Below, one piece after another: positions 1 through 64,000 of a DNA stretch of 64,000 nt. The stretch covers positions 697 through 64,696 of the forward strand of contig CACOMW010000003.1 in the NCBI GenBank assembly GCA_902628365.1, read 5' to 3'. This DNA comes from an uncultured Marinoscillum sp. (GTDB taxonomy: Bacteria; Bacteroidota; Bacteroidia; Cytophagales; MED-G16). Position 1 is the stretch's first letter, and each line of letters begins with the position of its first letter. The translations under genes and the position numbers were made by a program. Under the pieces are notes generated by a model. It was not told the DNA's origin. It was given only the letters and a program-made list of their open reading frames with translations, and did not search any database.

Positions 1-2
1 CT

Positions 3-452
3 ACAGGTACAATAAATGTTTTAGCAGTAGATTCTAATAGTGATGTTGCCGGAATAACAACTACAAGTGGTCTTGCTTATAAAATACCCGGAAGAATTGG
101 TGATTCACCTATAATTGGAGCTGGATTATATGTAGATAATGAGGTAGGTGCAGCTGGTGCTACTGGAAGAGGAGAAGAGATTTTAAGAACTTGTGGATCA
201 TTCTTTGTCGTTGAGCAAATGAGAAATGGTAAAACTCCCCAAGAAGCATGTGAAGCATTATGTAAAAAAATTGTTGATATTAATGGTGGAACTAAAAATA
301 TTGATTTCAATGATAAAATTGTTGCTTTAGGAAAAGATGGATCAGTAGGCTGTGCATCAATCAAAGAAAAAAAAGGAAATGAACCAAAACTATCATACTG
401 GTCTAAAAATGGATTCAAAGTTTATAGAGGGACTTATTTGATTGAGGAATAA
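3..452 (+). CDS. N(4)-(beta-N-acetylglucosaminyl)-L-asparaginase / isoaspartyl peptidase family (Ntn hydrolase), 5'-truncated by window edge
   Basis: Frame is open from position 3: TGTINVLAVD..AGITTTSGLAYKIPGRIGDSPIIGAG..GAAGATGRGE. These are the beta-subunit Thr nucleophile and GRxGDSP motifs. The track ORF 219..452 is only its tail. Confidence 0.9.
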   Translation, partial: TGTINVLAVDSNSDVAGITTTSGLAYKIPGRIGDSPIIGAGLYVDNEVGAAGATGRGEEILRTCGSFFVVEQMRNGKTPQEACEALCKKIVDINGGTKNIDFNDKIVALGKDGSVGCASIKEKKGNEPKLSYWSKNGFKVYRGTYLIEE

Positions 453-1286
453 TTAATAAATTATATATGTTAATTTTATTAAAAATTCATTTTCGGTATC
501 TCCTTTTCTTATTTTATAACTAAAATCTAATCTAGATCTAGATAAGAATATAAATTGTATACCTGGAGCCAAAGTAGATGAAAACTTATTGAACCGTTCA
601 GGAAAGGATTTATTGGTTATGGTATTAGTTATATACTCTAAGTATATATTAAAATTTGTTTGCTTGTATGATTTATATTTTCTGGGAAAAACTAAATACC
701 CAGCTGATATCGAATTTTTTAAAGTACCTAGCCTAAATAAGTTATTAGACTTATCATAAATATCATTTACTCTTGTATAAGCTGAAGTTATTGAAATAGC
801 TAGTTTTTTGATAAGTTGTGTACCTATTAAACCAAATTCAAAACCATTATCTTGTAGTTCTAAATCAATATTACTTTTCATAAATTTTTCTTTATGAAAA
901 GAATATTTTACAAATGAAGATAATCTAGTATGATTTTTTTGTTTGTCTGTTGTAAAAATTCTTTGTTTTGAATATAATTTGAATCCATTAAAACCAAAAT
1001 TAGTACTCAGATCTTTTTCATAAGGTTTATTAGAAAATTGAAAACTTCCACTAATCATAATTTTTTTTGACAAACCATAGGCTAAAGAAGGTGTAAACAA
1101 TAAAGCATTCTTGATACTTTCCTTTTCATTAGTTTGATTTAAAAAAATGTTAGAATAATTAAATCGAATAACTTTTGTTCCTTTTGGAATTAAGCTGGCA
1201 GCTTCAGTATTAATATATAATTCCTGAGAATAAGAGTTATTATATAAAAAAAGAAAAATTAGAAAAAAAAGAAATATTTTTTTCAT
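453..1286 (-). CDS. Hypothetical secreted protein, probable outer-membrane beta-barrel
   Basis: Signal peptide (..SYS-QE), alternating hydrophobic strands, aromatic C-terminus (LTYIIY). Confidence 0.55.
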   Translation of the reverse strand: MKKIFLFFLIFLFLYNNSYSQELYINTEAASLIPKGTKVIRFNYSNIFLNQTNEKESIKNALLFTPSLAYGLSKKIMISGSFQFSNKPYEKDLSTNFGFNGFKLYSKQRIFTTDKQKNHTRLSSFVKYSFHKEKFMKSNIDLELQDNGFEFGLIGTQLIKKLAISITSAYTRVNDIYDKSNNLFRLGTLKNSISAGYLVFPRKYKSYKQTNFNIYLEYITNTITNKSFPERFNKFSSTLAPGIQFIFLSRSRLDFSYKIRKGDTENEFLIKLTYIIY

Positions 1287-1299
1287 CCAATAAATATTA

Positions 1300-1842
1300 T
1301 TAAATATCAGACTTTAGATGAAATAATTTATTTGATTTTAGGTTTTCATGATTAGTACAACATGATTTAGAATGCCTTCCAGTCAAATAACATGAATGAT
1401 TTGTTTTAGAAGATAATTGATCAAATTTTTCTTTATCAATAAAATTTTTATCAACTAATTTGAAAACCTTTGATTCTTTATTTTCATCAGAAAAAAAATG
1501 GAATAAGTTATTATCAATTAAGCTATGTGAATCATTCGGTGTTAATAAAGCATTTTCAAAAATAATTTCTGTTTCACCAAGAAAAAAACCTGCATCTTCA
1601 ATTTTTTCTTGGATCAAATCAAAATCCACAAACATACCTTCTTTAAATTCTAGAATAAATGAGGTGGATTCTAAATCAGGAATAATATCCTTTATAAAGT
1701 CTAACTTTTCTAAACTTCTATGAGTAGAATAAGAACACATAGCACAGGTTAGTCCATTAACTTCAATTTTTGAATGAAATTTTTGTGAAAAACCAGAAAA
1801 GAAAAAAGAAAAAAGAAAAAAAATGATAAAGTATTTTTTCAT
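1300..1842 (-). CDS. Exported heavy-metal-associated (HMA) domain protein
   Basis: VNGLTCAMC metal-binding motif after a signal peptide; His/Cys-rich tail (HSC..HSKSCCTNH). Start moved to ATG at 1842 (MKKYFIIFF). Confidence 0.8.
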   Translation of the reverse strand: MKKYFIIFFLFSFFFSGFSQKFHSKIEVNGLTCAMCSYSTHRSLEKLDFIKDIIPDLESTSFILEFKEGMFVDFDLIQEKIEDAGFFLGETEIIFENALLTPNDSHSLIDNNLFHFFSDENKESKVFKLVDKNFIDKEKFDQLSSKTNHSCYLTGRHSKSCCTNHENLKSNKLFHLKSDI

Positions 1843-1948
1843 AATTAATTTAATTTGTAGCAATCAAGAGTAAAAATAATTAAATTCATAATTATAATTG
1901 CCTTTTTACTTAAAAAGATAATTACTATAAGTATATCAAAATATCTTA

Positions 1949-2428
1949 ATGAAAAACACTATTTACATCATACTTTATTTGATATTGTTCATTTCCTGCA
2001 GCAAAAAAAATAAAAATGATTTTGAAATAAATTCAAGCTATTTAACAGATCTAAATGATAATCAAATTGATCTTGATTCATATCACGGAAACGTTTTGTT
2101 TTTAAACCTTTGGGCTACATGGTGTAAACCATGTATTGTAGAATTTGAAGATATTATGAATTCAAAAGAACTTTTTGAAAAAGATAGTATAAAATTTGTT
2201 GCAATTTCAAACGAAAATATAAACACAATAAAATCTTTCGTTCAAAAAAATAAATATGATATTGAATTTCTAAAACTTGAAGGAGATTATTCGTATTTTG
2301 ATGCTTATGGATTACCTACTACAATCATTTTTGATAAATCTGGTAAAGAGATATTTAGAACTAGCGGCATGAAAAAAAATCAATTCACTTCTAAAAGTTT
2401 TATACGAAAAATAAAAAAATTATTGTGA
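1949..2428 (+). CDS. TlpA/ResA-family thiol-disulfide oxidoreductase lipoprotein
   Basis: LNLWATWCKPC active site, GLPTT cis-Pro motif, lipobox FISC. Confidence 0.9.
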   Translation: MKNTIYIILYLILFISCSKKNKNDFEINSSYLTDLNDNQIDLDSYHGNVLFLNLWATWCKPCIVEFEDIMNSKELFEKDSIKFVAISNENINTIKSFVQKNKYDIEFLKLEGDYSYFDAYGLPTTIIFDKSGKEIFRTSGMKKNQFTSKSFIRKIKKLL

Positions 2429-3069
2429 TAGAATCAAATTACAATTATAAAACTCATTGGGATAATGCATATAAAAAAAATTCATCTAAAAATCTTGGTT
2501 GGTTTGAATCTGATCCTAAGTTATCAATAGAATTGATTGAAAAATGCAATTTAAATAAAAATTCTGTGCTATTCAATGCTGGAGCAGGTACTTCAAAATT
2601 AATCAAAATACTAATCAAAAAAGGATTCAAAAATATTATAATAAATGATATATCGTCAATAGCAATAAAAAAACTTCAAAACAAACTTCAAAACAAGCCT
2701 TCAATAAAATTTATACAAGATGATTTAACAAATCCAAAAAAATTATCGAAGATAAATAAAGTTGACTTATGGCATGATCGAGCTGTTTTACATTTTTTTC
2801 AAGAAAAATACCAACAAGAAAATTATTTTAATTTATTAAAAAAAGTTGTTAAAAAAGATGGTCATGTTATTCTATGTGAATTTAACTTAGATGGTGCAAA
2901 AAAATGTTGTGGGTTAGATATATTTAACTATGATAAAAAAATGCTTATAAAAAAACTTGGCAAAGATTTTGAATTATTAGAAGCTATCAATTACACATAT
3001 AAACATCCATATAATGGAAATAAAAGAAAATATATTTATACTTTATTTAAAAGAATAAATTATAATTAA
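2425..3069 (+). CDS. Class I SAM-dependent methyltransferase
   Basis: HW..Y N-terminus, NAGAGTS motif I, NDIS, DLWHDRAVLHF. Confidence 0.88.
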   Translation: MIESNYNYKTHWDNAYKKNSSKNLGWFESDPKLSIELIEKCNLNKNSVLFNAGAGTSKLIKILIKKGFKNIIINDISSIAIKKLQNKLQNKPSIKFIQDDLTNPKKLSKINKVDLWHDRAVLHFFQEKYQQENYFNLLKKVVKKDGHVILCEFNLDGAKKCCGLDIFNYDKKMLIKKLGKDFELLEAINYTYKHPYNGNKRKYIYTLFKRINYN

Positions 3070-4070
3070 TTACAAGCACACCTAAATCCTGTATGAGACA
3101 TTCCAGAATCTGGACTAGACTTCATTCTAGCAGTTACTCTATAGCCAGAACAATAACTTGAATTGCATAAAAATGAACCACCCCTCAGAACCCGTTTTTT
3201 GGAATATGGTTCTTGAGGATCAAAAGATTGATTAGGTCCTTTTGGATTAATTGATAATGACTCATTTTTTTTATAGTAATTATAATCATACCAGTCACTA
3301 CACCACTCCCAAACATTTCCTGCCATATCATAAAGCCCATAACCATTAGGAATATATGTTTTAACTGGCGCAGTATAATAATATCCATCTTTTATTGTGT
3401 TAAAAAAAGGAAAATCCCCCTCCCAAGAATTTAAAAAACTTGATGATAATAACCCATTTCCCCATGTAAAATTAACATCATTTTTTCCACCTTTAGCTGC
3501 AAATTCCCACTCGGCTTCTGTAGGCAACCTTTTACCTTTCCACTTACAATATTCAAGAGCGTCAAAGTATGATATATGTACCACCGGATGATTCATAATT
3601 TCCTTAATAGAAGAGCCTTCACCAAAAGGATGTTTCCAATTTGCACCTTTTCTCCATTCCCACCAGGTTGAAACATCTGAAAGTGGGACTTTATTAGTTG
3701 ATGGTTTAAAAACCAAAGAAGAAGCAACAAATAAACTATCATGTGGTTTTTGAATCCCAGGTGGCAATTGAGTTTTTATTTCTTCCCAAGTAGGTTTAAT
3801 TTCTGCAGTAGTAACATAATTAGTTTCATTAACAAAATCCATAAATTCAGAGTTAGTAATTTCAGTTTGATCTATCCAAAATCCATTCAATTTGACCTTA
3901 TGTGAAGGAAATTCATCATTTCTAGCTTCAAAGTGATTCATGCCCCCCATCATAAATTCACCCGGTTTTATCCATGACATTCCTGTATAATCCTTTTGTT
4001 TATTGCAGCTGAATAAAGGAATTAAAATGATAAAAAAAATATTAAAAAAATTATTTTTTTTATTTATCAT
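3066..4070 (-). CDS. Formylglycine-generating enzyme (FGE/SUMF1 family) lipoprotein
   Basis: HPVVHIS, RLPTEAEWEFAA, NGYGLYDMAGNVWEW, RGGSFLCNSSYC (two catalytic Cys), GFRC. Confidence 0.92.
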   Translation of the reverse strand: MINKKNNFFNIFFIILIPLFSCNKQKDYTGMSWIKPGEFMMGGMNHFEARNDEFPSHKVKLNGFWIDQTEITNSEFMDFVNETNYVTTAEIKPTWEEIKTQLPPGIQKPHDSLFVASSLVFKPSTNKVPLSDVSTWWEWRKGANWKHPFGEGSSIKEIMNHPVVHISYFDALEYCKWKGKRLPTEAEWEFAAKGGKNDVNFTWGNGLLSSSFLNSWEGDFPFFNTIKDGYYYTAPVKTYIPNGYGLYDMAGNVWEWCSDWYDYNYYKKNESLSINPKGPNQSFDPQEPYSKKRVLRGGSFLCNSSYCSGYRVTARMKSSPDSGMSHTGFRCACN

Positions 4071-5186
4071 CTATTCTGAACTATTAATTATTCTTTTTGT
4101 CATAATATATTTTTCCATATGATAACTATCATAATCCTTATCATTTGGACTCACAGAACTAATTCTCACATTTTTTGAAGATTGTATAAACTTATTATTC
4201 CCTAACCACATGCCTACATGATCTATTTTTAATTTTTCATCATTTTTATATCCAAAAAATAATAAATCTCCAATTTTCAAATTTCCCCAATTACTAACAG
4301 AATCAACAATTTGACCAATTTGTATTTGTTGTGAAGCATCTCTAGGAATAATTAATCCATTCATATAATATAATGTTTTTGTAAATCCACTACAATCAAA
4401 ACCATTAGATGAGGTTCCTCCCCATAAATATGGAATACCAACTAATTTTTCAGCATTTAAAACTAATGCTTCTAGATCATTATTTTTTAATTCATCAAAA
4501 GAAGAATATTTAATAAATTTTGAGTTATCAACCCATCCAGTTCTTCCATCTGGATACATTACCTTAAATTGATTTGATTCTTCATTAATTAATTTTAAAA
4601 CACTTCCCATAACAATGTCTGAAACTATTTTTTTCTTATTTCTATCTTTAAATGAAAAACCAAAAACTTCATTAAAAATGACTTTCTCACCTTCAAAATA
4701 GTTTTTAAATTCCTTTTCTTTTAGATTGGTAAACCCTCCATGATCTATCCAAGAAATATATCCTTCAGGGGTTTTGACCAAATACCATTCACCATCTTTT
4801 TTTAAAACTTTTAGTTTGGTACCTAAAACAGCTTGTGAAACTAATTCTGATGAATGACTAGGTGATTTTCTTAAATTTGATACAGAATTATTTACGATTC
4901 CAAAATTTGGAACAGAAGAATCAGGTAAAATAGTTATACTATCATTGATATCAATATTATTTGATTCAATTAATTTTAAAAATTCTAATTTGGCTTCTTT
5001 AGAATCAGTTTCTCCTTTTATTGTATTTGTTTCACCATTAAAATTAACTTTCCATAATGCAGTTCTACTATCTGGAGCATGCTTACTTTTTATACTATTT
5101 ATATGGGCCAATACTAAATCATTTTTATTTTCTTTACAGGAAAAAAAAATTAAGATAAAAAAAATAAAAAAGTAGATTGTCCTCAT
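4071..5186 (-). CDS. SH3b + NlpC/P60 peptidase (dipeptidyl-peptidase VI / YkfC-like) lipoprotein
   Basis: PYLWGG, FDCSGF, PRDASQQ, GDLLFF, DHVG catalytic motifs; two SH3-like segments; lipobox FFSC. Confidence 0.9.
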   Translation of the reverse strand: MRTIYFFIFFILIFFSCKENKNDLVLAHINSIKSKHAPDSRTALWKVNFNGETNTIKGETDSKEAKLEFLKLIESNNIDINDSITILPDSSVPNFGIVNNSVSNLRKSPSHSSELVSQAVLGTKLKVLKKDGEWYLVKTPEGYISWIDHGGFTNLKEKEFKNYFEGEKVIFNEVFGFSFKDRNKKKIVSDIVMGSVLKLINEESNQFKVMYPDGRTGWVDNSKFIKYSSFDELKNNDLEALVLNAEKLVGIPYLWGGTSSNGFDCSGFTKTLYYMNGLIIPRDASQQIQIGQIVDSVSNWGNLKIGDLLFFGYKNDEKLKIDHVGMWLGNNKFIQSSKNVRISSVSPNDKDYDSYHMEKYIMTKRIINSSE

Positions 5187-5189
5187 AAA

Positions 5190-6371
5190 CTATTTTAATG
5201 TCTCAAATTTATCAAAAATATCAATCATATAAGGCAGAGACCCAGAAGCATGGTCCTTTCCTTGCAAAGTATTTAAAGAAATAATTGAAGAAGAAGTTCC
5301 TAATTTTATAAAATTATCATATGTAGTTACAGAATTATTATAAGGAACTGCTATATCATCTGTACCATGATATAAATACATTTTAGTTTTAGGTATCCAA
5401 TTATTTAGACTATTTTCTTCAAAAGCACTAATTATTTCAGAGTATTTTGAACTAGAATGAACATTATTTTTAAATTCTTCAGTCAGAAGACTATCTATGT
5501 TATATGTTAAAACATTGTTAATCTGTCCACCTGAATAAGATCCATTAAAATAATTAGGTATTATTGAAGCAAAAGGCTCTTTAAAAATATCTGACAATTC
5601 TAAATTCCATTTATAAGTTGTTTTATAAGAAATCGCTACATAAGCTAAATAATAAGGATGAGGATAAGTTTTAAGGCTCAAAAAGTAATCTAACATGCCA
5701 AGAATATCATAACCACCTGCTGCAGGTGCTGATGCTACTAAATTTATACCTTTTGGATTATTCTCTTCAATATTCTTATGTGCAGCCATAGTTGCGAATC
5801 CTCCTTCAGAATATCCAGCTAAAAAAACATCACCATTAAAATTATAGTTCTCTATTTCAGCCAGTTCTTTTACAGCTTTTAACATATCTACAACAGTGTT
5901 TCCAATTATATCAGATCTATAATAAGGATGGAGAATATCCTTTGAGGATCCAAAACCAAGGTAATCTGGCATTAAAAAAATATAACCAAGACTTGCTGCA
6001 TTAGAGAAAAAACTATAAGTAACTAAATTATCTGATGGAGCATCTATATGTCTAGATTCTGTTCCATGATGAAAACTTAGCATAGGAACTGGTTGATCTG
6101 TGTCAGGAAATGAAACTAATCCAGAAGCAATAATTTCTTCACCTAAATATGTGGTTTTATATGTAATAGTGTAAAGTGAGAGACCATATTTAGCTTTATT
6201 AGATATAACTGAAAATTCAGAATTATTAACTGATTTTAAAACATTTTCATAATCTTGAGAAAATAATTTTAAATAGGAATTTAAGCTATTAATAGATATT
6301 TCATCTTCATCACAGCCAGAAAAGAGATAGGAAAAAAATATTATAAGAAAAAAATTAAATAATTTTTTCAT
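5190..6371 (-). CDS. Secretory lipase-type alpha/beta hydrolase lipoprotein
   Basis: HHGT, PDYLGFG, GYSEGG nucleophile elbow, HGTDD, DH catalytic His; lipobox FSGC. Confidence 0.85.
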   Translation of the reverse strand: MKKLFNFFLIIFFSYLFSGCDEDEISINSLNSYLKLFSQDYENVLKSVNNSEFSVISNKAKYGLSLYTITYKTTYLGEEIIASGLVSFPDTDQPVPMLSFHHGTESRHIDAPSDNLVTYSFFSNAASLGYIFLMPDYLGFGSSKDILHPYYRSDIIGNTVVDMLKAVKELAEIENYNFNGDVFLAGYSEGGFATMAAHKNIEENNPKGINLVASAPAAGGYDILGMLDYFLSLKTYPHPYYLAYVAISYKTTYKWNLELSDIFKEPFASIIPNYFNGSYSGGQINNVLTYNIDSLLTEEFKNNVHSSSKYSEIISAFEENSLNNWIPKTKMYLYHGTDDIAVPYNNSVTTYDNFIKLGTSSSIISLNTLQGKDHASGSLPYMIDIFDKFETLK

Positions 6372-6394
6372 TTAAATTATTATCTAAAATTAAG

Positions 6395-6415
6395 TAAGCA
6401 AATATAATTTGCTTA
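6395..6415. promoter_or_regulatory. Palindromic pair of overlapping Bacteroidota -7 promoter elements in a divergent intergenic region
   Basis: TAAGCAAAT-ATA-ATTTGCTTA is a perfect 9-bp inverted repeat. It contains TATATTTG on the minus strand (6399-6406) and TAATTTGC on the plus strand (6405-6412). Confidence 0.55.
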
Positions 6416-6425
6416 ATATTGAACA

Positions 6426-7886
6426 ATGCAAGAATATGGATTTTTATCAGTTATTCCTCCACTAATAGCTATTTTTTTGGCCATTAGAACAAAACAAGTA
6501 TTTATTTCTCTTCTAACGGGAATTTTTATTGGATGGCTAATTATTGGTAAGTGGAATATATTAAGTGGGGTTCTTTTAACAATTGATGGAATTGTAAATG
6601 TATTTCAAGATCCTGGAAATACTAGAGTTATAATTTTTACATTTTTGGTTGGCTCTTTAATTACATTTATTCAAGTTTCAGGAGGTGTAGCTGGATTTGT
6701 AAATAGTGTAAAAAAATACTTCAATAGTGACGAAAATAGAATAAATAGAAGTAGAAAAAAAGCACAAATATTTGCTGCTTTTACTGGAATGATAATTTTT
6801 GTTGAATCAAATATTTCCGCTTTAACAGTAGGAACAATTTTTAGACCAATCTTTGATAAATTAAAAATTTCTAGAGAAAAATTAGCTTACATTGCTGATT
6901 CAACTTCTGCACCTTCTAAACTATTAATTCCTTTTAATGGATGGGGTGCATTTATTATGGGTTTACTTCTTACTCAAGGAATTGATAATCCTTTTTTGGG
7001 ATTAATTAATGCGATGCCTTATAACTTTTATCCTATACTTGTCATAATTGTTTTATTTTATTTTATAATGTCTGGAAAAGATATTGGTGCTATGAAATCA
7101 GCTGAAATAAGAACAAAGAAAGGAAAAGTTTTTAATGAAGGTTCATTACCAATGATATCTGATGAAATAACAATAATTAAAACTAAAAAAGGTATAAAAG
7201 AAAATTCATTAAATATGTTTATACCATTGGGATCAATGATTTTAATTATGCCATTCATGCTATTATACACCGGATATAGTACTGAGTTGAATGACAATTC
7301 TTTTTTTGGAATAATTGGAAATGCTTCGGGATCTAAGTCAGTATTATATTCTATTTTTTTTACTATTATTATTTCATCATTTTACTACGTAATAAAAAAA
7401 ATTATGACAATTAGGGAAATTATAAATAACACTTTAAAAGGAATGTCTGGAATGGTTTCAATGGCTGTTTTAATTTTATTAGCTTTTGCTATAGGTAACC
7501 TATGTAACGAACTAGGAACTGGTCAATATGTATCTGAATCTTTAAAAGGTATTATTTCTCCTAAATTTATCCCTGTTTTATTATTCTTAACTAGTTGTTT
7601 TATATCCTTCTCAACAGGAACATCATGGGGAACATTTGCAATTATGATAGCAATTGCAGTTCCTATATCAAATCAAATTGGAATAGACACACATGTTGCA
7701 ATAGCAGCTTCACTTGGCGGGGGGCTTTTTGGTGATCACTGCTCACCCATTTCAGATACTTCAGTTATTTCATCTATGGCATCTGCAAGTGATCATATTG
7801 ATCACGTAAAAACTCAGCTTCCTTATGCTTTAATTTCAGGTGTATTAACCGCTTTTTTATATTTAATTATTGGAATGAACTATTAA
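6426..7886 (+). CDS. Na+/H+ antiporter NhaC-family transporter
   Basis: SREKLAYIADSTSAP, FSTGTSWGTF, GDHCSPISDT, DHVKTQLPYA motifs; polytopic membrane protein. Confidence 0.9.
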   Translation: MQEYGFLSVIPPLIAIFLAIRTKQVFISLLTGIFIGWLIIGKWNILSGVLLTIDGIVNVFQDPGNTRVIIFTFLVGSLITFIQVSGGVAGFVNSVKKYFNSDENRINRSRKKAQIFAAFTGMIIFVESNISALTVGTIFRPIFDKLKISREKLAYIADSTSAPSKLLIPFNGWGAFIMGLLLTQGIDNPFLGLINAMPYNFYPILVIIVLFYFIMSGKDIGAMKSAEIRTKKGKVFNEGSLPMISDEITIIKTKKGIKENSLNMFIPLGSMILIMPFMLLYTGYSTELNDNSFFGIIGNASGSKSVLYSIFFTIIISSFYYVIKKIMTIREIINNTLKGMSGMVSMAVLILLAFAIGNLCNELGTGQYVSESLKGIISPKFIPVLLFLTSCFISFSTGTSWGTFAIMIAIAVPISNQIGIDTHVAIAASLGGGLFGDHCSPISDTSVISSMASASDHIDHVKTQLPYALISGVLTAFLYLIIGMNY

Positions 7887-7890
7887 GTAA

Positions 7891-9219
7891 TTAAATATAC
7901 CTGTTAATAATATTTTCAAATAATTCTTGTCTTCCAGAAATTAGCTTTGGCTCTTTCAGTTTAGAGGCATGCTGATATAAGTCTTTCATGGAAATTTTTC
8001 CATCTTCAAAATCTTTTCCTTTTCCTACATCGAAAGAAGCATACCTTTCTTGCAATAATTTAGAATATTCAGAATCATTTAATATTTTTTCCGTTATTAA
8101 TAATCCTTTTGCAAAAAGATCTATGGCTCCTATATGAGAATAAAACATATCATTTAAATCAATAGAGTTTCTTCTTGTTTTAGCATCAAAATTGATACCT
8201 CCACCTTGAAAACCACCAGATTGTATAATCACTAAAAGAGACTCTACAATTTCATATATATTATTAGGAAATTGATCAGTATCCCATCCATTTTGATAAT
8301 CTCCCCTATTTGCATCCATGCTTCCAAGCATATTACTGTTTGCCGCTACCTGAAGCTCGTGCTGAAATGTATGACTTGCTAGAGTTGCATGATTAACCTC
8401 AATATTTAATTTAAAATCTTTATCAAGACCGTAATGCTCTAAAAACCCAATAACTGTAGCAGCATCAAAATCATATTGATGTTTGGTAGGTTCCATAGGT
8501 TTAGGTTCAATAAAAAAACATCCCTTAAAACCTTGTGATCGTGCATAATCTTTTGAAAGATGAAGGAATTTTGCTAGATGATCAAGTTCTCTTTTCATAT
8601 CTGTATTTAAAAGTGACATGTATCCTTCCCTACCTCCCCAAAAAACATAATTTTCACCACCGAGTTCAATGGTGACGTCGAGTGCGTTTTTTACTTGGGC
8701 AGCCGCAACAGATAGTATATCGAATTCTGGATTTGTAGCAGCTCCATTCATATATCTTGGATTTGAAAAAAGATTAGCTGTTCCCCAAAGAACATTAATA
8801 TCTGATTCCTTTATCTTTTCTTTTGCATAACTTGTAATTTTTTCTAGTCTTTTTTCTGATTCAGACAGAGAGGATCCTTCTTCGATCAAGTCAAAATCAT
8901 GAAAACAAAAATGCTTTAATCCTAACTTGGAAATAAATTCAAAAGCAGCGTCCATTTTATCACAAGCATTTTGAAAAGGATCAGAAGATTTTGACCATGG
9001 AAAAGACTTAGTGCCAACTCCAAATGGATCATTTCCAGGGTTTACAAATGAATGCCAATAAGCAACTGCAAATTTAAAATGTTCACCCATTTTTTTTCCA
9101 AGGACAATCTTATTTTCATCATAAAATCTATATGAAAAGGGATTTTTAGAATCTTTTCCCTCAAATTTTATTTTTTTAACATCCTTAAAATATTCTCTAT
9201 CTCCTAGTACAATTGACAT
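7891..9219 (-). CDS. xylA: Xylose isomerase
   Basis: FAVAYWH, FCFHDFD, VFWGGREGY, IEPKPMEPTKHQYD, GWDTDQF. Confidence 0.97.
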   Translation of the reverse strand: MSIVLGDREYFKDVKKIKFEGKDSKNPFSYRFYDENKIVLGKKMGEHFKFAVAYWHSFVNPGNDPFGVGTKSFPWSKSSDPFQNACDKMDAAFEFISKLGLKHFCFHDFDLIEEGSSLSESEKRLEKITSYAKEKIKESDINVLWGTANLFSNPRYMNGAATNPEFDILSVAAAQVKNALDVTIELGGENYVFWGGREGYMSLLNTDMKRELDHLAKFLHLSKDYARSQGFKGCFFIEPKPMEPTKHQYDFDAATVIGFLEHYGLDKDFKLNIEVNHATLASHTFQHELQVAANSNMLGSMDANRGDYQNGWDTDQFPNNIYEIVESLLVIIQSGGFQGGGINFDAKTRRNSIDLNDMFYSHIGAIDLFAKGLLITEKILNDSEYSKLLQERYASFDVGKGKDFEDGKISMKDLYQHASKLKEPKLISGRQELFENIINRYI

Positions 9220-9224
9220 GTTTA

Positions 9225-10700
9225 TTATAAAAAGTTAGACAAATGTTTTTTCCAGTCGGAATAGTAATTTAAATACTTTTCTCTTAAACTCTTCTTTGGT
9301 TTGTATTTACTAATTAATTTTAGATTTTTAAAAGCGTCTTTCTCATTAGCATAATACCCGATTCCAAGAGCTGCAGCTCTAGCCGCTCCTTCAGCTCCAT
9401 TAGTATCATAAATTTCTAATTCTATCCCTAAAGTATTTACAAATGCTTCTCTAAATAACATACTTAAAAATAAATTCGAGTTTCCAACTTTTATTTTCTT
9501 AAATTCAACACCTAAATTCTTTAGAGATTCGATTCCATAATTCATTGAAAACGCCACACCTTCTTGAACTGATCTTATAAGATCTATCTGATCATGCATA
9601 TTGAAATTTAGATTCATAAGATTTGCTCCTATTTCTTTATTATTTAAAATTCTCTCAGCACCATTACCAAAAGGATAAAATTTTAAGTTTTTAGATCCTA
9701 TTGGTGAATTAATTGCACTTAGGTTTAAATCGTTATAATCACCAGAATTAAGAATTTTTTTGAGCCATGAATATGCTATTCCAGACCCATTGATGCATAA
9801 AAGTAATCCATTTCTATTGTTATCAATAGAATTATTGCAATGTAAAAAAGTATTAATTCTTTCATTTTTATCATAAATATTTTTGTCAGTAACAGCATAA
9901 ATTACTGCAGATGTACCTGCAGTAGCTGCAATTTCTCCTGGATGTAATACATTTAATGAAAATGCATTATTAGGTTGATCACCTGCCTTATAGGTTATTT
10001 CAGTATTTTCTTTGAAACCAAATGACTTTGATATATTCTTTGATATCGACCCATGATTATCAAATGAAGATAAAACTGATGGAAGCAAACCTTTTTTAAA
10101 ACCAAAATATGAAACTAAATCACTAGATACATTTTTATTTTTAAAATCCCATAAAATACCTTCAGAAAGTCCTGATTGAGTAGTATTTATTTTATTAGTT
10201 AACTTGTAAGCTATATAATCACCTGGTAGCATAATTTTAAAAATTGATTTATATAAATCAGGTTCATTCTCCATCACCCATTTTAGCTTTGAAGCAGTAA
10301 AATTCCCTGGAGAATTAAGTAAATTTTTAGAAATAACTTCAGATTTTATTGATTCATTTGCCTTTTTACCGATATCGACTGCTCTTGAATCACACCAAAT
10401 AATTGATTTTCTTAAAGGTTTTCCATTTTTATCTATTAATACTAATCCATGCATTTGATAAGAAATTCCAATGGATGCAATGAGTGAAAAATTAATTTTT
10501 TTATTTAATTTTTTAAAACAACTAACTACACATTCCCACCAATAATCAGGATCTTGTTCCGCCCATCCAGATTGAAGAGAAAAAATATCCATTTCTTTTT
10601 CAGGGTAATTGCATGAAATTATACTCCTCCCTTTTTTTCCATCTAGTATTGATACTTTCACCGATGAGCTACCTAAATCTATTCCTAAAAAATAATCCAT
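9225..10700 (-). CDS. xylB: Xylulokinase (FGGY family)
   Basis: GIDLGSSSVK, GISYQMHG, IWCDSR, PGNFTASKL, GDQPNNA; co-oriented with xylA. Confidence 0.93.
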   Translation of the reverse strand: MDYFLGIDLGSSSVKVSILDGKKGRSIISCNYPEKEMDIFSLQSGWAEQDPDYWWECVVSCFKKLNKKINFSLIASIGISYQMHGLVLIDKNGKPLRKSIIWCDSRAVDIGKKANESIKSEVISKNLLNSPGNFTASKLKWVMENEPDLYKSIFKIMLPGDYIAYKLTNKINTTQSGLSEGILWDFKNKNVSSDLVSYFGFKKGLLPSVLSSFDNHGSISKNISKSFGFKENTEITYKAGDQPNNAFSLNVLHPGEIAATAGTSAVIYAVTDKNIYDKNERINTFLHCNNSIDNNRNGLLLCINGSGIAYSWLKKILNSGDYNDLNLSAINSPIGSKNLKFYPFGNGAERILNNKEIGANLMNLNFNMHDQIDLIRSVQEGVAFSMNYGIESLKNLGVEFKKIKVGNSNLFLSMLFREAFVNTLGIELEIYDTNGAEGAARAAALGIGYYANEKDAFKNLKLISKYKPKKSLREKYLNYYSDWKKHLSNFL

Positions 10701-10792
10701 TGACTTATAAATGTTCGATATAATAATTTCAAATAATCAAAATAATTAAATTTTAATTATTATAAATATAAAAATGTAAATTGTATTAGACA

Positions 10793-12100
10793 ATGTACAA
10801 AAATAAAAGTCAAAAAATTGGATTAAGAGAATCTACGAGTCTAGTTGTAGGAAATATGATAGGAGCTGGTATTTTTATGCTGCCAGCATCGTTAGCCCAA
10901 TATGGTGCTATAAGTATTTTTGGCTGGACAATTTCAGGTATTGGAGCAATTTTCCTTGCTATGATTTTCAAAAGATTAAGTCAAAAAATACCAGGAAAAA
11001 GTGGTCCATTTCATTATACTAAAGAAGGTTTTGGTAGTTTTTCTGCTTTTTTTGTTGTTTGGGGATATTGGCTTTCTATTCTACTGACTAACGCTGGACT
11101 TGCAATAGCGATTACAAGCTATAGCACTGTCATTTTTCCTTTCATAGAGGATAAAATTTTTAGTATAATTTTTTCAATATCAATTATATGGATTATTACG
11201 ATAATAAATAATTATGGTATAAAGACTATGGGAAAATTTCAATTTATAACAAGCATTTTAAAAATCATTCCACTTTTATTAACAATAATTATAAGCTTCT
11301 TTGTTTTCGATATAAAAAATTTTTTTCCAATCAATCTATCTGAACTCTCAAACTTTCATGCCCTCAGTATAACAACTGCAATGACTTTTTTTGCATTTTT
11401 AGGAATTGAATCTGCAACAATTCCAACCGATGGAACTGAATCTCCAGAAAAAACAATTCCTCTTGCAACAACACTTGGAACATTTATAACAATAGCTATT
11501 TATATATTTTCTTCAATTGCTCTAATGGGTATCATTTCACCAAATGATTTAGCTTTATCTAATGCTCCGTTTGCAGATGCAATAAATATTGTTTTAGGAG
11601 AAACTGGAAAAAATATAATTGCGATTTTTGCTATCATTGCTGGTATAGGTTGTCTTAATGGATGGACATTACTTCAAGCTGAAATACCTAAAACATTAGC
11701 TCAGGATGGCTTACTTGGAAGTGTTTTTTTAAAATTAAATAAAAATCAAGTTCCAACATATGGGCTGTTTATTACTAGTTCTTTTGTTAGTTTATTAATA
11801 ATTATGAACTATTCAAAAGGTTTGGTTGGAATATTTACATTTCTTATTTTAACTGGCACATTTTGTGCTCTAATGCTATATGTTTTCTCTTCGTTAATAG
11901 AAATTTCAATTTTAATCAAGCAAAAGGCATCTATAAAAAAATTTGTTGTTCCATCTTTGATTGGAATTCCTACATTTTTTTTTACTTGGTGGATAATTTT
12001 TGGAATTGGAAAAGAACCTATATTCTATAGTATAATATTACTTTTAATTTCAATTCCTATTTATATTTATTATAAAAAAAAAAGTTTTGTTAAATATTAA
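10793..12100 (+). CDS. APC-family amino acid/polyamine permease (AdiC/PotE-like)
   Basis: GNMIGAGIFMLP TM1 motif, FAFLGIESA TM6 motif, about 12 hydrophobic segments. Confidence 0.9.
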   Translation: MYKNKSQKIGLRESTSLVVGNMIGAGIFMLPASLAQYGAISIFGWTISGIGAIFLAMIFKRLSQKIPGKSGPFHYTKEGFGSFSAFFVVWGYWLSILLTNAGLAIAITSYSTVIFPFIEDKIFSIIFSISIIWIITIINNYGIKTMGKFQFITSILKIIPLLLTIIISFFVFDIKNFFPINLSELSNFHALSITTAMTFFAFLGIESATIPTDGTESPEKTIPLATTLGTFITIAIYIFSSIALMGIISPNDLALSNAPFADAINIVLGETGKNIIAIFAIIAGIGCLNGWTLLQAEIPKTLAQDGLLGSVFLKLNKNQVPTYGLFITSSFVSLLIIMNYSKGLVGIFTFLILTGTFCALMLYVFSSLIEISILIKQKASIKKFVVPSLIGIPTFFFTWWIIFGIGKEPIFYSIILLLISIPIYIYYKKKSFVKY

Positions 12101-13301
12101 TAAAATAAGAAATCATTTTCCTTCACTCGAAATAAAAAACTCAAGAGGAGAAAAAATTATTTATCTGGATGGTCCAGGTGGAACTCAAGTTCCAAATAGT
12201 GTAATTAATGCCATTTCAAACTATTATAAAACTTCAAATTCAAATACTCATGGTAGTTTTATAACAAGCAATAGAACTGATAAAATAATGGATGAAACTA
12301 GGGAAAATTTATCAATTTTTTTAGGTGCTCAAAATAAAAATTCAATATCTATAGGCCATAACATGACAACTCTATCCTTTAGTTTAGTTAGAGCCTTTTC
12401 CAAAATTTTCAAAAAAAATGATGAAATTATAGTAACTCAGCTTGATCATGAAGCAAATAGAGGACCATGGATGAGTTTGAAAAATTATGGAATCAAAATC
12501 AATGAAATAAAATTATTAAAATCTGGAAAATTAGATTATAAAGATTTTGAAAGTAAAATAAATGATAAAACTAGATTAGTTGCACTTGGCATGTCATCCA
12601 ATGCTCTTGGAACAGTTAATGATTTTAAAAAAATTGGAAATATTTTAAAAAATCATAAATCTTTTTTTTTATTGGATGCAGTACATTACGCCCCACATTT
12701 TTTGATCGATGTAAAAGATATAAATTGTGATTTTCTATTATGTTCTTCCTATAAATTTTATGGTCCTCACCTTGGGTTTTTATATGCTAAACCTGGAATA
12801 TTAGATAATCTTAATACAGATCGTTTAATAGTTCAAGATCAAATATCTCCATATAGAATAGAGACTGGAACTTTAAATCATGCAGCATGCGCTGGAGCTA
12901 GTGAAGCCGTTAAGTTTATAGCAAACTTTGGAAAAGGAGAGAATTTTAGAATAAAATTAAAAAATGCATATAAAAATATTGGAAAACATGAGCATTCATT
13001 GGCGTCAATGTTATTCAATGAAATAAATGGATTAAATAATTTCAAAACTGTAGGTTTAAATTTTGATTCAAAGCAAAGGGCGCCAACAATATCAATTATA
13101 CATAAAAAAAAGGATCCAAAATACGTTTGTAATAAACTTTCTGAATTTAATATATGCGCTTGGGATGGTCATTTTTATGCAAAAAGAGCTATTGAATGCA
13201 TGGGGCTTGAAAAAAAGGGGGGAGTAACAAGACTTGGAATCTCAATTTATAATACTAAGGATGAGATTGAAAGAACTATTAAAGCTCTTTCAAGTATTTA
13301 A
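12087..13301 (+). CDS. Class V PLP-dependent enzyme, cysteine desulfurase-like (VC1184-type)
   Basis: YLDGPGGTQVP, LDHEAN, DAVHYAPH, CSSYKFYGPH (PLP lysine), ETGT; TTG start overlapping the permease end. Confidence 0.88.
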   Translation: MLNINKIRNHFPSLEIKNSRGEKIIYLDGPGGTQVPNSVINAISNYYKTSNSNTHGSFITSNRTDKIMDETRENLSIFLGAQNKNSISIGHNMTTLSFSLVRAFSKIFKKNDEIIVTQLDHEANRGPWMSLKNYGIKINEIKLLKSGKLDYKDFESKINDKTRLVALGMSSNALGTVNDFKKIGNILKNHKSFFLLDAVHYAPHFLIDVKDINCDFLLCSSYKFYGPHLGFLYAKPGILDNLNTDRLIVQDQISPYRIETGTLNHAACAGASEAVKFIANFGKGENFRIKLKNAYKNIGKHEHSLASMLFNEINGLNNFKTVGLNFDSKQRAPTISIIHKKKDPKYVCNKLSEFNICAWDGHFYAKRAIECMGLEKKGGVTRLGISIYNTKDEIERTIKALSSI

Positions 13302-13976
13302 CTTATCTTTTTTAAAATATTTCTTAACTACATAAGACAAACTTTTATATGAATTTATCAGTATCTCATTAATAATTTTATTTTCCATCCATCTAACTTT
13401 TTCAATTTTTTCTTTCTTTTGGCCTTTCATTTTTGAATCATCAATACATTTCATTTTGTACCAAACAGTTTTCTTTAAAATAAACTTTTTATATCTAGTG
13501 TAGGTGTGCCATGTTGTACAATTCCTATTAATAATTTTAACTTTGGTATTAGTTTCTTCTTCAACTTCTCTTACAGCACAATCTTTTATTTTTTCACCTT
13601 TATCTTTTTTACCTTTTGGAAGATCCCACTTACCTAATCTGTAAATAAATAAAATTTTGTTCTCATTATTTTGAACAATACCACCAGCTGCTTTAATTAC
13701 TTTAAATTTTTTCTTTAAATACTTTATTACTTCTTTTTTATTTTTTAAAGTAAATGTAACAGAATAGGTTTTTTTAAGTTTTTTTTCTGTCATTATCTTT
13801 AACAATGAATCAATTGAATCTGGTAAAGCATCATAAATTAATACTCTTGCTCTTAGTTTAGTATGAATTATTCCAGAAGATCCATCTATTAGAGTATCAT
13901 AATTTTCAACTTTCAACTTTGAATTATCTAAATTTTTGAATAATACAGGTATATCATTAATGAAAATTCTTTTCAT
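13290..13976 (-). CDS. NUDIX hydrolase
   Basis: WDLPKGKKDKGEKIKDCAVREVEEET Nudix box; usual divergent neighbour of pyrE in Bacteroidota. Confidence 0.92.
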   Translation of the reverse strand: MKRIFINDIPVLFKNLDNSKLKVENYDTLIDGSSGIIHTKLRARVLIYDALPDSIDSLLKIMTEKKLKKTYSVTFTLKNKKEVIKYLKKKFKVIKAAGGIVQNNENKILFIYRLGKWDLPKGKKDKGEKIKDCAVREVEEETNTKVKIINRNCTTWHTYTRYKKFILKKTVWYKMKCIDDSKMKGQKKEKIEKVRWMENKIINEILINSYKSLSYVVKKYFKKDKLNT

Positions 13977-14025
13977 AATAGAAAAATTGAATTATTGAAA
14001 TGCAAAATATTAAAATAAATCGAAT

Positions 14026-14033
14026 TATTTTTG
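14026..14033 (+). promoter_or_regulatory. Bacteroidota -7 promoter element for pyrE
   Basis: TATTTTTG matches TAnnTTTG, 11 nt before the ATG. Confidence 0.5.
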
Positions 14034-14044
14034 TTTATCTATAA

Positions 14045-14671
14045 ATGATTGCACAAAAAATTATATCATCTCTTATTTCAATTAATTCTATAAAAATTAA
14101 TTTAAAAAATCCATTTATTTGGGCATCTGGATGGAAATCTCCTATATATTGTGATAATAGGATATCACTTTCATATCCTAAAATAAGAGATGATATCACT
14201 GCTCAGTTGGTTAATAAAATTAAATCGACTTTCGATAAAATAGATGCCATAGCTGGCGTAGCAACTGCAGGTATACCTCAAGCTTCTCTTGTTGCAAAAG
14301 AACTTAATCTACCTTTGGTTTACGTTAGATCAACAGCAAAAAAACATGGTATGAAAAACATGATCGAGGGAGAATTAAAAATTAATTCTAATGTATTAGT
14401 TATTGAAGATTTGATTTCTACAGGTGGAAGTTCATTAAAAGCAATAGATGCAATAAAATTGAGAAAATGTAATATTTTAGGCTTAGCATGTATATTTAAT
14501 TATAGTTTTGAAATTTCTAAAACCAATTTTAAATCCAATAATATAAAAGTAGTCAATCTATGCAATTATTATGATTTGATTGAATTTGTAAAAACAAATA
14601 AAATAATTAGTCCAAAAGAAATAGATTTTTTAAAAAGTTGGAGAAAAAATCCAGATAAGTGGATTAATTAA
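14045..14671 (+). CDS. pyrE: Orotate phosphoribosyltransferase
   Basis: WASGWKSPIYCDNR, VATAGIP, VIEDLISTGGSS PRPP-binding motif. Confidence 0.96.
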   Translation: MIAQKIISSLISINSIKINLKNPFIWASGWKSPIYCDNRISLSYPKIRDDITAQLVNKIKSTFDKIDAIAGVATAGIPQASLVAKELNLPLVYVRSTAKKHGMKNMIEGELKINSNVLVIEDLISTGGSSLKAIDAIKLRKCNILGLACIFNYSFEISKTNFKSNNIKVVNLCNYYDLIEFVKTNKIISPKEIDFLKSWRKNPDKWIN

Positions 14672-14675
14672 ATAG

Positions 14676-15233
14676 TTAGTTTTCAAGATAAGATAACTCT
14701 ACAGGAATTATTGGATCTATTGGATCAAGTTTAGAAAAAGCTATTTTTGATAATCTGATTACAATTTTTTGATTTGAACCTGTATCTGGTAATTTACCAA
14801 TAACTCTAACCATTACCTTTAAATCATTCATTTGATTTCTGACAAAAAGAATAGTTCCAACTTTTGCACTTTTATGCAAAGCTAAGTATTTAGTTGACTC
14901 CATAGGTTCCTCTATTGAAGATGCAAAACCTTCCTCTTTTAAAATACCTGGAAATTTTTCTTCATATGTTTTTTCAATCAATTCAGATTTAATATTTGAT
15001 AATTCAGAAAGAATTATAATTTTTTGATTAACAGAAAGATCATTATTTTTAAGATTATTCCATTTTTTTAAATCACCAATAGAAAGATTATATTTTTTTG
15101 AAATAGAAAATAATGTTTCTCCTTTCTCAACATTGTGAAAAATTGTATCACTTAATTCTCTTGATAATGATTGAAAATGAGTTAAATTCAAAAAGAAAAA
15201 TAAAAGACAGAATTTATAATTTATAAAAAGCAT
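14676..15233 (-). CDS. LysM-domain protein with C-terminal RlpA/DPBB-like domain
   Basis: HNVEKGETLFSISKKYNLSIGDLKKWNNL LysM; C-terminal YLALHKSAKVGT..VRN..VRVIGKLP. Confidence 0.8.
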   Translation of the reverse strand: MLFINYKFCLLFFFLNLTHFQSLSRELSDTIFHNVEKGETLFSISKKYNLSIGDLKKWNNLKNNDLSVNQKIIILSELSNIKSELIEKTYEEKFPGILKEEGFASSIEEPMESTKYLALHKSAKVGTILFVRNQMNDLKVMVRVIGKLPDTGSNQKIVIRLSKIAFSKLDPIDPIIPVELSYLEN

Positions 15234-15249
15234 TTAATTAGTAATGTAT

Positions 15250-15257
15250 TAATTTTG
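15250..15257 (+). promoter_or_regulatory. Bacteroidota -7 promoter element, probably a leaderless nfeD transcript
   Basis: TAATTTTG ends 4 nt before the ATG at 15262. Confidence 0.5.
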
Positions 15258-15261
15258 TAAT

Positions 15262-16614
15262 ATGAAACTAGGACATAAAATAATTTATATTTTTTTACCA
15301 ATATTCATTTTACTTAAAATTAATATTTCTTTTTCGCAAGAGAAAAAACTTAATGTTCTTCTTGTTGAAATAAAACAAAATATCGATCCAAGAATAAATA
15401 GATATACAAAATTAATGTTAGAAGAAGTTGAAAAAAAGGATTATGATATGATAATCATTGAAATGGATACTTATGGAGGTGCTTTAAATGATGCTGATGA
15501 TATTAGAACAAGAATTCTAGACTTTGATAAACCAATTTACTCGTGGATAAATAAGGATGCTGCGTCAGCTGGAGCCTTGATTTCTATTGCTTGTGACAGT
15601 ATTTATATGAGTAGTGGAGCAAGTATTGGTGCAGCAACTGTTGTAACTGCTGATGGAAGTGCAGCACCTGATAAATATCAATCTTACATGAGATCTATAA
15701 TGAGATCGACTGCAGAGGCTAAAAATAGAGATCCAAATATTGCTGAAGCAATGGTTGATCAAGATGTTAAAATAGATAGTTTATCTCAAGAAGGAAAAGT
15801 TATTACATTCTCAACATCTGAAGCTATAAAAAATGGTTTTTGCGAAGCTGAAATTAATTCGATAGATGAATTAATGAACCATCTAAATTATAATAATTAT
15901 GAAATTAACAAATTTGAACTAAGTTCTACTGAAAATATAATTGCATTTTTCTTGAATCCTATGATTAGCAGTGTTTTAATTCTTATTATTTTAGGTGGAA
16001 TTTATTTTGAACTTCAAACTCCTGGTGTTGGCTTTCCAATAATGGCTGCAATTATAGCTAGTATATTATATCTCACTCCATATTATCTTAATGGCCTTGC
16101 TGAAAATTGGGAAATATTAATGTTTTTAGTTGGAATAATATTAATTGGCATTGAAATTTTCATTATTCCGGGATTTGGAATATTTGGAATTCTTGGAATA
16201 TTATTTTCAATTAGTTCCCTGGTTTTAATCATGGTTAATAATGATTTTCTAGATTTTACTTTTGTTTTTCCAGCCGAACTTTTTAATGCGACCGGATCTG
16301 TTCTTCTAGCTGTACTTGGCTTTATAGTTCTTTTATTTTTTGGTGGAATTAAGCTTTCTGAATCTCAATATTTTAAAAAAATATCTCTAGATGATATTCA
16401 AGATTCAAATAAAGGATTTACATCTAAAATAAGCAATAATGATATAATAGGTAAAAAAGGCAAATCATTTACTGTTCTTAGACCTAGTGGAAAAGTTATC
16501 ATTGAGAATAAAATATTTGACGCTTCAACCTCGGGGGAATACATTGATAAAAATAAAAATATTGAGGTAGTAGAAAACGAAGGAACATCAATTAAAGTTA
16601 AACAAATAACCTAG
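15262..16614 (+). CDS. NfeD-family membrane-bound serine protease
   Basis: DTYGG, AASAGALI, IGAAT ClpP-like domain; central transmembrane region with ELQTPGVG; C-terminal OB fold LRPSGKV. Confidence 0.92.
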   Translation: MKLGHKIIYIFLPIFILLKINISFSQEKKLNVLLVEIKQNIDPRINRYTKLMLEEVEKKDYDMIIIEMDTYGGALNDADDIRTRILDFDKPIYSWINKDAASAGALISIACDSIYMSSGASIGAATVVTADGSAAPDKYQSYMRSIMRSTAEAKNRDPNIAEAMVDQDVKIDSLSQEGKVITFSTSEAIKNGFCEAEINSIDELMNHLNYNNYEINKFELSSTENIIAFFLNPMISSVLILIILGGIYFELQTPGVGFPIMAAIIASILYLTPYYLNGLAENWEILMFLVGIILIGIEIFIIPGFGIFGILGILFSISSLVLIMVNNDFLDFTFVFPAELFNATGSVLLAVLGFIVLLFFGGIKLSESQYFKKISLDDIQDSNKGFTSKISNNDIIGKKGKSFTVLRPSGKVIIENKIFDASTSGEYIDKNKNIEVVENEGTSIKVKQIT

Positions 16615-17330
16615 TGAGATATATTGCTGTAATTCCTTCTAGAATGGAATCGAAGAGACTCCCTGGAAAACCTTTAAAAAAAATTGGAAACAAGTCTATG
16701 ATTCAAAGGGTGTATGAACAATCTATTAAATGTGAAAGGTTTGAAAAAGTAATTGTAGCTACAGATAATGATGAAATAAAAAAACATGTTGAAAGCTTTG
16801 GTGAAGTTGTATTGACCTCTTCAAACCCTATAAATGGAACTGAAAGAGTATCGGAAGCCTTAAATAAAATTAACATTTCTTATGATTATGTGGTAAATAT
16901 TCAAGGAGATGAACCTTTTATAAAAAAAAATCAAATTGATGCCTTACTTAATATATGTAATGGAAAAAATCAAATATGTAGTCTAGTAAAAAAAACACCT
17001 TATAACCAAGAATTGAAAAAAAATAGTATAATTAAAGTTGTTATGGATAAAAATAAAAATGCCTTATATTTTTCAAGAAATATAATTCCAACAAATAATG
17101 AAAATGCTATATATTATAAACACATAGGCTTATATGCATTTAAAAAAAATACGATAAAAAAAATAACTGAACTATCAAAATCAGAATTAGAAAAAATAGA
17201 GTCATTAGAACAATTAAGGTGGTTAGAAAATAATTATAAGATTAAATTAGCAATAACTGAAGAAGATACTTTCGGTATAGATACAGAAGAAGACTTAATT
17301 AAAGCAAATAAAATTATTTTAAATAATTAA
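16614..17330 (+). CDS. kdsB: 3-deoxy-manno-octulosonate cytidylyltransferase
   Basis: IPSRMESKRLPGKPL, GTER, NIQGDEP, LYFSR, HIGLY, LEQLRWLE. Confidence 0.95.
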   Translation: MRYIAVIPSRMESKRLPGKPLKKIGNKSMIQRVYEQSIKCERFEKVIVATDNDEIKKHVESFGEVVLTSSNPINGTERVSEALNKINISYDYVVNIQGDEPFIKKNQIDALLNICNGKNQICSLVKKTPYNQELKKNSIIKVVMDKNKNALYFSRNIIPTNNENAIYYKHIGLYAFKKNTIKKITELSKSELEKIESLEQLRWLENNYKIKLAITEEDTFGIDTEEDLIKANKIILNN

Positions 17331-17334
17331 AAAT

Positions 17335-17342
17335 TATATTTG
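17335..17342 (+). promoter_or_regulatory. Bacteroidota -7 promoter element for sppA
   Basis: TATATTTG in the 29-bp kdsB-sppA gap. Confidence 0.5.
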
Positions 17343-17359
17343 TAAAAAAATCAAAATAA

Positions 17360-19141
17360 ATGAATTTTTTCAAAAATATTTTAAAAAATGTTATAACAAA
17401 CATCATCGGATTCTTTGTTAGTATATTTTTAATTTTTATAATTTTTACGATAATGGTTGCAATATTTTCATCTCCTGATGATAAAGCAAATATTATTGAA
17501 GTTAAAGAGAATTCTATCCTATTTATTGATGATATAAATATAATTGGAGATAGGGATTTAAAAGGCGATGATTTAGATATCAATCTAGGATTTTCATTAC
17601 CAGGTTTAAACGAGGATTTAAATAAAGAAAAAATTAGTTTAAGAACATTTAAAACTCTTATTGATTCAGCAAAAAATGATGAAAATATTAAAAGCATTGT
17701 TTTAAATCTTGATAATGCATTAATACCTTTCAATAAATTAAAACAAGTCAGAGATATTTTATCATCTTTTAGAGAAGTAAAACCTATATATTCTCATTCT
17801 GACTATTATACTAAAAACTCTTATTATTTATCTTCTATTAGTAATTTAATAGCTGTATCACCTCCAGGATTCATAAATATAAGTGGTTTTGGTATATTCG
17901 ATTTCTTCTATAGAGAATTATTTGAGGAGTTAGGAATCAAAATTGAGCTTTTTAGAGTAGGAGAATTTAAGGGAGCTGCTGAAACCTATGTCAGAAATAA
18001 ATTTAGTGAAGAAAATAAAAAACAATATTATGAATTTTTGGACGAAAGATTTAATTTCTATTTAAAAGATATATCAGATTCTAGAAATTTAACAAAAACA
18101 TCATTAATTAATTTTATCAATAATTATGAAACTGAACTTTTAAGCGATGCTTTAAAAAATAATTTAGTTGATACATTATTTTACAGTGATCAATTTGATG
18201 ATTATTTGAAAACAAAAATTGATTCTTCATACAACAAAGTTTCATTCCTAGATTATAAAAAAACAGTTAAGATTAAAAATAATTACTCTAAGGATAAAAT
18301 TGCTATATTATATGCATTAGGAGGTATTCTTCCAGGAAAAGGAGATGAAGGTATTTTTTCTGAAAGTATAATTAAAGAGATAAAAAAAATAAAAAAGAAT
18401 AAAAATATTAAATCCGTCATTTTTTATATTAATTCAGGAGGAGGTAGTGCATTTGCTTCTGATTTAATCCACAGAGAAATACAACTTTTAAATGAAAAGA
18501 AACCAGTTATTGTTTATATGTCTGATGTGTGTGCGTCAGGTGGTTATTATATAGGTATGCCTGCTGATACATTAATTTCATCTAAACATAGTATTCTAGG
18601 TTCAATTGGAGTTTTTGGCATTGTTCCTGATTTATCTGGGTTAATTAAAAATAAATTAAAAATAAATGTTGATGAGATTAAAACAAGTCAAAATATTGGA
18701 GAAATTAATTTATTAAAGCCACTTAATAAAGACGAAAAAAAATTAGTTCAAAGAGGAGTAAATCAAATATATGATGACTTTTTAAATGTTGTTTCTAAAG
18801 GGAGAAAAATGAGTAAAGAAGAAGTAAATAAAATTGCAAGAGGTAGAGTATATTATGGAGAAACTTCAAAAAAAATCAATTTAGTTGATATTCTTGGTGA
18901 TATGAACGATGCAATAGAAATAGCTGCTGATAAAGCTAAAATTGAAAAATATCAAATTATTGAATATCCAAGACAAAAATCATCAATTGAAAAACTGGTT
19001 TCATCATTAAATCAAGTTAACTTTTTATATTCAGAATATTTTCCAAAAATTGATAATTGGTTAGTTAAATCAATAACTGAAACAAAAATATATGATCCAT
19101 TACAAATGAGAATGGAATTTCAATCAGATGTATCTAAGTGA
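17360..19141 (+). CDS. sppA: Signal peptide peptidase SppA, 67K type
   Basis: N-terminal transmembrane anchor, GEFKGAAE, INSGGGSA, ASGGYY, GSIGVFG, GRVY. Confidence 0.93.
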   Translation: MNFFKNILKNVITNIIGFFVSIFLIFIIFTIMVAIFSSPDDKANIIEVKENSILFIDDINIIGDRDLKGDDLDINLGFSLPGLNEDLNKEKISLRTFKTLIDSAKNDENIKSIVLNLDNALIPFNKLKQVRDILSSFREVKPIYSHSDYYTKNSYYLSSISNLIAVSPPGFINISGFGIFDFFYRELFEELGIKIELFRVGEFKGAAETYVRNKFSEENKKQYYEFLDERFNFYLKDISDSRNLTKTSLINFINNYETELLSDALKNNLVDTLFYSDQFDDYLKTKIDSSYNKVSFLDYKKTVKIKNNYSKDKIAILYALGGILPGKGDEGIFSESIIKEIKKIKKNKNIKSVIFYINSGGGSAFASDLIHREIQLLNEKKPVIVYMSDVCASGGYYIGMPADTLISSKHSILGSIGVFGIVPDLSGLIKNKLKINVDEIKTSQNIGEINLLKPLNKDEKKLVQRGVNQIYDDFLNVVSKGRKMSKEEVNKIARGRVYYGETSKKINLVDILGDMNDAIEIAADKAKIEKYQIIEYPRQKSSIEKLVSSLNQVNFLYSEYFPKIDNWLVKSITETKIYDPLQMRMEFQSDVSK

Positions 19142-19848
19142 TATTTATTAATTTTTTGATAAATTTTTATCAAAAAATAGAACAATAAGCTAAAAACAAA
19201 AAGTAGTAATATTTTATTTAATTGAAATAAGCTTTCATTTTTTTTATATAAATCTAAAACTTTGAAAAAGTAGAATATTGTAAATATTCCCAACAAACCA
19301 TTTTTTTCATTCAATAATACTTTTCTTAAATTAAAATTTAACTCTGGTTTTATCCATTTTTTAAAATTAGGAATTATTGCAGGAACATTTAATGAATATA
19401 ATTTGTATTCATTTTTAAATTTTTTTATTAAATAATCTTCTTCTGCTAAAATAATTGGAATATAGATTAACCAGTAAAAAAAAATAGAAAATAAAACAAA
19501 ATATAAGTTATTTGTAATTAATGAAGCTCCAAGCCAAATAAGGAAATTACCAATATACAATGGATGCCTTATTAGTGAATATATTCCTGTTTTATTTATT
19601 TTTGAAGCAAGTTGAGATTTTGTATTTCTTCCTGAAGTTTTATTAAAAGAATATCCAACAACTAATACTCTAATCAATAATCCAGCTAATGAAATAGATA
19701 AGCAATAATTAAATATGGATGGATTTATTTTATTAATTGGAGAAATATAATAAAAATAAAAAGCTAAGAAAATAATAGGAATAGGAATATAGCTTCTGTA
19801 TCTAAAAAATAAATTTCCTAAACTAATTAGTATACTTTTTTGAATCAT
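19120..19848 (-). CDS. ICMT-family membrane methyltransferase, lipid A phosphate methyltransferase (LmtA)-like
   Basis: GNLFFRYRSY, TSGRNT, TGIYSLIRHPLYIGNF, AEEDYL. Confidence 0.75.
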   Translation of the reverse strand: MIQKSILISLGNLFFRYRSYIPIPIIFLAFYFYYISPINKINPSIFNYCLSISLAGLLIRVLVVGYSFNKTSGRNTKSQLASKINKTGIYSLIRHPLYIGNFLIWLGASLITNNLYFVLFSIFFYWLIYIPIILAEEDYLIKKFKNEYKLYSLNVPAIIPNFKKWIKPELNFNLRKVLLNEKNGLLGIFTIFYFFKVLDLYKKNESLFQLNKILLLFVFSLLFYFLIKIYQKINKYHLDTSD

Positions 19849-21632
19849 TCTTCTTGATTATCAATCTTTAATTCAGAATCTATTATTTTAAGTATTGGCA
19901 CAAACTGATTATCATTCATATAGTCATATTGAAACCCTTCAAAAACATCTCCTTGAATAAAGTTTTCATTACGTAAGCCAAACTGAAAATAATTACCATA
20001 TTTCCTAATAATCTTACCTATCATATTAATTATTCCAAACCCAATAAATAGATTATCTGATGGAATTTCACCATATGAATTAATAAATTTATCTTTAATA
20101 AAACTTGAAATTTCTGAATTTAGATTAATATATTTTCTACTTATAAAAGAAACATCTAATCTTTTTAATTGATCAAATGTATTTACATCATATTCTAACC
20201 ATTCATTAAAACCCAAAACTGAAATCGTATCATTTCTCACATCAACTGCACTTAATGTGTTTGAACTAAGAAGAGAGTTAGATGATACAGTAAATACATG
20301 TCCAATTGAATCATCATCGATATAAAACTTTTCCTCATATTTATAAATAGTATCAAGTTTTTCAATTCCTCTTCCATCCTTTACAATTCTTCCTTCTATA
20401 TTATTAATTGAATCTGCTTCTTGTTTTGACAACATAAGTTCATAAGAATTTGTTAATGAATCTAATATTAGTCTTGAATCTTCCAAGTTTACTTTTTGTT
20501 TATATATAAAATTAAAACCATTTGCTTCCATTTTATTTTGATAAATAGATGCTATGAGAGAATCAACTTTATTGTTCTCATAAAAAATTATTGCATTTTT
20601 ATTTTTATTAAATTTTTCTTTTGCATATTCAGCAGCTTTTATCGCTAAAGTTTTATTACTAGGTAAAAAAAGCATTGCATATTTATTATTATCAATAATT
20701 TCATTGTTACTTGACAAAGGATTAATCATAAATATTTTGTTCTCAAGACAATATTGACTTACTAATTTTACTGGACTTGAATATAAGGGACCAATAATTA
20801 GATTCATTGTGTTGAATAAGCTAGATTTCAAAATACCTTTAACAACCTCTGGATCTCTTTTAGTGTCATACGGATATAATTTTATTTTAACTCCTATTGA
20901 ATCTAAATGATTTGTTGCGAATCTCATTCCATTATATAAATCCGTTATAAATTTATTTTTTTTCATAATGGATAAATTATCATTTTCATTGTACATAAAT
21001 GGTAACAAAATAGCTACCTTAAAAATATAATCATCACTATTAATAAATAAATTTTCTTCTGATACATTAGATAAAATATTTTTAATTTTACTGATTATAT
21101 CTTTATCCAAGGGCTCATTCAATAATTTTCTACCAAAATATTTTGCTATCACATTATTCTTAGGATAAACATCATACCATTTTCTTAATTTATTAAAATC
21201 ATTTATTTTTTCGATTTTTGGATCTAAAAACTCATAAAGTTGATCTTTTATGTCTTTTGATTTTATACCAGAAAGTATTCTAAATGAAGATTCATATTCA
21301 TTTTTTTCAAGTAGTAATCTTACCAACCAATAATTCACTTCATCAAGCTGAGGCCAACTTGGATAATTAAAAATTATATCTTCTAATTTTTTTTTAGAAT
21401 TATCAAATTTATTTAAATTAAAATCACATAATCCAGAATAATAAATTGAATAAATTTTAAACTCGTTATTTGTAGATACTAACGAGTCAAAATGTACTAT
21501 TGCTTCAGAATATTTTTTTTGATAAAAAAGTTTTTTACCCTTTATGTACGTTTCATAAGAATTTTGAGAAAATAATAAGTGAATAGGGAGAAAAATTATA
21601 AGTAATTGAAATATAGTTTTATTTATTTTCAT
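19845..21632 (-). CDS. TPR + type I periplasmic-binding-fold protein (conserved guaA neighbour)
   Basis: Signal peptide, N-terminal TPR-like helices, KVAILLPF..YDTK..LIIGPLYS..INPLS. Confidence 0.7.
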   Translation of the reverse strand: MKINKTIFQLLIIFLPIHLLFSQNSYETYIKGKKLFYQKKYSEAIVHFDSLVSTNNEFKIYSIYYSGLCDFNLNKFDNSKKKLEDIIFNYPSWPQLDEVNYWLVRLLLEKNEYESSFRILSGIKSKDIKDQLYEFLDPKIEKINDFNKLRKWYDVYPKNNVIAKYFGRKLLNEPLDKDIISKIKNILSNVSEENLFINSDDYIFKVAILLPFMYNENDNLSIMKKNKFITDLYNGMRFATNHLDSIGVKIKLYPYDTKRDPEVVKGILKSSLFNTMNLIIGPLYSSPVKLVSQYCLENKIFMINPLSSNNEIIDNNKYAMLFLPSNKTLAIKAAEYAKEKFNKNKNAIIFYENNKVDSLIASIYQNKMEANGFNFIYKQKVNLEDSRLILDSLTNSYELMLSKQEADSINNIEGRIVKDGRGIEKLDTIYKYEEKFYIDDDSIGHVFTVSSNSLLSSNTLSAVDVRNDTISVLGFNEWLEYDVNTFDQLKRLDVSFISRKYINLNSEISSFIKDKFINSYGEIPSDNLFIGFGIINMIGKIIRKYGNYFQFGLRNENFIQGDVFEGFQYDYMNDNQFVPILKIIDSELKIDNQEE

Positions 21633-21642
21633 AAAAATTAAA

Positions 21643-23166
21643 TTATTCCCATTCTATTGTTGCAGGAGGTTTTGAGGAAATATCTAAAACAACTCTATTT
21701 ACCCCTTTTACTTTATTAATTATTTCATTTGATATTTTTGATAAAAAATCTGAAGATAATTTTGACCAATCTGCTGTCATACCATCTAAACTATTTACTG
21801 CTCTTAATACAATAACATTTTCATAGGTTCTTTCATCACCCATAACACCAACTGACTTTATAGGTAAAAATATTGCTCCTGCTTGCCAAATATTGTGATA
21901 AAGATTTTCTTTAATTAATGAAGAAATAAAAATATGATCGGCTTCTTGAAGTATATTAATTCTTTTTTCTATAACCTCTCCCAAAATCCTTATAGCTAAA
22001 CCTGGTCCAGGAAAAGGATGTCTATATAATATATTTTTAGGTATTTTTAAAGAAAGACCAATTTTCCTAACCTCATCTTTAAATAATGTATTTAAAGGTT
22101 CAATAATTTTTAGATTCATTTTTTTGGGTAAACCTCCAACATTATGATGTGATTTAATAGTTACAGATGGACCTTTGACAGATACTGATTCAATTATATC
22201 TGGATATATAGTACCTTGAGCTAACCATTTTACATTTTTAATTTTTTTAGACTCTTCTTCAAAAACATCAATAAAGGTTTTACCAATAGCTTTTCTTTTA
22301 TCCTCAGGATCAACCTTTCCTTTTAATGAGGCATAAAACTTTTTTTTTGCATTAACTCCAATTACATTTAAACCTAGATTTTGATATGATTTTAAAACAT
22401 TTTCAAATTCATTTTTTCTCAATAAGCCATTATCAACAAATACACAAACTAAATTATTTCCTACAGCTCTATTTATCAAAAAAGCTACTACTGATGAGTC
22501 AACACCTCCAGACAAACCTAATAATACCTTATCATTTTTAAGTTTATTTTTAATTTCTATTATTGAAGAATCAATAAATTTCTTTGGTGTCCAGCACCCC
22601 TTACATCCACAAATATCAGAAATAAAGTTTTTTAAGATTTTAGTTCCATTAGTAGTATGTGTAACTTCAGGATGAAATTGTAATCCATATATTTTATGAT
22701 TTTTCACTTCATAAGCTGCAACATTAACATCATTGGTGCTAGAAATAATTTCTAAATTACTTGAAATATTAGTAATACTATCCCCATGACTCATCCATAC
22801 AGTTGAATCTAATTTAATATTATTTAAAATTTTACTTTTTTTTATGTTACTTAACTTAGCTCTTCCATATTCTCTCGAACTAGATTGAGAAATTTCACAA
22901 TGAAATTTTTTTGCGATTAATTGAGCGCCATAACAAATTCCTAGTATTGGAATATCAGAAAATTTTAAGAAATCAAAATTTGGGGCATCATTGTCATTTA
23001 CTGAATAAGGACTTCCTGAGAGCACTATCCCACTTATTTTATTATGTAATTTCGGTAAAGAATTAAAAGGATGGATTTCACAATAAACATTAAGTTCTCT
23101 TATCCTCCTAGCAATTAGTTGGGTATATTGAGAACCAAAATCAATTATTAAAATTTTTTCTTCCAT
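21643..23166 (-). CDS. guaA: GMP synthase (glutamine-hydrolysing)
   Basis: [50 protein letters not shown]. Start taken as ATG 23166; the upstream TTG is inside a promoter-like TAATTTTG. Confidence 0.97.
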
Positions 23167-23279
23167 TAGCAAAATTAAACTTCATCATAAAATTATACGA
23201 ATTATATGTGAAATTTATATTTTAATTATATCTTATAAATAAAAGTATATCAAATAATTATATAAATCTAAATTTAAAT

Positions 23280-23990
23280 ATGGGTAGAGCATTTGAATAC
23301 AGAAGAGCTGCAAAAGAAAAAAGGTGGGATAAGATGTCCAAAGTTTTTCCTAAACTCTCAAGAGCTATAACTGTAGCTGCAAAAGAAGGTGGTTTAGATC
23401 CTGAAATGAATTCAAAACTTAGAGCTGCAATTCAAAATGCAAAATCTCAAAATATGCCAAAAGACAATATAAATTCTGCAATAAAAAGAGCAAATAATAA
23501 AGATTTTGAGGATTTTATAGAAATTACATATGAAGGAAAAGGTCCTCACGGTGTCCTGGTAATTATAGAATGTGCAACTAATAATTCTACACGAACCACT
23601 GCTAATATTAAATCATATTTTAATAAATCCAATGGTTCGTTAGTACCACCGGGATCTTTAGAATATATGTTTGAAAGAAAATCTGTTTTTAATATTAAAC
23701 AAACAACTGAAATAAATTTAGAACAATTAGAACTCAATTTAATTGATTTTGGTTTGGAAGAAATAATAATTAATGAAGATAATATTTTCATATATGGAGA
23801 TTTTAAAAACTTTGGATTATTACATAAAGGAATTATAAAAAATGATCTAAAAATTAATAAATCAGAGGTTCAAAGAATTCCAAATGAACCAATTAATTAT
23901 AACCAAGAACAAATAATTGATATTGAAAAAATGCTTGATAAAATTGATGATGATGATGATGTTCAAAATGTATTTACAAATATTTTATAA
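23280..23990 (+). CDS. YebC/PmpR-family protein
   Basis: [39 protein letters not shown]. Confidence 0.95.
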
Positions 23991-23995
23991 GAAAA

Positions 23996-25006
23996 ATGGA
24001 GTTAGAAAAAAATATATCTATAAAAAACTATAATTCTTTTAAAGTAGATCATAAAATCAAAAAGTTTTATAAAATTCAATCAAAAGAAGAAATAAATGAA
24101 ATAAGAAATTATCTTCCTAAAGATGAAAAAATAATTATTTTAGGTGGAGGTTCAAATATATTATTCACTAAAGATTTTGATGGGTCAATATTATACAACA
24201 ATATTCTCGGTAAAGAAATAATTAAAGAAACAAAAAATAACATCTATATAAAATTTGGTGCTGGTGAAAATTGGGATAAATCTGTTGAGTTTTGTGTAAA
24301 AAACAAGTGGTATGGAATTGAGAATTTATCTTTGATTCCAGGATCAGTAGGTGCTGCACCGATTCAAAATATTGGTGCTTATGGAACCGAAATTAAAGAT
24401 TATATTTATGAAGTAACAGGAATAAATTTATTAAATGGAAAAAGTGAAATATATAAAAATAAATCATGTGACTTTTCATATAGAAATAGTGTTTTTAAAG
24501 AAAAATTAAAAAATATTCTTTTCATTACACATGTTACAATTAAACTTTCAAAAATTAAAAAATTTAATATTTCCTACAATGAGGTGAAACAATATTTTAG
24601 AAATATGAATTCTAATGATATAACGTTAAATAACATTAGGAAAAAAATTATAGAAATTAGAGAATCAAAACTACCCAATCCAAAAATATTAGGTAATTGT
24701 GGTAGTTTTTTCAAAAACCCAACAATTGATTCTCAATCATTTAATAATTTGAAAAAAAAATATCCAGATATTGTTGGATATAAAAATTCTAATAAAATTA
24801 AAATATCTGCTGCTTGGCTAATTGAAAAATGTGGTTGGAAAGGATATAAAAAAAATAATGTAGGGGTATTCAAAAATCACGCACTTGTGTTAGTAAATTA
24901 TTGTTCTAATGATGGGGAAAAAATTCTTAAACTTTCAGAAAAAATAAAAAATAGTGTAATAGAAAAGTTTAATATTACACTAGAAAAGGAAGTAAATATT
25001 TTTTAG
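23996..25006 (+). CDS. murB: UDP-N-acetylmuramate dehydrogenase
   Basis: LGGGSNILF, ENLSLIPGSVGAAPIQNIGAYG, GNCGSFFKNP, HALVLVN, LEKEV. Confidence 0.96.
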   Translation: MELEKNISIKNYNSFKVDHKIKKFYKIQSKEEINEIRNYLPKDEKIIILGGGSNILFTKDFDGSILYNNILGKEIIKETKNNIYIKFGAGENWDKSVEFCVKNKWYGIENLSLIPGSVGAAPIQNIGAYGTEIKDYIYEVTGINLLNGKSEIYKNKSCDFSYRNSVFKEKLKNILFITHVTIKLSKIKKFNISYNEVKQYFRNMNSNDITLNNIRKKIIEIRESKLPNPKILGNCGSFFKNPTIDSQSFNNLKKKYPDIVGYKNSNKIKISAAWLIEKCGWKGYKKNNVGVFKNHALVLVNYCSNDGEKILKLSEKIKNSVIEKFNITLEKEVNIF

Positions 25007-26157
25007 CCTTTATAACTAACTCTATATATAAGATCAGCTTTATCATCTGATATCAACATAGAACCATCATCTAAAATTAAAATATCAACAGGTCTCCCCC
25101 ATGCTTCTTGTTCTTCATTGTTAAGCCATCCATAAATAAATGGTTCATAACTTATAGCTTTATTTTCTTTAATTTTTACTCTGGTTATCCTATATCCTAT
25201 TTTTTTTGATCTATTCCACGAACCATGTTCTGCAATAAATATATCTCCTTTATATTCATTTGGAAACATATTGCCATTATAAAACTTTAAGCCTAAAGGA
25301 GCCACATGAGGACCTAGATTTCTCGCTGGAGGAACAAAATCTGAACAGGGATGTTTTCCGCCAAATTCAGGATCTCCAATATCATCTCCATGGCAATATG
25401 GGTATCCAAAATTTTGACCAGGCTTGGTTACTCTATTTAATTCACAAGGAGGAATGTTATCTCCAAGCATATCTCTTCCATTATCAGTAAACCACATTTC
25501 ATCATTATTTGGATTCCAAGTAAATCCTACAGTATTTCTAACACCATAAGCAAAAATTTCTCTATCAGAACCATCTGGATTCATTCTAGTTATTGATGCA
25601 TACATTTTATTTTTACTTTCACATATATTGCAAGGTGCTCCAACTGGAACATATAATTTACCATCCGGACCAAAAGCAATATACTTCCATCCATGATGTT
25701 TATCTTTTGGGTAGTCGTCATATATCAAGATTGGGTCACCAGGATTTTCTAAATTGTCTTCAATATTTTTAAAAACCCATAACTTATCAACCTCAGCAAC
25801 ATATAGGTCTCCTTTGTGAAAAGCAACTCCATTTGGCATATTTTTTAATTTATTTGTTATAAGCCACTTTTTTTCTGCTATATTATCTTCATCTTCATCT
25901 CTTATTGCAAATACATTATCACCATGTCGATTCCCAATGAAAATAGTGCCGGAAGGACTGATATCCATTGATCTTGCATTAGAAATATTATCAGCATAAA
26001 TTTCAATAGTAAAACCTTCAGGCAAATTAATACCCTCAAGTAATTTATCGAGCTCCCCAATTTCAAAAGACTTTTCTAATTTACTACCATCTTTTACTTC
26101 TGAGTCACATGAAAAAAAGATTAAAAGAAAAGAAATTATAAATAAAAATTTATTCAT
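25003..26157 (-). CDS. PQQ-dependent sugar / sorbosone dehydrogenase family lipoprotein
   Basis: HHGWKYIAFGPDG, VGAPCNIC, GVRNTVG, TDNGRD, HVAPLG, EHGSWNR, GRPVD. Confidence 0.9.
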   Translation of the reverse strand: MNKFLFIISFLLIFFSCDSEVKDGSKLEKSFEIGELDKLLEGINLPEGFTIEIYADNISNARSMDISPSGTIFIGNRHGDNVFAIRDEDEDNIAEKKWLITNKLKNMPNGVAFHKGDLYVAEVDKLWVFKNIEDNLENPGDPILIYDDYPKDKHHGWKYIAFGPDGKLYVPVGAPCNICESKNKMYASITRMNPDGSDREIFAYGVRNTVGFTWNPNNDEMWFTDNGRDMLGDNIPPCELNRVTKPGQNFGYPYCHGDDIGDPEFGGKHPCSDFVPPARNLGPHVAPLGLKFYNGNMFPNEYKGDIFIAEHGSWNRSKKIGYRITRVKIKENKAISYEPFIYGWLNNEEQEAWGRPVDILILDDGSMLISDDKADLIYRVSYKG

Positions 26158-26273
26158 TTATTCAAATTAAATTTTGAATTCAAATATAAAATAATTTTAT
26201 ATTATAATAAGTAAAGTTATTTTCATCTTTTAATAAAATATTAATAGTTTTAAAAAAAATTTTAATTTCTGTC

Positions 26274-27980
26274 TTGGAAAATATAGATTTAATCGTATTT
26301 GTTTCTTATTGTTTATTAATTCTATCTATTGGATTATATGTTTCAAGAGATAAAAAAGGAAAACAGAAAACAGCAGAAGATTATTTTTTAGCTGGAAAAT
26401 CATTACCATGGTGGACAATTGGAGCTTCATTAATCGCTGCTAACATTTCAGCAGAACAATTTATTGGTATGTCTGGATCAGGTTTTGCTTTGGGGTTAGC
26501 TATTGCAAGTTATGAGTGGATGGCGGCAATAACACTTCTATTAGTTGGAAAGTTTTTGCTTCCAGTCTATTTAGAAAAAAAAATATTTACAATTCCAGAA
26601 TTTATTGAAAAAAGATATAGCAAAAATTTAAAAACAATTTTAGCTGTATTCTGGATTGCACTTTTTGTATTTGTTAACCTTACCACTGTTCTTTATTTAG
26701 GTGGAAAAGCAATGGACACCATTTTTGGATCAGGAAATGGAGATATATTAAGCTATAGTATATTGTTACTGGGTGGATTTGCATTATCTTACTCTCTATG
26801 GGGAGGTCTAGCATCTGTTGCTTGGACAGATGTTGTTCAAGTGATTATTCTAATTTTTGGTGGAATTTTAATGACTTCAATTGCATTAACCTTTGTTACT
26901 CCAAGTGGTGATATTATTGATGGATTAATCTATGTTTATAATACTGTTCCTGAAAGGTTTTCAATGATACTATCAAAAGGTGAAATAATGATACCTGATA
27001 AAATAGTTAATGGTGAAATAATTTATAAAGATGCATGGTTTGATTTACCAGGAATAGCTGTGTTGATTGGAGGAATGTGGATTGCAAATACATATTATTG
27101 GGGATTCAATCAGTACATTATACAAAGAACTTTGGCTGCTAAAAATATAAGGGAAGCACAAAAGGGAATTGCATTTGCTGCATTTTTAAAATTGATTATT
27201 CCCATTTTTGTTGTTTTACCTGGAATTATCGCATATGTAATTAATATGGATAAAGAAACCAATTCTATCATTATTGAAAATTTACCAAATGGATTTATTT
27301 CTTCAGATGGATCAATATTAAATGATAATGCAGCGCCTTGGTTAATAAATAATTATATACCAGTAGGAGTTAAAGGGTTGATTCTTGCTGCTTTAGCAGC
27401 TGCCATAGTTTCATCTTTAGCCTCAATGCTAAACTCTACATCCACAATATTTACAATGGATATTTATAAAGCAATTATTAATACTAATGCTGATGATAGA
27501 TCCCTTGTAAGAGTAGGAAGGATTACTGTCTTAATTTCCTTGGCCGTTGCAATGTGGATTGCTCCAAATTTAGGAAATATAGGTCAAGTATTTATTTATA
27601 TTCAAGAATACACCGGAGTAGTTAGTCCTGGAATTTTAGCAGTATTTCTAACAGGTATATTTTGGAAGAAAACAACAAATAATGCAGCTATATGGGGAGT
27701 ATTATTTTCAATTCCTGTAGCAATGTACTTTAAGGTTGCCCCAAATGGTTGGTCTTCATTGCCAATTTTTATTAATGATGTTCCATTTATGCATCAAATG
27801 GGAATAACATTTTTATCTACTGCCTTAATTATATTTTTAATTAGTTTCCTTGAGGGAAATAATGACGATCCAAAAAGTATTAATATATCTAAAAAATTAT
27901 TTGAAACAGATTCTTCATTTAATATACCGGCGTTTGTAGTTCTATTGATTACTACGTTTTTGTATGCATTCTTTTGGTAA
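26274..27980 (+). CDS. Sodium:sugar symporter (SSS family, SGLT-like)
   Basis: YFLAGKSLPWW.IGASLIAANISAEQFIGMSG, WTDVVQ, YWGFNQYIIQR; TTG start. Confidence 0.93.
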   Translation: MENIDLIVFVSYCLLILSIGLYVSRDKKGKQKTAEDYFLAGKSLPWWTIGASLIAANISAEQFIGMSGSGFALGLAIASYEWMAAITLLLVGKFLLPVYLEKKIFTIPEFIEKRYSKNLKTILAVFWIALFVFVNLTTVLYLGGKAMDTIFGSGNGDILSYSILLLGGFALSYSLWGGLASVAWTDVVQVIILIFGGILMTSIALTFVTPSGDIIDGLIYVYNTVPERFSMILSKGEIMIPDKIVNGEIIYKDAWFDLPGIAVLIGGMWIANTYYWGFNQYIIQRTLAAKNIREAQKGIAFAAFLKLIIPIFVVLPGIIAYVINMDKETNSIIIENLPNGFISSDGSILNDNAAPWLINNYIPVGVKGLILAALAAAIVSSLASMLNSTSTIFTMDIYKAIINTNADDRSLVRVGRITVLISLAVAMWIAPNLGNIGQVFIYIQEYTGVVSPGILAVFLTGIFWKKTTNNAAIWGVLFSIPVAMYFKVAPNGWSSLPIFINDVPFMHQMGITFLSTALIIFLISFLEGNNDDPKSINISKKLFETDSSFNIPAFVVLLITTFLYAFFW

Positions 27981-28025
27981 TTGTAGTTTAAGTTATTTAT
28001 TACAATTTCATATAAAAAAAATTTT

Positions 28026-28066
28026 AATAAAAATACCTTGTATATATTATACAGGGTATTTTTATT
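28026..28066. terminator. Intrinsic terminator-like hairpin after the SSS transporter
   Basis: AATAAAAATACCTTGTATA-TAT-TATACAGGGTATTTTTATT: 19-bp stem with one G-U pair, and A/T tracts at both ends. Confidence 0.75.
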
Positions 28067-28111
28067 TATTGTAAATTTCATTAGTAATATTAAAAAATAA
28101 TTTAATTTTTT

Positions 28112-28615
28112 ATGGAAACATTAAATGAGCATCAAAAAAAATTTAGTAAAAAATGGAAAAATCCTTTTTTATTTTCTTTATATTTTTTGTTTAATGTTCC
28201 AATGGGATGGTTCTCTGGAATGAGAATAACAGAAATATCTGAAAAAAAATGTATCACATACTTGCCATTTCAATGGTATTATAGATGGCAAAATAAAAAC
28301 CCTTACAAGTCCATGTATTTTGCTGTTCAATCAATGGGAGCTGAATTATCAACAGCTTCATTAGCAACCTTAGCTATAAAAGGTTATTCAGAATCAATTG
28401 CGCTAATAGTGACAGAAATGAGTTCAAAATATTTTAAAAAAGCGACTGGAAATCTAACTTTCAAGTGTGAGGAAGGTGAAAAGATTTTTAAAGCAGTTGA
28501 AAAGGCTGTGAAAACTAAAAAAGGAGTTCAAACAAGAGTTAAAACAATAGGTAAAATGAAAGATGGAACTATTGTTTCTGAATTTTATTTTACATGGTCA
28601 TTTAAGAAAAGGTAA
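28112..28615 (+). CDS. Hotdog-fold thioesterase-like protein (DUF4442-type)
   Basis: NKNPYKSMYFAVQ, FKKATG, F.FTWSFK motifs. Confidence 0.8.
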   Translation: METLNEHQKKFSKKWKNPFLFSLYFLFNVPMGWFSGMRITEISEKKCITYLPFQWYYRWQNKNPYKSMYFAVQSMGAELSTASLATLAIKGYSESIALIVTEMSSKYFKKATGNLTFKCEEGEKIFKAVEKAVKTKKGVQTRVKTIGKMKDGTIVSEFYFTWSFKKR

Positions 28616-28624
28616 AATCATAAG

Positions 28625-29200
28625 ATGGAAAAAAAACAAATAGATTTAATTATTCAATCCAGAAGAGCTATCTATCCTAAACAATTTACAGGTGAAAAAT
28701 TATCAAAAAATATAATAAAAAGAATTCTTGAAAATGGAAATATGGCTCCCTCACATAAGTTAACTCAACCTTGGATTTTTAAAATTTTCCAAGGCAAATC
28801 AAAAATTAAGCTTGCTAATGAAATGATAAAAAGCTATAATGAATTTTCACATAACAACAAGGTTTTAATATCAAAAGCTGATAAAATTTTAAAAAATTGT
28901 ACCCAGTCAGATTGTATAATTGTTATTTGCATGAAAAGAGATAAAAAAAAATCCATTCCAGAGTGGGAAGAGTTAGCATCTACTTCAATGGCAGTACAAA
29001 ATATGTGGTTAAGTTGCGTATCCTATAAAATTGGTTGCTATTGGAGTACACCTAAGTATTCTATTAAAATGTCAAAATTTTTAGGACTTAAAAAAAATGA
29101 GAAATGCTTAGGTTTTTTTTATATGGGAAAGTTTGATCATAAAAGTCAAAAGAAAACTAAAAGAGATAGTATAATTGAAAAAATTGAATGGTTTAATTAG
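28625..29200 (+). CDS. Nitroreductase family protein
   Basis: SRRAIYP, APSHKLTQPW, AVQNMWL, YWST. Confidence 0.9.
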   Translation: MEKKQIDLIIQSRRAIYPKQFTGEKLSKNIIKRILENGNMAPSHKLTQPWIFKIFQGKSKIKLANEMIKSYNEFSHNNKVLISKADKILKNCTQSDCIIVICMKRDKKKSIPEWEELASTSMAVQNMWLSCVSYKIGCYWSTPKYSIKMSKFLGLKKNEKCLGFFYMGKFDHKSQKKTKRDSIIEKIEWFN

Positions 29201-29202
29201 TA

Positions 29203-30426
29203 CTATGATTTTTTTAACTTCAAAATAGTTATTTCAGGAAGAATTCCTACTCTACCAGGATACCCCATAAATCCAAAACCTCTATTAACATATATGTGTT
29301 GTTCATTTAAAGAATATAAATCTGCCCATTGCTTATAAGCCAATCTAACTGGACTAAGTCTAAATTTTCCAATATCTATACCATATTGTAAACCATGTGT
29401 GTGACCTGATAGTGTTAAATCTATATCCTTAAAATTACTGGTTACTTGTGCATTCCAATGTGATGGATTATGAGACATTAATAGCTTAAAATCATTTTTA
29501 TTGAGTCCATCATATGCTATATCGAGTTTTCCATATTGTTGAAATCTTCTGGATGCTGACCAATTTTCAACTCCTAAAATATTTATAGACTCTCCATCAA
29601 CAGTAATTTTTGTGTTTTCATTTCTAAGCAAATTCCAACCAAATTCCTTTTGAGCAATCAATAAATCATTAAAATTTTTGATTTTACTACTCTCATTTCT
29701 CCAACTAGTATATTCACCATAATCATGATTACCTAGTACGCTAAAAACACCTAATGGAGCATTTATTTTTGATAAATCATCTCCCCAACCAATTAGTTCT
29801 TTCGCTTTATCATTTACTAAATCTCCTGTAAAAAATATAATATCAGGTTTTTCATTCACAATCATATCTATACCTCCCCTAACTGCTAATCTATTTCTTA
29901 AACTTCCAACATGGATGTCAGATACATGGCATACTGTAATACCATCAAAAGCAATAGGCAACTTTTTTAATTTTATTTCTCTCCTTTTAATCCTATAATC
30001 ATAAACATTATTAGATAAAATACCATATGTAAGTGATGTAATTGGCAATCCATAAGCTAGGGATGCAGAAATACTTAGAAACTTTGATCTTGATATTTTC
30101 TTACTTGATTTTGATGATTTTTTTCTAAATATATAGATTATCAATCTCCTTAAATCATCAATTAGTATAAAAGGTAATGATAAAACTTTTGAGATAAAGT
30201 TTCCTATAATAATGTTAAATGTTATTGTTTTATAATAATAACCTAATTCAAACTGAAATGCATAAAGAAAAAAATTAGTTACAGTAATAATTGTAAAAGA
30301 CCAATAGACTGGAATTAAAAATTTTATCCACTTATTTTTATTATACTTTTTTACAATTTGATAGAAATAATAGTCAAAAAATATTGAAATTAAAGTGAAG
30401 AACAATAAAAAGGTTATTCTTTCCAT
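29203..30426 (-). CDS. Membrane-anchored metallophosphoesterase (YkuE/YaeI-like)
   Basis: SDIH, TGDLVN, GNHDY, SHNP, SGHTHG; N-terminal transmembrane helices. Confidence 0.9.
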   Translation of the reverse strand: MERITFLLFFTLISIFFDYYFYQIVKKYNKNKWIKFLIPVYWSFTIITVTNFFLYAFQFELGYYYKTITFNIIIGNFISKVLSLPFILIDDLRRLIIYIFRKKSSKSSKKISRSKFLSISASLAYGLPITSLTYGILSNNVYDYRIKRREIKLKKLPIAFDGITVCHVSDIHVGSLRNRLAVRGGIDMIVNEKPDIIFFTGDLVNDKAKELIGWGDDLSKINAPLGVFSVLGNHDYGEYTSWRNESSKIKNFNDLLIAQKEFGWNLLRNENTKITVDGESINILGVENWSASRRFQQYGKLDIAYDGLNKNDFKLLMSHNPSHWNAQVTSNFKDIDLTLSGHTHGLQYGIDIGKFRLSPVRLAYKQWADLYSLNEQHIYVNRGFGFMGYPGRVGILPEITILKLKKS

Positions 30427-30429
30427 CAG

Positions 30430-33400
30430 CTATGATAAACCTAAAAATCTATTTAATTTAACCTGAATTAAATACATTGATGGTATAACTAATAAGGTTA
30501 AAAAAGTTGCAAATGACAAACCAAAAATAATTGCCCAAGCAATTGGACCAAAAAAAACCATGTTATCACCCCCAAGGTAGAAACTTATTTCATAAAACTT
30601 AAAGAAATTTACAAAGTCAAAGTTCATGCCAATTGCTAACGGCATTAGCCCTAATATGGTTGTGAGAGCAGTAAGAATTACTGGTCTTAATCTTGTTTTA
30701 CCTGCATCTGATATACATTCAATTATATCTTTTAAATCAAGTTTAGAAGATTTGAGCATTTTTCTTTTTCTATTTAATTCAATAAAATCTATTAATACAA
30801 TTGCATTATTTACTACAATACCAATTAATGAAATTACACCAATCATTGTCATTACCACGACAAAATCCATTTTAAAAAGAAGTAAACCTAAAAACACTCC
30901 AATTGTACTTAATATTATAGAAGACATTATTATTAATGGAGTTATAATTTTATTGAACTGAGCTACTATTATTATAAATACTAAAAATAATGCTATCATA
31001 AAAGCATTTGATAAAAAGGCCATTTCTACTTCTTGTTCTTGTTGTTCACCCCCAAATTTATAAGTATATCCACTTGGAAAAGGAAACTTTTTTAGGGCCA
31101 TATCAATTTTAGAATTTACATTCGTAGGGTTATACCCAGAAGTAACATTTGATGAAATAGTAATAACTTTATCAAGATCTTTTCTCTTTATCGAACTGTA
31201 GGTATTTGACATTTTCATAGATGCAAATGAGCTTATTGGAACTTGATAAATTCTACCATTGGACTGATTTCTAAAAGTTATATTTTTATTTAATAATGCA
31301 TCAACATCATATCTAAACTTATCATCCAATCTTAACTGTATTTTATAATCATCTTCTCCAATTTTATATTTTGATAACTCTTTACCAAATAAAGATGTCC
31401 TTAGCTCGTTAGCTAGCATTCCAGTTGACATACCATATCTTCTAAGTTTATCTCTATCGAAATCAATTAAAATTTCAGGCTTTCTGGTTGAAAGGTCAAA
31501 GACTAATTTTTCAATACCAGGAATATTTGATTCATTAATATATTTTCTCATTTTTTCAACTTGGTCAATCAAAACATTAAAATCTGACCCAGAAACTTCA
31601 ATACTAATCTCTCCTCCAACAGGGGGTCCTTTTCTATCTTTTCCGAATGTTATACTTACCCCAGGATAAGTGTCAACATTAGATCTTAATTTATCAAGCA
31701 CATCGATGGTATTAATTCCATTTCTTTGCTCAAATTCTAAAAAATTGATTTTAATTTTTGCTCTATTAGGCGAATCTCTCATAGAAAGAGCTGATGGATC
31801 ATTTTCATTTAGGGTTCTTTTACCCACAAAAGTCACAACACTTTCTATAATTTCATTATAATCAATTAGTATTTTGTCAACTTCCTTCTCTAACATCTTT
31901 GTAAACAAATTAGTCTCCTCTATATCCGAACCAACTGGAAGCTCAATATATATATTTATATAATTAGGTCTATTTTCAGGGAAAAATAAAACTTTAGGTG
32001 GAAATAATTTAATAAGTTGAAATGTACCAATTAATAGAAATATAGAAAAAATAATAACATAAAAAGGTCTTTTACCACCTAATAAATAATTTAATAAAAT
32101 ACTATATCTATATTCTAATGCTTTTAAATATTTTTCTCTAAAAATTTTAGATAAAGGTATAAACACGTAATAATTAGAAATTATAAAAAATGAAATAAAC
32201 ATTAAAATATTTCCAACCCAATTAATTTTTAAAATTAAGATTGAAAATATTCCCAAAACAAATAAAATTAGTGAGTTTTTAATGTATTTAGATTTATCTT
32301 TTTTACCATTTCCTTCGATTTTCATTAAATAAGAAATTAAAACTGGATTAATTACCAGAGCAACAAACAAAGATGATAACAGAGTAACTATTATACCAAT
32401 AGGAAGAAAACTCATGAACTTTCCAGTTAATCCCGGCCAGAATGCCAAAGGAACAAAAACTGCTAATGTTGTTCCAGTTGAAGTAATAATAGGTAATGCT
32501 ATCTCTCCAATACCTAATTTTGTTGCTTCTATTCTTGTATAGCCTTTTTCTAAAAATCTATAGATATTTTCTGTTACTACAATTCCATTGTCAACTAATA
32601 AACCCAAGGAAATGACTAACGAAAAAAGTATCATCATATTTACAGTAATTCCGAATATTTGAAATACAAGAAAAGAAATACACATTGAAAGAGGTATTGA
32701 TAAACCAACAAATAATGCATTTCTCACACCAAGAAAAAACATTAGAACTAATACTACCAATATTACGCCACTAAAAATACTATTCTCTAAAGTACTTACT
32801 TGTTCTTTAGTATTTCTAGACTGATTGTTTACAATAATAATATCAATGTCTTTTGGAATTTGAGTTTTGAATTTAGAGATAATGGTGTTTACCTTATCAT
32901 TAAGTAATAAAAGGTTTGTTCCTGATCTTTTTGCAACATCAACTGCAACAACTGGTTTACCTCCAAGTCTAAAATAACTTTCAGATTCCTTGTATCCGAA
33001 ATCTACTTTTGCTACATCCTTTAAATATACTATTTTATCATTTTTATTAGATATAATTATATTTCTAAAATCTTCCATAGATTTAAATTCTCCAAATAAT
33101 CTAACTGATCGTCTAATATTATTAGATAATAAATTACCGCCAGAAACGGATACATTCTCATATAAAATAGCATTTTCAATATCAATAAAAGAAAGGTTTC
33201 TTGCTTCCAATTCAAATGGATTGACTTTAATAGAAACTTCTTTATCCTCTACTCCAGCAATAGAAACCTTAGATACATCAGTAATATTTTCAAGTTCATC
33301 CTTTAAGATTTCAGCATAGAATTCTAGCTTTTCTAAGGAATAATTTCCAGAAAGTGTCACACTCATAACAGGAAAATCTGAAAAGCTAACTTCATAGACA

Positions 33401-33822
33401 CTAGATTCTTTTGGTAGATCCGTAGGTAAATTAATTTTTGCCCTATCTACCGCATCATTCACTTTAGATTTTGCATATTCAATATCAATACCTGATCCAA
33501 ATTCTGCAACAATTGTTGAATAACCCTGTATAGAATTAGATCTTATTTCTTTAATTTCAGAAATGGTATTCAATTCCTTTTCTATAGGTCTAGTTATAAG
33601 ATTTTCTATATCTGTCGGTGAATTACCTGGATATGGTGTACCAATATAAACCGAGGACTGTTCTACTTCAGGATAACTTTCTTTAGGTAGGTTATTATAA
33701 GCTCTTGTTCCTAAAATAACAAGCATGATTAATAAAAGAACAACTGTTATTCTATTTTTTAGAGAAAAATTAGATAAACCAAATTGACGAATAACCTTAT
33801 CTCCTTTTTTATACTTGATCAT
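30430..33822 (-). CDS. RND efflux transporter permease (AcrB/AcrD/AcrF family)
   Basis: 1130 aa; LGLLVDNGIVVTENI, GIVVNNAIVL, RLRPVILTALTTILG. Confidence 0.95.
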   Translation of the reverse strand: MIKYKKGDKVIRQFGLSNFSLKNRITVVLLLIMLVILGTRAYNNLPKESYPEVEQSSVYIGTPYPGNSPTDIENLITRPIEKELNTISEIKEIRSNSIQGYSTIVAEFGSGIDIEYAKSKVNDAVDRAKINLPTDLPKESSVYEVSFSDFPVMSVTLSGNYSLEKLEFYAEILKDELENITDVSKVSIAGVEDKEVSIKVNPFELEARNLSFIDIENAILYENVSVSGGNLLSNNIRRSVRLFGEFKSMEDFRNIIISNKNDKIVYLKDVAKVDFGYKESESYFRLGGKPVVAVDVAKRSGTNLLLLNDKVNTIISKFKTQIPKDIDIIIVNNQSRNTKEQVSTLENSIFSGVILVVLVLMFFLGVRNALFVGLSIPLSMCISFLVFQIFGITVNMMILFSLVISLGLLVDNGIVVTENIYRFLEKGYTRIEATKLGIGEIALPIITSTGTTLAVFVPLAFWPGLTGKFMSFLPIGIIVTLLSSLFVALVINPVLISYLMKIEGNGKKDKSKYIKNSLILFVLGIFSILILKINWVGNILMFISFFIISNYYVFIPLSKIFREKYLKALEYRYSILLNYLLGGKRPFYVIIFSIFLLIGTFQLIKLFPPKVLFFPENRPNYINIYIELPVGSDIEETNLFTKMLEKEVDKILIDYNEIIESVVTFVGKRTLNENDPSALSMRDSPNRAKIKINFLEFEQRNGINTIDVLDKLRSNVDTYPGVSITFGKDRKGPPVGGEISIEVSGSDFNVLIDQVEKMRKYINESNIPGIEKLVFDLSTRKPEILIDFDRDKLRRYGMSTGMLANELRTSLFGKELSKYKIGEDDYKIQLRLDDKFRYDVDALLNKNITFRNQSNGRIYQVPISSFASMKMSNTYSSIKRKDLDKVITISSNVTSGYNPTNVNSKIDMALKKFPFPSGYTYKFGGEQQEQEVEMAFLSNAFMIALFLVFIIIVAQFNKIITPLIIMSSIILSTIGVFLGLLLFKMDFVVVMTMIGVISLIGIVVNNAIVLIDFIELNRKRKMLKSSKLDLKDIIECISDAGKTRLRPVILTALTTILGLMPLAIGMNFDFVNFFKFYEISFYLGGDNMVFFGPIAWAIIFGLSFATFLTLLVIPSMYLIQVKLNRFLGLS

Positions 33823-33827
33823 TTAAT

Positions 33828-34946
33828 TTAATTTTTAATCATAACATAAGAACCATCCATAACTTCAGACGAACCCTTATCAATAACAGTTTCATTTCCT
33901 TTCAATCCACTTATAACTTCTGTAGAATAATTGAAAGATCTTCCAATTAAAATTGGTATTTTTTTGGCGATTTTCTTTCCATCAAAATCTTCAACTATAA
34001 AAATATAATTAAGTCTATCATCTGAATAAATAATATTAGATGGAATAGTAATTGCATTATCATTTTTGTAATCAACAAGTTTAACTGTTAAAATTTGATT
34101 AGGTTTTACCGTTTCACTTAATTCTTGTGGTATAGCTACCTCAATAGAAAATGTTCTATTAATTGGATTGATAACTTGACTAATAGATTCAATGAAAGAA
34201 TTTATAATCATATTATTAGAAATAATTTTTACTGAATCTTTTACCTTGAATGAATTATTATATGATTCAGCTATTTCAATATTTATATACGAATAATTAT
34301 CATTAAACATCCTAAAAGAAGGCATAGATGGAGAAGCCATTTCACCTTCTTTTGCTAAAACATCATCAATAATTCCAGAGAAAGGAGCTAATATATTAAA
34401 CTTCGATGCTTGAACTTTGATAGAATTATACCTACTTTTTGTTGATTGAAAATTAGATTTTGCTCTTAAATAATCAATTTCAGAACCAATATTATTCTCC
34501 CACAAATTCTTTTGACGAAGATAAATGGTTTCTAGTAACTTCATATTTGTTTTAATTTCCTCTAAATTATTTTTTATTAAATCAGAGTTGATCGAAGCAA
34601 GAATTTCTCCTTTTTTTACAAGTTGTCCTTCTTTAACATTTATTGTCTTAAATCTACCAACTACTTCAGGTACTAATAAAATATTCTTTTTTGATTGAAC
34701 ATTTCCCCTTAATTCAACTTCATGAATAAAAGATTTATTTATTGGTTTAATTGTAGAAATTAATTCATAATTATTTTGAATAAAACTTGAGTCTAATTCA
34801 ATAATTTCTTTTTCTAACTTATCTATTTGCGAGTTTATTTCAACTAATGAATTTTTAAGTTGATCAACTTTCTTTTTTTTACTCTCTAATGATTGATTTT
34901 CACATGAAAATATTAAAGTAGTAAGTAAAAACAGTATTTTTTTCAT
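33828..34946 (-). CDS. RND periplasmic adaptor (MFP) lipoprotein
   Basis: Lipobox IFSC, coiled coil, VKEGQLVKKGE lipoyl-like motif, APFSG. Confidence 0.92.
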   Translation of the reverse strand: MKKILFLLTTLIFSCENQSLESKKKKVDQLKNSLVEINSQIDKLEKEIIELDSSFIQNNYELISTIKPINKSFIHEVELRGNVQSKKNILLVPEVVGRFKTINVKEGQLVKKGEILASINSDLIKNNLEEIKTNMKLLETIYLRQKNLWENNIGSEIDYLRAKSNFQSTKSRYNSIKVQASKFNILAPFSGIIDDVLAKEGEMASPSMPSFRMFNDNYSYINIEIAESYNNSFKVKDSVKIISNNMIINSFIESISQVINPINRTFSIEVAIPQELSETVKPNQILTVKLVDYKNDNAITIPSNIIYSDDRLNYIFIVEDFDGKKIAKKIPILIGRSFNYSTEVISGLKGNETVIDKGSSEVMDGSYVMIKN

Positions 34947-34957
34947 AATAATTTTAT

Positions 34958-36289
34958 TTAATTAAGTATACCTAAAGTTTTTTCTAAATTAATTTTTGAA
35001 ATAATTGCTTGATAATAAGCATTATAATAATTAGTCTGAGCTGTTTTTAATGCATTATTTGAATCTAAAACTTCTAAATTAGAACCAATCCCCTCTTTGT
35101 ATTTTTTTTCAGATACACTATATACCTCGTTAGCAAGAACTAAATTATCTTTTGAAATATTTAATGACTCAATTGCATTTTTGAGTTCTATGTAATTTTG
35201 ATTTATCTGTAAATCAATTGACCTTTCTAAAAATTTAATTTGATTTTCAACCTGTTGAATGACAATTTTAGATCTATTTATCTTACTTCTTTTATTTAAT
35301 CCATCAAAAATGGGAACAATTACCTGTAAACCAACGGTTCCATACTTTTTCCATCTATTTGAATTAAAAAAAAGATCATATTCAGAGCTTGATGTATTAA
35401 ATCCATAATTAAGATTTGCATAAATTTGAGGTAAAAATTGACTTCTATTATTTTTTAATTCATATGATTTCAAACGCTTATTTGTATTCAAAATAGAATG
35501 TTCAATCCTATCTGAATAATCAAAAGATTGTATATCATAATCATTAACAGATAAAATTACATCTTCAATTGATCCTTTAACTGATAATTTATTATTTACT
35601 GGAAATCCAATCTGAAATTTCAAAACCGATAGACTTAAATCATACAATCTTTCAGCTTTAATTTTTTCAGCATTTAAATTATTGAAAGATACTTTTATCC
35701 TATCAACATCTAATTTTTCAACAAACCCATTTTCATAAAGAATTTTCGTATCATTTAATAAGGATTCAATTCTATCTAAATTAGAATTAACTAAACTGAG
35801 TCTTTCTTTTGTATTAAGAACAACATAATATGCTTTTCTAACAGACTCAATTATATCAACTTTTGCTCTAACAGTTTGCTTTTCCGAAAGTTCTATTAAG
35901 GTTTTTGATGCTGCAAGACCAACAAAATATGAACCATTAAAAATCATTTGGTTTATACCTAAGTCCATTATTCCATCATATTTTTGACCAAAAGAAACTT
36001 CTTGTTCGGTTCCTTCAGGTACCCCAGGCATGAATTTACTTATATCAATTAAACTCTTTTGGATTTCAAAATTATATTTAAGACCAGTTTCAAACTGAAT
36101 TTGAGGAAAACCAACAGATAGATATTCTCTGCTTGTCATTTTAGATACGTTTTCTTCTAAAAAAGAATTTTTCAAGTTTTCATTATTAGATAAAGCCATT
36201 TGTAAACATTCATCTAAACTCAAAGAAGTATCTTGTCCAAATAAAAAACCTGGAAATAGAAAAAAAATAAGGATTGATAAATATTTCAT
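34958..36289 (-). CDS. TolC-family outer membrane efflux protein
   Basis: LSLDECLQMALSNN, PIFDG, YKEGIGSNLEVLD; first gene of the TolC-MFP-RND block. Confidence 0.93.
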   Translation of the reverse strand: MKYLSILIFFLFPGFLFGQDTSLSLDECLQMALSNNENLKNSFLEENVSKMTSREYLSVGFPQIQFETGLKYNFEIQKSLIDISKFMPGVPEGTEQEVSFGQKYDGIMDLGINQMIFNGSYFVGLAASKTLIELSEKQTVRAKVDIIESVRKAYYVVLNTKERLSLVNSNLDRIESLLNDTKILYENGFVEKLDVDRIKVSFNNLNAEKIKAERLYDLSLSVLKFQIGFPVNNKLSVKGSIEDVILSVNDYDIQSFDYSDRIEHSILNTNKRLKSYELKNNRSQFLPQIYANLNYGFNTSSSEYDLFFNSNRWKKYGTVGLQVIVPIFDGLNKRSKINRSKIVIQQVENQIKFLERSIDLQINQNYIELKNAIESLNISKDNLVLANEVYSVSEKKYKEGIGSNLEVLDSNNALKTAQTNYYNAYYQAIISKINLEKTLGILN

Positions 36290-36301
36290 ATTAATAAAAA
36301 C

Positions 36302-36345
36302 TTAGAAAACTATAATATTTCTTCCAGTTTCCTAACGCGAATGTA
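36302..36345 (-). promoter_or_regulatory. Putative TetR operator and -7 promoter upstream of tolC
   Basis: TTAGAAAACT-N14-AGTTTCCTAA inverted repeat (36302-36335). TACATTCG (minus strand, 36338-36345) lies just upstream. The same motif occurs before tetR. Confidence 0.7.
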
Positions 36346-36400
36346 GAATAGAAGTTTCATAAATTCTAATTTTTTGAGTAAAAATGAATACTGAATTTAA

Positions 36401-39400
36401 CTATCTCTTGATATAAACATACCCTTTTATGATATCCGAACCATCCCCCAAATCTATTATATAATAATATGTTCCTTCTGGTAATTTATTTCCAACTGTA
36501 TTTTTAGGGCTTGCATCAAGTGTTGATAAAAATGGAATATTATTTGAAGAAAAAGAATTAAACATATTTGTTCCATCCCATTCATTATAATACCCTTTTT
36601 TCTCATATACTTTTTCACCCCATCTATTAAATAATTTCACGATATTATTTGGATAAATTTGTAATCGAGCAATTCTCCATGTATCATTGATTCCATCACC
36701 ATTAGGTGAAAATCCTGTAGGCACATGCAATACTTTATCATAAACCTCCAATATAGATTCATCTGTTATAATTGTTTCACCACAAACAAATCCTGAATTA
36801 CGAATTATTAATTTGTATCTATACGTATGCATATACATTTCTAGTGGATAAATTTTCAACTCTGACGTATTAATTCCTTTATAGTTTACTTCATCAATTA
36901 GAGTATCTGATATTGTATTCCAAGTGAGCCCTAAATCCTTACTTTCTTGCCATTCATATGTAAAATCACCACTATTTATTCCTGTGTTTAAAACTAAAGT
37001 ATCAAATTCAACCAAAAAGTTATATAATTCAAATAAAGATAGAATTTCAATTTCGATACCAGGTTCTAAATAATCTTTCGTCCCATTAAAGTTATTGTCT
37101 ACAGGTATTGTATATCCGTCACTTGTTCCTATTACCTTACCTTCATTATCAACTTCCACTGGTGAATTACCCAATATACCATCACCATCTTCATCTGTAA
37201 AACCAGCCTCTATTACATCAGAACAACCGTCACCATCACTGTCTAAATCAAAATAATTAGGTATTCCATCACCATCAAAATCATCAACTCCTTCTTCAGT
37301 ATCTAAAATACCATCATTATCATCATCTAAATCAATTTCATCTGGTATTCCATCTCTTTCATAATCAGGAAGTACAGTTATTGTAAAAGTATCTGACTCT
37401 ATTGTAGAACCACATGGAAAAGACGGGGTAGATACAAATACTCTAAATATTCTTCCGTTATAATCTAAATGGGCATTTTCTACATAGTAACTTGAGGTTT
37501 GACTGGCTAAAAACTCCCAAGTCTTTCCAGTATCTTTACTTACCTGCCACAAATAGCCTGCACTTCCATCCGAAATGGTTTCTATATTTACAATACTGTC
37601 TTTCGATTCAATTACTCTAATATGTTTTGGTTGAGTTATTATACTTATAGAACTACCTTTTTCCTTGTAATCATAAATTAGATTAAAATCTTCATCAACT
37701 GGCTCGGTATATCCATCAACACCACTTATTACCCTACCAATACTATCAACTGTTATCGGTGAATCACCCAGTATACCATCACCGTCTCCATCTGTAAAAC
37801 CAGCCTCTACTACATCAAAACACCCATCATTATCTACATCTAGATCAAAATGATTAGGTATACCATCACCATCATCATCCAACGTAAATTCAAATTCATC
37901 TAAAATCCCATCATTATCATCGTCAACATCAATTCTATCTATCACTCCATCTGAATCATTATCCAGTATTATATCATAAATGGTTATAGAAACTTGATCA
38001 ATATCTTGCAGATAACTTCCATCAATCCACTTCCAGCCACCAGCAGGTTCTGAGTAACTTGAATCTGATGTGTCTTGATACAATCCTATCCAGGCAGGTG
38101 TCGTATTATTTCCAAGTAATTTAGTAGTCATCGTATCAAGTAATTTATTCTCTTGATATGATTTAATAATTGCTAAATTTCCACCTGCTAATTGTGCTGA
38201 AATCTTCGCATCACTCCATGATGATGTGGTCTTAGAAACAAAATAACTGTGTCCTGAGTACTGTCCTAAATAATCGTAATTAGCAAGATCAGTTAATAAA
38301 CTATCATACTCAAGAATATGTTTAGCAGAAAAACCATCTACATCATCTGCCCAAGGACCATTTCGATTAATATACATATAAGCAAAATTTTGTAATACTC
38401 CTGCGTCGTCAGGGTGAGTGTTAGACCAATTTACATAGTTATTTGAATTCACATTAATTACTTCGCTATTATCAACTATTAAATCATTTATTGAGTTGAT
38501 CTTAAAACTACCAGATATCGATCCATTTGGAATTGTAATGGTCATGGAATCTACATTATAATCTACTCCTTCAGTTGCAGAACCTGCTAAATTTATTTTA
38601 ACATTATAATCTTGATCATATACTGCACTTAATCTAGCCGTCACAGTAGCAATCTCATTGTATTCACTAATAGTATCTTTATCAACAAATAGTGATAATG
38701 ATACAGGCGGATTATCATTATCAACAATATTTATCGCTACTTGCTGAGTGCCTAGCTCATCAGCATTAGATACAGATGAAATATCAACAATTACTGTTTC
38801 ATTATTTTCGTCAATCAAATCTTCTATTGCTTTTACATCAACTCTAGTTGTCAATTGTCCAGCAGGGATTATGACAGGAGATAGTAAAGTATAGTCAACC
38901 CCAGCTCCAGTAGCAGTACCTGAAGTTGATAATGATATAGATACATTTTCGGAGACAAATTCATCTAATGTAAAAGTAAGAACAGAAACTCCTCCTGACT
39001 CAGATATAATTGATCTATCTAAACTCATTGAAACTTCAGGAGCTCCAAAAGCTGCATCAGCAATATTTATCATCACAAAACCCTGTGATGATCCAGGTTG
39101 AGCAATAGTTGCCCTGGCATTTGTAACACTAGAAATTCCAACAAGAATATTTTCATTTGTATCGTATATACCATCATCTTTCATTACAACTGATGTAGAT
39201 GAAGAGAGTGATCCAGCAGAAATAGTAATACTATTCGAGCTAAGATCGTAATCACTACCATTAGATGCTAACCCATCAGTTATTAAATTTACTGTAATAT
39301 CTTTAGATATTGGATTATCGATGGATGCAATGACATTAGCACTATTCGATAAAACCGATGAGCTCATCGCAGTACCTATGACTTTTGTTACAAATTTTGA

Positions 39401-42400
39401 TCCTCCTCCTGTATCAGTATTTCCAATAATAATTTTATTTATAGCCATACATTGAATGGTATTTATATTTTGAGTAACATGTACCCAATTAGGCTTAGTG
39501 TTATCCATATATTGCAATACATCTTCTCTTTGACCTGATAATGTTTCTGCTGTTAATACAATTGTTCCATTTTCTAAGATTAATCTCGGATTACCTTCAC
39601 CTTCTAATGGCTCCCAAGTTCCATCTTGATCCAAATCAAACTTACCACCCTGATTGAATTGATCTTGATTTTGCCAATGTAGAATATTAAAATAAAGTAA
39701 TAAATCATTATCAAAATATATTTGAAGCCCCTCATCAAAAGATTCTAATTCTAGAGATAGTCTACAATTATCATAATTAATATTTTGTTGCATGAACTTT
39801 CTGATATTAAGAGTATCTAGTATTTCTCCACCATTAGGCTTATCAACATTTATTCTTTTTACACCTATTGGTATTTTTCTCATAATAACTCCAGCAACTC
39901 CCCCTCCTCCTTGTTGAGGTTCAATTAAAATAGATTTATCAACTGAAAGATTAACTCTTGGCTCATTTTCATTAATTATTGTAATTGTTTCTCTCTGTAC
40001 ACCATCTTCAATACCATTTGCAATTTGATCTATATCTAAAATAACTGTTTCATCTAACTCAACTAAATTATCAGCAATTGCAGTAATTGTAATGGATCCA
40101 GTAGTTTGACCAGAAGGTATAAATATTTGAGTTGAAGACATATTGTAATCAGCACCTCCAACTGCTGCGGTACCTGAAGCAGCTAAAGTGATCGTAACTC
40201 CTAAATTATTTTGATTTGAAGGGTTACTAAGCGTAGCAGTGGCAACAGAAACCCCTCCAGCTTCTGCAATGCTCGTATTATTTACTGATAATGTTACAAG
40301 AGGAGGATCATCATCTCTTATAGTTATTGTTTCTTGTTGTGTCCCTACTTCAACTGCATTAGTTACCTGATCAATGTCTGCAATTATTGTTTCATCAGGT
40401 TCATCTATATTATCATCAACTGAAGTTACAGTGACAACAGCAGACAGTTGACCTGCAGGAATTGTTATTGTAGTTGAGGAAATAGTATAATCCACTCCTC
40501 CTCCAGATGCAGTACCCGAAATAACAAGGTTTACAGTAACATCTCTTGAAGATGCACGATTTATAGTTGCTTTCAATGTTGATACATCAGCATCCTCTCC
40601 CATAACTGCATTTACTAATGACAACTGAACTGTCGGAGTATCATCGTCATCTGTAATGGTTATTGTTTTTTGTTGAGTCCCATTTTCTGTACCATTTGTT
40701 ACCTGGTCAATATCTAAAATGATTGTTTCATCTATTTCGTCAATATTATCTTGAACTGCAGTGACTGTAGTCACTACATTAATTTGTCCAGCGGGTATCG
40801 TAAAAGTATTAGAAGGAATAGAATAATCTGCTCCCCCACCTGTAGCAGTACCAGAGGCAGCTAAAGTTATTGTAACTGGTAATGATGATACTGAACTTAA
40901 AATCAATGTTGTAGAAGTTGCACCACCGTTTTCTTCAATTGTTGCAGTATTGCTTCCGAAACTTACAGTTGGAGGATCATCGTTGTCCAAGATGGTTACC
41001 GTCTTTTGTTGTGTTCCGGCCTCAACTGCATTATTAACTTGATCTATATCTATGATTACCGTTTCATCAGGTTCATCAATAAGATCCTCTACTGCAGTAA
41101 CTGTTGTAGTTCCTGTAGTTTGTCCTGCTGCAATCGTAATCGTGTTTGATGCTAAAGTATAGTCCGCACCTCCTCCAGTAGCCGTTCCACTAGCAGCCAA
41201 AGTAACTGTTACATCTGCGTTATGAACCGCTGAAAGTGTTGTTGTAACAGTAGAAACTGCACCATTTTCACCAATAGAAGCTGCACTTACAGAAAGCGTT
41301 ACCGTTGGCACTTCAACAATTGTTAAAGTAATATCTTCAGTGGTTGCCAGGCGATTTACTGTTCCCCATCCACCTAATCCCTCATTAAATGCAGGCCATA
41401 CATTTGGATTACTATAATTATTATTACCCCAGGGCTTTCCACCACTGTTCTCTGTAAAATGCGGAAATTCGTTAACCTTATCTTGGTAATGACCAATCCA
41501 TCTGTTGTTTATTTTAGATTCTATCCAAGTGTATTCTTCTATAGTTGTAACTTCTGCTAAATAGCCCCCTTTTGATATTGCATAATCTCTCGCATCTGTC
41601 CAATTTTTTGTATCACTACAATCAAAATAGCTATGCCCTTGATATACACCTAAATGAGTATAACAAGATCCAGCAATATTAGTAATATTTGGATTATCTA
41701 GTTCCATAACGTGTCCCCTTTTTATGTTGTTTCTAAGGGGAAGATCATTCCAATAGATATCACCTCGTATTTCAACAACATCTTCACCTCCTGAATTATT
41801 TGGTTCACCAGAAGGCCAACTATGAAAAGGAACAGCCCTAATTATTACTGTTTCGTTATCATCATTAGCATTATCAGCAACTCCAGTAATGGTAAAAGAT
41901 CCAGTGCTACTTCCTTGAGGTATGGTTATTGTCATCCCCGTTTCACCATTTCCAGTTTTAATACTTGAATTTGATCCAGCAGCAAAAGAATAATCGGTTC
42001 CAAGGGTTGAACTTGCTGTACCACTAGCATATATGGTAAGTGCAATATCTTGTTTTGCTGGATTTGCAACTGTAGCAGTTACAGTTACCACTCCACCAGC
42101 TTCAGCAACCGTTGGAGAGCTAAGAGTTAAGGTTACCTTCTGAGAATCATCATCTGTGATAGTAATAGTTTTCTGCTGCGTTCCATTTTCAGCTGCGTTC
42201 ACTACATAATCGATATCTAATATTACAGTTTCACTTCCTTCTCCAATAATATCCTGAACTGAAGTAACCGTTGTCGTTCCAGTAGTTTGTCCTGCAGGTA
42301 TTGTAATGCTAGTAGAAGCCAAATTGTAATCCACACCCCCTCCTGTTGCCGTACCTGAAGTGGCAAGACCAACTGTGACGTTATTAGCAAGCGTTGAGCT

Positions 42401-43738
42401 TAAAGTTGCTGTTACAGTAGAAACCACACCATTTTCACCAATTGAAACTGGATTTACTGAAAGTGTTACAGTAGGAAGAGCAATTCCCCAAACTTGGACG
42501 CTTCCTTTTCCTCCATTCCACTGAAAATTTCCAATTGCTACTCTATTTCCTAAATCATTAAGTTGAACAGAATTTCCAAATTTGGCACCGCTTACTGCGT
42601 CTTCAATATCAGAAACGAAAAGAACCCAAGCAGTACCATTCCATTGAAATACCCTTACTTCACCTTTTGCTGCATTTGCTTCTGGAGCTCCTATTGCAAG
42701 TTTTGTTCCATCAGCATTTAATGAAACTGAATAGCCACTTTCATCTCCTGCCGCCTGACCATCAATATCTGCCCCCATTTGAGCCCAAGCATTTCCATTC
42801 CATTTAAATACTCTTGTGTGTCCTTTATCATTATCATGAGCTTTGGCTCCAACAGCCAACGTGTTTCCATCTTTACTTAGTGAAACTGAATACCCAAAAC
42901 CATCATTTGCAGCAACCCCATCAAGATCAGATCCCATTTGGTCCCATGAATTCCCATTAAGTTTGTATACCCTTACATGACCTTTTGCTCCGTCATGTCC
43001 CGTAGCTCCAACAGCTAGAATAGTTCCATCTCCATTTAAATCTATAGCAGATCCAAAAATATCACCATTTGCAATCCCAACAATATCTGCACCGAGTTGA
43101 GGCCAATTATTTCCATCTTTTTTGTATACTCTTACTAATCCTTTTTTATTATTTGAACTACCAGTATTACTATTATCGCCAATTGCTCCACTCGCTACTA
43201 CTGTTCCATCGTCATTAATTGCGACACTATAACCAAATTTATCTCTAGTTCCTGTACCACTAATTGATTTTTGTAAAGAAAAAGCAGATGGATTCCAAAT
43301 TTGATGAAAAGTACCTACTTTATAAATGTAAATGTATCCTGTCTTAGGGTTTGATACCCAAGAGCCTCCAATAAATGTTTGTCCGTCATTACTGATTGCA
43401 GCTGCTCTACCAAAATTTTCAGAATTATTACCAGCTCCTACCATCCCTCCTCCTGGATTTGGTTTTTTAGCCCAATCATTACCATCCCATTCTTTTATTG
43501 TCAACGACCCACAACCAGAAACACAATTAGATCGAGTAGAATAAGGCGCGCTAAAAAATACTATATTACCATCACCACTAATTCCTGTTTGCCATCCAGC
43601 TTGCCAATTTGCTCCACCCCCATTGATACTAGATCCAAGTCTTGCCCAAGTTTGAGCTTGAGAAAAAGAATGATATGATGATAAAAAACTAATTATCATC
43701 GTAATTAAAAAACTATATATTTTAAATATTGAATTCAA
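36401..43738 (-). CDS. Giant T9SS type-B adhesin: FG-GAP-like beta-propeller, 9 Calx-beta-like repeats, 2 permuted C-type lectin domains, TSP3-like Asp-rich repeats, gliding-motility CTD
   Basis: Signal peptide; W.Q.G.DI.G...GD.FG.SV.L..DG..LAVGA repeats; GTA.GG.DY/ETV/TITI.DDD repeats; DxDxDGxxD; [31 protein letters not shown]. Confidence 0.9.
37080..37950 (-). repeat. Intragenic duplication of the Asp-rich TSP3-like unit
   Basis: [41 protein letters not shown] occurs twice, about 600 nt apart, with visible DNA identity (ccatcacc.tct.catctgtaaaaccagcctcta.tacatca). Confidence 0.8.
37975..42480 (-). repeat. Nine tandem ~110-aa Calx-beta-like repeats in the adhesin
   Basis: Recurrent PTV.LSV....I.E.GG.S.VTATLS...SGTA.GGG.DY...TI.IPAGQ...V.D.I.E.DETVI.DI...GTQQ.TITI.DDD. 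Confidence 0.85.
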
Positions 43739-44334
43739 CTTTTTAGTTTTATATATTCTTCAAGACCTTTTTCAGTTAAAATCCCTCTCATAAAATGATC
43801 AAAAAACTCTAACTGAACTTTTCTAAAATCATAATTTTGATAAGGAAATAAATCTTGATCGAAGGCAATTTCCATTTCTTCAATTCTAAGCTTTGAAAGA
43901 ATAATTTCATTTACTTCTTCTCTGATAAAACCCTCTTTTTTTCCTCTTTGAATATTCTCAGCTATACCTTTAAGAAATATCTTGTTTTTGTACTCTTTTA
44001 TTATATTATCTAATGTAGGATAATACTTTTTTACATCTTTAACATATAAAGGGTTAATATCATTAATTGTAGATCTAAAAAATTTAGAAAGTTTAATTGA
44101 AAATTCTATTGAATTCTTGCAGGTATTCTTTAGCCTACTAATCTCAGTAATGATACCAGAAAAATAAAAGTTTATGGATTCAGTTGCAATACTCTCTTTG
44201 TCTTGAAAATATTTATAAATAGTTTTTTTAGACATACCAAGTTCATTAGAAATATTATCCATGGTAACGCCTCTCAGACCATATGTTCTAAAAAGATTAT
44301 CAGATTTATTTATTATTTTCTGTTTTACAGTCAT
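43735..44334 (-). CDS. TetR/AcrR family transcriptional regulator
   Basis: [37 protein letters not shown]; C-terminal RGILTEKG. Confidence 0.94.
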
Positions 44335-44382
44335 TAGGAAACTATTTGAGTGTATATCGTTTCTAAAATACTAGCAAAGATA
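44334..44382 (-). promoter_or_regulatory. Putative TetR operator and -7 promoter upstream of tetR
   Basis: TTAGGAAACT-N14-CGTTTCTAAA (44334-44367) abuts the ATG; TATCTTTG on the minus strand at 44375-44382. Confidence 0.7.
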
Positions 44383-44482
44383 AGAAATCTAAACTTTTAT
44401 AAAAATCTAGTTATTTGTGAAATTTTAAGACAAAAATATGGATATGAATTAAAAAAAATTATTTTTGTTTTTTAGATGACAA

Positions 44483-47400
44483 ATGATATCATTTTTTAAA
44501 AAATCTCATAAGTTCTTTTTTGTTGTAGAGCACACAAATATTTTACAAAAATCAGATATAAATAAGCTAAAATGGCTTTTTGATAATTCAGAACTAATTA
44601 ATTCAAAATCCATAAAAGGAGATTTTATAGGACCTAGAAAAGAAATGATTACTCCATGGAGTACTAATGCTGTTGAAATAGCTGAAAACATAGGAATCAA
44701 ATCAATATTAAGAATTGAAAAACTGATAAAAAAAGAAGATAAATCTATTATTGATCCAATGTTAGAACAAACCTATAATAACCCCAACCAAAATATTTTT
44801 TATATAGAAAGAAAAGCAGAAGAAATTTTAGAAGTAAAAGATTTAAAAAAATATAATGAAAAAGAAGGATTAGCATTGAATGAAGAGGAAATTAAATATC
44901 TTGAAAACGTTAGTAAAAAAATTAAAAGAAAGCTTACTGATAGTGAAGTATTTGGTTTCTCTCAAGTAAACTCTGAACATTGTAGACATAAGATTTTTAA
45001 TGGAACTTTTATAATTAATAATAAAAAGAAGTCTGATTCTTTATTTGATCTAATAAAAAAGACATCCAAAGAAAATGAAAATGAAATTGTATCGGCATAC
45101 AAAGACAATGTTGCTTTTGTTAATGGTCCAGAAATTGAACTATTCACAACAAAAAAGAAACAAACAGCTGATTTTTATAAAATTTCAAAAATAAAATCAG
45201 TTTTATCATTAAAAGCAGAAACACATAATTTCCCTACAACAGTGGAACCATTTAGTGGAGCTGCTACAGGATCGGGAGGTGAAATAAGAGATAGGATGGC
45301 AGGTGGACAAGCTAGCTTTCCACTAGCAGGAACAGCTGTTTACATGACCTCCTACCCAAGACTTATAAAATCAAACACTTGGGAAAATAAAATAAAGGAG
45401 AGAAAATGGCTGTATCAAAGCCCTCTTGATATTTTAATAAAAGCATCAAATGGCGCAAGTGATTATGGAAATAAGTTTGGTCAACCGTTGATTTGTGGAA
45501 GTGTTTTAACCTTTGAACATGAAGAAGATAATCAATCTCATGGATACGACAAAGTAATAATGTTAGCTGGTGGAATTGGCTTTGGAAATAAAAAGAATAG
45601 TATAAAAAAGAAGATAAAAAAAGGAGATTGTATTGTAGTATTAGGAGGAGACAATTATAGAATAGGCATGGGTGGAAGTTCAGTTTCATCTGTTGCAACA
45701 GGAGAATATGGCAATAAAATTGAACTTAATGCAGTTCAAAGAGCAAATCCAGAGATGCAAAAAAGAGTTTTTAATGTAATTAGAGCACTAGGAGAAGAAA
45801 ATATTAACCCTATTCTATCTATACATGACCATGGTGCTGGAGGCCATTTAAACTGTCTTTCCGAGCTGCTAGAAGACTCAGGAGGAGTAATAAATATCAA
45901 AAATTTACCTCTAGGAGACCCCACACTCTCTGAAAAAGAGATAATTGGTAATGAGTCTCAAGAAAGAATGGGCTTAATAATCAAAAAAAAGGATTTAGAT
46001 AAGATTGCTCATATTGCTAAAAGAGAAAGATCACCTTTTTATCACGTAGGAGAAGCAACCGATGACAATAAACTTATTTTTAAAGGTATTCAGGAAAAAA
46101 ATCCTATTGATTTATCTGTCGATGATTTTTTCGGTTCATCACCAAAAACAATAATAAAAGATAAAATAATACCATGTGAGTACAAAGCTCCAAAATACCA
46201 TCAAACCAATTTGATAAAATATTTAGAAAATGTATTATCAATAGAGTCTGTTGCTTGTAAAGATTGGCTCACCAATAAAGTTGACCGATGCGTTACTGGT
46301 AAAGTTGCCAAACAACAGTGTACTGGTGAAATTCAGCTTCCTTTGAATAATGTTTCTGCAATGGCATTAGACTTTAAATCTTTAAAAGGTGTGGCTACGA
46401 GTATTGGACATGCTCCTGTAATGTCATTAATTGATGAAAAAGATGGATCTAAAATTGCTATTCTAAAGGCTTTAACTAATATTATTTGGGCCCCCCTTTC
46501 AAAAAAACTCAGTGGAATCAGCTTAAGTGCCAATTGGATGTGGCCTTGTAAAAACTTAGGGGAAGATACAAGATTATTTAATGCAGTAAAAGCAATAAGT
46601 GATTTTGCTATATCCCTTGGAATAAATATTCCTACTGGAAAAGACTCATTATCAATGACTCAAAAATATCCTGATGGAAAAGCGGTTCGATCTCCTGGAA
46701 CTGTTATCATATCAGCTATAGGAGAGGTAATCAATATCAATTCAATAATAAGTCCAAATTTGAAATACAAACTCGACTCGGAATTGGTATACATTAGTAC
46801 ATCAAAAAATTTATCTTTAGCGGGTAGCGCATTCTCACAAACTCAAGGAAACATTGGAGGTGAATTACCTAAACTTTATAATAGTGATTATATAAAAACA
46901 CTGTTTAATTGTATTCAAAAACTTATTTATAACAAAAAAATTCTATCTGGTCATGATATTTCTTCAGGTGGATTTATAACGTCTATATTAGAAATGAATT
47001 TTTCTAATGAAAATTATGGTATGGAGTTAGATTTAAACGGTTTTCAAGAAAAGGATTTAATTAAAATTTTATTTAATGAGTCACCAGGGTTAATTCTACA
47101 AGTCGATTCTAAAACAGCAAGTGAATTGAAAAACTTTAAGCTGAATGTTATCAGATTAGGAAAACCAGTATCAAATAGATCTTTGATAATCAACCATAAT
47201 TATTCTAAAATCAAACTTGATATTGATTATTTTAGAGATGTGTGGTATAAAACTTCACACTTGCTTGATAACTTTCAAACCAAGAAAGAATATAGTAAAC
47301 TTAGATTTCAGAATTATAAAAAACAACCTTTAAAATATTTGTTTCCTAAAAATTTTGATGGAAAAATTTCTAATTTGAAACTATATAATAATACAAAACA

Positions 47401-48163
47401 TTACAAAAACTCCATAAAAGCTGCTGTTATTAGAGAAAAAGGAATTAATAGCGAAAGAGAAATGGCTTACATGTTACATATTTCTGGATTTGAGGTAAAG
47501 GATATTCATATGACTGATATTGTAAATGGAAAAGAAAATTTAGAAGATATAAATATGATAGTTTTTCCTGGTGGATTTTCAAATTCTGATGTATTAGGGT
47601 CGGCAAAAGGATGGGCAGGAATATTTAAATATAATATAACTGCTAAAACTGCTATTGAAAATTTTTATAATAGAACAGATACTTTAAGTCTAGGGGTTTG
47701 CAATGGATGTCAACTAATGATGGAACTGGGATTAATTTATCCTGACCTAAAGGATGATCATCCAAAAATGAAGATGAACAAATCAAATAAATTTGAATGT
47801 ACATTTTCCGCAGTAAAAATTTTAAAAAATTCCTCTGTCATGCTAAAAAATTTATCAAATACAACTTTAGGCGTATGGTCTGCCCATGGTGAAGGAAGAT
47901 TTAACTACAAAAACAAAGATTATAATTATAATATCGCAGGAAAATTTCTTTACAATGACTATCCAGGTAATCCTAATGGATCTGATCAAAATACTGCAAT
48001 ATTATATTCCAAAGACGGAAGACATCTTTCTATGATGCCACATCTAGAAAGATCCATTTTTCCTTGGAATTGGGCATATTATGATCATAACAATAGTAAT
48101 CATGAAATAACACCCTGGATTAAAGCATTTATCAATGCTAGAAAATGGTTTGAAAGTATATAA
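44483..48163 (+). CDS. purL: Phosphoribosylformylglycinamidine synthase (large type)
   Basis: SQVNSEHCRHKIF, KAETHNFPT, HDHGAGG, GKDSLSM, GGFSNSD, GVCNGCQ, MMPHLER. Confidence 0.97.
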   Translation: MISFFKKSHKFFFVVEHTNILQKSDINKLKWLFDNSELINSKSIKGDFIGPRKEMITPWSTNAVEIAENIGIKSILRIEKLIKKEDKSIIDPMLEQTYNNPNQNIFYIERKAEEILEVKDLKKYNEKEGLALNEEEIKYLENVSKKIKRKLTDSEVFGFSQVNSEHCRHKIFNGTFIINNKKKSDSLFDLIKKTSKENENEIVSAYKDNVAFVNGPEIELFTTKKKQTADFYKISKIKSVLSLKAETHNFPTTVEPFSGAATGSGGEIRDRMAGGQASFPLAGTAVYMTSYPRLIKSNTWENKIKERKWLYQSPLDILIKASNGASDYGNKFGQPLICGSVLTFEHEEDNQSHGYDKVIMLAGGIGFGNKKNSIKKKIKKGDCIVVLGGDNYRIGMGGSSVSSVATGEYGNKIELNAVQRANPEMQKRVFNVIRALGEENINPILSIHDHGAGGHLNCLSELLEDSGGVINIKNLPLGDPTLSEKEIIGNESQERMGLIIKKKDLDKIAHIAKRERSPFYHVGEATDDNKLIFKGIQEKNPIDLSVDDFFGSSPKTIIKDKIIPCEYKAPKYHQTNLIKYLENVLSIESVACKDWLTNKVDRCVTGKVAKQQCTGEIQLPLNNVSAMALDFKSLKGVATSIGHAPVMSLIDEKDGSKIAILKALTNIIWAPLSKKLSGISLSANWMWPCKNLGEDTRLFNAVKAISDFAISLGINIPTGKDSLSMTQKYPDGKAVRSPGTVIISAIGEVININSIISPNLKYKLDSELVYISTSKNLSLAGSAFSQTQGNIGGELPKLYNSDYIKTLFNCIQKLIYNKKILSGHDISSGGFITSILEMNFSNENYGMELDLNGFQEKDLIKILFNESPGLILQVDSKTASELKNFKLNVIRLGKPVSNRSLIINHNYSKIKLDIDYFRDVWYKTSHLLDNFQTKKEYSKLRFQNYKKQPLKYLFPKNFDGKISNLKLYNNTKHYKNSIKAAVIREKGINSEREMAYMLHISGFEVKDIHMTDIVNGKENLEDINMIVFPGGFSNSDVLGSAKGWAGIFKYNITAKTAIENFYNRTDTLSLGVCNGCQLMMELGLIYPDLKDDHPKMKMNKSNKFECTFSAVKILKNSSVMLKNLSNTTLGVWSAHGEGRFNYKNKDYNYNIAGKFLYNDYPGNPNGSDQNTAILYSKDGRHLSMMPHLERSIFPWNWAYYDHNNSNHEITPWIKAFINARKWFESI

Positions 48164-48217
48164 AATAATTATTGATTATTAATTTAAACTTGTCTTTATT
48201 TATTAAAAAAATAAATC

Positions 48218-48225
48218 TACTTTTG
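48218..48225 (+). promoter_or_regulatory. Bacteroidota -7 promoter element for tRNA-Gln-prs-rplY-pth
   Basis: TACTTTTG, 23 nt upstream of the tRNA. Confidence 0.6.
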
Positions 48226-48248
48226 TAGCCTAAAATAATAAGGCATAA

Positions 48249-48321
48249 TGGCCTATGGTGTAACTGGTAACACGTCTGGTTTTGGTCCAGAAGAGTCTAG
48301 GTTCGAGCCCTAGTAGGCCAG
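48249..48321 (+). tRNA. tRNA-Gln (anticodon TTG)
   Basis: Acceptor TGGCCTA/TAGGCCA with U1-A72; anticodon arm TCTGG-TTTTGGT-CCAGA; T-arm CTAGG-TTCGAGC-CCTAG; CCA not encoded; conventional position before prs. Confidence 0.96.
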
Positions 48322-48335
48322 CAAAATAAATTGTA

Positions 48336-49268
48336 ATGAGCTCAGTAAAAATTTTTTCAGGTAAAAACTCCTTAAAACTTGCAGAGAAAATTGCATCTAG
48401 ATTTGGGAAAAGACTTGGAAAAACATCATCAGGAAAATTCAGTGATGGAGAGTTATTTTTTAGATATACTGAGACAGTTAGAGGATGTGATGTATATATA
48501 ATTCAATCTACTGTTGATAATTCAGATAGTTTTATGGAATTATTTTTAATGATCGATGCTGCCAAAAGAGCTAGTGCAAAACATGTAAATGTTGTTATCC
48601 CATATTATGGATATGCTAGACAGGATAGAAAAGATAAGCCTAGAATAACAATATCATCTAAATTAATTGCAAATCTAATTACATCAGCAGGGGCATCTAG
48701 GGTTGTATCGTGCGATTTGCATGCAGGGCAAATTCAAGGATTTTTTGATATTCCTTTAGATCATTTACATGGTAGTAGTGTTTTTGTTCCTTATCTAAAA
48801 AAACTAAAAACAAAAAAATTAATTTTTGCTTCTCCGGATGCAGGTGGAACAGAAAGAGTTAGAGACTATGCAAAATATTTTGATGTAGATTTTGTTATAT
48901 GTGATAAACACAGAAGTAAAGCTAATAAGATTAAAACAATGCAGGTAATTGGTGATGTAGAAGGTAAAGATGTTGTTTTAGTTGATGATCTAATAGATAC
49001 TGGTGGTACAATATCAAAAGCATCTAATTTAATTATGGAAAAAGGAGCAAAATCAGTTAGAGCAATTATTACACATCCAATATTAAGTGGCAATGCTGAA
49101 GAAAATATTGATTCTTCTTCTTTAAAAGAATTGGTAGTAACAGATTCAGTTCCATTAAAATTTAAAAATAAAAAAATTAAAGTATTGTCTGTAGCAGGAT
49201 TATTTGCTAAAGCAATACGTAAGATTCATGAAAATGAATCAACTAGTTCATTATTTATAAATAGATAA
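48336..49268 (+). CDS. prs: Ribose-phosphate pyrophosphokinase
   Basis: FSDGE, PYYGYARQDRK, DLHAGQIQGFF, SPDAGG, VDDLIDTGGT. Confidence 0.97.
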   Translation: MSSVKIFSGKNSLKLAEKIASRFGKRLGKTSSGKFSDGELFFRYTETVRGCDVYIIQSTVDNSDSFMELFLMIDAAKRASAKHVNVVIPYYGYARQDRKDKPRITISSKLIANLITSAGASRVVSCDLHAGQIQGFFDIPLDHLHGSSVFVPYLKKLKTKKLIFASPDAGGTERVRDYAKYFDVDFVICDKHRSKANKIKTMQVIGDVEGKDVVLVDDLIDTGGTISKASNLIMEKGAKSVRAIITHPILSGNAEENIDSSSLKELVVTDSVPLKFKNKKIKVLSVAGLFAKAIRKIHENESTSSLFINR

Positions 49269-49280
49269 ATTAAATTAATT

Positions 49281-49991
49281 ATGAAAACAATTGAGATTAT
49301 AGGGTATAATAGAGCAAATCTCGGTAAAAATGAGTCAAGGAAACTTAGAAATGAAGGTAATGTTCCTTGTGTAGTTTATGGAGGAAAAAAACAAATACAT
49401 TTTCACTCTCCAATGATTCTTTTTAGAGAACTTGTTTATTCACCGGGTGCCAATTTTATAGAATTAAATATTGAAGGTGAGAAAATCAAAGCAATCTTAC
49501 AGGATATCCAATTTCATCCAGTAAGTGATATAATTCTTCATGCTGATTTTCTTGAACTCAATGAAGATAAATCAATTAAAATGGAAATACCAGTAAGTTT
49601 TACTGGAGATGCTCCAGGAGTACGACAAGGAGGTAAAATTTTAACAAGATTGAGAAAATTAACTGTTAAATCACTTCCTAAACATATGCCTGAATTTATA
49701 GAGATAGATATAAGTGAGCTAGAGTTAGGAAAAAGTATCAAGGTAGGAGACTTAGAAGAAAAAGATTATGAAATTATAAATAGTCCGTTGGTAAATATTG
49801 TTTCAGTTAATATTCCAAGAGTAACTTTACCTACAGAGGAGGAAGAAGATGTTGAAGAAGAAGAAGGTGCAGAAGGAGAAGAAGGTACTACCGAAGGAAA
49901 AGAGCAACAACAAGAAAAGAAAGAAGGAGAAGGTGGTGATAAAAAAGATGATAAACCTGCAGAAGGTAATGAATCTGAAAAAAAGGAATAA
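49281..49991 (+). CDS. rplY: 50S ribosomal protein L25 / Ctc
   Basis: RKLRNEGNVPCVVYG, DIQFHPV..ILHADF, GVRQGG; acidic tail. Confidence 0.96.
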   Translation: MKTIEIIGYNRANLGKNESRKLRNEGNVPCVVYGGKKQIHFHSPMILFRELVYSPGANFIELNIEGEKIKAILQDIQFHPVSDIILHADFLELNEDKSIKMEIPVSFTGDAPGVRQGGKILTRLRKLTVKSLPKHMPEFIEIDISELELGKSIKVGDLEEKDYEIINSPLVNIVSVNIPRVTLPTEEEEDVEEEEGAEGEEGTTEGKEQQQEKKEGEGGDKKDDKPAEGNESEKKE

Positions 49992-50008
49992 GAATATAAT
50001 TTAATTCC

Positions 50009-50566
50009 ATGAAGTTTTTAATCATTGGATTGGGAAATGTTGGAGAAAAGTATGAATTAACTAGACATAACATTGGATTTCTAATTCTTGATTACTTTTC
50101 TGACAAGTTTAAAAAAAAGTTTTTAACTGAAAGGTATGGTCAATATACATGGTTAAAAATTAAGGGAAGAAAAGTACATTTACTGAAACCAAATACTCTG
50201 ATGAATTTAAGTGGAAAAGCTGTAAATTATTGGATGAAAAAGCTTAAAATTAGAAAAGAAAATTTACTTATTTTGGTAGACGATTTAAACCTACCATTTG
50301 GGGAAAAAAGAGTTAGACAAAAAGGAACAGATGGTGGCCATAATGGTTTAAAAAGCATTAATGAGTCTATAGGATCGAGTGAATATCCTAGATTAAGGTT
50401 TGGAATAGGAAGTAAGTTTAATAAAGGAAATCAATCAAATTATGTTCTTGATAATTTTTCAAAATCTGAATTGGAAAACATTGAAGAAGAAATAAACGAA
50501 AGCTCAAAAATAATCGAAACTTTTTGTTTAGAAGGTATTGAGAAAACTATGAATAAGTTCAATTAA
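50009..50566 (+). CDS. pth: Peptidyl-tRNA hydrolase
   Basis: GLGNVG..Y..TRHNIGF, KPNTLMNLSG, GGHNGLKS, RLRFGIG. Confidence 0.96.
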   Translation: MKFLIIGLGNVGEKYELTRHNIGFLILDYFSDKFKKKFLTERYGQYTWLKIKGRKVHLLKPNTLMNLSGKAVNYWMKKLKIRKENLLILVDDLNLPFGEKRVRQKGTDGGHNGLKSINESIGSSEYPRLRFGIGSKFNKGNQSNYVLDNFSKSELENIEEEINESSKIIETFCLEGIEKTMNKFN

Positions 50567-50571
50567 AAAAT

Positions 50572-52584
50572 CTAACAAACAATTGAACCATTTGTAATTT
50601 TGTCTTCTGGCTGCATTAATTTTAGTGAACCATCGGGATCTTCTGCTAATAATAACATTCCTTCACTATCGATACCCATCATTTTTCTTGGTTCTAAATT
50701 CACAATAACCATAACTTGTTTATTAATTAAATCTTTTGGTTCATAATATTTAGCAATTCCACTTAAAATAATTCGATTATCTAAACCAGTATCTACATTT
50801 AATTTTAATAATTTTTCAGATTTAGGTACAGGTTCAGCCTCTAAAACAGTTGCTACTCTCAAATCTATTTTTGAAAAATCATTAAAATCTATGTTGCTTT
50901 TTTTTTTCATAACTTTTGAATTAGAATTAAATTTTAACTTTTCAACTTGTTTATTAATTAAATCATCTTCAATTATAGTAAATAAATGTTTTGGTTTATT
51001 AATCTTATGACCAGATTTTAAAATTTCTTTATCGATATCATCCCATATTTTTGTTTTTACATTTAATAATTTAAAAATTTTATTTGATGTAAAAGGAAGG
51101 AATGGGGCTGATAATATTGCTATGTTACATACAACTTGCATCGAAACATTCAATATTGTTCCAACCCTTTCTTTATCTTCTTTTATAATTTTCCATGGTT
51201 CTGTATCTGTTAAATATTTATTTCCTATTCTAGAGAGATCCATTAAAAAAGTCAAAGCCTCTCTAAATTTAAACTTTTCAATACTTTTCTCAATTTTATC
51301 TCTAATATCAATAATACTATTAATAAGTTTATCTTCCTCTTTATTAAAATGACCTTTTAAAGGGATATTACCATTGAAAAATTTATGACACAAAACAAAA
51401 ACTCTATTAATATAATTTCCATAGCTAGCAACAAGTTCGTTATTGTTTTTTGCTTGAAAATCTTTCCATGTAAAATCACTATCTTTAGATTCAGGAGCGT
51501 TTGAGGTAAGAACATATCTTAAAACATCTTGTTGATTTGGAAATTCATCCATATACTCATGTAGCCAAACGGCCCAATTTTTAGAAGTAGAAATTTTTTC
51601 ACCTTCCAGATTCATAAACTCGTTAGCAGGAACGTTTGATGGAAGAATGTAATCTCCATGTTCCATTAACATCATTGGAAAAATAATACAATGAAATACT
51701 ATATTATCTTTTCCAATAAAATGAACTAAATTGGTATTATTGTCCATCCAGTATTTCTCCCATTTTTCAGGAATAAATTCTTTTGTAGCGGATATATAAC
51801 CAATTGGAGCATCAAACCAAACATATAAAACCTTACCCTTTATATCTTTTAAAGGAACTTTAACTCCCCAATTTAAATCTCTTGTCATCGCTCTAGGTTT
51901 AAGACCTTCTTTCAACCATGATTTACATTGTCCTAAAACATTATATTTCCATTCTGGATGGTCAGCAATATACTTTTCAATTTTTTTTTGGAGCTTATCC
52001 ATAGGCAAATACCAGTTTTTGGTATTTTTTAATTCTGGTTTATTTCCAGATAACAATGATTTTGGATTTAATAGATCTTTTGGGCTAAGTGATTTGCCAC
52101 ATTTTTCACATTGATCTCCAAACGCATCTTTATAATCACAGGATGGACATATTCCTGATATGTATCTATCAGACAAAAATTGATTTTCTTTAGTATCAAA
52201 ATATTGATAAGATTCCTTTTCATCAAATACTTTTTTTTCATATAGTTTAACAAAAAAATCTGAACTTGTTTTGTGATGAATTTTTTTTGATGTTCTTGAG
52301 TAGACGTCAAAACTTATACCAAAATCTTTAAATGATTTATCAATTTGTTTATAAAATTTATCAACAACATCTTTCGGAGAAATTCCATCTTGCCTGGCTT
52401 TTAATGTAATAGGGACTCCATGTTCATCAGTTCCACTTACAAATAAAACGTCCTCACCTTTTGATCTCAAATATCTCACATAGATATCTGATGGTATATA
52501 GCAACCTGCTAGATGGCCAATATGAACAGGACCATTAGCATAAATTAATGCAGCGGTTATAAGATGTCTTTTATGATTTTTCAT
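50572..52584 (-). CDS. metG: Methionine--tRNA ligase
   Basis: YANGPVHIGH, GTDEHG, Zn knuckle CPSC..CEKC, YVWFDAPIGY, KISTS, C-terminal tRNA-binding OB domain. Confidence 0.97.
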   Translation of the reverse strand: MKNHKRHLITAALIYANGPVHIGHLAGCYIPSDIYVRYLRSKGEDVLFVSGTDEHGVPITLKARQDGISPKDVVDKFYKQIDKSFKDFGISFDVYSRTSKKIHHKTSSDFFVKLYEKKVFDEKESYQYFDTKENQFLSDRYISGICPSCDYKDAFGDQCEKCGKSLSPKDLLNPKSLLSGNKPELKNTKNWYLPMDKLQKKIEKYIADHPEWKYNVLGQCKSWLKEGLKPRAMTRDLNWGVKVPLKDIKGKVLYVWFDAPIGYISATKEFIPEKWEKYWMDNNTNLVHFIGKDNIVFHCIIFPMMLMEHGDYILPSNVPANEFMNLEGEKISTSKNWAVWLHEYMDEFPNQQDVLRYVLTSNAPESKDSDFTWKDFQAKNNNELVASYGNYINRVFVLCHKFFNGNIPLKGHFNKEEDKLINSIIDIRDKIEKSIEKFKFREALTFLMDLSRIGNKYLTDTEPWKIIKEDKERVGTILNVSMQVVCNIAILSAPFLPFTSNKIFKLLNVKTKIWDDIDKEILKSGHKINKPKHLFTIIEDDLINKQVEKLKFNSNSKVMKKKSNIDFNDFSKIDLRVATVLEAEPVPKSEKLLKLNVDTGLDNRIILSGIAKYYEPKDLINKQVMVIVNLEPRKMMGIDSEGMLLLAEDPDGSLKLMQPEDKITNGSIVC

Positions 52585-53450
52585 TATTTCTTTTTTCTAA
52601 TCATAGAAAAAAAATCCCACATTTCATCACTTACTCTTTCAAGATTATTAAATTGGCCAGCTCCTTTTAACCACTCACCACCATCAATAGTAATAACTTC
52701 ACCATTGATATATGAGGAAAAATCAGAAACCAAATATGCAGCTAAGTTTGCTAATTCATGATGTTCTCCAACTCTTTTTAGAGGAACTTTTTTTGAAGGA
52801 TCAAATTTATCTTTCAAATCACCAGGTAACAAACGTTCCCATGCACCTTTGGTAGGAAAAGGTCCCGGAGCAATTGCATTTGATCTTATATTATATTTTG
52901 CCCACTCAACAGCCAATGATCTAGTTAATGATAAAACACCCGCTTTCGCACATGCAGATGGAACAACGTATCCTGAGCCTGTCCATGCATAAGTAGTTAC
53001 TATATTAAGTATATTTCCAGGTTCTTTTTGTTTTATCCATTTTTTTCCTAGCAATAAAGAAAAATTGATAGTTCCTTTTAATACTATGTCAATCACAGCA
53101 TCAAATGCTCTAGTTGAAAGTCTTTCTGTTGGACTAATAAAATTACCTGCAGCATTATTTAATAAACAATCAACCTTTTTAAATTCTGAATAAGATTCAT
53201 CAATTACCTTGGAAACCAGATCAGGGTTTCTTACATCACATGTTATTGGCAAAACTTTACCACCAAATTCCTTCATCATATTATTAGCAACTTTTTTAAG
53301 TAAATCCTCTCTTCTACTTGTAATTACAATATTAGCTCCTAGCGATAACAGGTACTCAGACATGGATTTTCCTAATCCAGAACCACCTCCTGTAACTACT
53401 ATGGTTTTGCCATTTAAACTATTCTCTTTTAACATTCCTTTATTATTCAT
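52584..53450 (-). CDS. SDR oxidoreductase, 2,4-dienoyl-CoA reductase-like
   Basis: TGGGSGLG, NNAAGNF, SACAKAG, IAPGPFPT, IDGG. Confidence 0.88.
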   Translation of the reverse strand: MNNKGMLKENSLNGKTIVVTGGGSGLGKSMSEYLLSLGANIVITSRREDLLKKVANNMMKEFGGKVLPITCDVRNPDLVSKVIDESYSEFKKVDCLLNNAAGNFISPTERLSTRAFDAVIDIVLKGTINFSLLLGKKWIKQKEPGNILNIVTTYAWTGSGYVVPSACAKAGVLSLTRSLAVEWAKYNIRSNAIAPGPFPTKGAWERLLPGDLKDKFDPSKKVPLKRVGEHHELANLAAYLVSDFSSYINGEVITIDGGEWLKGAGQFNNLERVSDEMWDFFSMIRKKK

Positions 53451-53460
53451 TATATAAAAT

Positions 53461-54327
53461 TTAAATTGAAGAAGTAGTTACTTCTCTATTGATTTTTTTA
53501 ACCAAACCTTGTAAAACACGACCAGGACCACATTCATAAAATTCTAATATTCCATCACTAATCATGTTTTGAACTGTTTGAGTCCATTTTACAGGAGAGG
53601 TTAATTGTAAAATTAATTTTTCTTTTATTTTTTCAACAGATAATTCAGAATTTGCATCATAATTTTGATATATAGAACAAGCAGGATTTAAAAATTTTGT
53701 ATTATTGATAGCGACTTCCAATTCTTTTTTTGCAGGATTCATATATGAAGAATGAAAACCTCCTCCTACTGGTAAAATAATTACTTTAGCACCTTCATTC
53801 GATAAATCAGAAGAAATTTTGTCAATACTACTTACAGATCCTGAAATAACTAATTGGCCTGGAGAATTATAATTTGCTGGAACAACATCTTCATAATTTT
53901 CGCATATTCTTTCAACTATTTCATCAGTCATACCTAATACAGCAGCCATTGTAGAATTTGATATTTCACAAGCTTTTTGCATTGCCCTGGCTCTTTTTAT
54001 AACTAATTTGAGACCATCTTCAAAAGAAAGAGTTCCTATTGCTGTTAATGCAGAAAATTCACCTAATGAATGCCCTGCTACAGCAGAAATATCATTTATA
54101 TTAGATATTTTAAATGAGATAACAGAATGTAAAAAAATAGAAGGTTGTGTGATGTCAGTTTGTTTTAAATCTTCAATCGATCCTTTGAACATTATATCTG
54201 TAATTTTAAAACCTAATATTTCATTTGCTATATTAAATAATGATTTAGCTTTTTGATTAGATTCAAATAAATCTTTTCCCATACCTACAAATTGAGAACC
54301 TTGACCAGGAAATAGAAATCCTTTCAT
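53461..54327 (-). CDS. fabD: Malonyl-CoA:ACP transacylase
   Basis: FPGQGSQ, TQP, GHSLGE, GGFHS, GPGRVL. ATG 54327 preferred because the track's TTG lies within TATTTTTG (54343-54350). Confidence 0.96.
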   Translation of the reverse strand: MKGFLFPGQGSQFVGMGKDLFESNQKAKSLFNIANEILGFKITDIMFKGSIEDLKQTDITQPSIFLHSVISFKISNINDISAVAGHSLGEFSALTAIGTLSFEDGLKLVIKRARAMQKACEISNSTMAAVLGMTDEIVERICENYEDVVPANYNSPGQLVISGSVSSIDKISSDLSNEGAKVIILPVGGGFHSSYMNPAKKELEVAINNTKFLNPACSIYQNYDANSELSVEKIKEKLILQLTSPVKWTQTVQNMISDGILEFYECGPGRVLQGLVKKINREVTTSSI

Positions 54328-54360
54328 TTTTATTTTTTTTATCAAAAATAGATATAATTA

Positions 54361-54576
54361 TTAATCTTCCAGAAATCGACTTGAAATATCTTTTCTAGGC
54401 ACATAACAAATTATTTTTTTACCAAACCATCTATATCGATTATTTGATAATATGTCATAAAAAAAATTAGAATTAATTTCATTATTCAATATAAAGTTTA
54501 TTGAATTGCTACATAAATTACATTTCCCATCAAAGAAAACTATATTTTTATTTTTTATTTTAAAATCTGTAACCAT
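54361..54576 (-). pseudogene. DCC1-like (DUF393) thiol-disulfide oxidoreductase gene with an in-frame central deletion
   Basis: N-terminal IVFFDGKCNLC is joined directly to C-terminal YDILSNNRYRWFGK..C..P....RFL. It is 71 aa, roughly half the usual family length. Confidence 0.7.
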
Positions 54577-57416
54577 CCTTTAATTTCATCAGTTTTTTTA
54601 TTTTTATTCCAGGGAGAAAAATCTAATACATCATACGTTATTGTAGCATAAAAATAATATACTCCACTAGGTAGAAAGTTTCCATTTAAATCTCTTCCAT
54701 CCCATTTAATTAAAGTTCCTTTTTCTGGGTAGTCTGATGAATTAAATAAATAGACTTCATCTCCTTCCCTATTTAATACCTTAAATGAAACGTTTAAAAC
54801 AAATCGAGGACACCTCATAAAGTCAAAGCCAACAATTGAACCGTCGGAATAAAAAGGTGTAAAAAAGTCATTTTTCCCGTCAGCATTTGGAGTAAATACA
54901 TTTGGAAGTTCATAGTTAGGACAATTGTCTCTACAAAATATGTTAGAGCGATCACTTTCATTTCCAGATCTGTCAAGAGCAGTTACATAATAACATCCTT
55001 TAAAAGAGCTCAAGTTCTTATGATTAAAAGAAGTTTCAGTTGTATTTGCAATAAGTTGAAATTCACCATCAGGAATACTATCGTTATTTGAATCTTTTGG
55101 ATCGGACAAAAAATAAATATTATAAGATTTGATGTCGTCAGCACATATATTATCTAATTTTGACCAATTGAATTTGTTTTCAAATGAAGATAAATCACAA
55201 GCTTTGTCGGATAAATAATTTATACAATTAAATTCATCATCTAATTCAAGATTTTGTGGAGGGCAAGGTGGAATTAAATCATTTGTTTCAGCACATGTGG
55301 ATTGAGATTTGTTTAATAGCCTATAATCCCCATTTATTGTTTTTGGCAATTTATCATTTTCATAAGTTCCAGAAGTTATAACAAAATAGCAGTAAAGCTT
55401 TGAATCATCAAGCGGCATTCCGTTAAATTGTCCCTGATCAGTATAACTAAAGCCATTTAATATTACATTAACTGAATCAATTAAAATTAAACTATCAGAA
55501 TTTATTTGATCAACATGATTTCTGTAAATATAATGTTGAGGATACTGATTTGAATTATTTGACCACGGCACATCAAATTTCCAAGATAAAACTATGCTTT
55601 CTTGTTGTCCTTCGGCATCAAGTTTTACCGATGAAGTCTGAGCAGAAAAATCAATAGAGTTTTCAGCACTATCTAAAACTTCCACTTGATAATTAAAAAC
55701 TTTTTCTTTGGAGTTTAAATCCGTATCAACAAAAAATGTATCTTCCTGAATAGAGAAAGTAAATTCATTATCATTAGAACTAAAATTATCATATCTTCTT
55801 AAAATATATTTATAAGGTTTAGGAAATAAAATTGAATCAAGACTTAAGGGAGGATGCCAACTTACTAAAATTTCTCCGGCTTTGCTACCAGTTTTTTCAA
55901 CACTGACATTTGTCATTACTGGTGCATCAGCATCCATTATAACGCATACTTCTTTAGAAGCATAGCTTGTTCCACCTTCAGGAAGCGGAAATTCAGCAAC
56001 AAGTCTATAACAGTATTTGGAGCCAGGAGCTAATCCTTTACCAGAATTAGTATCAATATACTGAGTATCCCCCCCGGCATTTTCATTTATTAACTCATAG
56101 CCTGTAATTCCAACATTACAATCTTCAGGGTCAAAATCATAGCTACCTATTCTCCTCCAAATTTGAATTATTTCAACATTGCTACATGAATATTTATCCC
56201 AATTTAGCTCAACATTTCTACCTGGTAGTAATGATGCTTTAAGACCCTCAGGGGCTGAAGGAACTACTGTTATTTTCCAATTAGAAAAGTCAACTAACCT
56301 GGGGCCAAAATCTGGTAGGTCTGTAATTTTAAATTCTATTTCGTAGGGTCTGGATCTAATATGTGAACAATCAGTTTGCCATTCGAAAAATAATTGAGAC
56401 GGAGAGTCTTTAAAATCTGCAGGATAAGAAAAATATTTTGCAGGAGATGTAAGAAATTCAAACGGCCCACCAAAAGCTTCAATTTTAACTCTATCTCCAT
56501 CTGGATCAGATCCATCTATTGTATCTTTAATTAAGGTTCCAACTTCAACACAAATTGGAGGTAATTGTTCTATAACTGGTCTTTCATTATCAGTTTCTTC
56601 AATAATTACTTGCATATCTCTTGTTACATAACCAAGCTTAAACCATTCGTTATTAACTTTTCTCCATTCTATTACTCTAAAAGCAAAATTATATTCCCCC
56701 TTTTTGCCAGGAGCATCCCAAACTAAATCTCCTATAAGTGAGTCTAAAGTGAAGGTTGGAGGGCTATTCGCATCTTCATTACCTTGAGCAAAATTTTGAT
56801 AAAATTCAACTGCATTTGGAAATCTATAATTTCCAACATTAAAAAGTTCATCTTGCTTTGGTATTACTAGTTCATATGATAAACTATCACCATCAGGATC
56901 AAAAGCACCTGGATTATGAATATATTTTATAGCTACAGCTCCGTTATCAATTGGTGGTATTAATAATATTGGTGTATTATTCAATCCAAAAAAAGGATCA
57001 ATTAATATTTCAGTTTCTATATAAAAGGGAGTATCAATAGAATTATCCATATTTAGGATTCCATCATTTCTATTTTGTTCAAAATAATTTACAACATATC
57101 TTCCGGGAGCCTGGAAGGTATGTACTACTTTGAATAAATTTAAAGCAACTTGATTTTCTAATAGAAATTTTTCAACTGAAATTGCACCATCCTCTAAAAC
57201 TTCTAGAACATTACCATCACCAAAATCAAATTTTCCACCTCCAAATTGAACATCGGACCCAGTGTCTGTATAACCAATTATTGTAAATTCATAGGTTAAG
57301 CTTGTATTTGAAATTCTTTTTGCAATAATTTCTCCAGCTCGAATATGAGTTGAATAACTTTTAAATGAATTAAAAATTAATAGGATAAAGAATAATACTA
57401 TTCTTTTGAATTTCAT
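54555..57416 (-). CDS. T9SS type-B (gliding motility-associated CTD) secreted protein with FN3-like domains
   Basis: Signal peptide then THIRAGEI; DPDGDSLSY; C-terminal LPNVFTPNADGKND..WDG..GVYYF..KGWLQIL. Confidence 0.85.
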   Translation of the reverse strand: MKFKRIVLFFILLIFNSFKSYSTHIRAGEIIAKRISNTSLTYEFTIIGYTDTGSDVQFGGGKFDFGDGNVLEVLEDGAISVEKFLLENQVALNLFKVVHTFQAPGRYVVNYFEQNRNDGILNMDNSIDTPFYIETEILIDPFFGLNNTPILLIPPIDNGAVAIKYIHNPGAFDPDGDSLSYELVIPKQDELFNVGNYRFPNAVEFYQNFAQGNEDANSPPTFTLDSLIGDLVWDAPGKKGEYNFAFRVIEWRKVNNEWFKLGYVTRDMQVIIEETDNERPVIEQLPPICVEVGTLIKDTIDGSDPDGDRVKIEAFGGPFEFLTSPAKYFSYPADFKDSPSQLFFEWQTDCSHIRSRPYEIEFKITDLPDFGPRLVDFSNWKITVVPSAPEGLKASLLPGRNVELNWDKYSCSNVEIIQIWRRIGSYDFDPEDCNVGITGYELINENAGGDTQYIDTNSGKGLAPGSKYCYRLVAEFPLPEGGTSYASKEVCVIMDADAPVMTNVSVEKTGSKAGEILVSWHPPLSLDSILFPKPYKYILRRYDNFSSNDNEFTFSIQEDTFFVDTDLNSKEKVFNYQVEVLDSAENSIDFSAQTSSVKLDAEGQQESIVLSWKFDVPWSNNSNQYPQHYIYRNHVDQINSDSLILIDSVNVILNGFSYTDQGQFNGMPLDDSKLYCYFVITSGTYENDKLPKTINGDYRLLNKSQSTCAETNDLIPPCPPQNLELDDEFNCINYLSDKACDLSSFENKFNWSKLDNICADDIKSYNIYFLSDPKDSNNDSIPDGEFQLIANTTETSFNHKNLSSFKGCYYVTALDRSGNESDRSNIFCRDNCPNYELPNVFTPNADGKNDFFTPFYSDGSIVGFDFMRCPRFVLNVSFKVLNREGDEVYLFNSSDYPEKGTLIKWDGRDLNGNFLPSGVYYFYATITYDVLDFSPWNKNKKTDEIKGWLQILK

Positions 57417-57597
57417 AAGTGTTTATTTACAACAAAATTAATACAAAGAATAAAACTTGGTATAGGTAATTACGTTTTATTGGATACGTTGTTTTAAAAT
57501 GAATCTTAATTATTATAATGTATTAAATAGAATAATTCCAAATAACATTTTAAATGGAAATAAATAATTATTTTTTTGAAAGCAAAATATTGAGATT

Positions 57598-57605
57598 TAA
57601 ATTTG
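57598..57605 (+). promoter_or_regulatory. Bacteroidota -7 promoter element for the sdh operon
   Basis: TAAATTTG, 15 nt before the TTG start. Confidence 0.5.
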
Positions 57606-57620
57606 TTATAATATTATAAA

Positions 57621-58511
57621 TTGAAGGCAAAAAGAAAAATATTAAGTAATGATCTTTTAACTGAAAAATGGTGGATATCACCTCTTTTAGTTTTATTAGG
57701 TTTATTAAGCTTTGTTGTTTATTCAACTTGGGCAGCGTGGCAAGGTGAACACTTTTGGTGGAGTGCAGGAAATGAAGGATTTGGTGGGTATTTATCTCCT
57801 TTTTATTCCCCTACAGTTTATATTGATCCATCAAAATCTGGAGTTCCACCAATGGATCATGCACTCTTAGGAACTTGGCCAGAATGGCTTTGGTGGTTAC
57901 CTGGACAATCACCTGCATGGTTAATTCTTATATTTCCATTATCATTTAGATTTACTTGTTATTATTATAGAAAAGCTTATTACAGAGCATTTTCTCTAAA
58001 TCCCCCTGCATGTGCTGTTCAACCAATCAAAGGAATACCATCAAAAGTTTCAGATGTAAGTGGTGATAGAATAAAAATATTTAATTCAGGAAAAAGATAT
58101 GACGGAGAAACTGGTTTGCTTATTTTTCAGAACATTCATAGATATGCAATGTATTTTGCAGTTATATTTATTTTTATATTAAGTTATGATGCTTTTTTAG
58201 CTTTTTTTAATAATGGAAAATTTGGAATTGGTGTTGGAACAGTAATTCTTACAATTAATCCGATACTGTTAGGTTGTTATACATTTGGATGTCATTCCAT
58301 AAGACATTTAATTGGAGGTAATCTTGATTGTTATTCTTGTAATTTATATAAAGATAAGGTAAACCATAACAGTTGGAAAATCGTTACATTTTTAAATAGA
58401 AGACATCAATTATTTGCATGGCTTAGCCTAGTTTGGGTTGGATTATCCGACGTATATGTTAGGTTGGTTTCGATGGGGATAATTAATGATATTAATACTT
58501 GGGGAATATAA
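57621..58511 (+). CDS. Succinate dehydrogenase membrane anchor, Sdh1 (Rv0249c-like) type
   Basis: WW..P, YLSPFYSP, FRFTCYYYRKAYYRAF, PPAC, QNIHRY, GCHSIRH, H..FAW.SL; directly upstream of the flavoprotein gene. Confidence 0.85.
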   Translation: MKAKRKILSNDLLTEKWWISPLLVLLGLLSFVVYSTWAAWQGEHFWWSAGNEGFGGYLSPFYSPTVYIDPSKSGVPPMDHALLGTWPEWLWWLPGQSPAWLILIFPLSFRFTCYYYRKAYYRAFSLNPPACAVQPIKGIPSKVSDVSGDRIKIFNSGKRYDGETGLLIFQNIHRYAMYFAVIFIFILSYDAFLAFFNNGKFGIGVGTVILTINPILLGCYTFGCHSIRHLIGGNLDCYSCNLYKDKVNHNSWKIVTFLNRRHQLFAWLSLVWVGLSDVYVRLVSMGIINDINTWGI

Positions 58512-58513
58512 TT

Positions 58514-60382
58514 ATGTTAGATATATCAGATATAAGAAGAATTAAATTCGATGTTCTAGTTATAGGTGCTGGAGGCGCCGGCTTATCAGCAGCCATAGCA
58601 GCATCACAAGAAAAAAATATAAAGGTTGGTCTAGTATGTAAATCCTTATTAGGTAAGGCTCATACTGTTATGGCTGAAGGCGGTATGGCTGCAGCACTTG
58701 GCAATGTAGATAATAGAGATGATTGGAAAATTCATTTTAGAGATACGATGCGCGGTGGAAAAATGCTTAATAATTGGAAAATGGCAGAAATTCATGCTAA
58801 GGATGCACCAGCAAGAGTTAGAGAATTAGAACATTGGGGAGCTGTTTTTGATAGGACCAAAGATGGATTAATTAATCAAAGAAATTTTGGTGGGCATAGA
58901 TACCCAAGATTAGCACATGTAGGTGATAGAACTGGATTAGAAATGATTAGAACTTTACAAGATCACGGAATACATCAGGGTATAGATATACACATGGAAT
59001 GTACTGCCTTGGATATAACTAAAGATAATTCCGGTAGAGTTTCTGGAATTGTTTGTATGTATAGAGAAACGGGTGAATTTATAATTTTTGAAACAAAATC
59101 ATTAATTTTTGCTACTGGCGGAGCAGGTAAATCTTGGGAAGTCACATCCAACAGTTGGGAATATACTGGTGATGGCTATGGTATGGCTTATGAAGCTGGT
59201 GCTGAATTAATTGATATGGAATTTAATCAATTTCATCCAACTGGAATGGTTTGGCCTCCTTCAGTGAAAGGAATTTTAGTTACTGAAGGCGTTAGAGGTG
59301 AGGGCGGCATATTAAAAAATAGTCAAGGAAAAAGGTTTATGTTTGATTATATTCCAGAAAAATTTGCTAATGAAACTGCAGATACTGAGGAAGAAGCTGC
59401 AAGATGGTTAAGAGGTGATAAAGATGCAAGAAGACCACCAGAACTACTAACTAGGGATGTTGTAGCTAGAGCTATAAATACTGAAGTTAAGGCAGGAAGG
59501 GGATCAGAGCATGGTGGTGCATATTTAGATATCGCTACTCAAAGAAATGCTGAAGATATTAAAAAGAAATTACCATCAATGTATCATCAATTTAAAGTGT
59601 TGGCTGAACTTGATATAACCAAACAGCCTATGGAAGTAGGTCCGACTTGTCACTATTTCATGGGAGGTATTAAAGTAAATGCAGAAACATCAATGACTAC
59701 CGTTAAAGGTTTATTTGCTTGTGGTGAAGCTGCTGGAGGAATGCATGGTGCTAATAGATTAGGTGGAAATTCTTTATCAGATCTTCTTGTGTTTGGAAAT
59801 CTGTCTGGAAGAAAAGCTGTAGAATATTCAAAAAATTTAAAATCATATCCTAAAGTCAATGATAAAGACGTTAAAAATATTATTAAAAAAGCTACTTCTA
59901 TTTTAAATAGAGAAAAAGGAAATAACCCTTATTTGATTCATGAAGATCTTCAAAAAAGTATGCAATATAATGTTGGTATAATTAGAACTAAAAAAGAAAT
60001 TATTGATGGTGTTAATACTATAAATAATCTCAAATCTCAATTTAAAAATGTTAAAGCACCTGGTACAAGTCAATTTAATCCTGGTTGGCATGAAGCCATA
60101 GCACTTAGAAATCTTCTTATATCATCAGAAGCTGTTGCTAAATCTGCATTATTGAGAGAAGAAAGTAGGGGTGCCCACACTAGGGAGGATTTTCCTGATG
60201 AAAGAAAGGAATGGTTAGAGTATAATATAATAAACAAGAAGGGAAAAGATGGTGAAATGGAAACCTTAAAAGAAAAAAGAAACGAACCAGATACAGAGCT
60301 AAATAGAATTGCTAACTCATCAATAGAAGAGCTTGAAAAAGAAGTAAAAAAAGATCATAATAAATTAATGTCCAAAGTATGA
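58514..60382 (+). CDS. sdhA: Succinate dehydrogenase / fumarate reductase flavoprotein subunit (Rv0248c-like)
   Basis: GAGGAG, KAHTVMAEGG (covalent FAD His), QFHPTG, TEGVRGEGG, TRDVV, HYFMGG, HGANRLGGNSL, ESRGAH. ATG 58514 preferred. Confidence 0.92.
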   Translation: MLDISDIRRIKFDVLVIGAGGAGLSAAIAASQEKNIKVGLVCKSLLGKAHTVMAEGGMAAALGNVDNRDDWKIHFRDTMRGGKMLNNWKMAEIHAKDAPARVRELEHWGAVFDRTKDGLINQRNFGGHRYPRLAHVGDRTGLEMIRTLQDHGIHQGIDIHMECTALDITKDNSGRVSGIVCMYRETGEFIIFETKSLIFATGGAGKSWEVTSNSWEYTGDGYGMAYEAGAELIDMEFNQFHPTGMVWPPSVKGILVTEGVRGEGGILKNSQGKRFMFDYIPEKFANETADTEEEAARWLRGDKDARRPPELLTRDVVARAINTEVKAGRGSEHGGAYLDIATQRNAEDIKKKLPSMYHQFKVLAELDITKQPMEVGPTCHYFMGGIKVNAETSMTTVKGLFACGEAAGGMHGANRLGGNSLSDLLVFGNLSGRKAVEYSKNLKSYPKVNDKDVKNIIKKATSILNREKGNNPYLIHEDLQKSMQYNVGIIRTKKEIIDGVNTINNLKSQFKNVKAPGTSQFNPGWHEAIALRNLLISSEAVAKSALLREESRGAHTREDFPDERKEWLEYNIINKKGKDGEMETLKEKRNEPDTELNRIANSSIEELEKEVKKDHNKLMSKV

Positions 60383-61122
60383 AAGATAGAGATTTTAAAA
60401 TTTATAGAGGTGACAACGAAAGAGGAGAATTAGTAAATTATAAATGTAAGGTTACTGAAGGAATGGTGGTTCTTGATGTTATACATAGAATACAAGCTGA
60501 TCAAGCAAACGACTTAGCATGTAGATGGAATTGTAAAGCTGGAAAATGTGGATCTTGTAGTATTGAAATTAATGGAAAGCCCAGACTTGCATGCATGACA
60601 AGAATGAATGAATTTGATGATACTGAAAAAATAGTAATCACGCCTTTAAAATCTTTTCCTGTTCTGAAGGATATTGTAACTGATGTATCTTGGAATTATG
60701 AACAAAATAAAAAAATCATTCCATTTTCTCCCTCTAAAAAAGATAAAGAAAAAGATTTTGTTATGATGCAAAAAGATGTAGATAGAGTCCAGCATTTTAG
60801 AAAATGTATAGAATGTTATTTATGCCAAAATATGTGTCACGTTGTAAGAGACAATGATGGAAAAAAGAATTTTTCTGGACCAAGATTCATGACTCGACTT
60901 GCTAGTTTAGAAATGCATCCAATGGATAAAGCAGATAGAATCGGTGATATTAGAGATGTTCATGGATCTGGAATGTGTAATATAACAAGATGTTGCACCG
61001 AAGTTTGTCCAGAAGAAATTCAAATTACTGATGATGCAATTATACCTTTGAAAGAAAGAGTGATTGATAGATTTTATGACCCTGTAATGATTTTTTTCAG
61101 GAAAATTTTTGGAAAAAATTAG
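60379..61122 (+). CDS. sdhB: Succinate dehydrogenase / fumarate reductase Fe-S subunit (Rv0247c-like)
   Basis: RWNCKAGKCGSC..C [2Fe-2S]; CIECYLCQNMC; CNITRCCTEVCP; ATGA overlap with sdhA. Confidence 0.92.
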   Translation: MKDRDFKIYRGDNERGELVNYKCKVTEGMVVLDVIHRIQADQANDLACRWNCKAGKCGSCSIEINGKPRLACMTRMNEFDDTEKIVITPLKSFPVLKDIVTDVSWNYEQNKKIIPFSPSKKDKEKDFVMMQKDVDRVQHFRKCIECYLCQNMCHVVRDNDGKKNFSGPRFMTRLASLEMHPMDKADRIGDIRDVHGSGMCNITRCCTEVCPEEIQITDDAIIPLKERVIDRFYDPVMIFFRKIFGKN

Positions 61123-61134
61123 TTAAATTAATTT

Positions 61135-62454
61135 CTAATTTAACTTCATTTTTTCTAAAGAAATTCCTTTAGTTTCTGGCATAAGTTTAAAAACAAATAC
61201 AAGTTGAAAAACCATCATTATACCGAAGAAATAAAATATTACCCCAGGATTATTCCCTAATTTATTTATGATATACGGTGTGACTGCAGTTATGAATGCT
61301 GCAAAAACCCAATGAGTTGCTGTTCCAAAAGATTGTCCTTTAGCTCTATATTTATTAGGAAAAATTTCTGAAATAAATACCCAAATTACTGTTCCTTGCC
61401 CTATCGCATGTGAAGCTACAAAAATAAGAATAAATGATAACAATAATGATGAATTTAAATTATACAAAAAACAAACTCCAATTAAAAACAAACTAAAAAT
61501 ATATCCAATTGATCCAATGTACATTAAAAATTTTCTACCATAGTTATCTATCAGTCTTAATCCAATCATAGTAAAAATAAGGTTTATCAAACCTATCGAC
61601 ACAGAACTATATAAAGAATCAGAAGTAGCTAAACCGGCGGCTTCTAAAATTTCAGGCGCATAATAAAGGACAAAATTTATCCCTGAAAGTTGATTAAAAA
61701 AAGCAATTAAAAAAGCTAATAAAAGAGGAAATTTATAATTTTTAAAAAAATTATTTTCTTTTGATTTACTTGATATTGATTTTTCTATTTCAATTATTTT
61801 TTTATCAACTAAATTAGATTGATATATTTTTGATAAAATATTTTTCGCTCTTTTTTTATCTTTTTTAAAAAGAATTAGCCATCTGGGACTATTGGGTATG
61901 TAAAAAACAAATATTATATAAATAAAAGCAGGAATAGCTTCTACTCCCAGCATTAACCTCCAATCTACTTTTCCTCCAACTCCTTGCAATAAATAATTTG
62001 AGAAGTATGCAATTAGAATTCCAAAAACTATATTAAACTGATATAGGGCCACCAGCTTACCTCTGTTCTCTTTATTAGAAATTTCAGATATATAAGTAGG
62101 GGATGCTACTGTTGATGCTCCTACTCCTATTCCTCCTATAAATCTAAAAAATGAAAATGAATAGGGATCTTGTGCTAAAGCTGACCCAACAGCAGAGGTA
62201 AAAAACAAAATACCTATCCAAATCAAAGTATTTTTTCTTCCTATTTTATCACAAGGTATAGAACCAAATATTGAACCAATAACTGTTCCCCATAATGCCA
62301 TTGACATAATGAATACACCATGAAAAATAGGTGAAGTATTCCAAAGCTCCTTTATAGGCAAATTTGCTCCAGAAATTACAACTGTATCAAATCCGAACAA
62401 AAACCCTGCCAAAGCAACTGAAAAACTCCATAGATATCTTTTTTTGTTGATCAT
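61135..62454 (-). CDS. Sugar porter family MFS transporter (XylE-like)
   Basis: GFLFGFDT.VISGA, DKIGRK, YISEIS, RG.LV.LYQ, P.SPRWL, NQLSGIN, PETKG. Confidence 0.94.
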   Translation of the reverse strand: MINKKRYLWSFSVALAGFLFGFDTVVISGANLPIKELWNTSPIFHGVFIMSMALWGTVIGSIFGSIPCDKIGRKNTLIWIGILFFTSAVGSALAQDPYSFSFFRFIGGIGVGASTVASPTYISEISNKENRGKLVALYQFNIVFGILIAYFSNYLLQGVGGKVDWRLMLGVEAIPAFIYIIFVFYIPNSPRWLILFKKDKKRAKNILSKIYQSNLVDKKIIEIEKSISSKSKENNFFKNYKFPLLLAFLIAFFNQLSGINFVLYYAPEILEAAGLATSDSLYSSVSIGLINLIFTMIGLRLIDNYGRKFLMYIGSIGYIFSLFLIGVCFLYNLNSSLLLSFILIFVASHAIGQGTVIWVFISEIFPNKYRAKGQSFGTATHWVFAAFITAVTPYIINKLGNNPGVIFYFFGIMMVFQLVFVFKLMPETKGISLEKMKLN

Positions 62455-62514
62455 ATAATTATGAATAATTTTACTAAAGTAAATATTTTAAAATTAATTT
62501 ATAAAAATAAAATT

Positions 62515-63408
62515 ATGTTATGGGGAATAGACCTTGGAGGAACTAAAATTGAAGGCATAGTATTAAAATCATATGATGATCCAAAAGAAGTTTCTAGAAT
62601 AAGAATTAATACTGAAGCTCAAAAAGGTTATAATCATGTTTTAAATAGAATTAAAGAATTAGTTTTAAAACTAAAAAAAGATTCTGGAGATGAACCAAAA
62701 AAAATTGGAATAGGAACTCCAGGTACAATTGATCCAAAAACCAAATTACTTAAAAATTCAAATTCAACTAATCTAAATAATAAACCCATAAAAATAGATC
62801 TTGAAAAGATTTTAAATCTAAAAATAAAAATAGAAAATGATGCAAATTGTTTTGCGTTAGCAGAAACCCATTTTGGATCTGTAAAAGAAATAATCAAAAA
62901 TCCTAAAGTAGTTTTTGGTATTATTATGGGTACAGGAGTTGGAGGAGGTATAGTAGTCGATGGAAAAAGTATTTTTGGTCATCAAGGGATTGGAGGAGAA
63001 TGGGGACATACTATAATTGAACAAAACGGTGAAAAATGTTATTGTGGAAAAACTGGATGTGTAGAAACAGTAATTTCAGGACCTGCATTAGAAAAATATT
63101 ATAGCATATTATCAAATAAAAAACTATCATTAGAAAAAATATACTCTTTGTATAAAAAAAATGATACTCATGCAACTAAAACAATAAATAGAATGTTATT
63201 TAATTTTGGTAAAGGCATTTCTAACGTAATAAATATAATTGATCCAGATATAATTGTAATTGGTGGTGGATTAAGTCATATAAATGAAATATATAATCCC
63301 GATTTAAATTTTGTTAAAAATTTTGTTTTTAACCCAACATTTAAAACCAAAATCATCAAACCTAAACTTGGAGATAGTGCTGGAGTTTATGGAGCAGCAT
63401 TTTTATAA
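62515..63408 (+). CDS. ROK-family sugar kinase (Mak/fructokinase-like)
   Basis: GIDLGGTKIE, ENDANC, GTGVGGG, GEWGH, CYCGKTGCVE; no HTH; ATG 62515 preferred. Confidence 0.92.
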   Translation: MLWGIDLGGTKIEGIVLKSYDDPKEVSRIRINTEAQKGYNHVLNRIKELVLKLKKDSGDEPKKIGIGTPGTIDPKTKLLKNSNSTNLNNKPIKIDLEKILNLKIKIENDANCFALAETHFGSVKEIIKNPKVVFGIIMGTGVGGGIVVDGKSIFGHQGIGGEWGHTIIEQNGEKCYCGKTGCVETVISGPALEKYYSILSNKKLSLEKIYSLYKKNDTHATKTINRMLFNFGKGISNVINIIDPDIIVIGGGLSHINEIYNPDLNFVKNFVFNPTFKTKIIKPKLGDSAGVYGAAFL

Positions 63409-63999
63409 TCCATATCTAGATTTAGTTGCATTGAAATTATCTTCAATTTCAGATTGTGAAAGTGTGGAAGAATAAAAATAAACAGCTCCTAAATTTCCTT
63501 CAAATCCACTATTATTATTTCTATAATCCCATCCGATTACTAAATCATTGTAATTAAATGTTTTTGAATCTTGACCTGTTCTTGTAACATCTAAAGAGTT
63601 ATTTATATAATATTTATATGTGCCTGAATTTCTAACTACGGTAATAAATTTCCATGAATTATCATTAACTGTATTTGTGGAATTATTTGCTCCATAAATA
63701 CCAATTTTTGAACTAGTTAGCCATAAAATTAATTGTTTTCCATAAGAACTTGGAGATCTAGCCACGCTAAAGAGTCTTCCGGAAGTTTGAGACGTTTTTA
63801 TCCACATTGATACTGTAAATGCATTGCCAGAAAAATTAGTAAATGTAGACCTTCGGTAAGCAGCGTTATCATTAAAAGTTATACTTCCTCCATTATTCGA
63901 TGAAAATGAAGGACTACTATTTAAAGTATATGAATTTCGAGTAAAGCCTGTAACTAAAACTACATCATTATTTGAAGTACTAAGGTCACTCCAAGTTGA
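63403..63999 (-). CDS. LamG/ConA-like jelly-roll domain protein, 5' part beyond the window
   Basis: Frame is open to the window edge: STWSDLS..PSFSSNNGGSITFN..FTVSMWIK..W.FITVV..YYIN..F.G.LG.V.FY...LS..EI..NFNATKSRYGL. Confidence 0.8.
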   Translation of the reverse strand, partial: STWSDLSTSNNDVVLVTGFTRNSYTLNSSPSFSSNNGGSITFNDNAAYRRSTFTNFSGNAFTVSMWIKTSQTSGRLFSVARSPSSYGKQLILWLTSSKIGIYGANNSTNTVNDNSWKFITVVRNSGTYKYYINNSLDVTRTGQDSKTFNYNDLVIGWDYRNNNSGFEGNLGAVYFYSSTLSQSEIEDNFNATKSRYGL

Positions 64000-64000
64000 T

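Follow-up and report, generated by a model that had tools for sequence, protein, structure and literature searches.

A probable natural circular permutant of the C-type lectin domain in the F-G loop of a Calx-beta repeat

The window analyzed here, a stretch of 64,000 nucleotides from an uncultured Marinoscillum sp. (contig CACOMW010000003.1), encodes a large adhesin in which a first-pass annotation had recognized the motifs of a C-type lectin domain (CTLD) in the wrong order and inside a Calx-beta repeat. The locus raises the question of whether these motifs belong to one folded domain whose chain starts at a new point, or to the remnants of two domains, and of what such a domain might do on a surface protein.

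The host protein and the layout of the module

The adhesin (Table 1) comprises a signal-peptide-like N-terminus, FG-GAP repeats, 8 Calx-beta stretches, two permuted CTLD modules, D-rich repeats and a T9SS type B C-terminal domain. Pfam assigns to it 169.5 bits of Calx-beta over the 8 stretches, 56.1 bits of FG-GAP_2 over 4 stretches and, for the protein as a whole, 33.9 bits of Lectin_C over 2 stretches (cut-off 22.6). The C-terminal sorting domain, which is matched by both CHU_C and TIGR04131, marks the protein as a predicted T9SS type B cargo.

All the residues quoted by the first-pass annotation lie in this single minus-strand ORF, and the EPN/WND half does precede the GHSY/WIG half. In copy 1 of the module, the ETVII strand of the host repeat (aa 629-633) is followed by an 11-residue segment that bears EPN (aa 638-648, nt 41827-41795) and by YWND (aa 662-665), the strands of this half being placed by AF2 at aa 652-657, 663-667 and 674-680. 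The other half presents YQGHSYF (aa 699-705), NWTDARDY (aa 712-719), WIGHYQD (aa 747-753) and GGWGTV (aa 789-794), and DITLTI (aa 802-807) comes after the module. Near the b0/b1 hairpin lie C692 and C707, the only cysteines of copy 1. The alignment of aa 754-800 to the family motif GGWKW is ambiguous, one alignment taking GGW at aa 789-791 and another GGKPW at aa 766-770, and the loop expansion specific to copy 1 (model residues 222-263) is predicted with pLDDT below 50. As judged from the motifs, the chain is cut after the W-x-W strand and ahead of the Y-x-N-W strand preceding EPN, which supports new termini at the start of the long-loop region, the region named at first sight.

Table 1. Features of the adhesin gene and of its permuted modules (window coordinates)
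Feature	Residues (aa)	Coordinates (nt)	Strand	Basis or content
Adhesin gene, TTG start	2445 in all	36401-43738	minus	ORF list; Pfam and TIGRFAM match
T9SS type B sorting domain	2338-2443	36410-36727	minus	PF13585 CHU_C, 89.7 bits; TIGR04131, 51.8 bits (cut-off 35)
Calx-beta repeat 2, strands A to F	533-635	41834-42142	minus	AF2 strands (model residues 2-103), Foldseek, alignment to intact repeat 3; last residues ETVIIRAV
Permuted CTLD module, copy 1	636-800	41339-41833	minus	PDB alignments, AF2, profile-profile comparison, two-chain folding
CTLD C-terminal third, first in chain	636-681	41696-41833	minus	W-x-x-GEPNN, b3 EDVVEI, b4 WND, b5 GHVMEL
EPN tripeptide	645-647	41798-41806	minus	Sequence; part of putative primary Ca2+/sugar site
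WND tripeptide	663-665	41744-41752	minus	Sequence and alignment to DC-SIGNR WND; part of putative primary Ca2+ site
New junction	682-692	41663-41695	minus	Links former CTLD C- and N-termini; AF2 coil between b5 and b0
CTLD N-terminal two thirds, second in chain	693-753	41480-41662	minus	b0 YTHLGVY, b1, helix a1, helix a2, b2 RWIGHY; Lectin_C model 2-63; pLDDT 84-96
Lineage-specific expanded loop and closing GGW strand	754-800	41339-41479	minus	Alignment ambiguous
Calx-beta repeat 2, last strand G	801-810	41309-41338	minus	AF2 strand aa 803-808; block pLDDT about 79
Permuted CTLD module, copy 2	1765-1915	37994-38446	minus	F-G loop of last Calx-beta repeat; Ca2+ site degenerate (HPD / Q / WAD)

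Swapped halves and the case for a single fold

A phmmer search of copy 1 against the PDB aligns query positions 5-30 (aa 640-665) with positions 94-118 of DC-SIGNR and query positions 57-111 (aa 692-746) with positions 11-64 of the same chain, at a whole-sequence E of 3.7e-5, each stretch by itself being weak (i-Evalue 0.028 and 4.4). A 12-module profile reaches DC-SIGN in two stretches (E about 1e-15; 63-137 to 14-84) and the C-terminal end of mannose-binding protein (MBP; positions 5-45 to 1hup 97-138, E 8e-10). The same reversal is found by hhalign between 116 permuted and 34 canonical bacterial units, for which query positions 66-145 match template positions 10-80 (probability 99.2, E 2e-19) and query positions 5-56 match template positions 76-125 (probability 98.4, E 5e-15). 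By these alignments both halves of the module are homologous to the solved CTLDs DC-SIGN, DC-SIGNR and MBP, and the reversed order in copy 1, b3-b4-b5-b0-b1-a1-a2-b2 in place of the canonical b1-a1-a2-b2-b3-b4-b5, is far beyond what chance would produce. Copy 1 also covers positions 4-151 of the 153 in the permuted-module profile (E 4.8e-54). The swap proposed by the first-pass annotation is thus borne out by reverse-order matches to the same PDB chains and by paired, swapped matches between profiles.

The two partial Lectin_C matches in reversed model order that the first-pass annotation had expected were obtained in part. The N-half matches model positions 2-63 of 107, scoring 18.4-18.6 bits for copy 1 alone, under the cut-off of 22.6, and 29.9-31.4 bits for copy 2 alone, above it; the short C-half is missed by Pfam, no match being returned for the isolated C-half of copy 1 or copy 2 (63 and 62 aa) even at E 10. 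In a similar vein, no NCBIfam model matches the permuted module.

The failure of Pfam on the C-half would suit an explanation by which the module is a remnant of a decayed tandem CTLD array, in which the end of one domain and the beginning of its neighbour persist side by side without folding together, and true tandem-array junctions, including those of mannose receptor 2, give the same C-half-then-N-half alignment. The predicted structure argues against it. AF2, run on Calx-beta repeat 2 with its module and an alignment of 31 rows, yields a mean pLDDT of 74.6 and a pTM of 0.69, with 74-96 in the core blocks of the module, and places the elements in the order b3 b4 b5 b0 b1 a1 a2 b2 between Calx-beta strands F and G. 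When the halves are folded as two separate chains (aa 691-800 against aa 636-687), they reach an ipSAE of 0.77 (median of three runs), a mark that was attained for 58 of the 80 solved complexes and for 2 of the 110 mismatched pairs, against 0.00 for the best of 3 controls. These runs have at least 52% of their contacts in common, with a partner pLDDT of at least 43. The contacts of lowest error join GHVME (aa 675-679) to SYFDC (aa 703-707), YLA (aa 726-728) and WI (aa 747-748), which we take to be the b5-b1 pairing and the core of a CTLD. Both the halves and the length of their junction are moreover conserved in 116 units from 109 proteins, and the units occur singly within host domains that are otherwise intact and have to close up again around them. 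In view of this conservation, of a spacing that is tightly fixed across 113 units and of the two kinds of prediction, the module appears as one folded domain and not as two stumps, as the first-pass annotation had held, and we consider array remnants a very improbable explanation.

Some features of the predictions qualify the model in its parts. In two-chain folding, both chains have a low pLDDT (43-58); over its first 32 residues, a stretch that includes EPN and WND, the C-half makes no confident contacts. The two-chain result may also reflect resemblance to solved CTLDs, which is itself the point under test. Foldseek searches of the PDB with both whole models list Calx-beta-like and other beta-sandwich chains only and no CTLD among the 50 matches listed, so that the CTLD fold is without an independent structural match; this absence can be explained by a search that depends on sequence order, a two-domain query and the permutation itself.

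The host sandwich, on the other hand, matches CALX CBD1 with probability 1.00 over 96-104 columns (rmsd 3.1-3.5, target TM 0.51-0.54), columns that may or may not include the strand at aa 803-808. AF2 places the host strands before the module and the strand at aa 803-808 after it, in agreement with the proposed insertion after the ETVII strand and ahead of the closing DITLTI strand, and in a global pairwise alignment with penalised ends repeat 2, on either side of the module, aligns to its uninterrupted neighbour, the module forming the gap. The host repeat is hence a Calx-beta domain (PF03160) that is predicted to be completed after the insertion.

A family of permuted units and its host domains

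The first-pass annotation implied that the arrangement was confined to this protein, or to Calx-beta repeats. It proved instead to be widespread, in many hosts. Units were classified with purpose-built half-profiles. At least 3 of the 123 units extracted (P0020, P0038 and P0162) are false, being ends of canonical arrays, as visual inspection of their cysteines and of the W-x-W/EPN motifs beside them showed. These false units and any unit with at least two cysteines were dropped before the profile-profile comparison, the spacing and the host counts, leaving 116 clean permuted units from 109 proteins; the cysteine filter also took out copy 1 and its near-identical orthologues, with two cysteines each. 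No cysteine is present in 92 of the 123 extracted units. A profile search finds an isolated C-then-N unit in 95 of 108 newly listed proteins, and a single-sequence search in 18 of 151. The distance from WND to GHSY has a median of 33 and an interquartile range of 33-34 (113 units), and the family shows little or no variation in the Q-D and E-P that follow the WIG strand.

The genome from which the window derives carries at least three permuted modules, and in its own family, whose genomes are small, 22 of the 24 others contain the module, frequently in multiple copies, within ORFs of 2,400 to 8,500 aa. A scan for loci related to the single protein returned 13, among which both halves are covered only in the closest (MAGs labelled Marinoscillum sp.) and in one Crocinitomicaceae MAG, the Planctomycetota and Rhodobacteraceae matches being to the N-half only.

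Permuted units occupy loops of beta-rich domains, among them Calx-beta, HYR and FG-GAP, according to a tally by crude regular expressions that leaves 27 of the 116 units unclassified, some of them Calx-beta or HYR by eye. In the interrupted Calx-beta, HYR and FG-GAP units that were aligned, the sequence on either side of the module matches an uninterrupted repeat from the same protein, leaving the module as a long gap. A short spurious match splits this gap in three of four alignments; for the interrupted FG-GAP blade, flank identity amounts to 47 of 56 residues. In relatives, the cassette also occupies Calx-beta loops other than F-G. We lean towards a reading in which a disulfide-free lectin cassette, the ends of which form one hairpin, has been repeatedly grafted into loops of beta-rich host domains of six or more kinds, including Calx-beta (at least three different loops), HYR, the FG-GAP propeller blade, Ig-like repeats, SprB/CHU-type repeats and the N-terminal sandwich of SASA-esterase 'tail fiber' proteins of marine Bacteroidota, and has remained largely invisible to current annotation.

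The permutation could also lend itself to domain swapping: a unit's C-half would complete the N-half of a second unit, in a different molecule or a different copy, so that adhesins are cross-linked and no self-contained domain is formed. Permuted or split arrangements can favour swapping, there are two units in the protein and at least three in the genome, and CTLD-like folds with segment swapping are on record, collagen IV NC1 being among those listed in PMC3779223. Against this, most host proteins carry one unit (a single 'CN' in the large majority of the 95 noted above), the junction is short and of fixed length, and in the monomer model the unit is predicted to fold on itself. We give swapping hardly any credence, slightly less even than array decay.

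Calcium site, function and origin

Five ligands form the primary Ca2+ site of CTLDs: the E and N of EPN, a further E downstream, and the N and D of WND. EPN is part of the primary Ca2+/sugar site, and the EPN type is the mannose/GlcNAc/fucose/glucose class; many CTLDs, however, do not bind sugars. When aligned to DC-SIGNR, copy 1 keeps all of these ligands (E645, N647, E652, N664 and D665), which favours the EPN/WND type of site assigned to it at first sight, and the permuted module may well function as a lectin.

Copy 2 is 30% identical to copy 1, flanks included (E 7e-25), and covers positions 3-148 of the 153 in the permuted-module profile (E 2.2e-51). Aligned to an intact repeat, it appears as one 148-aa gap. 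Its N-half matches PDB CTLDs; its C-half was not found by single-sequence half searches but was found by the half-profiles, in the identical fragment P0156, and is spanned by the whole-module profile too. An ESM Atlas look-up places copy 2 in Lectin_C clusters (score 0.96), a result that is silent on the order of the halves. To judge by its residues, copy 2 lacks the primary Ca2+-site ligands and probably either binds something else or is structural.

An alternative for copy 1 is a folded permuted CTLD that has no Ca2+-dependent lectin activity and, like many CTLDs, binds a protein or other ligand, or is a structural knob on the stalk. The HPD/Q/WAD set of copy 2 and its relatives (4 of 123 units) is kept in related genomes nonetheless, so the family can persist without the site, and the absence of confident contacts for the EPN region in two-chain folding points the same way. 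On the other side, the EPN/E/WND set is complete in 99 of the 123 extracted units, the EPNNSGGED...WND spacing of copy 1 equals that of DC-SIGNR residue for residue, and the near-invariance of Q-D and E-P past the WIG strand, like the conservation of the ligands, is hard to explain if the site is unused. A non-lectin role seems to us unlikely for copy 1, even if it deserves to be kept in mind.

The explanation that we prefer, to which we assign a probability of roughly three in four as a whole, is that copy 1 is a natural circular permutant of the CTLD, set in the F-G loop, acting as a Ca2+-dependent glycan-binding head and derived from a tandem array. Its chain would begin at the Y/F-x-x-W strand entering the EPN loop, run through b3, b4 (WND) and the old last strand b5, cross a short new linker to the old N-terminal hairpin (b0 and b1, with GHSYF), continue through a1, a2 and the WIG strand, and end at the GGW-x-W strand. 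The EPN-side and W-x-W-side strands of a canonical CTLD are neighbours within one hairpin. Since the first and last strands of the module are these neighbours, its ends should adjoin, which would make it insertable into a loop of another domain; we infer in this manner both that the two ends lie side by side in three dimensions and how the sugar site of copy 1 is oriented. Copy 1 would most likely be a Ca2+-dependent glycan-binding head on the side of the Calx-beta stalk, and it may aid the attachment of cells to particles or cells that bear polysaccharides.

As for its origin, the module is a member of a cysteine-poor bacterial CTLD subfamily that is also present as tandem arrays, from which a C-half and the next N-half were probably excised, the resulting unit then spreading as an insertion cassette. 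Capture from an array, already suggested in the first-pass annotation, is plausible from sequence and consistent with the cysteine-poor arrays that bear the same signature and with the colinearity of the module across array junctions.

Few recognition folds have been studied as much as the CTLD, and a conserved permutant probes what that fold requires: the module appears to keep the residues of the Ca2+/sugar site even though its chain begins at another point and the canonical disulfides are missing. Nesting in a hairpin would offer bacteria a general route to a lectin head on a rigid stalk that remains unbroken, with the same cassette reused in unrelated hosts. Pfam detects no more than one half of the module, and many proteins that carry it have no recorded Lectin_C match, so the lectin content of marine Bacteroidota surface proteins is undercounted. 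The module also provides a concrete handle on glycan recognition by streamlined particle- or alga-associated bacteria. Our literature search, which covered sources outside subscription journals, together with Pfam and NCBIfam among domain databases, found no description of a permuted CTLD, and we provisionally regard the module as a natural circular permutant of a known fold with no earlier description.

Among known systems, the animal EPN-type CRDs (DC-SIGN, DC-SIGNR and MBP; Lectin_C, PF00059) resemble the module in that both halves align, in the WIG core with its two helices and in the predicted b5-b1 pairing, and DC-SIGNR shares the EPNNSGxED...WND spacing without change. They differ in their unpermuted chain and in their position at a chain end or on a neck, whereas the module is nested in a loop. 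The canonical CTLD disulfides (C1-C4 and C2-C3) are also absent from the module, copy 1 presenting V654 where DC-SIGNR has the Cys of EDC. The best-scoring relatives of the module are the cysteine-poor bacterial tandem CTLD arrays (for example P0163 and P0170; P0152, P0004 and P0154, with PEP-CTERM-like tails), with which it shares the subfamily signature of GH-x-Y, WIGG/L-x-QD, P-x-Y-x-EP-GGW-x-W, Y-T-N-W-x-x-GEPNN, WND and h-h-E-h-D; unlike the module, array units are canonical, N-half then C-half, and stand head to tail outside other domains. Permutation as such is known among sugar-binding modules, concanavalin A being a natural circular permutant relative to other legume lectins, and Ca2+-dependent CBM families were reportedly linked by permutation in work of Montanier et al. 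in 2010, cited in PMC4444583; as in the module, fold and site are kept while the start of the chain has moved, in folds other than the CTLD. Finally, the host repeat matches the Calx-beta domains of Na+/Ca2+ exchangers (CBD1/CBD2) and of bacterial adhesins in sequence and fold, and departs from the usual Calx-beta domain in bearing a foreign domain of 165 aa in its F-G loop.

Order of the two lectin halves in copy 1

In copy 1, the C-type lectin domain (CTLD) at aa 636-800 of the adhesin, the half carrying the EPN and WND motifs and the last strand (C-half) precedes the half carrying GHSYF, WIG and GGW (N-half). The motifs quoted in the first-pass annotation are all present where it had placed them and in the order it gave, from ETVII to DITLTI (see table). 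Searched with phmmer against all PDB chains, copy 1 matches C-type lectin domains only, and single-domain chains such as DC-SIGNR align in two stretches of reversed order (for DC-SIGNR, query 5-30, with EPN and WND, on 94-118 and 57-111 on 11-64). A profile of twelve modules matches DC-SIGN at E ~1e-15, and its first 45 positions correspond to the C-terminal end of mannose-binding protein (1hup 97-138, E 8e-10). In a profile-profile comparison of 116 permuted units with 34 canonical units (N-half, then C-half) cut from bacterial tandem arrays, the N-half (query 66-145 on template 10-80, probability 99.2, E 2e-19) and the C-half (5-56 on 76-125, probability 98.4, E 5e-15) jointly span positions 10-125 of the 128 in the template. 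These matches bear out the proposed swap of the halves. Two partial hits in reversed order, as had been predicted for Lectin_C, were provided by this comparison but not by Pfam itself, which sees the N-half alone in the module (model 2-63 of 107) and yields no match to the isolated C-halves of copies 1 and 2 (62-63 aa).

Features of the adhesin, of copy 1 and of the neighbouring genes (nucleotide coordinates are window positions)
Feature	Position	Strand	Basis or remark
RND efflux set (OEP, HlyD-like, AcrB)	30430-36289	minus	directly downstream of adhesin
Adhesin ORF	36401-43738	minus	2445 aa, TTG start, hydrophobic signal-peptide-like N-terminus
TetR-family regulator gene	43735-44334	minus	4-nt overlap with adhesin start
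Copy 1 (module limits as set)	aa 636-800; 41339-41833	minus	permuted CTLD
Copy 2	aa 1765-1915; 37994-38446	minus	permuted CTLD
ETVII	aa 629-633	minus	translated ORF
EPN-containing motif (11 aa)	aa 638-648	minus	translated ORF
YWND	aa 662-665	minus	translated ORF
YQGHSYF	aa 699-705	minus	translated ORF
NWTDARDY	aa 712-719	minus	translated ORF
WIGHYQD	aa 747-753	minus	translated ORF
GGWGTV	aa 789-794	minus	translated ORF
DITLTI	aa 802-807	minus	translated ORF
Calx-beta strands	model residues 2-103		31-row AlphaFold2 model
b3, EDVVEI strand	aa 652-657		31-row AlphaFold2 model
b4, WND strand	aa 663-667		31-row AlphaFold2 model
b5, GHVMEL, old last strand	aa 674-680		31-row AlphaFold2 model
Coil, ~12 residues	between b5 and b0		31-row AlphaFold2 model
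b0 strand	aa 693-699		31-row AlphaFold2 model
b1 strand	aa 702-711		31-row AlphaFold2 model
Two helices	aa 713-722, aa 733-740		31-row AlphaFold2 model
b2, RWIGHY strand	aa 746-751		31-row AlphaFold2 model
Low-confidence loop	aa 756-797		pLDDT <50, 31-row AlphaFold2 model
Final strand, the missing Calx-beta strand G	aa 803-808		31-row AlphaFold2 model
Loop expansion	aa 754-800; 41339-41479	minus	~25-40 aa
C692, C707	41663-41665, 41618-41620		one per arm of b0/b1 hairpin
Stretch between Calx-beta repeats	aa ~1175-1420; ~39480-40220	minus	no Pfam match
D-x-D-x-D-G run	aa ~1925-2000; ~37730-37970	minus	aspartate-rich
D-x-D-x-D-G run	aa ~2170-2235; ~37040-37230	minus	aspartate-rich

Predicted fold and nesting in host domains

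The AlphaFold2 models of aa 535-815 reached a mean pLDDT of 66 with 14 alignment rows and of 74.6 (pTM 0.69) with 31 rows, the 10-residue block means of the module core ranging from 74 to 96 in the latter. In line with what the first-pass annotation had anticipated, the model shows the secondary-structure elements expected of one CTLD between the strands of a Calx-beta sandwich, in the order b3-b4-b5-b0-b1-a1-a2-b2 and then strand G. Foldseek relates the sandwich to CALX CBD1 (96-104 columns, rmsd 3.1-3.5, target TM 0.51-0.54, probability 1.00); no CTLD chain is among the 50 matches listed for whole models. Folded as two chains (aa 691-800 and aa 636-687), the halves scored an ipSAE of 0.77, whereas none of three controls exceeded 0.00; among reference pairs, 58 of 80 solved complexes and 2 of 110 mismatched pairs attained that mark. 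Contact agreement between runs was at least 52% and partner pLDDT at least 43, with low chain pLDDTs (43-58). In the surest contacts, GHVME (aa 675-679) meets SYFDC (aa 703-707), YLA (aa 726-728) and WI (aa 747-748), which in terms of the CTLD fold is its hallmark, the last strand paired with the first over the hydrophobic core. The score is a prediction rather than a measurement and may reflect solved CTLDs that the model has memorised, which is acceptable here, CTLD likeness being the question.

Two peculiarities of copy 1 concern its loop and its cysteines. Together with close orthologues, it carries an expansion in place of the family's EPxGGWKW, with two GG-x-x-W-like motifs, an ambiguous closing motif and pLDDT <50. 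Most relatives lack cysteine; C692, with which phmmer aligns the first Cys of DC-SIGNR, and C707 might form a lineage-specific disulfide. In long-form animal CTLDs, the b0/b1 hairpin carries an additional disulfide.

Interrupted host domains were also aligned to uninterrupted repeats within their own proteins, and the module falls in a long gap between two flanks that both match: 46 of 108 residues are identical for the Calx-beta repeat hosting copy 1, in line with the earlier proposed insertion between the ETVII and DITLTI strands, 35 of 76 for HYR flanks and 47 of 56 for an FG-GAP blade, while copy 2 leaves a single 148-aa gap in its Calx-beta host. Throughout the 116 units, the module ends are bordered by two halves of another beta-rich domain. 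According to a rough, rule-based tally, the hosts are the N-terminal sandwich of SASA-esterase proteins of ~1100 aa (62 units), HYR domains (18), Calx-beta (7) and FG-GAP blades (2); the 27 units unclassified by rule include, by eye, further Calx-beta and HYR cases as well as Ig-like and SprB/CHU-type repeats. Some SASA-esterase carriers are named 'tail fiber domain-containing' in their source records. This annotation is borne by a large Flavobacteriaceae set of ~1100-aa database proteins (P0187-P0259) with SASA esterase, Peptidase_S74 and YadA-head Pfam matches, each having one permuted CTLD near its N-terminus, many without a recorded Lectin_C annotation. As judged by eye, the Calx-beta insertion site varies by protein: the module occupies the F-G loop in the window's adhesin, precedes strand F in P0044/P0182, and follows the second long strand in P0160/P0161/P0223 and the D-Y motif in P0021. 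The permuted CTLD acts as a loop-insertion cassette, and we hold its permutation and nesting in a host domain to be very probable.

The adhesin, its surroundings and its predicted function

The adhesin has Pfam matches to FG-GAP_2 (four stretches), Calx-beta (eight stretches, 169.5 bits), Lectin_C (two stretches, 33.9 bits) and a C-terminal CHU_C (89.7 bits), as well as the NCBIfam type B sorting domain TIGR04131 of the type IX secretion system (T9SS; 51.8 bits, cut-off 35). Given CHU_C, TIGR04131 and this adhesin-type domain set, the predicted product is a giant cell-surface or secreted Bacteroidota adhesin. The closest public records are labelled Marinoscillum sp. MAGs; the source assembly comprises 1.28 Mb in 59 contigs (61% complete), and G+C in the window is ~23-38%. 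TetR genes and efflux operons are usually neighbours; here the adhesin gene lies between the two, on the strand of the efflux set, and is richer in G+C (0.31-0.38 versus 0.24-0.30 around it). Position and composition could reflect an inserted gene or merely a Gly/Thr/Ala-rich product. The stretch at aa ~1175-1420 may be another inserted or novel-type domain. Each D-x-D-x-D-G run, which we take to resemble thrombospondin-type-3-like Ca2+-binding repeats, is followed by a ~170-aa module without Pfam match.

In CTLDs, five side chains (E and N of EPN, a downstream E, N and D of WND) bind the primary Ca2+, which in turn coordinates the hydroxyls of the sugar, and EPN marks the mannose/GlcNAc/fucose/glucose class. 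Copy 1 has E645-P-N647, E652 and W-N664-D665 at the same spacing as DC-SIGNR, to which it aligns, in agreement with the mannose/GlcNAc-type motifs read earlier; E645, N647, E652, N664 and D665 are presumably the five ligands. A second Ca2+ site may involve the Q-D after WIG, which is invariant in the permuted family, and the E of the E-P motif. Carried on a T9SS adhesin of Ca2+-binding Calx-beta and aspartate-rich repeats, copy 1 would likely mediate Ca2+-dependent attachment to glycans of particles, algae or other cells; judging from its motifs, we consider Ca2+-dependent glycan binding somewhat likelier than its absence. Copy 2, conserved in related genomes, has HPD, Q and WAD at these positions; it should not bind sugar canonically, and a different ligand or a structural function is probable. 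To the overall reading of copy 1 as a permuted, nested CTLD with a likely role in Ca2+-dependent glycan binding we assign a probability of about 0.75.

The permuted family and its canonical relatives

An exhaustive search of 1.84 billion representative proteins with copy 1 matched 940 at E up to 1e-3. Most of the best 150 consist of canonical CTLDs in tandem arrays, and the junctions of such arrays imitate the C-then-N order; half-profiles found N-then-C adjacency in 109 of 151 proteins and an isolated C-then-N unit in 18. When a profile of isolated units was run on proteins of 439-2000 aa, it gave 268 matches at E up to 1e-10, and among the 120 listed, 95 of 108 new proteins contain an isolated permuted unit. 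Of the 123 units extracted, at least three are ends of canonical arrays; EPN, E and WND are intact in 99, and 92 have no cysteine. Retaining units with no more than one Cys left a clean set of 116 in 109 proteins. In clean units with locatable motifs, median distances are 20 from EPN to WND (n=113), 33 from WND to GHSY (interquartile range 33-34, n=113) and 47 from GHSY to WIG (n=114).

The source genome has three permuted modules; the third lies on a separate contig, within a second adhesin whose C-terminal sorting tail differs. This adhesin (locus L003, G000 contig C33:5572-7466; ORF 727-1893, minus strand, running off the contig end) also has Calx-beta and cadherin-like parts, and its CTLD occupies a Calx-beta loop other than the window's (GGWKWVNSNSGTAIGGGTDYTL). 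Full-length matches occur in 22 of 24 other genomes of the same taxonomic family, up to nine per genome, in open frames of ~700 to 8,567 aa; at E up to 1e-10, no match was found in 16 genomes drawn from 16 other families within the order. Among the matches listed, further sources are Chitinophagaceae, Sediminibacterium, Flavobacteriaceae and Flavobacteriales. On this sequence evidence, the permuted CTLD is a family and not an accident of one protein.

Pfam and NCBIfam hold no model of it, the 60 PDB sequences listed for the module-profile search include no single permuted domain, and no description was found in full-text literature, mostly outside subscription journals. Within these sources, we provisionally regard it as previously undescribed, and the evidence supports reading it as a known fold in circularly permuted form. 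Many carriers among the matches listed lack a recorded Lectin_C match; the family is sizeable and largely missed by current domain annotation.

Family alignments and canonical arrays map the cut to a point after the GGW-x-W-(V/I)-x-G strand and ahead of the Y-x-N-W strand that leads to EPN, in agreement with the earlier placement of the new termini at the long-loop region. In canonical CTLDs the GGW-x-W and Y-x-N-W strands form a hairpin at the entrance of that region. With the cut within it, the module ends would be expected to be adjacent in three dimensions, as insertion into a host hairpin requires.

In the textbook route to circular permutation, a domain is duplicated and the outer halves are then lost. 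The earlier proposal of derivation from a tandem lectin array fits, arrays of the same signature existing and the module profile aligning colinearly across tandem-array junctions, and such an origin is plausible. The database proteins P0152, P0004 and P0154 carry 7-11 cysteine-poor canonical CTLDs and a PEP-CTERM-like tail (VPEP..., hydrophobic stretch, RRRR), the same lectin subfamily being borne here by a different sorting system. The nearest canonical-order relatives of the permuted units are cysteine-poor bacterial arrays (e.g. P0163, P0170), which share with them the signature GH-x-Y, WIGG-x-QD, P-x-Y-x-EP-GGW-x-W, Y-T-N-W-x-x-GEPNN, WND and h-h-E-h-D.
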